A stretch of 38,150 nt of DNA, taken from assembly GCA_007130845.1 (NCBI GenBank), contig SLRP01000203.1, positions 1 to 38,150 of the forward strand. Reading direction: 5' to 3'. This stretch comes from Kiritimatiellia bacterium. Lineage in GTDB: Bacteria > Verrucomicrobiota > Kiritimatiellia > SLAD01. The notes below the pieces were generated by a model. That model made no database searches. It saw only the letters and a list, made by a program, of their open reading frames with translations, and was not told the DNA's origin. Within the stretch, counting starts at the first letter, position 1; each line of letters opens with the position of its first letter. Shown here in pieces: positions 1 to 38,150 of this stretch. The position numbers and the translations under genes were made by a program.

Positions 1-93
1 CTGGGACATAGCGACGTGCGGACCACCATGATCTACACACACACCGTGCAAAGCCGAACGCAGAAGTAACGAAAAAGCCCGCTGGATTTCTGA
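1..93 (+). pseudogene. intI: C-terminal end of an integron-integrase-like tyrosine recombinase (5' part outside window), with in-frame TAA at 67-69
   Basis: Frame 1 reads LGHSDVRTTMIYTHTVQSRTQK*RKSPLDF*. LGHxDVxTTMIYTH is tyrosine recombinase box II with the catalytic Tyr, and a terminal SPLD is typical of IntI proteins. Confidence 0.75.
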
Positions 94-192
94 ATGATAT
101 CGATTGCTAGCTCATAGAGAGGGTGTAAACCAAAGATAGATGGCTATTTATCCTCAATGAGGGGCTGAGACCTTATAATTGTGTTGATGCTA

Positions 193-266
193 TGGAGCGG
201 GTGGCGGGAATCGAACCCGCGTAGCCAGCTTGGAAGGCTGGAGCTTTACCACTAAGCTACACCCGC
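193..266 (-). tRNA. tRNA-Gly (anticodon TCC)
   Basis: Reverse complement GCGGGTGTAGCTTAGTGGTAAAGCTCCAGCCTTCCAAGCTGGCTACGCGGGTTCGATTCCCGCCACCCGCTCCA forms a cloverleaf with anticodon loop CT-TCC-AA, T-loop GTTCGAT and encoded CCA. Confidence 0.97.
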
Positions 267-287
267 GCATGTGGAATGAAAGGGGTA

Positions 288-316
288 ATACTATAACGGC
301 GATCCAAAACGGTCAA
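288..316 (-). promoter_or_regulatory. sigma70-like promoter for tRNA-Gly
   Basis: Minus strand TTGACC-N17-TAGTAT about 20 nt upstream of the tRNA. Confidence 0.6.
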
Positions 317-339
317 GATCCGTTAAACAGGACGAGCTG

Positions 340-2439
340 TCAAGACTCCGAAGCAGTAGTACGCTCAAAACAATTTCTTATCCGCGATACAAGGACATCG
401 CTCTTGTACGGTTTGTGTACCATCCCAAGAGCGCCCTTTTCAATAAGTTCCCGGCTTATTTCCTCCTCATAATAACCGCTGGTAAGAAGTACCGGGACTG
501 AATTATCAATCCTTCTGATTGCTTCAAAGGTCGCTTTACCATCCATTTCAGGCATGATCATGTCCAGGAAAACAAGATCTATGCTGTTGCTGTTCTCCCG
601 GAAATAATCAACCGCCTCAATGCCCGACGCTGTGGTTATGACTTTATACCCATGCCCCTCCAGGATTTCAGTCAACAACAGCCGAACAACTTCTTCATCG
701 TCCACGACCAGAATGGTTTCATTTCCCCTTGCCGGTTCCGGCGGCTTATCGTTGCGGGCATATATTTCTTCATGATGCAGCGGGAAGTACAGCGTGAAGG
801 TTGACCCTTTACCCTTCCTGCTGGAGGCAACAATGTGACCGCCATGATTGTCAACAATGCCGTATACAATGGATAAACCCAGTCCGGTACCTTTGTTACC
901 TGGTTTGGTTGTAAAGAATGGATCGAATATGCGCTCCCGAACTTCTTCATCCATTCCAACCCCGGAATCCGAAATCATGACGCATATATATTTTGATTCC
1001 GTAGAGTTGATAAGTATGGTCTTTTCCCGCCCGGTAAGCGGACGGCATTCAGTACGCAAGGTAATATCCCCTCCCCCGTCAGCCATGGCGTCGGCGGCAT
1101 TAAGGCATAGATTCATGATCACCTGGTTCATTTGCCCATGGTCTCCCAGTATGGGAGGCAGACCGCTCTCAAGTTCAGGGTATATCACAATATTCTTGGC
1201 CAGTGTTCGCTCTAGAATACCCAGCGATTCCTCAATGACCCGGTTCATCGACACTGATTCCTTTATGACGTCCTTCTTGCGTGAAAATGTCAGTAATTGC
1301 TGCGTCAATTCCGAGCCGCGAACAGCCGACTGTTCTATTAAACCGAGATTTCTATGCAAATCCCCGCCAGGCTCAGTCTTGGACAACATATATGATGAAA
1401 ATCCCAGGATCCCGCTAAGTATGTTGTTGAAATCATGAGCAATACCGCCCGCGAGCATGCCTACGGCCTCCATCTTCTGCGACTGCCTGAGGCGATCGGA
1501 CAATTCCCGATGGATTTCATCCTGTTCTTCCGCGCGAAGCCGTGCCGCAATCTGCAGGGCTGCCACTGTAACGAGTTCAACATCGACGTGTTCATATTCA
1601 CGTTTTGCGGTATCCACCAGCGCGATCGTTCCGTGTATCAAACCCTTGGAGTCCCGCAGTGGAGCGCCAAGATAGGTTCTCAAACCAAGCTCGTTGATCA
1701 TGAACTGGCTGGAATATGGTTCTGTCGCATCCAGCGAATTCATGTATAGCGGCAGTCCGGAGCTCATCATGGATGCACACAGGGAGTCCGGAGAACAGTC
1801 GAGCAGATTGCCCCGTATGGCAGCCGCAATTTCAGCGCCTGCTGAATACAGTTTCTTTTCATTGAGCTGAATGTTGAGCAATACGGCGTAAGGCTTGTAC
1901 ATGTCGTACAGGATTCGGCAAATACCTTTGAGATGCCCATTGATGTCAGCAGGCAAATGGCTGTTTCTTGCAAAAAAATGTTTGAGCTTGGCCACAAGAG
2001 ATTGAGCAAGCAGGTGCCGTTTCTGCATCGTCACGGCCTTTTCCCTCAACTTCTGCTCTCTCTTTTCGGGGATTTCCATGGCAATCACATATGCCCTTGA
2101 CTGATTGCTTGTGCGCACAACACGCCGGTGAACCCTTACGGGAGCATGAACAAGGCCTCCCAAATCCGAAGTCGAGTCAACCGATGTCTCGTTCGGGGCA
2201 TCGCTCCTTATCCATGTTTCAGGAGCAAGGATTTCACATGTTTCATTATCAATGTTCAGGGCGTCCGAAAGAGGCCTGCCAATGCATTCTTCTTCATGTC
2301 CCCCTGAAAACAACAACTTTCTCATTGCGGGATTCATAAACAGTACTAGCCGGTCTGAATCCACCACGACAATAGGAGTATCCAAGGCTTGAAGCACGCC
2401 TTTGAAAAGGTCTTGATGACTTTGATTTCTACTGTTCAT
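340..2439 (-). CDS. PAS-GAF hybrid sensor histidine kinase / receiver (CckA-like architecture)
   Basis: H-box AHDFNN, N-box NLCLNAADAM, G1 DSGVG, F-box FDPFFTTK, G2 GTGLGL, receiver VVDDE/FLDMIMP/HKPY. Start moved to MNSRNQ (2439), which has GAGG upstream and avoids overlap with the divergent gene. Confidence 0.92.
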   Translation of the reverse strand: MNSRNQSHQDLFKGVLQALDTPIVVVDSDRLVLFMNPAMRKLLFSGGHEEECIGRPLSDALNIDNETCEILAPETWIRSDAPNETSVDSTSDLGGLVHAPVRVHRRVVRTSNQSRAYVIAMEIPEKREQKLREKAVTMQKRHLLAQSLVAKLKHFFARNSHLPADINGHLKGICRILYDMYKPYAVLLNIQLNEKKLYSAGAEIAAAIRGNLLDCSPDSLCASMMSSGLPLYMNSLDATEPYSSQFMINELGLRTYLGAPLRDSKGLIHGTIALVDTAKREYEHVDVELVTVAALQIAARLRAEEQDEIHRELSDRLRQSQKMEAVGMLAGGIAHDFNNILSGILGFSSYMLSKTEPGGDLHRNLGLIEQSAVRGSELTQQLLTFSRKKDVIKESVSMNRVIEESLGILERTLAKNIVIYPELESGLPPILGDHGQMNQVIMNLCLNAADAMADGGGDITLRTECRPLTGREKTILINSTESKYICVMISDSGVGMDEEVRERIFDPFFTTKPGNKGTGLGLSIVYGIVDNHGGHIVASSRKGKGSTFTLYFPLHHEEIYARNDKPPEPARGNETILVVDDEEVVRLLLTEILEGHGYKVITTASGIEAVDYFRENSNSIDLVFLDMIMPEMDGKATFEAIRRIDNSVPVLLTSGYYEEEISRELIEKGALGMVHKPYKSDVLVSRIRNCFERTTASES

Positions 2440-2538
2440 TATTCCTCGCTCAAACAGGGGCCGGAACCGAACTACTACTATACAGCGTCGGATGACAGGA
2501 ATTAAGCAAATATGCACAGTTGAAGCGGACAGGAATTC

Positions 2539-3915
2539 ATGACAGTATTTGACACCATGCTTGAAAACATACTTGAAACAATAGGACAAACTCCGATCGT
2601 AAGGCTTAATCGCTCGGCCGAAGGACTTGTGCCATCCATCGCCATAAAGGCGGAATCGTTCAATCCCGGGGGAAGCGCCAAGGACCGGATAGCGATGTCA
2701 ATGATTGAGAATGCTGAACACCGGGGAGAACTAAGACCGGGCGGCACCATTATCGAGGCCACAGCCGGAAACACAGGCCTCGGGTTGGCTTTGGTAGGAG
2801 CAGTCAGGGGATATCGCTGCATTTTCGTCATGCCCGACAAGATGAGTGACGACAAGATCCGCCTGCTGCGGGCATACGGGGCCGAGGTGGTTATTACGCC
2901 TTCCAACGTCCCTCCGGATTCACCAGACAGTTACAATGGCGTCGCTGAACGACTCAGCCGTGAGATTCCAGGCGCATGGCGGCCCAACCAATTCAGCAAC
3001 ATATCTAATCCGGAAGCCCATTATCGAACGACGGGCCCGGAAATATGGGATCAGACCGGAGGCAGAATAACCGTTTTCGTGGCTGCAGCCGGAACCGGAG
3101 GCACACTGAGCGGTGTAGGACGATTCCTTAAAGAGAAAAATTCGGATATGAGGATAATTGGGGCGGACATCGAAGGCTCAATTTTGTCGGGCGATTCTCC
3201 CAAACCGTGGAAAGTGGAGGGAATCGGTGAGGATTTCGTTCCCAAGACGCTGAATGCTCAAGTTATTGATGAGTGGATACGGGTCAGCGACGCAGAGTCG
3301 TTTTCCACGGCCCGGCGCGTTTCACGAGAGGACGGAATAATGCTTGGGGGGTCATCCGGAACGGCGCTGGCTGCAGCCTTCAAATACGCATCGCGTTGTT
3401 CAAGGGAGGATCTTGTGGTCGTTCTGTGCCCGGACACGGGCAGGAACTATCTGAGCAAGATGTACAATGATGAATGGATGGCGGAAAACGGTTTTGCGGA
3501 TCGGGCTCCGGATAAGGTTACAGTCGGCGATCTGCTGAAAACACTCGGTCGAGCCGGCAAGATTCTGTCGCTTAAGCCCGAAGACACACTGCAAACCGCC
3601 CTGGGGATGGTGCAGGAATACGGCTTTTCACAATTGCCGGTTTCAGAGGACGGCCGAATGGTCGGGGCAGTCGAGGAAGTCACCATCATCCGCGCACTTC
3701 ATCAGGGTGTTTCTCCATCAAAGGCGCATATTAGAGATGTTATGGCGCGGCCTCTTCCGGCCCTGGAGGAGGAAGTTCTTTTGGAAGAGGCTTACAGACT
3801 GCTTATGTCGGGATACCCGGCCATTGTAATTACCAGACAGGATCACGTCATAGGTATTGTCACCAGAACCGACATGATGAGCTACTATGAAAAAGTACCA
3901 AGGCAGCACAATTAG
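2539..3915 (+). CDS. cbs: cystathionine beta-synthase with C-terminal CBS (Bateman) domains
   Basis: PLP motif NPGGSAKDR, EATAGNTG, GTGGT, VEGIG, PDTGRNYLSK, plus a ~120-aa CBS pair (FSQLPV...GIVTRTD). Confidence 0.88.
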   Translation: MTVFDTMLENILETIGQTPIVRLNRSAEGLVPSIAIKAESFNPGGSAKDRIAMSMIENAEHRGELRPGGTIIEATAGNTGLGLALVGAVRGYRCIFVMPDKMSDDKIRLLRAYGAEVVITPSNVPPDSPDSYNGVAERLSREIPGAWRPNQFSNISNPEAHYRTTGPEIWDQTGGRITVFVAAAGTGGTLSGVGRFLKEKNSDMRIIGADIEGSILSGDSPKPWKVEGIGEDFVPKTLNAQVIDEWIRVSDAESFSTARRVSREDGIMLGGSSGTALAAAFKYASRCSREDLVVVLCPDTGRNYLSKMYNDEWMAENGFADRAPDKVTVGDLLKTLGRAGKILSLKPEDTLQTALGMVQEYGFSQLPVSEDGRMVGAVEEVTIIRALHQGVSPSKAHIRDVMARPLPALEEEVLLEEAYRLLMSGYPAIVITRQDHVIGIVTRTDMMSYYEKVPRQHN

Positions 3916-4050
3916 GGAGACAAAACGGAGGCCGGAAGGTAATGTGAATTTCCTTTACGATCAGACTCACTGCGTATCGTATGAACTGAGACAATGCAGG
4001 ATTGTGATCCCGCCTGCGCCGAGCGCTTAATTTTCCGGGAGTGACGTATC

Positions 4051-5217
4051 ATGGACAACGACGACAAAAGACCTCGCTTTGCAACCAGGGCCATTCACAT
4101 GGGACAAACCCCTGATCCGACAACGGGAGCAACCATACCCCCGATATACCTGTCCACCACTTACACGCAGGAAAGCCCCGGGGTACATAAGGGATATGAG
4201 TATTCGAGATCACAGAATCCCACCCGCACGGCCCTTGAAGCCTGTCTGTCGGGGTTGGAGGAAGGCGAGGATTGCGCGGTTTTTTCTTCAGGCCTGGCCG
4301 CCACGAATGCTCTATTGCAAAGCCTTCGGCCCGGCGACGGGTTCATAGCGGGTCATGACCTGTACGGTGGAACCTTCCGACTGCTGGAAGATGTGTTCAG
4401 GCCATGGGGCCTGGAAATAGCGCGAGCGGAATCCTCGGATCCTTCTGCTTATGAAAAGGCCATGAAGACGCTTGAGCGACCCAGAATGATATGGATTGAA
4501 ACACCAACCAATCCCCTCGTGGACTTGATTGACATAAGCTCAGTGGCGGAGATCGCAGGAAATAACGGATCTCTGCTGGTGGTGGATAACACCTTTGCGT
4601 CTCCGTGTTTGCAAAAGCCTCTTACCCTGGGCGCAGACATGGTTCTGCACAGCACCACCAAGTATCTGGGAGGGCATTCAGACGTCATTGGCGGCGCCCT
4701 GATAGCAAGGGAAGCCGGGCAACTTGAATCGGTACGGTTCATTCAGAATGCGGCCGGAGCCGTACCCGGACCCCTGGATTGCTACCTCATCCTCAGGGGA
4801 TTGAAGACCTTGGAGATTAGAATGCAAAGGCATTGTGCAAATGCCATGAAACTTGCGGAGGTATTGAACGGCCTGCCGGGAATCTCGCGAGTTTTGTATC
4901 CGGGCCTTCCGGATCATCCGGGACATGAGATCGCGAAAAAACAGATGCAGGGTTTCGGGGGTATGATATCGATAGAACTGGACGACGGGTTTGAACGGGC
5001 CAAAACATTTTGCACAAGCCTGAGAATTTTTTCTCTGGCGGAAAGTCTTGGAGGAGTTGAATCCCTAGTGTCGCATCCGGCCACCATGACGCATGCAAGT
5101 CTTCCGCCGTCGGAACGCCATGCGAGGCGCATCACAGACGGACTGGTCAGACTGAGCGTAGGTATAGAGGATGTACAGGATCTTATCGAAGATATAAATC
5201 AGGCCTTGCAGCCATAG
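4051..5217 (+). CDS. cystathionine gamma-lyase/gamma-synthase family PLP enzyme
   Basis: YSRSQNPT, ETPTNP, DNTFA, HSTTKYLGGHSD (PLP Lys), SLGGVESL, RLSVGIED. Follows cbs, which favours gamma-lyase. Confidence 0.92.
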   Translation: MDNDDKRPRFATRAIHMGQTPDPTTGATIPPIYLSTTYTQESPGVHKGYEYSRSQNPTRTALEACLSGLEEGEDCAVFSSGLAATNALLQSLRPGDGFIAGHDLYGGTFRLLEDVFRPWGLEIARAESSDPSAYEKAMKTLERPRMIWIETPTNPLVDLIDISSVAEIAGNNGSLLVVDNTFASPCLQKPLTLGADMVLHSTTKYLGGHSDVIGGALIAREAGQLESVRFIQNAAGAVPGPLDCYLILRGLKTLEIRMQRHCANAMKLAEVLNGLPGISRVLYPGLPDHPGHEIAKKQMQGFGGMISIELDDGFERAKTFCTSLRIFSLAESLGGVESLVSHPATMTHASLPPSERHARRITDGLVRLSVGIEDVQDLIEDINQALQP

Positions 5218-5234
5218 TCCATGGAACGGAGGCT
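5188..5234. repeat. 47-bp direct repeat, copy 1 (includes gamma-lyase stop codon)
   Basis: GAAGATATAAATCAGGCCTTGCAGCCATAGTCCATGGAACGGAGGCT, 42/47 identical to 5715-5761. Confidence 0.93.
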
Positions 5235-5308
5235 GGGTTCCGAAATGGGACACCCATTCAGTCGATCGGGCTTTTGAAGCCGCTAAAGCGATGACGGACA
5301 AGACGGCG

Positions 5309-5572
5309 TAAGCGGAGTCGGTTAAGGGTGGCGGGCAAGGGTTTCGGTTAAGAGTATTCGAGTAAGGGTGGCCGCGTAAGTGTATCCGGTTAAGGATATT
5401 ATACCGCCTTTGAAAGCGCCGCAAGCATTACCGCTACGCGATGTTCAGAGCGATGGACCACAAGCTTCTCATGCCCGAAAGGTTCCGTCATAATCCCGGC
5501 TCTTTACACTTAACCGGATACACTTAAACGGCTACACTTAATCGGATATCCTTACCCGACTCGACTCCGCTT
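5309..5572. repeat. inverted pair of 13-14-bp tandem repeat arrays (unit ~TAAGNGTATCCGGT) around a ~100-bp spacer
   Basis: Left units start at 5309, 5323, 5336, 5349, 5363, 5377, 5391. Right-arm CTTA ends fall at 5512, 5526, 5540, 5554. Perfect IRs: 5377-5394/5509-5526 (18 bp) and 5310-5320/5562-5572 (11 bp). Confidence 0.88.
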
Positions 5573-5714
5573 CCCCGCCTTCCGATATTCTCGCAGTCGA
5601 AACATCCGCTCATCCCTTTATACGAACAGGCTCCATTCACATCCATGAGACACCACAATAACGCAATCGTTCCGTTGCAATTATGACTCGATTTCGAGGT
5701 CACCCGGAACACAG

Positions 5715-5761
5715 GAAGATATTAATCAGGCCTTATAACCGTAGTCCATGGAACGGAGGCT
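5715..5761. repeat. 47-bp direct repeat, copy 2 (includes tsaD stop codon)
   Basis: GAAGATATTAATCAGGCCTTATAACCGTAGTCCATGGAACGGAGGCT, 527 bp from copy 1. Confidence 0.93.
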
Positions 5762-6796
5762 TGGATAGACATTGTCCGGGGCAGGCGGAGCCGATCCATT
5801 CAGTGACAGTGCACCGGCCAATCCGGCGATCATGGCTGCGTTATCAGTACAATACTCGAATGGAGCAATAAGGAGTCTGGATCCAAGGCGTTCGGACGTG
5901 CTTTCGAGCATCGTCCTGAGCCGTTTATTTCTTGCAACGCCTCCCACGCACGCGATAGCCCGGACCTTCTCATGAACTACCGCATTTTCAAGGCGGTCCA
6001 GCAGGGAATCAAATACAGCTTCCTGATAGGCGGCGGCGACATCTCCAAGGTCTTCCCCTGCCCTGGACTCAGGGTGATTCCTGACATGATACAGCAGGGC
6101 TGTCTTCAAGCCGCTGAAACTGAAACAGCAGTCGCGCCGCATGCCGTCTATCAGGGCTTCACCGCCTCTGCCCTTTCCCTTCAGTATGCCGCGCGGAAAA
6201 TCGATGCGGCCCGGGTTGCCCCCTTGAGCAGCCTTCTCAATTGCCGGCCCGCCCGGATATCCCAGACCTAGAACAGTAGCTCCCTTATCCAGCGCTTCAC
6301 CCGCCGCATCATCCAGGGTATGGCCAAGCACCGTGAAGTTTCGGACGTCGTCGACTCGGACCAGCATGGTATGTCCTCCTGAAACCAGAAGAACTACCAT
6401 TGGACAAATCTCATCCATGGACAAATCCGAACCGAGAAAAACAGAGTAAAGATGAGCTTGAAGGTGGTTAATTCCCAAAAGCGGAATATCTAATCGCAGG
6501 GAAAGCGCCCGTGCCGTTGTTACACCCATTAAAAGCGAGCTTGCCAGGCCGGGACCTTGCGTTACAGCAATGGAGTCAATGTCATACCAATCAGCCCCGC
6601 ACTGGTCCAGAGCTTGTCGTGTTACGTCCGGTAAAGCTTCAAGGTGGCGACGTGACGCGACTTCCGGAACGACTCCGCCATATTGAGCGTGTTCGGCAGC
6701 CTGGCTCAACACAATATTAGATCGTACTTCACGGCCATCAGCGACAACAGCGGCGGACGTTTCGTCGCAAGAGGTTTCGATGCCGAGAATCAGCAT
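5726..6796 (-). CDS. tsaD: tRNA N6-adenosine threonylcarbamoyltransferase TsaD
   Basis: LGIETSCDET, GGVVPEVASRRH, NHLQAH, VSGGHT, DDAAGEALDK, FSFSGLKT, CTDNAAMIA. Confidence 0.97.
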   Translation of the reverse strand: MLILGIETSCDETSAAVVADGREVRSNIVLSQAAEHAQYGGVVPEVASRRHLEALPDVTRQALDQCGADWYDIDSIAVTQGPGLASSLLMGVTTARALSLRLDIPLLGINHLQAHLYSVFLGSDLSMDEICPMVVLLVSGGHTMLVRVDDVRNFTVLGHTLDDAAGEALDKGATVLGLGYPGGPAIEKAAQGGNPGRIDFPRGILKGKGRGGEALIDGMRRDCCFSFSGLKTALLYHVRNHPESRAGEDLGDVAAAYQEAVFDSLLDRLENAVVHEKVRAIACVGGVARNKRLRTMLESTSERLGSRLLIAPFEYCTDNAAMIAGLAGALSLNGSAPPAPDNVYPSLRSMDYGYKA

Positions 6797-6824
6797 TTGC
6801 TACAGCGCCTTCCAAATTACAGGG

Positions 6825-8129
6825 TCAACGTTGTTGACCAGTCATTAGCCTTCCCGACCGCCGCGCATCGAAAATAACCAGACCCTTCATGAGATCCAAG
6901 GCGCGTTCCAGTTGCACATCCACGATTTCCTCAAATTCCTCCTCCCCGTCCAGAGGCTCGGCATTTTCAGGTCGGGCGCGATTCACAAGAAGTTTGCGCC
7001 AGTCATCCGGAGAGATAGATACCACTATATCAGGCTCTATTCCGTTGTCCTGAATACGGCGTTCACTGGGCGTATAATATGTGGCTGTGGTAAGCCTCAG
7101 GGCGGATCCGTCCCCCATGGGCAGCACACTCTGCACCGATCCCTTTCCAAAGGTCTTGCTGCCCACGACCACTGCGCGCCTATGATCCTGCAGCGCTCCG
7201 GCAACGATTTCGGAGGCGCTGGCACTGCCTTCATTCACAAGTACCACCAATGGCAGATCGGGATACTTCGGCCTGGTTCTGGACACATATCTCTGCTGCC
7301 TGTTTTCATCCCGGCCCTTTGTGTATACAATCAACTCCCCGCGGGGTATGAATTTCTGCGCTACATCCACAGCCGCGTTAAGCAACCCTCCGGGATTGCT
7401 TCTCAGGTCCAGAATAAGAGCCTCCATGCCATCGGCCTTGAGATCTTCGATGGCGCTGACAAGGTCATCCGCTGTAGGCGCATTGAACTGTGTAATACGT
7501 ATATATCCTATATCGTCCTCCAACAGAGAAGCGTCCTTGACGCTTTCAACGGTAATGATAGCCCTGGTGATGGTCATTTCCTCGAATTCATTCGTGCTGG
7601 GCCTCAGTATCCTGATATCCACATCGGTATCAGGCGGACCGCGCAGTTTGCGCACAGCCTCCTGAAGAGAAATCCCCTCCGTCGACTTTCCGTCAATTTC
7701 TATGATGCGGTCACCGGAAAGCAGGCCTGCATCAAATCCCGGGGTGCCCTCCATGGGGGCAACCACAGTTAAAATCCCGTCCCTCATGCTGATGACGATC
7801 CCAAGACCTCCGAAATGACCTGATGTGTCATCTTTCATGTCGCCGTACATGTCGGGATCCATGAACTGGCTATGAGGATCCAAAGACTGCAGCATGCCGC
7901 GGAGCGCGCCGTAAATGAGATCGTTATAGGTCGTGCTTTCACCGTCAACATAATGCTGACGGACCTGTTCCAAGGCCTTAGTGAACAAAGCCATGCTGTC
8001 ATAGGCATCGTCCCGCTCCCCGGAAGAAGCCTCCTGAGAATACAGGCTTGAGCCTATCAGAAGGTTCCCCACGAGCAAACTTGCAAGCAGGGTCCATCCG
8101 AGGCCGCGTCTAATAATTCTTGCCGACAT
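6825..8129 (-). CDS. ctpA: carboxyl-terminal processing protease, S41 family with PDZ domain
   Basis: N-terminal signal/TM, LDPHS, FGGLGI (PDZ), DLRSNPGGLL, SASASEIVAGAL, FGKGSVQ. Confidence 0.95.
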   Translation of the reverse strand: MSARIIRRGLGWTLLASLLVGNLLIGSSLYSQEASSGERDDAYDSMALFTKALEQVRQHYVDGESTTYNDLIYGALRGMLQSLDPHSQFMDPDMYGDMKDDTSGHFGGLGIVISMRDGILTVVAPMEGTPGFDAGLLSGDRIIEIDGKSTEGISLQEAVRKLRGPPDTDVDIRILRPSTNEFEEMTITRAIITVESVKDASLLEDDIGYIRITQFNAPTADDLVSAIEDLKADGMEALILDLRSNPGGLLNAAVDVAQKFIPRGELIVYTKGRDENRQQRYVSRTRPKYPDLPLVVLVNEGSASASEIVAGALQDHRRAVVVGSKTFGKGSVQSVLPMGDGSALRLTTATYYTPSERRIQDNGIEPDIVVSISPDDWRKLLVNRARPENAEPLDGEEEFEEIVDVQLERALDLMKGLVIFDARRSGRLMTGQQR

Positions 8130-8323
8130 AAAGCACTCCCATTTGACGATTTCACCGTAACGGCATGCAAAATCGCATTATCACGCCGGATAAATTAATG
8201 CAGAAAGGCTTGATTTGCAACCTGAATGGAAAATATGTATTTTGTTTACGAATTTTCAGGCAATTGCCCACGTTTTGAATAACCTTACGTGGGGTTTAGA
8301 ACAGTAATTAAGGGGTACAATAA

Positions 8324-9001
8324 ATGTTTTTCATAGATCCGTTATGGTTGATAATTGCGGCGCCCGGCCTGATACTGGCCATGATCGCGTCCTACATAAC
8401 CAAGAGCACCTTCCATAAGTATGCAGAGTATTCAGCGTCGTCCGGCATGACCGGAGCCCAGGCGGCGCGCCGCCTGCTCGACCAGCGCGGCATGAGTGAT
8501 GTCCGCATAGAGCCTGTACAGGGTTTTCTCAGCGATCACTATGACCCTCGCAGCCGGACATTGCGCCTGTCGCCGAACGTGTACAGTTCAAACTCGCTAT
8601 CGGCCATAGGGGTAGCCTGTCACGAAGCGGGTCACGCCATCCAGCACGCGGAAAATTTCGCCCCGCTTGCACTTCGATCGGCCCTCGTTCCAATTACTTC
8701 GTTCAGCACCAATGCAGCCTATTTCATCTTCATTGCGGGAATGTTTGCTGAAAGCGCCGGGCTGATGCACCTGGGCATAATACTATTCAGCTTTGTGGTG
8801 CTGTTCTCCCTGGTTACCCTTCCCGTTGAGTGGGACGCCAGCGCAAGGGCCAAGCGCCTGATGGTGAGCGCCGGAATTGTCTCTTCGAGAGAACAGGAGC
8901 ATGCCTCAAAGGTGCTTAACGCCGCGTTTCTAACCTACGTTGCGGCACTGCTGACCGCGCTGTTACAACTCCTGTATTTTATTCTGAGGGCCAGGCGCTG
9001 A
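8324..9001 (+). CDS. putative neutral zinc metallopeptidase (YugP-like membrane protein)
   Basis: LSDHYDPR, ACHEAGHAIQH (HExxH), TLPVEWDAS, AAFLTYVA. Confidence 0.9.
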   Translation: MFFIDPLWLIIAAPGLILAMIASYITKSTFHKYAEYSASSGMTGAQAARRLLDQRGMSDVRIEPVQGFLSDHYDPRSRTLRLSPNVYSSNSLSAIGVACHEAGHAIQHAENFAPLALRSALVPITSFSTNAAYFIFIAGMFAESAGLMHLGIILFSFVVLFSLVTLPVEWDASARAKRLMVSAGIVSSREQEHASKVLNAAFLTYVAALLTALLQLLYFILRARR

Positions 9002-9319
9002 TTCCGCGCGTGTCTGCTCGTGGATCCATTTCAGAAAGGCGTCGTTCCCATATGTGACCGGTATGACGACTATGCACGGACAATCGTAACTGTGAATGGA
9101 CTTGACCCGTTCCGTAAGTTCCGTTACCCGATCCTCGGATGTCTTTGCAATGAGGACTGTTTCCCGTTCCTCCTGCACCTTCCCATCCCACCAGAAGAGT
9201 GAATGCATCGGGTCAATCACATTGACGCATGCCGCCATACGCCCCCGCACCAGATCCGAGCCTATTCTGCGAGCCTCCTCTGTATCCCTGGTGGTCATGT
9301 ACACGAAAACGACACTCAT
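8963..9319 (-). CDS. cutA: divalent-cation tolerance protein CutA
   Basis: AACVNV, WWDGKVQEERE, HSYDCPCI, FLKWI. Confidence 0.92.
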   Translation of the reverse strand: MSVVFVYMTTRDTEEARRIGSDLVRGRMAACVNVIDPMHSLFWWDGKVQEERETVLIAKTSEDRVTELTERVKSIHSYDCPCIVVIPVTYGNDAFLKWIHEQTRAESAPGPQNKIQEL

Positions 9320-9527
9320 GATTTCTGCTCCTTTATTATCATTTCATGATCAGGCTGAACTTTCTTGAAAATTGCCGCTACCCCTCCGCCAAAATGCTAA
9401 AAGCAGATTCTTCGTACACAAGCATTACAGGAACGGCAAACACAGCCACCTTAACGCCATTATCCCTTTGCCTTGCAAGGCGTCAACGACTAAGATTCCG
9501 CCTGTAAGAAAACAAGGAGGCGTCAAT

Positions 9528-10061
9528 ATGGATGAGCTATGGTATTATTCATCCGGTGAAGGCGAAAAAAAAGGCCCGGTTTCCGGAAATGATCTGCGGC
9601 GCATGATCAGCAACGACTCTCTCCGGGACGGCGACCTGGTCTGGAAAGAAGGTTTTTCCGACTGGATGCCCTTATCATCCGTTCCCGAGCTGCATCCGCA
9701 GTCTTCCATGCCGCATGGGGTTGACGGCATATACTCCGTTCCACAGGGCCTATCCGGATGGATGACCTTTGTGGGTGTCATGAACATCACGGCCGGCGCG
9801 GTCAATTGTCTAAGTTGTTTTGGAATCATCATAGGCATTCCCATGATCATTGCAGGCGTAGCCTTGCTGGGTGCAAAAAACGCGCTTTCCCAGATGGACC
9901 GGATTACGGCGGACATGGATATTTTCCTGCGGAAACTGCACACCGTCATGATTGCGAACGGTGTAATCTATGCGATAACGCTCATAGGCATTATAATATT
10001 CCTTCTTTTCTATGCAGCGGTGTTTTTCGCACTGCTCAGTGATGCGTTGGGACAGGTATAG
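9528..10061 (+). CDS. GYF_2 (DUF4339) domain membrane protein with DUF5362-like C-terminus
   Basis: WYY...KKGPVS...LVWKEGFSDWMPLSSVPEL followed by three hydrophobic segments. AAGGAGG precedes ATG 9528. Confidence 0.8.
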   Translation: MDELWYYSSGEGEKKGPVSGNDLRRMISNDSLRDGDLVWKEGFSDWMPLSSVPELHPQSSMPHGVDGIYSVPQGLSGWMTFVGVMNITAGAVNCLSCFGIIIGIPMIIAGVALLGAKNALSQMDRITADMDIFLRKLHTVMIANGVIYAITLIGIIIFLLFYAAVFFALLSDALGQV

Positions 10062-10068
10062 GGCCGCG

Positions 10069-10602
10069 TCAAAACATTCTTCCGTACGCAGCTGCCACCA
10101 ATGAGTAGTCGAGGTCGCCGGAAGAGTCCGTCCATGTATGTCTGTATAATGCCTGAAGAAAATGACGGGCCTCACCAAACCATACGCGCAACCCCCCGTC
10201 GACATGCCCTCCCCAATAACTGCCGGAGGATTCCCGGTTGATATCTTCTCCGCGGGAACGGCCCGACAGCAGGGACTGATACGTTCCGCCCGCGCCGATG
10301 AACGGGGCAATATCTGTACGGGGCATGATTCTCAGCGTGAAACCAATGGAGGAATAGTTGCCATCCCTCATGTCATTCGACAGCCAGCCCCCGGATACCT
10401 CGCCGAACAGCGGGGTCCCGACCAGCCATACACCCGATTGAAACGCAAAACCATAGACATCCCCATCCATGTTTCTCTGAACCTCGAAACTCAATCCAGC
10501 CCATTCTTCATAATCTCCCGGGTCGAAGGCTGGGACATTCATGACCGCAAACAGATGAATGACTGCCTTGACAATAATAATCCGTGTAATTCTGCAATTC
10601 AT
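10069..10602 (-). CDS. putative small outer-membrane beta-barrel protein
   Basis: Signal-like N-terminus, alternating hydrophobic/Gly strands (APFIGAGGTY, GGHVDGGLRVWF), C-terminal YGRMF. Start uncertain (10602 or 10641). Confidence 0.65.
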   Translation of the reverse strand: MNCRITRIIIVKAVIHLFAVMNVPAFDPGDYEEWAGLSFEVQRNMDGDVYGFAFQSGVWLVGTPLFGEVSGGWLSNDMRDGNYSSIGFTLRIMPRTDIAPFIGAGGTYQSLLSGRSRGEDINRESSGSYWGGHVDGGLRVWFGEARHFLQALYRHTWTDSSGDLDYSLVAAAYGRMF

Positions 10603-10754
10603 GAATAAAACCTGAAAGGAAATCAGCATAACCCGCAACACATGTCCGAATCAACCAGTACAAGTTATTCCAATTTTCCGGTCAACCCGATACAATAAAC
10701 GGCAGGATCGGCCGTTTTATGTACAAAGGCGGCCGGATAAATGCATGTGACAAT

Positions 10755-11327
10755 ATGGGAAAGACGGATAAACACTGGCTGGACCGCTACCATGAAGGCG
10801 ACGTTGAAGCGCTGGGGGAACTCGTGAATTCTTACCGGAGACCGCTTTACGGGTTCATTCATAAGATGGTTAATACGCCGGGAGAAGCCGACGAGATATT
10901 CCAGGAGACATGGATCAGGGCCATACGTCACCTGGATGATTTCAAATCGGGGAAATTGTTGAGCTGGCTGTTCCGCATAGCGCGAAACCTGGTTATCGAT
11001 GCTGCCCGCAGGAAAAGGCCGGGTATCAGCTTGGATTACAGAGACGAGGAAGGAGTTTCATGGTCCGAAAGAGTTCCTTCCCCGATTACAGGTCCGGCTG
11101 ATGCCGCGTCCGACCGGGAACTCGGCCGGAACATAACGGCTGCGGTGTCCAGACTGCCGGTTGAACAAAAAGAGGTGTTCCTTATGAGGATCGACGGCAA
11201 CCTGCCGTTTCGAGAAATAGCCAGAATACAGGGAATATCCATAAACACAGCGCTGGCCAGAATGCAATACGCCCTGGAGAAACTTAAGACTGAACTTGAC
11301 ATGGAATACAGAACATTGGGTCGGTGA
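10755..11327 (+). CDS. ECF RNA polymerase sigma factor
   Basis: Region 2 ADEIFQETWIRA...SWLFRIARNLVID; region 4 LPVEQKEVFLMR...FREIA...INTALARMQYA. Start 10755 or 10719. Confidence 0.93.
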   Translation: MGKTDKHWLDRYHEGDVEALGELVNSYRRPLYGFIHKMVNTPGEADEIFQETWIRAIRHLDDFKSGKLLSWLFRIARNLVIDAARRKRPGISLDYRDEEGVSWSERVPSPITGPADAASDRELGRNITAAVSRLPVEQKEVFLMRIDGNLPFREIARIQGISINTALARMQYALEKLKTELDMEYRTLGR

Positions 11328-11334
11328 CAAAAAT

Positions 11335-11910
11335 ATGAAACGCGACAAGATCATACGGCTGATTCTGCTGCGGCAAAGCGGCGATATTTCATGGTGGGGA
11401 AAGCTTCGCCTGCGCCGCGAGCTTATCCGCAACCCTGAAGTCTCGCGGGAACTTGACGAATTGAACTCGCTGTTCGAGGTCGCCGGCAGGGATCCTGAAA
11501 CACCCGGGCCGTCTCCTCATGTTATTGAACGCATTAAGGAAGAAGGGCGGGCCGTGCTGAAACGAAGGGAACGGCTCAACAGCCGTATTGCAATGGGATC
11601 CTTCACGAGATTGTGGCATCCGGCCCTGATTTACGGAACGGTATCAATATTGCTGCTGGCCGCCGGAGTATCTTACATGCTCAGTCCGCGCGAGACTCAA
11701 TATATGGCTGACCATATTGAGACAGAACCGCTTGAGTTCGCAATGACGCCATGGCCTGATATGCTGGATTATAGAATCGAAGAGCTCGAAGATGAACTTG
11801 AAGACATCGAAAAGGGCATTGAGTTGGTTTTATTGCACGAAGATGAGTTCTGGAGTGAACTGGATGCATGGGCGTATGAGCTTATGCGGATGGAGGATGA
11901 ACAGATATGA
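11335..11910 (+). CDS. putative single-pass anti-sigma factor
   Basis: Immediately follows the ECF sigma; ~90-aa basic N-domain, one TM (ALIYGTVSILLLAAGVSYML), acidic C-terminus. Confidence 0.7.
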   Translation: MKRDKIIRLILLRQSGDISWWGKLRLRRELIRNPEVSRELDELNSLFEVAGRDPETPGPSPHVIERIKEEGRAVLKRRERLNSRIAMGSFTRLWHPALIYGTVSILLLAAGVSYMLSPRETQYMADHIETEPLEFAMTPWPDMLDYRIEELEDELEDIEKGIELVLLHEDEFWSELDAWAYELMRMEDEQI

Positions 11911-12653
11911 AAATCATGGCTTTATACCTGGCATTTATCATTGCCGGGACCTGCATTGCATCCGAGGGGATTGAACAGGTTCAGGGACATGGTCGGCACG
12001 GTTATGCAAGGGAGCAGACGGATCAGAATGAAAAACCGAGGGGATTTCGAGGACAGGGTCCCGCTGCTGCCGAATCGGAATCCAGGGAATACCGACCGCT
12101 GGAACGCTGGATGGCCAGTCTGAAGGAAGAGGATCCTGATGAATACGAGCGTCTTGAAAATATAAGGCGGACGGATCCATTGGCTTTTCGTGAAGAAATC
12201 AGGGAGCGCGTGCGCGAAATGCGCTTATTCCAGAGATTACGCCGTCAACATCCGGAACTGCATGAATTCCTTCGCGAACAACCAAGAAACGAGCGCCGGC
12301 ATATGATGCGTTATTTAAGGGGAATGCATGACGATCCGAACGAGGCCGTATCTCCCCGGCACAGACGCAGTGCCGACGAACCGGAAATAAAATCCGTGGA
12401 ATCTGATATCCGTAGGATGGTCCGTGACTACCGTATGGAGGAAGACCCCGGCCGACGGGATATGATAAGGAACGGGCTGAAAGATGAAATCGAGCGGCTG
12501 TATGACATCCGGGAGGCTCAACAACTCGAGAGGATCAAGGCCATGGAAGAGCGGCTGGATCAACTCAAACAGGATCTGATCAGGGACCGGGAAAAACGTG
12601 ACATGCACATTGAAAGCTTCCTGGACGAATTGCTCTCGCCGGCGCCTGAATAA
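11907..12653 (+). CDS. secreted Arg/Glu-rich helical protein (Spy/CpxP-like accessory of the ECF operon)
   Basis: ATGA overlap with the upstream gene, signal peptide MKIMALYLAFIIAGTCIA, highly charged coiled-coil-like body. Confidence 0.6.
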   Translation: MKIMALYLAFIIAGTCIASEGIEQVQGHGRHGYAREQTDQNEKPRGFRGQGPAAAESESREYRPLERWMASLKEEDPDEYERLENIRRTDPLAFREEIRERVREMRLFQRLRRQHPELHEFLREQPRNERRHMMRYLRGMHDDPNEAVSPRHRRSADEPEIKSVESDIRRMVRDYRMEEDPGRRDMIRNGLKDEIERLYDIREAQQLERIKAMEERLDQLKQDLIRDREKRDMHIESFLDELLSPAPE

Positions 12654-12702
12654 ACCCGGCTATGATCCGTACCGACACACTCACCCGCCGGTAAACATAT
12701 CA

Positions 12703-13050
12703 TTAACTCTCCGCAATAGCGGGTGCATCGCTCCACAATTGCTCCAGGTCGTAATATGAACGCCGTTCCGATGAAAATATATGTACTACCATGTCGAAGT
12801 AATCCATCGCGATCCATTCGCTTTCGGGAGTTCCCGACACGCGGAAACACCGCATACCCGCCTTCTTGAGGCCCACATCCACACTTTCCGCAAGGGCCTT
12901 GATATGAGGAATATTGTTTCCCGTTACAATAAGGTAATAGTCCGTAACCCCGGAAATATTGCGCACATCCAACGCTGCAACATCCTCTCCTTTCGCATCG
13001 AGAACTATCTCCTTGGCTCTCTCAAGACATTCCAATGTTTCGATCAGCAA
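12703..13050 (-). CDS. rsfS: ribosome silencing factor RsfS (Iojap)
   Basis: DAKGEDV..LDV, TDYYLIVTG, WIAMDYFDMVVHIF, RSYYDLEQLW; lies downstream of nadD. Confidence 0.95.
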   Translation of the reverse strand: MLIETLECLERAKEIVLDAKGEDVAALDVRNISGVTDYYLIVTGNNIPHIKALAESVDVGLKKAGMRCFRVSGTPESEWIAMDYFDMVVHIFSSERRSYYDLEQLWSDAPAIAES

Positions 13051-13673
13051 CGCTCCTTTCTATAAAGTTTGTTCGCTTCAATATACATCTGAACGGCGTC
13101 TGGAACAAGATAACGTATGCTGCGCCCTTCGGATACGCGTCTGCGTATATCAGATGACGAAATATCAATCTGGTGCGCAACTGCCTTACGGCTCAGCAGG
13201 CGTTCGGGCCAGGGATCCGGAAGGTCAAGTTGTCCGCCCACCTGGTCCGTAATGGGAAAACCCGGCCGGGCAAGCGTCACGAATTCACACAACTGCAGCA
13301 GTATATCGATATCTTTCCACATGTGCAGCTCCGGAAGCGTGTCCTCCCCTATTATGAAACAGATCCTGGAGTTGCCATACAGCCTGCGCAGTTCCCGCAC
13401 CGTGTCAACAGCGAAAGAAACACCGCCGCGATCAATTTCCATGCTGTTCAATTCGAACCGTTCATCTCCCTCTACGGCCAGAGAAATCATGGCCATGCGC
13501 GCTTCAGGAGGAGCCAGTTCACTGGTTGATTTATGGGGGGGTTCAGCACTCGGGATAAACAGGACACGGGACAAGTTAAAGCTCTCCATAGCGTCCTGCG
13601 CCACTATCAAATGGCCGTTATGAACCGGATTGAAGGTCCCCCCCAGGACACCGATTGACTCTTGCAAAAACAC
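13044..13673 (-). CDS. nadD: nicotinate-nucleotide adenylyltransferase
   Basis: GGTFNPVHNGH, PPHK, FIIGED, ISSSDIRRR, YLVP. Confidence 0.96.
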   Translation of the reverse strand: MFLQESIGVLGGTFNPVHNGHLIVAQDAMESFNLSRVLFIPSAEPPHKSTSELAPPEARMAMISLAVEGDERFELNSMEIDRGGVSFAVDTVRELRRLYGNSRICFIIGEDTLPELHMWKDIDILLQLCEFVTLARPGFPITDQVGGQLDLPDPWPERLLSRKAVAHQIDISSSDIRRRVSEGRSIRYLVPDAVQMYIEANKLYRKERC

Positions 13674-13794
13674 CTCCCGCTATATCGAGAAAACCCTGAT
13701 ATTACTCTTCACGCTTGATCGCCCTTCATGCCTAGTCTATCGTGTGCCCTTTGGATTCCCAACAAAATAATATACATACAAAGGAGCCGTTTAA

Positions 13795-15084
<1,290 letters not shown>

Positions 15085-15104
15085 GAATAGATAATTCATT
15101 GAAC

Positions 15105-15141
15105 ATACGGGGCCCCGTGCAGGGGGCTCCGTATAGCCTTT
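15105..15141 (+). terminator. hairpin after eno, probable terminator
   Basis: ATACGGGGCCCC-GTGCAG-GGGGCTCCGTAT, 12-bp stem with one G-U; weak T tract. Confidence 0.6.
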
Positions 15142-15276
15142 GCGTGTGTCTTATGCAAGTGCAAATGACGCATGCGCTCGGGCGCCGCACGCCGATGACA
15201 GGCGGTTATATGCAAGTGTTTTTGTCTTTTAAAGGGTCATTCTGATATCTACCGTTTGTGGTGGAGGATATCCGGC

Positions 15277-16725
15277 ATGATCGAGTTCGATGCAACACTT
15301 GCAATAACTTTCGCCCTATACACAGCAGTCATGATCGCCGTGGGAACAGTAGCTTGCCGGCGGACAAAGGATCTTTCAGACTATATTCTCGGCGGACGAA
15401 AGTTGGGAAGCGGTGTAACCGCGCTCAGCGCGGGTGCATCCGATATGAGCGGATGGCTGTTGCTGGGCCTTCCCGGCTATGCCTATCTAGCGGGACTGGA
15501 AGCGACATGGATAGCGGCGGGGCTTCTGGCTGGCACGTATCTAAACTGGCGAATCGTGGCCTACCGCCTTAGATTGTCATCGGAACTTCTGGATAACTCG
15601 TTAACCCTTCCCGACTATTTCGCGCGTCGGTTTAATGACCGATCGGGCGTGCTCAGGGTGGTTTCCGCCCTGTTCATACTTGTTTTCTTCACCTTTTACG
15701 CGGGAGCAGGACTGGTTGCCAGCGGAAAACTTTTTGAAACCGTATTTGGAATTCCCCATGTGTGGGCGGTTGCAGGCGGAGGAGGAGCCATCATTCTCTA
15801 CACGTTTCTGGGCGGATTCCTTGCGGTAAGCTGGACGGATTTTTTACAGGGAATACTGATGATGCTGGCGCTAGTCATGGTTTCCATTTTCGCGATTATT
15901 TATCTCGGGGGGCCTGCGGATACCGCTCATGAAATATCGTCGGTAAACCGGGAGCTTCTTGATCCACTAACAGGCATTACCGGCGATGCATTGACTTGGT
16001 TGGCTGTTATTTCCCTTGCAGGATGGGGGCTGGGGTATTTCGGGCAACCGCATATACTGGCGCGTTTCATGGCTATCAGGGAGCCGGGACGCATTCCACG
16101 TTCAAGGCGTATTGCCATGACCTGGGTAGTAACCAGCATGGCCGGAGCACTCATTGCGGGATGGTCAGGGATCGGCATTATAGACCCGGCATTGTCGGAA
16201 GCCGACTCAGAAAAGGTATTTCTCATTCTTACAGGTATTCTCTTCCATCCCGTTCCAGCCGGCATATGCCTTGCGGCCATACTTGCTGCCATCATGAGCA
16301 CGGCGGACTCCCAGCTGCTTGTAGCGTCTTCGGCCCTGACAGAGGATCTTTACAAGGCCATATTAAGAAAAAATGCAGGTGCCGGGGAACTTCTCTGGAT
16401 AGGACGCAGCGCGGTAATTTTCATAGCCGTAATTGCAGGGTTCCTTGCCGTGGATCCGGACAGCAAGGTTCTGGACCTGGTCTCATACGCATGGGCCGGG
16501 TTCGGAGCTTCATTCGGTCCTGCCATTATATTTTCGTTATTCAACAGAAATACCTCGCGTAACGGTGTCCTGGCAGGTATAACCACCGGTGGTTTGACAG
16601 TAATACTCTGGGATCGTTTCAGCGGCGGCATATTCGATTTGTATGAAATTATTCCGGCCTTTCTGCTTTCTTCAGTGACTATATACGGGGTGAGCTGCTT
16701 CGACACTGTCAGGCGGCGTTTATAA
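15277..16725 (+). CDS. putP: sodium/proline symporter
   Basis: DYILGGR, ALSAGASDMSGWLLLGLPG, GGFLAVSWTD, GYFGQPHILARFMA, AAIMSTADSQLL, YAWAGFGASFGP. GGAGGA precedes ATG 15277. Confidence 0.94.
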   Translation: MIEFDATLAITFALYTAVMIAVGTVACRRTKDLSDYILGGRKLGSGVTALSAGASDMSGWLLLGLPGYAYLAGLEATWIAAGLLAGTYLNWRIVAYRLRLSSELLDNSLTLPDYFARRFNDRSGVLRVVSALFILVFFTFYAGAGLVASGKLFETVFGIPHVWAVAGGGGAIILYTFLGGFLAVSWTDFLQGILMMLALVMVSIFAIIYLGGPADTAHEISSVNRELLDPLTGITGDALTWLAVISLAGWGLGYFGQPHILARFMAIREPGRIPRSRRIAMTWVVTSMAGALIAGWSGIGIIDPALSEADSEKVFLILTGILFHPVPAGICLAAILAAIMSTADSQLLVASSALTEDLYKAILRKNAGAGELLWIGRSAVIFIAVIAGFLAVDPDSKVLDLVSYAWAGFGASFGPAIIFSLFNRNTSRNGVLAGITTGGLTVILWDRFSGGIFDLYEIIPAFLLSSVTIYGVSCFDTVRRRL

Positions 16726-16748
16726 TTACGATATGTGGATATTTCTTC

Positions 16749-16910
16749 ATGAAGGACGAAACACAAGAGTTGATGTACATCAAGTGCGCCTATTGCGGAC
16801 AATGGTTGGACGTTAAACCCGGCCCCATTAATACCGTGTCGCACGGACTATGTCCCCGGTGTTATCAAAAGGAGTCCTCTAAACTCGAATCCGAAAATGA
16901 AAAAGGATGA
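16749..16910 (+). CDS. 53-aa zinc-finger microprotein (CxxC...SHGxCxxC), below the ORF-track cut-off
   Basis: Translates to MKDETQELMYIKCAYCGQWLDVKPGPINTVSHGLCPRCYQKESSKLESENEKG*. Confidence 0.72.
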   Translation: MKDETQELMYIKCAYCGQWLDVKPGPINTVSHGLCPRCYQKESSKLESENEKG

Positions 16911-17034
16911 TCTTCCCCTTTAACAGCTCATCCAGGCCTGGCCCCATTGAAAAAAGTCATGGCATCGTTTGGATATCAGCATTCTCAAAGGGTGTGTGAC
17001 CTGCGGGGCGACGCAGCATAATAATCCTCCGTCC

Positions 17035-20000
17035 TCACTCCAAGTCGAGAAGTTCCCTTACGTCCTCCCATCTAATGCGGTTCATAACCTGTTCATCAGA
17101 CGCCAGGGTGGCGCTGATCACGGATTGTTTCTTTCTCTGCATAGCCAGAACCTTTTCCTCAACCGTGTTTCTTGAAATCAGCTTTACATTGTATACTGTG
17201 CGTTTCTGCCCTATCCGGTGGGCGCGGTCGGTCGCCTGATCTTCAACCGCCGGATTCCACCACGGGTCGTAATGTATAACCATGTCCGCACCTGTGAGAT
17301 TCAAACCAGTCCCTCCCGCTTTCAGGCTTATTAGAAAAACTGGGATTTCCCTGCTTGTATTGAACTCATGCACTACTGCCATGCGATTAGTGGTGGAACC
17401 GTCCAGATAGCAGTATCGAAGATCCCGGTTATCCAGCTCACGTCCCAGGATCTTAAGCATTGAGGTGAACTGGCTGAATACCAGGACGCGGTGACCTCCG
17501 TCCATGGCTTCATCAAGAAGCTCGAAGAACAAATTCAGTTTTTCCGAAGGATGCCTGCTGTCAAGGCCTTCAAGCTTTAATAAATCCAGGTGGCAACACA
17601 CCTGTCGCAATCTCATCAGTGTCTTGAGAATCTCCATGCGGGATCTCTGGAAGCCGTTCTTGGAAACCATGTCGGAAATGCGTCGTCTGGAGTCGGAAAG
17701 CAATTCGCGATATACCATCTGCTGATCCCCGCTCAGCTCGCATTGGGCCACTCGGTCAATACGGGGTGGCAGATCTTTTGCCACATCGCGCTTAAGCCGT
17801 CGCAACAGAAACGGGTGCAGTTTCCTGCGCAATTTTTTCTGCGCTGTTTCACCATCAGGGCCACCCTGAGAGACAGGCAACTCATAGCGCTGGCGAAAGT
17901 TGTCATGCGAACCCAGATATCCAGGCATAAGGAAGTCCATTATCGACCACAAATCAGCCACACTGTTTTCCATGGGTGTTCCAGTCAGAACCACCCTGTG
18001 ATGCGCTTTCAATTTTTTTGCAGAAACGGCATTCTGTGTTGACCGATTCTTGATATGCTGGGCCTCATCCAACACCACTGCGGAGAATTCCTTCGCAAGG
18101 TACCTGTCCACGTCTCTTCGCAATAGAGAGTAGGATGTGATAACCAGATCCGAAGAGTCGATTTTATCCCATGAATTGTGACGGTCGGACCCGGTAACTT
18201 CCAGCACCTCCAGGTCCGGAACAAAGCGGCGGGCTTCCTCGGCCCAGTTTCCGACGAGACTCGTCGGACAAACAATGAGGGCGGGACAACCCGAAGCATC
18301 CCTTTTAACACGCTCGAGCTGCAGCCAGGCGAGAGTCTGCAAGGTCTTACCAAGCCCCATTTCATCGGCAAGAATGCCTCCGAATCCGTTGGCCTCAATG
18401 CAACGCAGCCAACTCACTCCGTCCTTCTGGTATCCGCGCAGTATTCCTTCAAGGTCCTCTCCCAGTTCAACAGGCTCCATGGGTTGAAGCCGGTTCTGCT
18501 GTTCTGCGCGCACACGCCAGTCCCGGCCTGCCTCCACATCCACGCCGTCCAGTGCGTCAAGTGATGACTTTACGTATGCAGAGTACACATCCGACATCCG
18601 AAACCGGCCGGCGGTGGATCCCTCAACACTGGCGCAGTCCTCAAAGACGTCCGTCATGGAATCTATGGCATCCGCATCCAGCAGGATCGTCCTTCCATTC
18701 TGTTCCACATAGGATTCGCCGCGGCGCAAGGCACGGCGGATATCGGATTCAGACAGGCTTTTTCCGTCTCGATTCTCGAAATGAAAGCCGACCTCGAACC
18801 ATCCAGGGCCGCTTTCCCCCACATTCACTACAGGAAGGGCGAATTCAACCTCCTCCATGAAACCGTCAATCCGCCCCTCCAATTCCACCTTCCAGCCTTG
18901 ACGCCTGAAGGCCGGCAGGTCACGGCCAAGGAAGTTCATTACTTCCCTGTTACCTATGATGCTGCTTACTCCGCCGCCATCGTCACTGGAAAATCCGGCG
19001 GAACTCAATTCTGACAGTGCCCGGCGTTCCGCATCCATGTTGCGTACTGTATAGCGCATGATATCTTCCGGGTCGGGATGAGCAAAATGCCCTGCCACAC
19101 TTGCCCTGCCCGCCTCCATTACATCCTCTCCATACTCTGCGTAAAGCGACGCAGACAGTGACGCAGGGCTGCCGCGTATCACCAAACGGAAACCGGGATC
19201 TTCGGGTTCGATGGTAAACAGGTCGAGCGAGACATCAGAATCGACCGGCATAACTCCTTTTAAAACAGGTAGTTCCAGCTGCAAGAACCGGGGTATTGCC
19301 TTTCTGCCTATATGGACAGGCTGCTCATAAACTCCTTGCAGGGGTGCCGGAAGAACCCTTTCCAGCGGCCAGAAATTATCTGCGGCATATATCCATCCCG
19401 AGGTTCGGTTCGCCATGTAGACCGGCATTTCACCGGGCCTCATGTGTGGGAGTTCTGTATGTACGGACAGGATAAGTTCCCCTGTTTCCCCATCCAAATC
19501 CATCTTCAGGCGTGATTGCATTCGAGGGGCATTAACCGTGATCGGATTATCTCCATCCTCCTCAAAAAGATTTTTCCCTTCGAATAGCGGAAGCAGATTC
19601 AGAAAATCCCGAAGGGGAACCTTGACACGACCCCTGACAGGGCCCTCACAAATGTCTTCCAGCACAAACAGAATTGATTCATCCTTGCGGGTAAGAAGGA
19701 ACGGAGCCTCTGTGGAAACCTCTTCAGGGAAATGCCGGCTTCCGTCAAACTCAAGAAGAACTGTCAAAGGCACGGCATTCGATCGAACACCCTCGCGCCA
19801 GCCCGCGGCCAGCTCGATCCTAAGCCCGGCGGAAACCGCCCCATCCACATGCTCCGTTACTCTTTGTATATATTCGTGTTCATCAACACCTTGAAGGCGC
19901 CTGGCACGGCGGGCTTCTTCCCTCAGCTTTTCCTCCCGTTCGGGATCATGCGCTCGATCAAGCAGTTCAAGGCATATCGCGATTACATGTGAACAAATTA

Positions 20001-20232
20001 TCCCCCGTTCCTTGTTGTCGTAGCAGGGGCATTTATTTTCTGCACTCCCGTCGGAAAGGATCTTCAGCCCCGACCTCATGGGCCGATTCCCCCTTGCAAT
20101 CTGCCCGCTTACGTGCGGAGGATCATATGAGGCCTTAAGGACATATCGCTGATTGTGCAGGGATTGCGCTTCGCGAAATACGCGCGCACCAGCCCAATCC
20201 ATCAGAATCTTGCGACTAAAGGGTGGTTTCAT
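17035..20232 (-). CDS. SWIM zinc finger + SNF2-family helicase/ATPase
   Basis: SWIM CPC...CSH; ADEMGLGKT, LDEAQHIKN, LTGTPMEN, LLRRLK, FSQFT, SLKAGGTGLNL, QATDRAHRIGQ. Confidence 0.95.
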   Translation of the reverse strand: MKPPFSRKILMDWAGARVFREAQSLHNQRYVLKASYDPPHVSGQIARGNRPMRSGLKILSDGSAENKCPCYDNKERGIICSHVIAICLELLDRAHDPEREEKLREEARRARRLQGVDEHEYIQRVTEHVDGAVSAGLRIELAAGWREGVRSNAVPLTVLLEFDGSRHFPEEVSTEAPFLLTRKDESILFVLEDICEGPVRGRVKVPLRDFLNLLPLFEGKNLFEEDGDNPITVNAPRMQSRLKMDLDGETGELILSVHTELPHMRPGEMPVYMANRTSGWIYAADNFWPLERVLPAPLQGVYEQPVHIGRKAIPRFLQLELPVLKGVMPVDSDVSLDLFTIEPEDPGFRLVIRGSPASLSASLYAEYGEDVMEAGRASVAGHFAHPDPEDIMRYTVRNMDAERRALSELSSAGFSSDDGGGVSSIIGNREVMNFLGRDLPAFRRQGWKVELEGRIDGFMEEVEFALPVVNVGESGPGWFEVGFHFENRDGKSLSESDIRRALRRGESYVEQNGRTILLDADAIDSMTDVFEDCASVEGSTAGRFRMSDVYSAYVKSSLDALDGVDVEAGRDWRVRAEQQNRLQPMEPVELGEDLEGILRGYQKDGVSWLRCIEANGFGGILADEMGLGKTLQTLAWLQLERVKRDASGCPALIVCPTSLVGNWAEEARRFVPDLEVLEVTGSDRHNSWDKIDSSDLVITSYSLLRRDVDRYLAKEFSAVVLDEAQHIKNRSTQNAVSAKKLKAHHRVVLTGTPMENSVADLWSIMDFLMPGYLGSHDNFRQRYELPVSQGGPDGETAQKKLRRKLHPFLLRRLKRDVAKDLPPRIDRVAQCELSGDQQMVYRELLSDSRRRISDMVSKNGFQRSRMEILKTLMRLRQVCCHLDLLKLEGLDSRHPSEKLNLFFELLDEAMDGGHRVLVFSQFTSMLKILGRELDNRDLRYCYLDGSTTNRMAVVHEFNTSREIPVFLISLKAGGTGLNLTGADMVIHYDPWWNPAVEDQATDRAHRIGQKRTVYNVKLISRNTVEEKVLAMQRKKQSVISATLASDEQVMNRIRWEDVRELLDLE

Positions 20233-20370
20233 TATTTCCGCGCCAATCCCTGGTTAATGATTCGTAATTAACGTTGAAATCGTTGAGCGTATCTATATTC
20301 TGGACCCTGAGGTTGTTAACCTAGGCATCCGGTCCATACGGCCCCGGACCGAAATAATCAAATATATTCA

Positions 20371-21429
20371 ATGGTAAAACACCATATGAAGAGACACAAG
20401 ATAGTATTGATTCCAGGCGACGGCATAGGCCCGGAAGTCGCCGACGAAGTAAAACGCATACTTGACTCTGCAGGGGCAAAGATTGAATGGGTGGAACGGT
20501 ACGCCGGACAGGCTGCGCTCGACATGGGGTCTGATGTCATGCCCCCTGAAACGCTAGAAGCGATTGAGCACATCGGAGTTGCGCTGAAAGGCCCGTGCAC
20601 TACGCCGGTCGGCAAGGGATTCTCATCGGTAAATGTACAGCTCAGGAAAAAGCTCAACCTTTATGCAGCCGTCCGGCCGGTTAGAAGTTTGCCGGGCGTG
20701 TCTACCAGATTCGAGAATGTCGACCTTGTAATCGTCCGTGAAAACACCGAGGGGCTCTACAGCGGAATAGAAAACGAGGTCACCCCTGGAGTCGTCATGA
20801 GCATGAAGGTGTCCACGGAAAAGGCATGCACAAGGATCGCTAGATGGGCATTCCGATATGCAACGCACCGGCAGCGCCGGAAAATAACGGTCCTGCACAA
20901 AGCCAACATCATGAAGCTGACCGACGGCCTCTTCATAGGCTGTGCTCAGAATATCCACAAGAATGAATACCCCAACATCGATTATCAGGAGCTCATAATC
21001 GACGCGGGCTGCATGAAAATTGTACAGGACCCATCCCTTTTTGACGTTCTATTGTTGGAAAACCTGTACGGCGACGTCATAAGCGATCTTTGCGCCGGAC
21101 TTGTAGGCGGGCTCGGAGTTGTGCCGGGGGCCAACATCGGCGAACGGAAGGCCGTATTCGAGGCGGTCCACGGATCAGCTCCGGACATCGCCGGTAAAGG
21201 CGTGGCAAACCCCCTCGCGCTGCTCATGTCATCGGTAATGATGCTGAACCATATTGCGGATACCCGGGAGGATCCCGGAGCCCGCGAAATTGCCCACAAT
21301 ATTCGTAAGGCTTACGACAAGACTTTGGAAGACGGGCATAAAACCCGCGACCTAGGCGGCAATCTGGGAACAACGGAATTCGCCGACGCGATTATTGAAC
21401 GGCTGAACAAGCATGCCGGGATCTCATGA
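20371..21429 (+). CDS. isocitrate/isopropylmalate dehydrogenase family, probably NAD-dependent isocitrate dehydrogenase
   Basis: PGDGIGPEV, SVNVQLRK, VRENTEGLY, HKANIMK, NLYGDVISD, EAVHGSAPDIAG. Confidence 0.88.
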   Translation: MVKHHMKRHKIVLIPGDGIGPEVADEVKRILDSAGAKIEWVERYAGQAALDMGSDVMPPETLEAIEHIGVALKGPCTTPVGKGFSSVNVQLRKKLNLYAAVRPVRSLPGVSTRFENVDLVIVRENTEGLYSGIENEVTPGVVMSMKVSTEKACTRIARWAFRYATHRQRRKITVLHKANIMKLTDGLFIGCAQNIHKNEYPNIDYQELIIDAGCMKIVQDPSLFDVLLLENLYGDVISDLCAGLVGGLGVVPGANIGERKAVFEAVHGSAPDIAGKGVANPLALLMSSVMMLNHIADTREDPGAREIAHNIRKAYDKTLEDGHKTRDLGGNLGTTEFADAIIERLNKHAGIS

Positions 21430-21566
21430 CATATAGCGGAAGCAGCGCTTCAGGCCAACAACCGGAACATGCATGATCAGATCTGTTTTTCACCTCAGGC
21501 GGAGCATTTAATCGGCAGGATTGATTCTTCATCAAACGTGACCGGACTATTCGGGACCGTACGTTC

Positions 21567-21598
21567 TTGACACATGTCTATACAGACATGGATATTAT
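21567..21598 (+). promoter_or_regulatory. promoter with a perfect palindrome in the spacer
   Basis: TTGACA (21567-72), CATGTCT-ATAC-AGACATG (21573-90), then GATATT (21591-96) or TATTAT (21593-98). Confidence 0.6.
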
Positions 21599-21643
21599 CC
21601 CGTCTCGAGTGTATGTTGAAACCATTGGGAAGGTCGTTAGGCC

Positions 21644-22546
21644 ATGACGGATATTAATATCACCTGTCAACAATGCGGTCACCTCTTCACGGCCACAGAC
21701 AGCCGCAATAGTCTTCATGTTCCCTGCCCGTCCTGCGGAAGCAATACTCCGGTTCCAGGCGCCGGCGACAATATTCGGGAAGAAAGCATCCCTCCCAAAT
21801 TAAGGGTGCGCAGGGATCGGCCTGTCGGATCAATGCCGATGAAGCAGTGCCCTAAATGCGGCAAGGATGCTGTCGAGGATGCAGTACTGTGCGTACAATG
21901 CGGATATAACTGGGCAACCGGCAAGTCGATGCATACGAACAAGCATTCACCAATTCTCTCCGCAATAAAAATGCTTTTCATGGTTGTCCTGGCCTTAATC
22001 GTGGCCGGCGTGTCATTGTATTCCATATGGATAGTATTTTTTGATGACGAGACTGAGCGGCCATACGCCGCCATGGAGCAAGAGCCGCCCGTCAGCATAG
22101 AGGAGAAGGCCTACGAAGCCTTGACCGTCGAAGAGAAGGGCGAGACGGTTGACAGGCCTGTTTCCCTTCGCGAACCGGCAGAAGACGGGGAGACACCGCA
22201 GGAAGAGGTAAAAGAAGAAGTAGTTGAAGAACCCGAAGCCGCTGTTGACGTCAATAGGAAGAAGGAAGAGCTGAGGCAATCACTCACTGCATCGCTTGAT
22301 GAACGATTTCCCCTGTACTCAAGGGGGGATCAGGTGGTTCTTGAACAGCGCAACGGCCTGGTTCACAGGGGCAGACTTGTAGGTGTAAGTGACGGCGATG
22401 CCTTATTAATTGATGGTGAATTTCGCATTAGAGCCGCCCTTGACGATCTGACCGTTAATTCCCGGTTGCAGGTTGACGAAGGCTTCCGCGACCAAATGAT
22501 TGAAGATCGATTGCTACGGGAACTCGAAAACCAGGGCTTGCTGTGA
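21644..22546 (+). CDS. double zinc-ribbon single-pass membrane protein
   Basis: CQQC/CPSC and CPKC/CVQC pairs, TM (LFMVVLALIVAGVSLYSIWIVFF), acidic linker and C-terminal domain. Confidence 0.8.
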   Translation: MTDINITCQQCGHLFTATDSRNSLHVPCPSCGSNTPVPGAGDNIREESIPPKLRVRRDRPVGSMPMKQCPKCGKDAVEDAVLCVQCGYNWATGKSMHTNKHSPILSAIKMLFMVVLALIVAGVSLYSIWIVFFDDETERPYAAMEQEPPVSIEEKAYEALTVEEKGETVDRPVSLREPAEDGETPQEEVKEEVVEEPEAAVDVNRKKEELRQSLTASLDERFPLYSRGDQVVLEQRNGLVHRGRLVGVSDGDALLIDGEFRIRAALDDLTVNSRLQVDEGFRDQMIEDRLLRELENQGLL

Positions 22547-24228
22547 CAGCCGATATAAGTGAAATGGAATCGAAGAAATGGGAATTTCTCCGATCCATTG
22601 ATAGTCTGAACCGTGAATCTGAACACGGCCCTCCCGAATTTCTAAAGAGGGTTGACACTGAATTGCTGTCTCACCCTGCCTTTGAAATTCCACCGTTCGA
22701 CAAGGCAGCATTTTCACCCGACACGGCCCGTTTTGCAGATCGCTTGAGCCGAGAGTCCGGGTCCATGCGCCGTCGCATCCTAATATCAGACCTGGAATTC
22801 ATTGGGAAAATCAGCGAGTCCGGAGCTGAAGTGATACACCGGGATTCATTGGGCTTTATTCAGGGAGGTTTTCCTGTTTGCGCGAACGGCGGCATGGCGG
22901 CCTGTGTATGGACAGGAAGATTATCAGACCGGGCAATGGACGGAAAGACCTTTGAGGAGATTGTCCGCGATTCAGGCATTACAATTAAAGAGGTTGAATC
23001 TCTTGCTGCACGTATACCGGTTTTTACGGAAAAACAGATTGAACGGATTTTTGAGATTCACCGCAGGTGGAGAGACTCTCTTGAACTGATCCTGAAATCA
23101 CACCTGTCAATGAATGAGCTTGACGCTGAATTGAAGGAATCCGAAAGGGTACTTTCACTGGGTTCCCTTTCCAGCGGCATAGCGCATCACTTTAACAACC
23201 TTTTGTCCGTAATCCTTGGGTATTCATCCTTTCTTATAAACCGTAAAGACCTTCCTGATTACTCGAGGCATGCCCTTGAACAGATAGCGGAGGCTGCTCA
23301 GCGCGGCCGCCGCCTTACACAGGAAGTGCTTTCCTTCGCCGGCAGTGAAGTTGAAACCGAGACCCCATGTCCCGTTCACGAAATACTTGTCAGTGTGCTT
23401 TCCCTTCTTAAAACCCAGGCAACCTCACGACTGACCGTGAATACCGAGCTTAACGCATCAAACGACACTGTAACGGCGCCTTTGAGCTCGATTCACCAGA
23501 TAGTATTCAACCTGCTTTCCAATGCTATTGAAAGCATGCCGGAAGGAGGATCTCTCTACATTTCAACCCGGAATATGGATATCGAGGAAGGCGGATCGAA
23601 AGCCCGATATATGAAAATAGAGGTTCTCGACTCCGCGACTCCGGGAACTGTGACAGCCGAGAAACACCCCGCTGCTTCCAGCCCTCGCCTTTCAAGCCTG
23701 CATGATATCGTCAAAAAACTTGAAGGTTCCGCGACAGTATCTCAAGATGCCTGCTACACCAATCGAGCTGAAGTCCTTCTGCCGGTATCGGAATACAGCG
23801 AGGATTCCCCTGAAGAAGACAAGGGATCCGGAAGTTCGTCACCGACATCCGTATGGGTGGTGGACGACGACCCGATATTCAGGGAAATGTGCAGGCAAGT
23901 CCTGTCAGAGTACGGCCACATTGTCAGAGAGCTTTCGAGCGGTCTGGAAATGCAGGCCGCATGGACTCAAACACGGGAGTTCCCGGGTTTACTGATCATC
24001 GATTTCAGCATGCCGGAATGCAACGGACTGGAGCTTTGCGAATGGCTGCAGCAACAGGGTTCTGAGGCGGCGGTGATCCTGGTAAGCGGTTTTGCCCCAA
24101 CCCAGCCTGATATTCACAAGGCGTTGCAGATGCGACGCACGTTTTTCCTGCAGAAGCCGTTTCCCGTTCCGGAGCTGGAAGATGCCGTCAGCGTTGCCCT
24201 TGGGGAAAAGCTGCTTCATGATAGTTGA
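22543..24228 (+). CDS. hybrid histidine-kinase-like protein (PocR-like sensor, HisKA, degenerate HATPase, receiver)
   Basis: GIAHHFNNLL, NLLSNAIESM; G1/F/G2 boxes absent; receiver VVDDD/IIDFSMP/QKPF. GTGA overlap with the upstream gene. Confidence 0.85.
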   Translation: MTADISEMESKKWEFLRSIDSLNRESEHGPPEFLKRVDTELLSHPAFEIPPFDKAAFSPDTARFADRLSRESGSMRRRILISDLEFIGKISESGAEVIHRDSLGFIQGGFPVCANGGMAACVWTGRLSDRAMDGKTFEEIVRDSGITIKEVESLAARIPVFTEKQIERIFEIHRRWRDSLELILKSHLSMNELDAELKESERVLSLGSLSSGIAHHFNNLLSVILGYSSFLINRKDLPDYSRHALEQIAEAAQRGRRLTQEVLSFAGSEVETETPCPVHEILVSVLSLLKTQATSRLTVNTELNASNDTVTAPLSSIHQIVFNLLSNAIESMPEGGSLYISTRNMDIEEGGSKARYMKIEVLDSATPGTVTAEKHPAASSPRLSSLHDIVKKLEGSATVSQDACYTNRAEVLLPVSEYSEDSPEEDKGSGSSSPTSVWVVDDDPIFREMCRQVLSEYGHIVRELSSGLEMQAAWTQTREFPGLLIIDFSMPECNGLELCEWLQQQGSEAAVILVSGFAPTQPDIHKALQMRRTFFLQKPFPVPELEDAVSVALGEKLLHDS

Positions 24229-24243
24229 AAATAAAGCATCGGA

Positions 24244-24272
24244 TTGACAGGAGTGCGCCTTATCCCTATATT
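24244..24272 (+). promoter_or_regulatory. sigma70 promoter for tRNA-Val-thrS-infC
   Basis: TTGACA-N17-TATATT. Confidence 0.75.
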
Positions 24273-24312
24273 CGATTCCGGTTGGACACGGGTATTTCAG
24301 TTTCCGCCCGAG

Positions 24313-24389
24313 GGGCGATTAGCTCAGTCGGCTAGAGCACTACCTTGACATGGTAGGGGTCACAGGTTCAAGTCCTGTATCGCCCACCA
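24313..24389 (+). tRNA. tRNA-Val (anticodon GAC)
   Basis: GGGCGAT/ATCGCCC acceptor stem, CTACC-TTGACAT-GGTAG anticodon arm, GTTCAAGTC T-loop, ACCA end. Confidence 0.97.
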
Positions 24390-24513
24390 GGCTTGGTCAG
24401 ACTAAAGTCCGGGCGCTTGATAATGAAAACGGTTCACCCCGGCAAAAAACGTAAAAGAGATGAGGAATAACAGCAAGGATCATGTACGGCGCGGGATCAT
24501 GCCCCGAATTTAA

Positions 24514-26307
24514 TTGATGAAATTAGACAAGGATTCCCATCTGTATAGGATGCGGCACAGCGCCGCTCATGTAATGGCCGCTGCTGTCTGCCGACTCTAC
24601 GAAGAGGTTCAGCTCGACATTGGTCCTCCAACCATTGAAGGATTTTACTACGACTTTGACCTTCCGGACCGGTTGACCCCCGAAGATTTCACGGCCATTG
24701 AAAAGGAAATGGCCAGGATCATAGATGAGAACCATCCATTCGAATGCCTGGAAATGTCCCGCGAAGAAGCCCGGAAATTCATAACGGGCATGAATCAGAA
24801 ATACAAACTGGAACGGCTGGACGACATTCCGGAAGGCGAGAGCATAACCTTCTATAAGTGCGGCGAATTTGTTGATCTATGCCGGGGGCCTCACATCGAA
24901 AGCACCGGAGGGGTTAAATCCTTCAAGCTCCTTTCCGTTGCCGGTTCATATTACCGGGGCAGGGAAACCAATCCCATGCTTCAGCGTCTTTATGGAACAG
25001 CATTTGAATCCGGAAAGCAGCTCAGGGCGTATCTAAAGCAGATCGAGGAGGCCAAGAAGCGCGATCACAGGAAACTCGGCAAAGAGCTGGACCTTTTCAG
25101 CATTCAGGAAGAGGCGGGACCCGGCCTCATACACTGGCATCCGAGGGGGGCGCGAATACGGTCGATCATAGAGGACTTCTGGCGCGACAGGCATTTCGAG
25201 GCCGGATATGAACTGCTGTATTCCCCGCATATAGGGAAGGCCGGTCTCTGGGAAACCTCGGGTCATCTGGATTTCTATCGCGAAAGCATGTATTCGCCCA
25301 TGGATGTTGACGGAACGAAGTATTTCGCAAAACCCATGAATTGCCCGTTTCATATAAAGATATATCAGGCGCAAAAACGTTCCTACAGGGATCTGCCCCT
25401 GCGATGGGCCGAACTTGGAACGGTGTACAGATACGAGAAAGGTGGGGTCCTGCACGGCCTGTTCCGAGTTCGCGGTTTTACCCAGGACGATGCACATATA
25501 TTCTGCACGCCTGATCAGGTTGGCGGGGAAATACGGGACGTTATCAAGTTCGCAAACGGCATCTGGAAGACATTCGGGTTCACGGACATATCAGCGTATC
25601 TGGCCACAAGGCCGGATAAGGCTGTCGGGGATGAATCACGCTGGCGGCAGGCAACCGAGGCACTCGAGGAGGCGTTGCAGTCCGAATCCATTCCATATGA
25701 GATAGACACTGGCGGCGGCGCGTTTTACGGCCCTAAAATCGACTTGAAGGTCAAGGATGTAATCGGGCGTGAATGGCAGATGAGCACCGTTCAGTTCGAC
25801 TTCAATCTTCCGGAACGATTTGATCTGACATATACAGGCGAAGACGGGCGGAGCCATCAGCCTTATATGATTCACAGGGCTCTCCTGGGAAGTATGGAGC
25901 GCTTTTTTGGAATTCTAACAGAGCATTATGCGGGGGCATTTCCTCTATGGCTTTCCCCGGAACAGGCAAGGGTCATACCCCTTACGGAAAGGGAAATTTC
26001 ATACGCCAGAACCGTTGCCGACGAACTACGTAGTGCGCATATGCGTGTGAGCCTGGATGAGCGGTCTGAAAAAGTCGGCGCCAAGATACGTAACGCCCAG
26101 CTCTCCAAGATCCCGTACATGCTGATTGTCGGCCCGCGCGAATCGACGGATAAAACCGTGGCCGTGCGAAGCCGCGTGCAGGGCGACATCGGCGCAATGC
26201 CCATTTCTGAACTCGTGGAAAAACTTCATACGGAAATAATTTCACGGAGCCATCCGTCCGTTGAAACGGAAGGATCTGCTCATGAAACAGCCATGTCAAA
26301 AAGCTAA
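24514..26307 (+). CDS. thrS: threonine--tRNA ligase (no N-terminal TGS domain)
   Basis: RHSAAH, DLCRGPH, RDHRKLG, KPMNCPFH, RVRGFTQDDAH, AFYGPKID, IHRALLGSMERF. Confidence 0.98.
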   Translation: MMKLDKDSHLYRMRHSAAHVMAAAVCRLYEEVQLDIGPPTIEGFYYDFDLPDRLTPEDFTAIEKEMARIIDENHPFECLEMSREEARKFITGMNQKYKLERLDDIPEGESITFYKCGEFVDLCRGPHIESTGGVKSFKLLSVAGSYYRGRETNPMLQRLYGTAFESGKQLRAYLKQIEEAKKRDHRKLGKELDLFSIQEEAGPGLIHWHPRGARIRSIIEDFWRDRHFEAGYELLYSPHIGKAGLWETSGHLDFYRESMYSPMDVDGTKYFAKPMNCPFHIKIYQAQKRSYRDLPLRWAELGTVYRYEKGGVLHGLFRVRGFTQDDAHIFCTPDQVGGEIRDVIKFANGIWKTFGFTDISAYLATRPDKAVGDESRWRQATEALEEALQSESIPYEIDTGGGAFYGPKIDLKVKDVIGREWQMSTVQFDFNLPERFDLTYTGEDGRSHQPYMIHRALLGSMERFFGILTEHYAGAFPLWLSPEQARVIPLTEREISYARTVADELRSAHMRVSLDERSEKVGAKIRNAQLSKIPYMLIVGPRESTDKTVAVRSRVQGDIGAMPISELVEKLHTEIISRSHPSVETEGSAHETAMSKS

Positions 26308-26321
26308 CCCAGGAGGACGTC

Positions 26322-26861
26322 ATCGCTAAACAAGGTGTATACAGCACGAGGGTCAACCACAGGATCCGCGTTCCGCAGGTCCGTTGTGTTGACGCGGACG
26401 GAAACCAGATCGGGATTCTTGAAACCCGCGAGGCCATGAAACAGGCTCAACTGGCGGGACTGGACCTGGTCGAAATCGCTCCGACTGCCAAGCCGCCGGT
26501 ATGCCGCATCATGGATTACGGCAAGTACAAATACGACATGGATAAGAAGCAGAAGCAGCAGAAGAAGCATCAAGCGGCTACCAAGGTCAAAGAGTTGAAA
26601 TTTCACGCCAATGTGGACATACATGATTATGAAACCAAGGTGCGCCACGCACGTGAATTTCTTGAGGAAGGACACAGGGTTAAGTGCTCACTCTATTTCC
26701 GGGGCCGGGAAGGGGCTCATCGAGAGCTGGGATTCGATGTAATGAACCGGGTTATCAAGGACTGTGAAGACCTCGGATTTCCGGAGCAGCCACCCCGCAT
26801 GCTGGGGCGCAGCATTATCATGCTCATGACGCCCAAACCGCCCGAAAAGAAAAAGAACTGA
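26322..26861 (+). CDS. infC: translation initiation factor IF-3, non-canonical ATC start
   Basis: AGGAGG at 26311-16, then in-frame ATC 26322 giving (M)AKQGVYSTRVNHRIRVPQVRCVD...LDLVEIAP..PPVCRIMDYGKYKY...FRGRE. Confidence 0.94.
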   Translation: MAKQGVYSTRVNHRIRVPQVRCVDADGNQIGILETREAMKQAQLAGLDLVEIAPTAKPPVCRIMDYGKYKYDMDKKQKQQKKHQAATKVKELKFHANVDIHDYETKVRHAREFLEEGHRVKCSLYFRGREGAHRELGFDVMNRVIKDCEDLGFPEQPPRMLGRSIIMLMTPKPPEKKKN

Positions 26862-26962
26862 GGAGCGGATCTCAAGAAACCCGTTTTGTAACGGCTCATT
26901 TAGCATATTTGCAACACAAGCTCCGCCGTTGCAGGTTAATCCCTGTCATTGCCGCTTTAAAC

Positions 26963-28639
26963 TCACCCCAGATCCACTATGCCTGGATCATAACCTTCAG
27001 GCGCTTCAAAACCCAATAGATTCAGGCAGGTGGCTGCCAGGCTGGTGATTCCGAGATCGCGATGTTCCGACAGCCGGATATCTGCAGTGCCTGCAGGATC
27101 GTATATGTACACAGGTACAGGATTGAGAGAGTGGCTTGTTTTGGCCTTGGGCTGGCCGCTTTCTGGGTCCAGAACAATCTCGCCTGTCTTCTTGCTGCGC
27201 TCAAACATGTCGTCCGCGTTGCCGTGGTCAGCGGTGACAACCAGAATGGCGCCTGTTTTGCGCGCAGCCTCCATTAATCTGCCGACAGCCAGGTCGACCG
27301 CCTCCACTGAAATTTCCACGGCCAGACAATTTCCAGTATGCCCCACCATGTCGCCATTCGGATAGTTAACGCGTATAAATCGGTATTTGTTCTCCAGCAT
27401 GGATTCAATCACCTTGTCCGTAATTTCAGCTGATTTCATCCATGGGCGCTCATCAAAGGAGACCTTGTCGCCCTTTATTTCGATGTACTCCTCGAGCTTT
27501 TCATCAAACTTGCCGGACCGGTTTCCGTTGAAGAAATAGGTAACATGTCCGAACTTCTGCGTTTCGCTTATGGCGAGCTGCGGCACTCCAGCGCGTGCAA
27601 GGTATTCCCCCATTGTGCGATCAAGGGATGGTGGGCTGACCAGATATTTCCGGGGGATTTCCAGGTCGCCGTCGTATTGCATCATTCCTGCGAATTTCAC
27701 CCTGGGCATGGGATCGCGCTCAAACTCCTTAAATTCATCACCTTCTTCAAAGGCGCGTGAAAGCTCTATGGCTCTGTCACCACGGAAATTAAACAGTATG
27801 ACGCTGTCATTATCGAGGATCGGGCCCACCGGCTGACCATCCTCTACTATTATGAAGGGGGGAAGGTTCTGATCGATCACGCCCGGACTTTCTTTGCGCA
27901 GCGTCTCAACCGCTTCATTCGCGGACCCGAAACCACGGCCACGTCCCGCAACATGTGTTTCCCAGCCGCGCTTGACCATGTCCCAGTCAGCATTGTACCG
28001 GTCCATGGTTATCATCATGCGTCCCCCGCCGGATGCAATGCGGTAATCCCTTCCGCTATCCTCGTTAAGCCTGTTCAGCAGGGACTCGAGGCGGTCGATA
28101 TACTCCGTGGCCGATTGAGGAGGAACATCGCGTCCGTCAAGCAATGTGTGTACACGCGCCTTTTCAATCCCTGCATCAGCGGCTTCATTAAGCATGGCTT
28201 CCAGGTGGGTTATATGGGTATGCACATTACCGTCTGAAAGAAGGCCTATGAAATGCAGCGCGCTGTTGTGTTCCAAGCAGTTATCCACGAGTTCCTTCCA
28301 GACCGGTCCCTCAAACAGGGCCCGCGTTTCAATGGCATGGTTGACCAGACCAGCCCCCTGCTTGAATATACGCCCTGCACCTATGGCATTGTGCCCAACT
28401 TCGCTGTTTCCCATATCCGACTCATCGGGCATTCCAACTGCCGGACCGTGAGCTTTCAGCCGGGAACTGACTGCATGAGCGTCCAGCCAATCGAGATGTG
28501 GTTTTGTCGCGGCGCTAACCATGTCGCCGGCAGGATCCTGCGCGATACCCACCCCATCCATGATAATTATCACCACCGGCCCACTCGGCCCTTCATAATC
28601 TGCTAGTTTCCTCAGGTTTTCCATATATTGTCTCTCCAA
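26963..28639 (-). CDS. gpmI: 2,3-bisphosphoglycerate-independent phosphoglycerate mutase
   Basis: IMDGVG, MGNSEVGH, LSDGNVH, DGRDVPP, NFRGDRA, NGDMVGHTG, TADHGNAD. Confidence 0.97.
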   Translation of the reverse strand: MERQYMENLRKLADYEGPSGPVVIIIMDGVGIAQDPAGDMVSAATKPHLDWLDAHAVSSRLKAHGPAVGMPDESDMGNSEVGHNAIGAGRIFKQGAGLVNHAIETRALFEGPVWKELVDNCLEHNSALHFIGLLSDGNVHTHITHLEAMLNEAADAGIEKARVHTLLDGRDVPPQSATEYIDRLESLLNRLNEDSGRDYRIASGGGRMMITMDRYNADWDMVKRGWETHVAGRGRGFGSANEAVETLRKESPGVIDQNLPPFIIVEDGQPVGPILDNDSVILFNFRGDRAIELSRAFEEGDEFKEFERDPMPRVKFAGMMQYDGDLEIPRKYLVSPPSLDRTMGEYLARAGVPQLAISETQKFGHVTYFFNGNRSGKFDEKLEEYIEIKGDKVSFDERPWMKSAEITDKVIESMLENKYRFIRVNYPNGDMVGHTGNCLAVEISVEAVDLAVGRLMEAARKTGAILVVTADHGNADDMFERSKKTGEIVLDPESGQPKAKTSHSLNPVPVYIYDPAGTADIRLSEHRDLGITSLAATCLNLLGFEAPEGYDPGIVDLG

Positions 28640-28816
28640 CTCACAGGGTTTGAAAAATGCGGAACGGCATTGGGATCAGCCGGCAATGGCTGACGTCGTC
28701 TTCAAGACTGCGCTATTTACCCCTGCAATGCAAGGTCAGTGTGCGCAGGTGCGCCTATTGCGGTCCGCAAACGTTGATACTTGACGATATATACCGGGGT
28801 TCAGCATAGTTGATCC

Positions 28817-29737
28817 ATGGGCGCCAAGTTGGAATTGATAAAGAATGACGCTAATATCGAGCGTCTTTTAAAAAGCAGTCGCGATCTGATAGCTCGCGAC
28901 TTCAAAAAGTCGTCACTTGAATTTATAACTGATGACGAAAACGGGGTTATTGGCAACGGCAAGATGCTGCGATCCCGCATGGCATTCCGTATCGGGCCCG
29001 TGGCAGGTACGGAATCAGAAACTCTGATCCACGCAGCCACAGCCATCGAAATGATTCATACTGCGAGCCTCCTGCACGACGACGTTATTGACGGTGGCCA
29101 AATGCGCCGCAGCGCGCCTTCCTTCTGGGTAGAACGCGGTATCCCGGGCGCGATACTTCTGGGCGACTTTCTCCTTTTCAAGGCCCTTGACATAATCTGT
29201 CAGGCTGAAAGTGGGCTTACGCATCCCATGGTGAAATTCGTAGGGGAAATGTGCATGGCGGAGTCGGAACAGGAGCTGGTTCAACGTGGAGACAGCATTA
29301 CATGGGATGATTGCGTCAATGTCGCACGGCACAAAACAGGGTCACTTTTCGCATTCATAGGTTACGCGAGTGCGGCGAACGACCATGAACTGCGCGATGC
29401 GCTGACCGAGGCGGGCTACGCTGTGGGGACAGCCTACCAGCTGGCTGATGACATTATGGATGCCAAGGGATCGCCTGAAAACTCCGGCAAGACACTTGGA
29501 ACCGACGGCGCTCGAAATATAAATACAGCAATGAGTTTCGTCGACGGTGAACACCGGGTTAATCCCGTGAACTCTGTAAAAGAGACCCTGTCAGCAGCCG
29601 AAGGCCTTCTATCGCCATGGCCGGAAGTGCTGGAAGCATGGCATGTATATATGGAAAAGGATATGTGGCCGAGCATGAGCCAAATGCTGGGGATCAAGGA
29701 GGAATGGCGGAACACCCCTGGAAAGCCTGCCGATTAG
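28817..29737 (+). CDS. polyprenyl diphosphate synthase (medium/long-chain type)
   Basis: GKMLR, first Asp-rich motif ASLLHDDVID...RR, KTGSLF, second motif YQLADDIMD, GKTLGTD. Confidence 0.9.
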   Translation: MGAKLELIKNDANIERLLKSSRDLIARDFKKSSLEFITDDENGVIGNGKMLRSRMAFRIGPVAGTESETLIHAATAIEMIHTASLLHDDVIDGGQMRRSAPSFWVERGIPGAILLGDFLLFKALDIICQAESGLTHPMVKFVGEMCMAESEQELVQRGDSITWDDCVNVARHKTGSLFAFIGYASAANDHELRDALTEAGYAVGTAYQLADDIMDAKGSPENSGKTLGTDGARNINTAMSFVDGEHRVNPVNSVKETLSAAEGLLSPWPEVLEAWHVYMEKDMWPSMSQMLGIKEEWRNTPGKPAD

Positions 29738-29786
29738 CCGTTTGCAAGGCAGGCGAAAAAGATCGTAAGGATTTTTTGATATCTAA

Positions 29787-29814
29787 TTGACATAGCGAAA
29801 CTCCTTTGTAAAGT
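29787..29814 (+). promoter_or_regulatory. sigma70-like promoter of the nqr operon
   Basis: TTGACA-N16-TAAAGT about 100 nt upstream of nqrA. Confidence 0.6.
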
Positions 29815-29913
29815 CGATGACCTTGATTGGACCATACCCGATTGTGTTGCCATGGCGCAGGGTATCGGCGCCGGTCTGATTCAACAAGTTAATTTTTTGA
29901 ATCTCGGGAGAGA

Positions 29914-31287
29914 ATGAACCCTATAGAGATAAAGAAAGGATTGGATATACCATTAACCGGCAAACCTGTGCCGGAAATGGAAGGCGGCATAATATCCACC
30001 GACACAGTCAGCGTCTATCCGTCTGAATTCGAGGGGGTTAAAGAAAAGCTTCATATTAATGAAGGTGATTCCGTAAAACGCGGCACCCCGCTTTTCTTCA
30101 ATAAACGGATGCATGAACTGCAGTTTCTATCACCGGGTGGCGGCAAGATTTCCGAGATTAAATTCGGACCGCGACGTTCAATTCACAGCATAACCATAGA
30201 GCTGGATGCGGAAGAAGAAGTCGAGCCCCTGAGAAAATTCGAGCCGGAACAGATCAGAGAGGTCGACCGCAACGAAATCGTTCAGCATCTGCTCTCTACC
30301 GGGATGTGGGCGTATATCAGGCAGCGGCCGTTTTCACATATCGCCGACAAGGACGTTACTCCAAAGTCTATTTTCATAAATGCAATGAATACGGCTCCAT
30401 TTCAGCCGGATATTCATGTCTTGGTGAAGGAAAATGAGCAGGCATTCCAGGCCGGTATTGACGCCATGACCAGCTTGACGGATGGGGATGTTCACCTATG
30501 CATCTCAGCTGACGCGGAGAACCCCTCAACTGCCGTCACTGAAGCCGGAAACGCACAGGTCCACGCATTCAGGGGGCCGCACCCCTCGGGAAATTCCAGT
30601 GTGCATATTCACCACATAGATCCCATGGAAACTCATGACAAGGTATGGGTTGTCAGGGCATCGGACCTTATCACCATCGGGCAGCTATTCATTAATGGTG
30701 AATATCCTGCGGAGCGCACTATCGCGCTGGGCGGATCGGGGGTCAACCCGGAGGCATGCAAATACTATAGAATGCGGCACGGTGGATCATTGAAACCGCT
30801 TCTTGACGGACGGATGAAAGACGGGGAACAGCGGGTTCTACGCGGGGACTGCCTGTCGGGGATCAAGATATCCGCTGACGAGGGACTCCCCTTCTACGGA
30901 TCCTCTCTTACCGTAATCCCGGAAGGCAGGGAACGTTTTTTCCTTGGATGGCTGGGGCCGGGTATGGACAGATACAGTCCTTCGCGGACATTCCTTTCGA
31001 CATGGTTGAGGAAAGACAGTAAATGGGACCTGAACACCAACCTCAATGGAAGCCGGAGATCGATGGTGCTGACAGGGCTTTACAACGAATTTCTGCCGCT
31101 GAATATAATGGTGGATTATCTCGTGCGGGCCGTGCTTGCCCACGACACGGACGAAGCCATCTCTCTGGGTATACTTGAGACCGACCCTGAGGATTTCGCA
31201 CTCTGTTCCTTTGTATGCCCGTCCAAGATGGAGATCAGCCACATCATAAGACAGGGGCTTGATGAAATAGAGAAGGAAGGTATTTAG
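29914..31287 (+). CDS. nqrA: Na+-translocating NADH:quinone reductase subunit A
   Basis: IKKGLDIPLTG, SPGGG, IRQRPFS, GPHPSGN, EDFALCSFVCPSK. Confidence 0.96.
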   Translation: MNPIEIKKGLDIPLTGKPVPEMEGGIISTDTVSVYPSEFEGVKEKLHINEGDSVKRGTPLFFNKRMHELQFLSPGGGKISEIKFGPRRSIHSITIELDAEEEVEPLRKFEPEQIREVDRNEIVQHLLSTGMWAYIRQRPFSHIADKDVTPKSIFINAMNTAPFQPDIHVLVKENEQAFQAGIDAMTSLTDGDVHLCISADAENPSTAVTEAGNAQVHAFRGPHPSGNSSVHIHHIDPMETHDKVWVVRASDLITIGQLFINGEYPAERTIALGGSGVNPEACKYYRMRHGGSLKPLLDGRMKDGEQRVLRGDCLSGIKISADEGLPFYGSSLTVIPEGRERFFLGWLGPGMDRYSPSRTFLSTWLRKDSKWDLNTNLNGSRRSMVLTGLYNEFLPLNIMVDYLVRAVLAHDTDEAISLGILETDPEDFALCSFVCPSKMEISHIIRQGLDEIEKEGI

Positions 31288-31291
31288 CCGA

Positions 31292-32512
31292 ATGAAATTT
31301 CTGCTGGACCAGTTGGAAAAAGTAAAACCGCTGTTCATGCCCGGCGGTAAACTGGAAAAACTGTATCCTCTCTACGAGGCCAAGGATACGTTTCTCTTCA
31401 CTCCTGGCGAGGTTACCGACCGCCCTCCACATGTGCGCGGGGCGCTGGACACAAAGAGAATGATGATCACGGTCGTCCTTGCCCTGATACCCTGCATCCT
31501 TTTCGGGATATACAACGCCGGTCATCAATACAACATTGTCAACCAGATCCCTGACACGGGTTTCCTGGATCATTTCACGCGCGGGGCCATCATAGTTCTT
31601 CCAATAATCATAGTGTCCTATGCCGTTGGGGGCACGCTGGAGCTTCTGTTCTGCATAATACGCAGACATGAAATAAACGAGGGATTTCTGGTAACAGGGA
31701 TGCTGTTTCCGCTCACACTTCCGCCTACAATACCTCTATGGCAGGTGGCGGTCGGCATCGCGTTCGGCGTGGTCATAGGCAAGGAGATATTTGGAGGCAC
31801 GGGCTTCAATGTACTCAACCCGGCGCTTACCGCCCGCGCGTTTCTCTTTTTCGCATATCCGAGCGAGATAACAGGCGACAACATCTGGACGGTAGTGAAG
31901 GATTCTGAAAACGTCGTGGACGGCTTCACAGGCGCCACGCCTCTGGGATTGGCGGCCGTCGCTCCGGAAGGGGTGGATATCGTTGAATATCTGAAGGATG
32001 CCGGGTTCGACTGGTGGACCATGGCCGGCGGCCTGTCAGGAGGCAGTATCGGGGAAACGGCCTTCCTGGCCTGCCTTATAGGAGCAGCCGTACTCATTAT
32101 ATCCGGCATAGGATCATGGCGCATCATGACCGGATGCGTAATAGGGCTGTTTCTTGGAAGTTCCCTGCTTAACCTGATGCCCGAGGACACATTCCACCCG
32201 TTCACCCAGCTTCCCTTCCACTACCATCTGGTTTTCGGGGGATTTGCGTTCGGCGCAGTGTTCATGGCAACGGATCCGGTTTCCTCATCGGCCACTCTCA
32301 AGGGAAAATGGATATACGGCATAATGATCGGACTCCTGACTGTCACCATACGAGTTGCCAATCCGGCGTTCCCCGGCGGCGTAATGCTTGCAATCCTGTT
32401 TATGAATGTCATGGCGCCGGTTATTGATCATTTCGTGCTTCAGGCGCATATAAAATCACGCAGGAAAAAAGCCAGAGAACAGAGTTTGAAATATGTCCAA
32501 GCCCAAAGGTGA
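31292..32512 (+). CDS. nqrB: Na+-NQR subunit B
   Basis: HVRGALDTKRMM, INEGFLVT, KEIFGGTG, FMN site DGFTGATPL, GSIGET, FMATDPVS. Confidence 0.97.
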   Translation: MKFLLDQLEKVKPLFMPGGKLEKLYPLYEAKDTFLFTPGEVTDRPPHVRGALDTKRMMITVVLALIPCILFGIYNAGHQYNIVNQIPDTGFLDHFTRGAIIVLPIIIVSYAVGGTLELLFCIIRRHEINEGFLVTGMLFPLTLPPTIPLWQVAVGIAFGVVIGKEIFGGTGFNVLNPALTARAFLFFAYPSEITGDNIWTVVKDSENVVDGFTGATPLGLAAVAPEGVDIVEYLKDAGFDWWTMAGGLSGGSIGETAFLACLIGAAVLIISGIGSWRIMTGCVIGLFLGSSLLNLMPEDTFHPFTQLPFHYHLVFGGFAFGAVFMATDPVSSSATLKGKWIYGIMIGLLTVTIRVANPAFPGGVMLAILFMNVMAPVIDHFVLQAHIKSRRKKAREQSLKYVQAQR

Positions 32513-33218
32513 TAAACAGACATTCCTATTCGCGTTCGTTATTCTGACCGTGTGCAGCATGCTGTTGTCTGCCGCGGCAGCGGCGTTGCGTGACAGGCAG
32601 CAGATGATGGTCGAATTCGACCGTAAGCGGAACGTGTTGATTGCCTTCGGTGTGGATCCGGTTCATGAGGACGGAACCAGATACACCCCGGAGGATGTAG
32701 ACCGATACGTTGACGAATTCATCCGGGAAGTGATTATTGACGCGGATACCGGGGAAATAATACCGGATATCACCAGCGCGGATGTAGAACCCCGTTTGCT
32801 ACGGGAGAAACGGAAACTCCCCCTGTTCCTGTGGGAGGAGGACGGTGAAGTCAAACGTTATGCATTTCCCGTGTCGGGATACGGACTATGGTCGACCATA
32901 TACGGATTTCTGGCGCTGGAAGACGACCTGGCCACCATTTCAGGCATAACGTTCTATGACCACGGCGAAACCCCCGGGCTGGGGGCAGAAGTCGAACGCG
33001 CATGGTTCCGTGATCAGTTTGAGGGCAAGGTCCTTTACAAGGACGGGGAACCGGTGGAATTTAAAGTGGCTAAGGGACGTGCCGAGGCTCAATATCCGGA
33101 CATGATTGATCACGCAGTGGACGGTATAAGCGGGGCAACCATAACCGGCAAAGGGGTAGCCGATTTCATAACCCGCGATTTCAAGAAGTATAATAAGTAC
33201 TTTGAGACGATCCGGTAG
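32493..33218 (+). CDS. nqrC: Na+-NQR subunit C
   Basis: N-terminal TM, GYGLWSTIYG, HGETPGLGAE, FMN site DGISGATIT. Confidence 0.96.
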   Translation: MSKPKGDKQTFLFAFVILTVCSMLLSAAAAALRDRQQMMVEFDRKRNVLIAFGVDPVHEDGTRYTPEDVDRYVDEFIREVIIDADTGEIIPDITSADVEPRLLREKRKLPLFLWEEDGEVKRYAFPVSGYGLWSTIYGFLALEDDLATISGITFYDHGETPGLGAEVERAWFRDQFEGKVLYKDGEPVEFKVAKGRAEAQYPDMIDHAVDGISGATITGKGVADFITRDFKKYNKYFETIR

Positions 33219-33374
33219 CGGACAAGACCGCCGTGTACAGCGCGGCAACAAAAAGGGGACGCAGGCTGATACGAGCCGGTTGACGTCCGGAAATAAAAAA
33301 GTAAATTTTTCGGCCGACAACTCTTGATTGAAAGGCAAAAGGCGTTTAAGGATTAAGGAAACGCAGGTTGAATC

Positions 33375-33977
33375 ATGGCTATAGCAAAGAAAGTCATTAC
33401 AGATCCACTATCGGACAACAATCCGATCACCATACAGGTGCTGGGCATATGCTCGGCTCTTGCTGTTACGGTACAGATGGATACCGCCTTCGTCATGTCC
33501 CTTGCAGTGATTTCGGTTATTACCCTCTCCAATGCAATAATTTCCGCAATGCGCAACCTGATACCCGGCAAGATACGAATGATTGTAGAGGTCACCGTAA
33601 TTGCTTCACTGGTCGCACTTACGGATCAGTTACTACGGGCGTATTTCTTCGAAATGAGCCGGCAACTCAGCATTTTCGTAGGTCTTATTATTACCAATTG
33701 CATGATAATGGGCCGCGCTGAGGCTTTTGCCACGCAAAATCCGGTAGGGCCATCCTTGATGGACGGACTTGGAAACGGATTGGGCTACAGTGTAATCCTT
33801 CTGCTGGTTGCATCCGGCAGGGAGATATTGGGAAGCGGAACATGGTATCACCTGCAGGTCCTTCCGGAAGCATACTACGGTAACGGACTGGCGGTTCTGG
33901 CCCCGGGCGCATTTCTCATTCTGGGAATAATAATCTGGATTCAGCGTACGATAAGCGGGAATTTCAAGGACGATTAG
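33375..33977 (+). CDS. nqrD: Na+-NQR subunit D
   Basis: NPITIQVLGICSALAVT, GLIITNCMIMGRAEAF, DGLGNGLGY. Confidence 0.97.
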   Translation: MAIAKKVITDPLSDNNPITIQVLGICSALAVTVQMDTAFVMSLAVISVITLSNAIISAMRNLIPGKIRMIVEVTVIASLVALTDQLLRAYFFEMSRQLSIFVGLIITNCMIMGRAEAFATQNPVGPSLMDGLGNGLGYSVILLLVASGREILGSGTWYHLQVLPEAYYGNGLAVLAPGAFLILGIIIWIQRTISGNFKDD

Positions 33978-33995
33978 CGGTAAACGGGAAGCATC

Positions 33996-34610
33996 ATGGA
34001 TCTCATCAACCTTGCAGTAAAGACCATATTCATTGAAAACATCGTGCTGGCATATTTTCTCGGCATGTGTTCGTTTCTTGCATGTTCCAAGAAGATAGAG
34101 ACAGCCACGGGGCTTGGAATGGCGGTGATATGCGTTCTCGGGCTTACCGTGCCTTTCAACTGGTTCATCGAAACCTATTTCCTCATGGAAGGCGCGATGG
34201 CCTGGACTGGAGTACAGGCCTTGGCGGCGCTGGACCTGTCATTCCTGAACCTGTTGAGCTTCATAGCCGTAATAGCCTGCACCGTACAGGTTGTCGAGAT
34301 GGTACTGGACCGGTTCTTCCCGAAGCTTTATCACTCGCTCGGGATCTTTCTTCCCCTGATCACCGTAAACTGCGCAATTCTGGGAGGGTCCCTCTTCATG
34401 GTGGAGCGCCAGTACACTCTGGCCGAATCGGCAGTGTACGGAGTCTCTTCCGGGGCAGGCTTTGCTCTTGCCATAGTCAGCATAGCCGCGCTTCGCAAGA
34501 AGATACGGTATTCGGATATTCCTCCGGGTTTGCAGGGACTGGGCATGACCATGATTCTTACGGGGCTGATGTCGATGGCTTTCATGTGCTTCGCGGGGAT
34601 CGATCTCTAG
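33996..34610 (+). CDS. nqrE: Na+-NQR subunit E
   Basis: [38 protein letters not shown]. Confidence 0.97.
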
Positions 34611-34628
34611 GAGTTCTTTTATTACTCG

Positions 34629-35861
34629 ATGAATCAAATTGTCATAGACGTGATGGTCAGCACGGTGGTGTTTACAGGCATCATCATGCTGCTTGTTGTA
34701 GGACTGGTATTTATATCCAAGAAGTTGTCGCCCGGCGGCGAAGTCTCCATTGACATTAATAAGGGGCAGAAGAACATCAATTCTTCGCCGGGATCCAATC
34801 TTCTTGCAGTGCTAGCCGATAACAAGGTCTTTCTCCCCTCCGCCTGCGGGGGTGGCGGCACATGCGCGCTCTGCAAGTGCACCGTGGATGAAGGCGGCGG
34901 CTCCATACTCCCGACTGAAACCGGCCATATCAACAAACAGGAGGCGCGCAAGGGCGTGCGCCTGGCTTGCCAGGTCAAGGTCAAGAAGGATATGAAGATC
35001 CGTGTGCCCGACGAGGTGCTTGAAATCAAGAAATTCAAGGGCACAGTGCGGTCCAACCATAACGTGGCCACATTCATCAAGGAGTTGATCGTGGATCTGG
35101 AGCCCGGATTCAATCTGGATTTCCAGGCGGGAGGATATATCCAGATAGACATTCCAAAGTTCGACATATCTTTCAAGGACTTCGAGGTTGAAGACAAGTT
35201 TCATGATGATTGGGACAAGCTGGATCTATGGAAACACAAGCTTGTAAACAATGAACCTTGTTTCCGTGCGTATTCCATGGCGAACCATCCGGCTGAAGGC
35301 AACATGGTCATGTTGAATGTGCGCATAGCTACGCCTCCGCCGAACATATCCGACGCCCCTCCAGGTGTGGCGTCTACCTACATTTTCTCATTGAAACCCG
35401 GAGATGAAGTGTGGATGAGCGGTCCATTCGGGGAGTTCTACGCCAAGGATTCCGACAGGGAAATGGTATATATTGGGGGCGGCGCAGGAATGGCCCCGAT
35501 GCGGAGCCATATCTTCGACCTGTTCCGAACCAGGAAAACCAACAGGAAGGTCAGCTACTGGTATGGAGGACGTTCTCTCAGGGAACTTTTCTATCTCGAT
35601 GATTTCAAAGGGATTGAAAAGGATTTCCCAAACTTCTCATTCCATGTAGCCCTGAGTGAACCGCGCGAAGATGATAACTGGGACGGCCCAACGGGCTTCA
35701 TACATACGGTGGTATTCGAAAATTACCTCAAAAATCATCCTGACCCGGACGAAATAGAATATTATCTTTGCGGACCACCCCCGATGATAGCAGCTTGCAA
35801 CAAGATGCTGTATGATCTGGGTGTGGAACAGGAAATGATCGCCTACGACGAGTTCGGTTGA
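34629..35861 (+). CDS. nqrF: Na+-NQR subunit F
   Basis: 2Fe-2[13 protein letters not shown]...[31 protein letters not shown]-terminal DEFG. Confidence 0.98.
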
Positions 35862-36970
35862 TTCCGCGGAGGGCAATGAAAGTAATTCAGCCCAGACCCT
35901 TCCACCCCGGCAAAGCCCTCTTTGTGTTTTCGGTGCTCCTGGCCGTGACCATTTATCACTTCTTTTTTCGTGATACACCGGGACCGGACCATGTTCATTG
36001 GACCGGCAGCACAATGGGAACACACTATGTAATCCGCATAGCCCAATCGCCACTTACACAGAATTCGTTGCGTGAACTGCACTCTGAAATCGAAGCATAT
36101 CTGTTGAAGGCCAACAAGCAGATGTCCACCTATCTCCGGGACAGCGAGATCACTAAGTTCAATCAAAGCAGAACAACGGATCCATTTGAGGTTTCTCCTG
36201 CTTTCGCCGAGGTTACCCGCTATGCTGTAAAACTCTCGGAAATGACCGACGGTGCATTCGACCCCACTATTGATCCCCTGCTGGCCCTTTGGGGGTTCGG
36301 TCCGGACGCAAACATCCGGAGACAATTGCCCGACACAATGGAAATTGAACGTGCCATGGGGCAAACAGGATATGAGCATATAGCAGTACCCGCCGACAAC
36401 CTGATACAAAAACGGATTCCGGAAATAACATTGAACCTCAACGCCATCGCAAAAGGATACGCAGCTGACAGGGTTTCAGAAATACTCAACAGTCATGGAC
36501 TTACCAACCATTATGTCGAATTGGGTGGAGACCTGATTGTATCCGGAAAGAATCACGACGGGAAAAAATGGAGAATAGGAATAGAAATACCCGACCCCGA
36601 CTCCGAACCCGGAACCTCTTTGGCCGGCATTGCGAATATATCGAATGCGGCGGTTGCCGGTTCAGGGGACTATCGCGACGTCTGGACCGGGCCGGATGGA
36701 GAGACATATTCACATATCCTGGATCCCCGCACGGGTGCTCCCGTCAGGCATAACCTCGGGGCCGTAACCGTGATAGCCCCGACCTGCATGAAGGCGGACG
36801 GTATAGCAACGGCCGTCTTCGTCATGGGGCCTGAAGAAGGTGTCCGCTGGATAAATGAACGTGAGAATACTGAAGCCATGTTTATATACCGGAACGACGA
36901 GAACTCATACGGGTATATCTTCAGTGACGGATTCAAGGAAGAGGCGTCATTTGATCAGTTGATCGACTGA
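35858..36970 (+). CDS. apbE: FAD:protein FMN transferase ApbE
   Basis: [54 protein letters not shown]. Start TTG 35858 or ATG 35876. Confidence 0.95.
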
Positions 36971-37659
36971 CCGTGCCCTCCGCATAGTTCAACTTTCTAG
37001 ATTCCACTCCTGCACCATAATAGGGAATGCAGTCCCCTACCATGAATTTCACATCGGTACGCCTCACCTTCATGCATCACCGCATTCCTCCTCATAATCG
37101 TAATCATCCTGCCCCTCAACAATACGCTGGATGGCACTTCGTGGACATGATGGACAGAATCGCCGAATATAATCGCCCCAACTTTGGACAGGCCACAGGT
37201 GAAACCTCGAATATAATGCGTATCAAGACAGCCCAGCCATCCGTTTACTTCCCGTATCCCTCCGGGCCGTTAACTGTTATGTCTGTGGAGGCTCTGTCGA
37301 AATTGATTATATACCGCAAGTTTCACGTAAATTCATGCAAGCAATTCATAAGCCTACCGAATTCTCTTGAGTTTTCATGGGTGAAAATATTCTAAAATAA
37401 TCCGGGAACGGGTGATTATGAGCACGATTAAGATCATGATTTTGTAGAATGCAATCAGGATGGCGGCTGGACAGCACGATACCCCGACACCTTGCGCACT
37501 AAACACACATCGCGAAACCTGAGCGGCGGAAATCAAGGTTGCCCGTCGCTATCGTCTATTTTGAGTTAATTCCTACAGAATGGAGGGTACCTACCCTTAT
37601 TGTGCCCAGACGCATGCATGTGATAGGATTCATCGGTAGTATCATGACGTGGAGCATAC

Positions 37660-38150
37660 ATGCGCAGAAAAAAAGACAATGTGGACCTAATATGCGATAT
37701 AGCGGAACTGGCCGGACTGTTTGAAAAAAGCAGCAGCCTGGAAGATTTCCTTGATACAGCCACCAACATTATCGCATGGCACATGAAAGCCGCGGTATGC
37801 TCAATCTATCTATATGATGATGAGACGAAGGAAATCATTCTCAGGGCAACACAGGGATTGACCCATTCCGCAATTGGAAACGTACGGCTTAAACTTGGAG
37901 AAGGCCTTACCGGTCTATCCTTGAAGGAGCTCAGGCCTATTTGTGAAGGCCGAGGTTCAGAAAACCCAAACTTTAAATATTTTCCTGATATCCATGAGGA
38001 TAAATATGAAGCCTTTCTTGCCGTCCCAATATTGAGGGGCCTTGCAAGGGTAGGAGTAGTGGTCGTTCAGGATCCGCAGCCGGATTACTTCGATAATAAC
38101 GATGTAAAAGCCTTGCGCGCAATAGCCGGACAGCTTGCAACGACTATTGA
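37660..38150 (+). CDS. ptsP: GAF-domain protein, probably PtsP (enzyme I-Ntr); runs off window
   Basis: GGAG then ATG 37660: MRRKKDNVDLICDIAEL...VCSIYLYD...LRATQGL...LKLGEGLTG...NPNFKYFP...FLAVPI...VVVVQ, matching the PtsP N-terminal GAF pattern. Open to the window end. Confidence 0.75.
   Translation, partial: MRRKKDNVDLICDIAELAGLFEKSSSLEDFLDTATNIIAWHMKAAVCSIYLYDDETKEIILRATQGLTHSAIGNVRLKLGEGLTGLSLKELRPICEGRGSENPNFKYFPDIHEDKYEAFLAVPILRGLARVGVVVVQDPQPDYFDNNDVKALRAIAGQLATTI

Follow-up and report, generated by a model that had tools for sequence, protein, structure and literature searches.

A 484-bp element, very likely a MITE of the IS1634 family, lies between long direct repeats at the joint end of tsaD and a gamma-lyase-family gene in a Kiritimatiellia bacterium

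According to the published family description (PMC2266710), insertion sequences of the IS1634 family measure 1,500-2,000 bp, share the end consensus C-----YT and, as a norm, produce AT-rich target duplications of 5-6 bp. Two members, IS1549 and IS1634, are reported there to be flanked by long and variable repeats of 8-514 bp, with no mechanistic model proposed (PMC2266710). Non-autonomous relatives are known from Methanosarcina, where MITEs with the IS1634-family partners ISMba11 and ISMac10 are listed with direct repeats of 6 or 0 bp (PMC3852290). Within the coverage of our literature search, which left most subscription journals and supplements outside, no MITE with long variable duplications was found, nor was a mechanism for them.

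The element considered here, which lies in a window of 38,150 nucleotides (the whole stretch of DNA that was analysed), bears resemblance to both of these systems without being identical to either. Like the Methanosarcina MITEs (PMC3852290), it is short, multicopy and non-autonomous and has IS1634-family partners; unlike them, with their 6 or 0 bp, it is flanked by repeats of 14-93 bp which vary from copy to copy. Its parents, like IS1634 of Mycoplasma mycoides and IS1549 of Mycobacterium smegmatis, pass the NCBIfam IS1634 model and have C-----YT tips, and the repeats reported for these two, 8-514 bp, compare with 14-93 bp around the MITE and 21-576 bp around its full-length relatives; this likeness is set by the published description of the two elements (PMC2266710) and by the family model, and not by sequence. 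Unlike IS1634 and IS1549, the window element consists of 484 bp of non-coding DNA with a foreign core and resides in a Kiritimatiellae-type genome. The original prediction had called its mode of integration unusual, which is true among IS elements, but the mode is not new, as long variable duplications are already reported for IS1634 and IS1549 (PMC2266710). What the locus adds is a direct connection, by end homology, of a MITE to a transposase clade, together with evidence that the trait belongs to this clade in general and extends over several phyla. We consider it very likely that positions 5232-5715 are an IS1634-family MITE which was moved in trans, and that its target-site duplication arose by 5'-staggered joins and gap repair. 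The features of the locus to which the following paragraphs refer are these:

4051 to 5217, + strand: gene for a Cys/Met-metabolism PLP enzyme (cystathionine gamma-synthase/gamma-lyase family), 388 aa; an open reading frame that has its stop and the 9 codons before it in the left repeat copy
5189 to 5231 (up to 5188-5234 with ambiguous bases), no strand: left copy of the target-site duplication, core 43 nt, 0 bases from the left tip
5232 to 5715, + strand: very probable MITE, a non-autonomous IS1634-family derivative of 484 bp; multicopy, with bounds from an eight-copy alignment and tip searches
5232 to 5261, + strand: left end, a 12-bp terminal inverted repeat with the GGGACACCC block, sharing homology with the end of IS1634-family elements that is distal to the transposase
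5344 to 5394, no strand: left arm of an internal inverted repeat, made of tandem units of about 14 nt; the arms are 51 nt long and 82% complementary
5509 to 5559, no strand: right arm of the internal inverted repeat, with 14-nt units from 5505 to 5560
5643 to 5715, - strand: right end, a 12-bp terminal inverted repeat with about 60 nt more, sharing homology with the transposase-proximal (5' untranslated) end in the parent IS clade
5716 to 5758 (up to 5715-5761), no strand: right copy of the target-site duplication, core 43 nt, 0 bases from the right tip
5726 to 6796, - strand: tsaD (tRNA t6A37 threonylcarbamoyltransferase subunit), 356 aa; an open reading frame that has its stop and the 11 codons before it in the right repeat copy

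Both flanking genes are assigned by family models, the lyase-family gene by NCBIfam NF005871 (536 bits, cut-off 513, with a match that reaches profile position 387 of 389) and tsaD by TIGR03723 (379 bits, cut-off 296). A cystathionine beta-synthase gene is found upstream of the lyase-family gene. Between positions 4500 and 6500 there is one long direct repeat, 5188-5237 against 5715-5764, of 50 nt, 88% identity and a spacing of 527; the core duplication, with bounds set by the consensus tips of the element, is identical at 38 of 43 positions (5189-5231 against 5716-5758; binomial P ~3e-18 at p=0.25). Beside this core there are ambiguous bases, one on the left and three on the right, which are also compatible with the element tips. 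A recount of 5188-5234 against 5715-5761 gave the 42 matches out of 47 that had been reported at the outset, and the gene-end translations given then for both copies were correct on re-reading: the + strand gene terminates in ...EDINQALQP and a stop inside the left copy, the - strand gene in ...PSLRSMDYGYKA and a stop inside the right copy, and each copy contains a "ghost" of the opposite gene's end. The left copy thus has the working stop of the + strand gene together with the ghost of the tsaD end, and the right copy the working stop of tsaD together with the ghost of the end of the + strand gene.

As the element breaks the assembly in many places and many of its copies are found at contig ends, the possibility had to be weighed that a repeated element was wrongly assembled in a metagenome bin and that the repeat or the insert was produced in this way; its probability is practically negligible. 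Contigs from four public runs, which were assembled independently and are labelled as soda-lake, salt-lake and alkali-sediment metagenomes, bridge the left junction (X1 record 1, 4700-5270; X4 record 25, 5183-5276) and the right junction (X1 record 7, 5531-6300; X2 record 15, 5506-5844; X3 record 23, 5590-5845; X4 record 31, 5542-5837) with 0-2 differences, where it should be considered that one of these runs may be the source sample of the window and that the four are not all independent. No contig joining across the insert, and hence no allele with an empty site, was found in the four runs, whose contigs drop rare variants and include no record that spans the whole stretch. The two repeat copies, moreover, differ at five positions and are therefore not a collapsed duplicate.

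The insert itself was described originally as non-autonomous and without a transposase, a description with which its anatomy agrees. It is small (484 bp) and has no transposase gene; the sole long open reading frame in it, 5065-5424 on the - strand, runs beyond the element, and in an alignment of eight copies there are indels of 14 or 28 nt between copies, therefore no reading frame is conserved. The interior has no similarity to the flanking genes, which speaks against the possibility, raised beforehand, that it might be a decayed tandem duplication of them. From the same eight copies a consensus 12-bp terminal inverted repeat, CCTGAGTTCCGA, was derived for the tips, inboard of which the left and right ends are unlike each other. 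Folded over its full length, the element forms a long hairpin (z = -5.6). A retroelement inserted by target-primed reverse transcription, which makes variable duplications but would have a defined 3' tail, 5' truncations and no terminal inverted repeats, was considered and set aside, as both ends are inverted repeats and a scan of 4800-6200 against Rfam at E<=1 gave no match.

By BLAST of its interior the element was found on 20 contigs of its own assembly, many times at contig ends; this assembly comprises 2.2 Mb in 250 contigs, is 84% complete and has many contigs which end in repeats. Sixteen left and 13 right ends were located and all outer flanks compared. Both flanks are available for ten insertions, eight of them on single contigs and two by linking of contig ends (C230 with C243 and C192 with C16), and a direct repeat is present at every one of the ten, with lengths of 14, 15, 41, 42, 43, 43-47, 49, 55, 75-76 and 92-93 nt, where 43-47 nt refers to the window locus. 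The element therefore has what is expected of a MITE, multiple copies each with a target-site duplication, and the check proposed originally, whether other copies also sit between long direct repeats, has a positive answer (14-93 bp) at all ten readable insertions. The ten repeat pairs are mutually unrelated in sequence, and they lie within 0-1 nt of the tips in nine insertions, the repeat on C149 starting 12 nt from one tip. The count excludes C55, where the right end is missing and there is no repeat, as well as C155 and six unpaired ends at contig edges; an apparent 107-nt "repeat" at C155 is a single stretch of DNA between two partial copies and not a duplication. A 1.9-kb copy on C217, a candidate for the autonomous form, is a normal MITE copy into which an IS256-family element has inserted, the latter having inverted repeats that differ from those of the MITE and a duplication of 8 bp.

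Identity between the two copies of a repeat ranges from 55/55 down to 38/43, and this wide range indicates that the MITE family has been active over some time; the window pair is the most diverged, so that the window insertion is among the older ones. Scans of public genome contigs and public metagenome contigs with an exact 23-nt pattern of the left end gave 0 matches each, the records of the own genome perhaps being excluded from them.

Integrative and cis-mobilisable elements rebuild the 3' end of the target gene, using a recombinase and a fixed att core. They often restore this end, and the outcome resembles that in the window, a direct repeat preserving the gene ends on either side of an insert. 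The locus might accordingly be seen as a small integrative element or a remnant thereof, brought in by a tyrosine or serine recombinase, with the 47-bp repeat as attL and attR; the copies are only 88% identical, as diverged att copies can be. Site-specific integration would leave the same core in all flanking repeats, and no such core is shared by the ten pairs: at the other nine insertions the repeats show no relation to one another in sequence and vary between 14 and 93 nt in length, all repeats adjoin 12-bp terminal inverted repeats, and the element ends match those of a DDE-transposase IS. Unlike the repeats of integrative elements, those seen here are locus-specific and stand beside transposon-type inverted repeats, and we regard integration by a site-specific recombinase as extremely improbable. 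Of the two modes suggested originally, a long staggered cut fits the data, whilst the site-specific one fails, each locus having repeats of its own sequence and length.

The affiliation to the IS1634 family, in which we place the element, comes from its ends. A search of 61 genomes, consisting of the own genome (G000) and 60 relatives, gave IS1634-family transposases that exceed the cut-off in 17. The genome G007, which belongs to the same bacterial family, encodes the C-terminal 296 aa of a transposase of this kind (NF033559, 257 bits, cut-off 100), and the stop codon of this fragment lies 26 nt from a tip that matches the left end of the MITE over 28-30 nt with 83-93% identity (six copies, BLAST); the remainder of the gene was not found in the G007 assembly. 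The tip pattern occurs in two of the 12 genomes of the family, 14 times in the own genome and once in G007, and a reversed control pattern 0 times. From the relatives of the G007 transposase 80 genome loci and 80 metagenome loci were taken, and at 15 of the former and nine of the latter the first 24-31 nt of the MITE are found again at the tip distal to the transposase. At 20 loci the elements are bounded at both ends by the same 12-bp repeat and measure 1,635-1,668 bp, which falls within the 1,500-2,000 bp of the family, and an intact full-length copy encodes a 510-aa DDE transposase with PF01609. The tip CCTGAGTT fits the family consensus C-----YT, a weak agreement on its own, with three positions specified.

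At its other end the MITE is also related to these elements: the right-end 75 nt are identical to the transposase-proximal ends of nine full-length IS copies at 51-54 of 75 positions, with shared blocks, a homology seen only in anchored global alignments, and blastn-short with the right end returned no IS match. The MITE thus has terminal inverted repeats in common with an autonomous IS, the homology covering 24-31 nt on the left and about 75 nt on the right, and can be described as a composite in which about 30 nt come from the distal end of the parent and about 75 nt from its proximal end; the remaining 380 nt or so, which make up most of the interior, are of other origin and have no counterpart in the parent IS.

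Long duplications are a property of the full-length elements too. Enough flank for a comparison of repeats was available at 43 full-length loci, and at 27 of these there are direct repeats of 21-576 bp which lie one IS length apart, are mostly perfect and abut the tips; at the other 16 no flanking repeat was found in the windows compared. A 659-bp repeat at L158 was set aside, as it does not abut recognised tips. According to the record titles, the transposase clade with long duplications spans Planctomycetota, Kiritimatiellae, Omnitrophota, groups of the candidate phyla radiation, Bacteroidota and Myxococcota. A 2,017-bp element in G022 has a transposase of the same family and a tip core that is similar (AGTTCC, at an identical offset); its duplications are 6 bp in four of five copies (flanks read by eye), and its transposase is 26% identical to that of the long-duplication clade. 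The long variable duplication is therefore common to MITE (14-93 bp) and IS (21-576 bp), and, as the MITE demonstrates, a short substrate without coding capacity receives it too.

The DDE transposase belongs to the partner elements and was not found inside the own genome: NF033559, PF01609 and the G007 transposase fragment gave 0 matches in the 84%-complete assembly. That no gene for an IS1634-family or DDE_Tnp_1 protein was found there counts against our reading, and any supplier of transposase within this organism would be putative. With no IS1634-family transposase found there and an intact IS256-family transposase gene present, it could be argued that another enzyme, either this resident IS256-family transposase or an undescribed one, mobilises the element, and that the IS1634-like tips are coincidental or a relic. 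The IS256-family copy nested in a MITE copy, however, has inverted repeats of its own and an 8-bp duplication, the end homology of 30 nt and about 75 nt falls exactly at IS1634-family tips in many genomes, and full-length IS1634-family elements show the same long repeats. Mobilisation by a different enzyme is, on this evidence, very unlikely.

The state of the site before insertion can be approached through G003, a genome of the same family with about 66% DNA identity, in which tsaD and the lyase gene are convergent, overlap by 4 nt (TTAA) and have no insert, and which holds a single copy of the gene junction. In G009 the two genes are 191 nt apart and the spacer has a 19-bp inverted repeat of its own; in the other genomes of the family tsaD and a lyase-family gene were not found together on one contig. 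This "empty site" should be considered with caution as it comes from a same-family relative only about 66% identical in DNA, the comparison genomes including none of the same genus. The original expectation, that relatives would show an empty site with overlapping genes, is thus borne out by G003 but not by G009, which has the 191-nt spacer instead. For the window locus an ancestral overlap of 13 nt is implied if the stop of the right copy was used, and of 19 nt if that of the left copy was used; the shorter would be the likelier one, because the right-copy ghost ends ...QAL and a stop, like the G003 gene.

That the empty site is known only from so distant a relative (about 66% DNA identity) leaves some room for repeats that were not made at insertion, in the form of a pre-existing tandem duplication or of later slippage or repair round the hairpin, a long hairpin being able to provoke replication errors. 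It is difficult to see in this way why the repeats lie within 0-1 nt of the tips in nine of ten MITE insertions and why full-length elements in several phyla likewise have repeats adjoining their tips, and the G003 junction is single-copy; we hold this origin of the repeats to be highly improbable.

A duplication made at insertion remains the preferred reading, and it could have come about as follows. A DDE transposase of the IS1634 family, acting in trans, would have moved the MITE into the overlap of the gamma-lyase-family gene and tsaD, where the two 3' ends of the element would have been joined to opposite strands of the target at points 43-47 bp from each other (in the clade, tens to hundreds of bp) that are staggered in the 5' sense. 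The gaps would then have been filled by host repair, so duplicating the stretch between the joins. Because this stretch held both stop codons, the left copy would complete the + strand gene and the right copy tsaD. The strand transfers would have been widely spaced and were probably uncoupled, a geometry which is read from end products alone. The initial proposal, in which the element entered a tail-to-tail overlap and duplicated the whole of it, leaving both genes intact, is supported by the multicopy state of the element, by the long, locus-specific direct repeats round its other copies, by the overlap without an insert in G003 and by the dissimilarity of the interior to the flanking genes.

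The lengths and edges of the duplications offer limited further hints as to how the joins may be made. No helical phasing of the lengths was found at 10-11 bp (R 0.10-0.20, p 0.25-0.69, n=35), and the best period in a scan of 3-20 bp, 15.6 with a Rayleigh z of 4.3, is unremarkable after 171 periods. Repeats tend to start A-rich, with A at position 2 in 17 of 30, and to end T-rich, with T at the last position in 17 of 30, a pattern which would fit two similar, separate joins and is only suggestive after correction for multiple positions. An apparent C before and G after the repeat are partly an artefact of the way in which the boundary is drawn beside C...G tips. Median duplication length is 45.5 for the MITE against 93 for full-length elements (Mann-Whitney p 0.002, n = 10 and 25), a comparison in which the hosts differ and the copies are not independent. 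It is conceivable, if rather doubtful, that in this IS1634 clade the ends are joined by independent, uncoupled transfers, each at its own A/T-rich site, and that the MITE of about 0.45 kb behaves likewise with a shorter spacing. If true, the length of the duplication would be set by the transposase and the size of the element and not by a fixed synaptic geometry, and the long duplication would be a gene-sparing device at overlapping or abutting gene ends in compact genomes. The clade is large and well conserved, its tips are clear and numerous recent insertions have repeats that are perfect; together with the MITE it provides a practical system for working out the mechanism of long duplication.

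An insertion of this kind can hit the joint end of two overlapping genes, one of them tsaD, and spare both. Four of the five differences between the window copies fall within 7 nt at the stop of the lyase-family gene, three of them inside the former 13-nt overlap, and by eye the codons concerned would alter TsaD in the left copy and truncate the other gene in the right copy; the release of each copy from double coding would allow such divergence. The surroundings of the eight fully assembled copies were judged from mechanical calls of open reading frames of at least 110 aa with no homology check. Five lie between convergent frames, and at three (the window locus, C171 and C217) both stops are inside the two repeat copies. 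Such a placement at gene ends would be the outcome of purifying selection where the genome is compact, and the long duplication would enlarge the set of harmless insertion sites; target preference and survivorship are inseparable with these data. In seven of the eight the 3' end of a gene is in a repeat copy or no more than 30 nt from one, and at C209 the closest such 3' end, that of the frame at 11595-12248, stops one base before the repeat.

A repeat family indigenous to the lineage may be the source from which the MITE, the 484-bp non-coding derivative of an IS1634-family element, captured its core. A repeat of approximately 330 nt, distinct from the MITE and without IS1634-type tips, was found in a sister genus (genome G003; loci L033, L034, L036 and L037), and it has in common with the MITE core (window 5505-5600) a module of approximately 75 nt comprised of the 14-nt units and the adjoining G/C-rich stretch. 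Weaker matches to the 14-nt units were found in four genomes, G001, G009, G011 and G029.

Nearer the tips of the MITE, a short block occurs twice:

Window 5246-5254: GGGACACCC, a block of 9 nt close to the distal tip
Window 5646-5654, same orientation, element + strand: near-copy of the block, approximately 65-75 nt from the proximal tip

The 9-nt block is conserved both in the MITE and, at matching positions, in full-length IS elements of several phyla; it may be a subterminal site for transposase binding or regulation.

Two further entries concern IS1634-family elements themselves:

L098 2856-4417: full-length IS copy on a Phycisphaerae chromosome, transposase frame open for 348 aa only
Genome G022 (same class), loci L059-L062, L047 and L058: second IS1634-family element, 2,017 bp, many copies

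Other full-length IS copies encode 510 aa, and the Phycisphaerae copy may be frameshifted. The 2,017-bp element resembles the MITE clade in carrying the AGTTCC core in its tips; however, it differs in generating ordinary 6-bp duplications, at a TTAG/CTAA-like target.

Other MITE copies in the window's own assembly (G000), and the tsaD/lyase junction of a genome of the same family (G009), presented the following arrangements:

Contig C217:12589-14481 (locus L010): interrupted MITE copy, flanking repeat 92-93 bp
Contig C155:5489-6110: two partial MITE copies in like orientation, spaced 107 bp
L024 (G009:C122) 1238-1428: 191-nt spacer at the tsaD/lyase junction, with a perfect 19-bp inverted repeat at its two ends

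The C217 copy is split by an IS256-family element of approximately 1.45 kb, the single copy in the assembly, with its own inverted repeats, an 8-bp duplication and a 398-aa transposase (profile match to NF033543, 372 bits). On C155 the right part of the MITE precedes the left, an order that may be what is left of two copies joined head-to-tail by recombination between flanking repeats. The G009 spacer occupies the convergent junction that holds the MITE in the window, and may itself be a small mobile element of another kind; no clear target duplication was seen there. Contig ends in the G000 assembly also share flanking repeats, of 42 nt (C230/C243) and 41 nt (C192/C16), which shows each pair to be neighbours across a MITE copy, and these repeats could serve for scaffolding the assembly.

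Follow-up and report, generated by a model that had tools for sequence, protein, structure and literature searches.

The window, that is, the whole stretch of 38,150 nucleotides analyzed here (contig SLRP01000203.1 of a Kiritimatiellia bacterium), carries two convergent genes and, between them, two inverted arrays of short units containing TAAG. A gene of the cystathionine gamma-synthase family is located at 4051–5217 on the plus strand (NCBIfam NF005871, 536 bits with a cut-off of 513; the C-terminus reads ...EDINQALQP and stop). The gene at 5726–6796 on the minus strand was assigned as tsaD, encoding the tRNA N6-adenosine threonylcarbamoyltransferase, by its relation to TsaD clusters in a protein atlas (feature score 0.98, structure TM 0.94), and orthologues of tsaD were present in the 11 genomes of the same taxonomic family out of 11.

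A preliminary description, made from the letters of the window, had reported seven left and four inverted right TAAG units at 5309–5572, and the sequence agreed with it letter by letter. The left units, in 5309–5404, were TAAGCGGAGTCGGT, TAAGGGTGGCGGG, CAAGGGTTTCGGT, TAAGAGTATTCGAG, TAAGGGTGGCCGCG, TAAGTGTATCCGGT, and TAAGGATATTATAC, and the right units, on the minus strand of 5499–5554, were TAAGGATATCCGAT, TAAGTGTAGCCGTT, TAAGTGTATCCGGT, and TAAGTGTAAAGAGC. The period of 14 given for the arrays was exact in the right arm, with its four 14-nt units, but not in the left arm, since two of the left units are 13 nt long. The caps described on both arms were also found: AAGCGGAGTCG at 5310–5320 is 100% complementary to 5562–5572. 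The first left “unit” reads CAAGGGGAGTCGGT in most of the other copies presented below (copy alignment), and is therefore a cap and not a TAAG unit. Hence, according to the alignments and Tandem Repeats Finder, the left arm (5309–5404, plus strand) consists of the cap AAGCGGAGTCGG and six TAAG units of 13–14 nt, and the right arm (5499–5572, minus strand) consists of the cap AAGCGGAGTCG (5562–5572) and four 14-nt TAAG units ending in TAAGTGTAAAGAGC. The foldback core, or loop, lies between the arms at 5405–5498 and includes around 40 nt that are conserved in homologues from another taxonomic family.

The longest pair of complementary arm segments, 5344–5394 and 5509–5559, covers 51 nt with 82% complementarity. 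Tandem Repeats Finder returned a period of 14 for both arms, with 3.6 copies and 66% matches on the left (5345–5394) and 3.1 copies and 86% matches on the right (5505–5548). Folding as RNA, a check proposed in the preliminary description, predicted a very stable hairpin for 5290–5590 (-120.5 kcal/mol, z = -7.3), and none of 100 shuffled sequences was as stable. Furthermore, runs of at least three TAAG at 13–15-nt spacing were counted 26 times in the 2.2-Mb genome of the window vs once in the base-shuffled genome. These results, together with the folding of the shuffled sequences, indicated that the arrays are beyond chance. The inverted orientation of the arms allows a long, imperfect hairpin to form in several pairing registers.

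The layout is not that of a CRISPR, a REP, or an attC site, as had been stated before. The test for a CRISPR was negative, the units being contiguous and without unique spacers; the 6–7 nt between consecutive TAAGNGT cores are semi-conserved (ATCCGNN). The test for REP/BIME was also negative, as each arm repeats a non-palindromic 14-nt unit in tandem and is not a single palindrome of 20–40 bp.

Copies and Boundaries of the Element

The arrays were found to make up the innermost 264 bp of a longer non-coding repeat, 484 bp in length, located at 5232–5715. The arrays and their caps had been taken for the ends of the element; the true ends, located 77 bp and 143 bp beyond them, are formed by terminal inverted repeats of 12 bp, with the consensus CCTGAGTTCCGA ... 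TCGGAACTCAGG in the aligned copies. When the assembly of the window (250 contigs, 84% complete) was searched by BLAST and nhmmer, using 5238–5714 or 5000–5950 as queries, the repeat was detected on 20 of the 250 contigs, and copies were also detected in related genomes. The sequence is thus not confined to a single locus, and its description as a MITE-like element with further copies was borne out. All of the 26 TAAG arrays counted in this genome sit within copies of the 484-bp repeat.

The copies were 73–90% identical to that of the window and up to 92% identical among themselves, and their alignments started at 5233 and stopped at 5714–5718 (window coordinates), revealing sharp common boundaries. 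Six copies were full-length (427–484 bp), and many of the remaining ones were broken off at contig ends, which leaves at least about 14 insertions even if every contig-end fragment is paired with another one. The contigs C123 and C243 overlap and give one variant copy with a replaced interior, which is not an autonomous element. No open reading frame was common to the six full copies: their longest stop-free stretches encoded 63–89 aa and differed in strand and frame.

The “A” end of the MITE (5232–5308, plus strand), as defined by the alignment of the six full copies and the nhmmer profile, starts with the degenerate terminal inverted repeat gCTGGGTTCCGA, vs the consensus CCTGAGTTCCGA, and continues with a GGGACACCCATTCAG box and a GTCGCTAAAGCGAT segment. 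The “B” end (5573–5715, minus strand) closes with the terminal inverted repeat CCGGAACACAGG (5704–5715; consensus TCGGAACTCAGG) and is homologous to the end lying upstream of the transposase gene in IS1634-family elements. In the copy of the window these terminal repeats are complementary at 9 of 12 positions, and this degeneration means that the copy may no longer be mobile.

The copies differed from each other by insertions and deletions of 13–14-nt units. There were 2–7 units per arm among the copies; that of the window had the most left-arm units, vs 2–4 in the others. Most simply, such variation in unit number would arise by replication slippage.

One contig, C217, has a gene inside a copy. 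An insertion sequence of the IS256 family (C217:12867–14331, 1465 bp), encoding a Mutator-type transposase of 404 aa and flanked by an 8-bp duplication, CCCGCCTT, is nested in the right-arm region of this MITE copy, and it is single-copy in the assembly.

Additionally, public metagenomes were inspected. Several different flanks directly adjoin position 5233 in public metagenome contigs, and a 22-nt stretch of the “A” end had no match in the metagenome contigs that were scanned. In run X1 the summed contig depth over 5272–5352 and 5515–5595 was about 15–30 times that of the flanking genes, a value that is not a copy number and is consistent with a multi-copy repeat.

Direct Repeats Flanking the Copies and the Insertion Site in the Window

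Flanks of 200 nt, left and right, were compared for the nine two-ended copies, with 200 shuffles for each; the split copy C155, as well as C230 and the contig-end copies, which have one end missing, were left out of this test. Direct repeats adjoining both ends were found in eight of the nine copies, with lengths of 50, 75, 16, 45, 55, 93, 49, and 17 bp and identities of 88–100%. The alignment scores were 14.5–90.5 vs maxima of 11.5–13.5 in the shuffles. In C149 the downstream repeat begins 12 nt past the element end as placed, and C55, with a truncated right end, had no flanking repeat. The repeats differ at each locus and are therefore target-site duplications and not att sites. Two of the pairs, those of C99 and C217, were identical at 55 of 55 and 92 of 93 positions, respectively, suggesting that some insertions are recent, and from these comparisons of sequence we infer that the MITE has been mobile.

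Elements of the IS1630 type target inverted repeats. Palindromic targets were rejected here, since none of the 16 duplication sequences (both copies of each of the eight duplications) folded better than its shuffles, the lowest z being -1.4.

In the window, the left duplication extends at most over 5188–5237 and at least, with an element start at 5232, over 5189–5231, and its pair on the right extends over 5715–5764 and 5716–5758, respectively. The two 50-nt direct repeats are 88% identical (44 of 50 positions), and within the genome the sequence occurs at this locus only. The length of the duplication is given as 43–50 bp because the target resembles the terminal bases of the element, leaving one and six boundary bases ambiguous. 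The gamma-synthase-like gene ends within the left copy of the duplication, where its last 10 codons and stop codon lie, and tsaD, on the minus strand, has its last 13 codons and stop codon within the right copy. The ancestral, pre-insertion reading frames shared about 19 nt. The MITE landed where the 3′ ends of these convergent genes overlapped, and both frames remain open because the duplication of 43–50 bp gave each gene its own end.

The same gene pair was found in relatives of the window. In genome G003, which belongs to a different genus, the gamma-synthase-like gene and tsaD are convergent and without insert, and their stop codons overlap in TTAA (locus L205, positions 2550–2553). Two other relatives keep the pair with the genes about 190–240 bp apart. 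Within the genome of the window, five of nine copies are flanked by long open reading frames that clearly converge on them, these frames being counted from stop to stop and not as gene calls.

Both junctions of the window copy are spanned by contigs from four public DNA runs, which carry soda-lake, salt-lake, and alkali-sediment metagenome labels. No contig joining the flanks without the element was found in them, contigs being a form of data that drops rare variants. Around the homologous or array-bearing copies of genomes G116, G001, and G029 no abutting duplications were detected, and these copies may be old or partial.

Comparison With IS1634-Family Insertion Sequences

The IS1634 family comprises IS4-related DDE insertion sequences. 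Two autonomous elements of 1661 bp each, L177 (genome G103) and L176 (genome G028), encode transposases that scored 367 bits on NF033559 (IS1634 family, cut-off 100), the next-best family reaching 34 bits, and both elements start and end with CCTGAG(T/A)TC(C/A). The end of L177 downstream of the transposase gene was identical to the “A” end of the MITE at 25 of 25 positions (first 25 nt, copy C171). The end upstream of the transposase gene aligned with the last 100 nt of the MITE with E = 3.8e-7 (nhmmer, MITE model positions 355–455 vs L177 positions 1349–1249). The ends of L176 and of a further element, L195, were similar to those of L177, and a partial insertion sequence in G007, whose taxonomic family is also that of the window genome, shares 30 of its first 35 nt with the MITE. 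Both ends of the MITE thus match those of a catalogued family, and the preliminary description of the element as undescribed did not hold at the family level.

Long flanking duplications were observed in some of these relatives. L176 is flanked by a perfect duplication of 88 bp, and a MITE of 316 bp with the same ends, found in genome G107 (L227), by one of 133 bp, while L177 had no flanking duplication within 300 bp. Another IS1634-family element, in genome G022 (ends CCGAAGTTCC), showed flanking repeats of about 5–6 bp in three copies judged by eye, so that not all members of the family have long duplications. The MITE end CCTGAGTT fits the end consensus C-----YT that De Palmenaer et al. (2008; PMC2266710) give for the IS1634 family. 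The passages of the same article on IS1549 and IS1634 report that these elements make long and variable direct repeats of 8–514 bp, for which, by that account, no mechanism had been proposed.

The search with NF033559 gave no candidate transposase in the genome of the window (250 contigs, 84% complete); as the genome is 84% complete, the transposase partner may be unassembled, lost, or never have been present. Of the 151 genomes sampled from the class, 40 had a score above the cut-off of this model. Having such a partner within one genome is no strict requirement for calling an element a MITE.

Occurrence of the Arrays Across the Class

No arrays were found inside the autonomous insertion sequences with MITE-type ends (24 loci, 91 kb), and one array was found in the flank of one of them. 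MITEs with the same ends and without arrays also exist, such as L227 of G107. These results indicated that the arrays are an added internal module. A two-unit pattern of the arrays was present in 27 of the 151 class genomes, distributed over many families, vs none of the 151 with the reversed control. The array-bearing sequences of the class lie both inside and outside IS1634-type MITEs, and the unit TAAGKGTATCCG is better conserved over the class than the remaining MITE.

The arrays are old: full homologues with the same ends, arrays, and core were found in G116, a genome of another taxonomic family. In the alignment including them, about 40 nt of the core are conserved (CCGCCTT.GAAAGCGCCG.AAGCATG). 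The array-bearing repeats of G001, G003, and G009 are homologous to the right half of the MITE. In G062, G124, and G139 the arrays make up short hairpins, stand-alone or in tandem, whose cores differ and which lack a recognizable insertion sequence end. At L168 of G139 (contig C4, positions 615–980), three TAAG-array hairpins of 134 bp are arranged head to tail directly upstream of a gene start, and no IS1634-type end was found near them. Similar 14-nt units were seen, among the matches listed, in MAGs labeled as Akkermansia, Victivallales, Lentisphaerales, and Kiritimatiellae. These labels point to Verrucomicrobiota, as does the weak atlas match of tsaD. A scan of a genome collection with a three-unit pattern says little on distribution, as this pattern also fits 7-mer repeats, (GTTAAGT/GTTAAGG)n, and around 8 of 80 matches inspected by eye (out of at least 123) were true 14-nt units.

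The presence of arrays did not follow that of an IS1634 transposase: the latter was found in 9 of 27 genomes with arrays vs 31 of 124 without them (odds ratio 1.5, p = 0.47; the genomes are related and not independent). This result argues against the transposase as the protein binding the arrays, and not against a host factor.

Other repeats were observed during these searches. The tandem heptamers (GTTAAGT)n and (GTTAAGG)n (L041–L120) are intergenic in many phyla, including Bacteroidota, Gammaproteobacteria, Ignavibacteriota, and Desulfobacterota, among the matches listed, and as far as seen they are unrelated to the 14-mers. Short palindromic intergenic repeats of the TTTTTCCAATCGTTGGAAG type, several per region, were seen in L010 (G003, approximately 1290–1370) and L211 (G004, approximately 1360–1420). 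These adjoin array elements, lie also between the genes of the gamma-synthase-like/tsaD pair, and constitute a second repeat family of the lineage. In L190 (G022, positions 968–1028), the IS1634-family element with the ends CCGAAGTTCC stands directly beside a capped TAAG array, and an insertion beside or within an array element may account for this position.

Tests of Array and Core Function

The two arms of a copy paired no more strongly with each other than with arms of other copies (n = 7; p = 0.33 under RNA and 0.11 under DNA parameters), and no co-evolution of the arms was detected. In the alignment of the conserved core, none of the eight predicted core pairs showed a compensatory change. 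The scan of 4800–6200 on both strands against Rfam 15 gave no match at E up to 1. A scan of the region for promoters and terminators called one promoter-like site, as in the shuffles, and no terminator-like site.

Discussion

The feature at 5309–5572 is, in our reading, the internal foldback of a 484-bp MITE derived from the IS1634 family, which would be moved in trans by a DDE transposase of that family; we assign this reading a probability of roughly 0.85. The MITE is regarded as a non-autonomous derivative of the family because both of its ends are homologous to IS1634-family insertion sequences and because its duplications are long and variable. A transposase of this family would bind both ends of the MITE and link these to target strands whose cut positions are tens of bases from each other, and repair of the gaps would then duplicate the stretch between the cuts. 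As for the arrays, we think that the hairpin would most likely act as a structural stuffer or as a transcription barrier between convergent genes.

Bacterial MITEs such as the Correia elements and MITEAba12 resemble the element of the window in being small, non-coding, multi-copy, mostly intergenic, and hairpin-capable, with terminal inverted repeats and target duplications. Their duplications are typically 2–10 bp and of fixed length, whereas those found here are variable and measure 16–93 bp, and the hairpin arises here from internal inverted tandem arrays and not from the termini. Eukaryotic Foldback transposons also have inverted arrays of short tandem repeats with a variable number of units. 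In those elements, however, the arrays form the termini, while those of the window lie in the interior of an element bounded by ordinary inverted repeats (12 bp) of a bacterial insertion sequence family. The REP/BIME of proteobacteria are likewise short lineage-wide units that form imperfect palindromes between convergent genes, single or clustered and combined with other motifs. Their basic unit is a single palindrome of 20–40 bp linked to RAYT (Y1) transposases (see also PMC3733652), whereas each arm of the window has a polar cap followed by tandem copies of a non-palindromic 14-nt unit.

The likeness to IS1634 of Mycoplasma mycoides and IS1549 of Mycobacterium smegmatis lies in the end consensus C-----YT, in the homology of both ends to autonomous elements of the same class, and in the long variable direct duplications, 16–93 bp in the MITE vs the 8–514 bp stated for these two elements in PMC2266710. 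Nevertheless, the MITE differs from them in having no transposase gene, in its length of 427–484 bp vs 1.5–2 kb, and in its interior of inverted 14-bp tandem arrays and conserved core, absent from the insertion sequences. It also differs from most members of the IS1634 family, which are reported with duplications of 5–6 bp. In full-text searches of the literature, no description was found of the 14-nt arrays or of IS1634-derived MITEs with long duplications.

The preliminary description had proposed that the arrays could bound a foldback-type element or an emptied gene cassette, other copies of which would carry a cargo gene between the arms. The resemblance of inverted tandem arrays to the termini of Foldback elements, and the gene inside the copy of C217, speak for such an arrangement. 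However, the homology among copies continues for 77 bp and 143 bp past the arrays, to sharp ends followed by target duplications. The gene of C217 was rejected as cargo, since it is the transposase of a single-copy insertion sequence with its own inverted repeats and 8-bp duplication, and no open reading frame lay between the arms on any other of the 20 contigs. No copy thus carries a cargo gene, and this explanation, largely refuted, is now highly improbable. A dispersed family of genes for a structured non-coding RNA, composed of the core and the long stem, would agree with the very stable predicted hairpin (z = -7.3) and with the conservation of around 40 nt of the core between two taxonomic families; moreover, the “B” end corresponds to the region upstream of the transposase gene in the parent element, and a promoter there may read into the arrays. 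Against this stand the lack of any Rfam match at E up to 1 and of compensatory changes in the eight core pairs, an arm pairing that is generic and not copy-specific, and a unit number that varies freely among copies, while the terminal inverted repeats and target duplications account for the dispersal without an RNA function. We therefore regard an RNA gene family as unlikely.

A further explanation gives the arrays, and not the transposon ends, the biologically interesting part: the TAAG-array hairpin would be an independent and lineage-wide functional module, captured and spread by an IS1634-type MITE, for instance as a REP/BIME-like repeat, as iterated binding sites for a host or transposon protein, or as a bidirectional terminator or RNA-stability hairpin. 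The absence of arrays from autonomous insertion sequences with the same ends (24 loci, 91 kb) argues for it, as do the same-end MITE without arrays (L227 of G107), the two-unit pattern in 27 of 151 class genomes vs none with the reversed control, the superior conservation of TAAGKGTATCCG across the class, the five of nine copies between clearly convergent long reading frames, and the units seen in the MAGs mentioned above, from Akkermansia to Kiritimatiellae, among the matches listed. In G062, G124, and G139, furthermore, only the arrays match, the cores being different and no insertion sequence end being present. On the other hand, the 26 arrays of the genome of the window all lie within MITE copies, and the array-bearing repeats of G001, G003, G009, and G116 are homologous to the MITE beyond the arrays, so that the stand-alone hairpins may be MITE remnants. 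Neither covariation, nor arm co-evolution, nor a terminator-like site in the region, nor a protein binding the arrays was found, and the presence of arrays did not track the IS1634 transposase (p = 0.47). Taken together, an independent module is possible, with the odds standing clearly against it. Our boldest proposal is that the capped TAAGKGTATCCGNN array hairpin is a hitherto undescribed module, conserved across the class with a function of its own and scattered between convergent genes by IS1634-type MITEs; it might offer a conserved host protein repeated binding sites, or block transcription from both directions as a hairpin that slips between registers. This proposal is speculative, and we would give it perhaps one chance in a few.

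Under the preferred reading, that of an IS1634-derived MITE with an internal foldback, a landing where two gene ends overlap does no damage, since both genes retain a complete terminal stretch, and this may explain the persistence of such elements at gene junctions. The MITE also has consequences for annotation, since it breaks assemblies, with many copies lying at contig ends, and its duplications could pass for gene fragments. An element with about 20 copies, defined ends, and a recognizable parent family offers a clean example of the rare behavior of long and variable duplication, and its short non-coding substrate, combined with the matching transposases of L176 and L177, would make the duplication mechanism testable. 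The 14-nt array repeat, in turn, is found across the class. If the proposal of a functional module is true, MITEs with long duplications would be vehicles that install a regulatory hairpin without harming overlapping gene ends.
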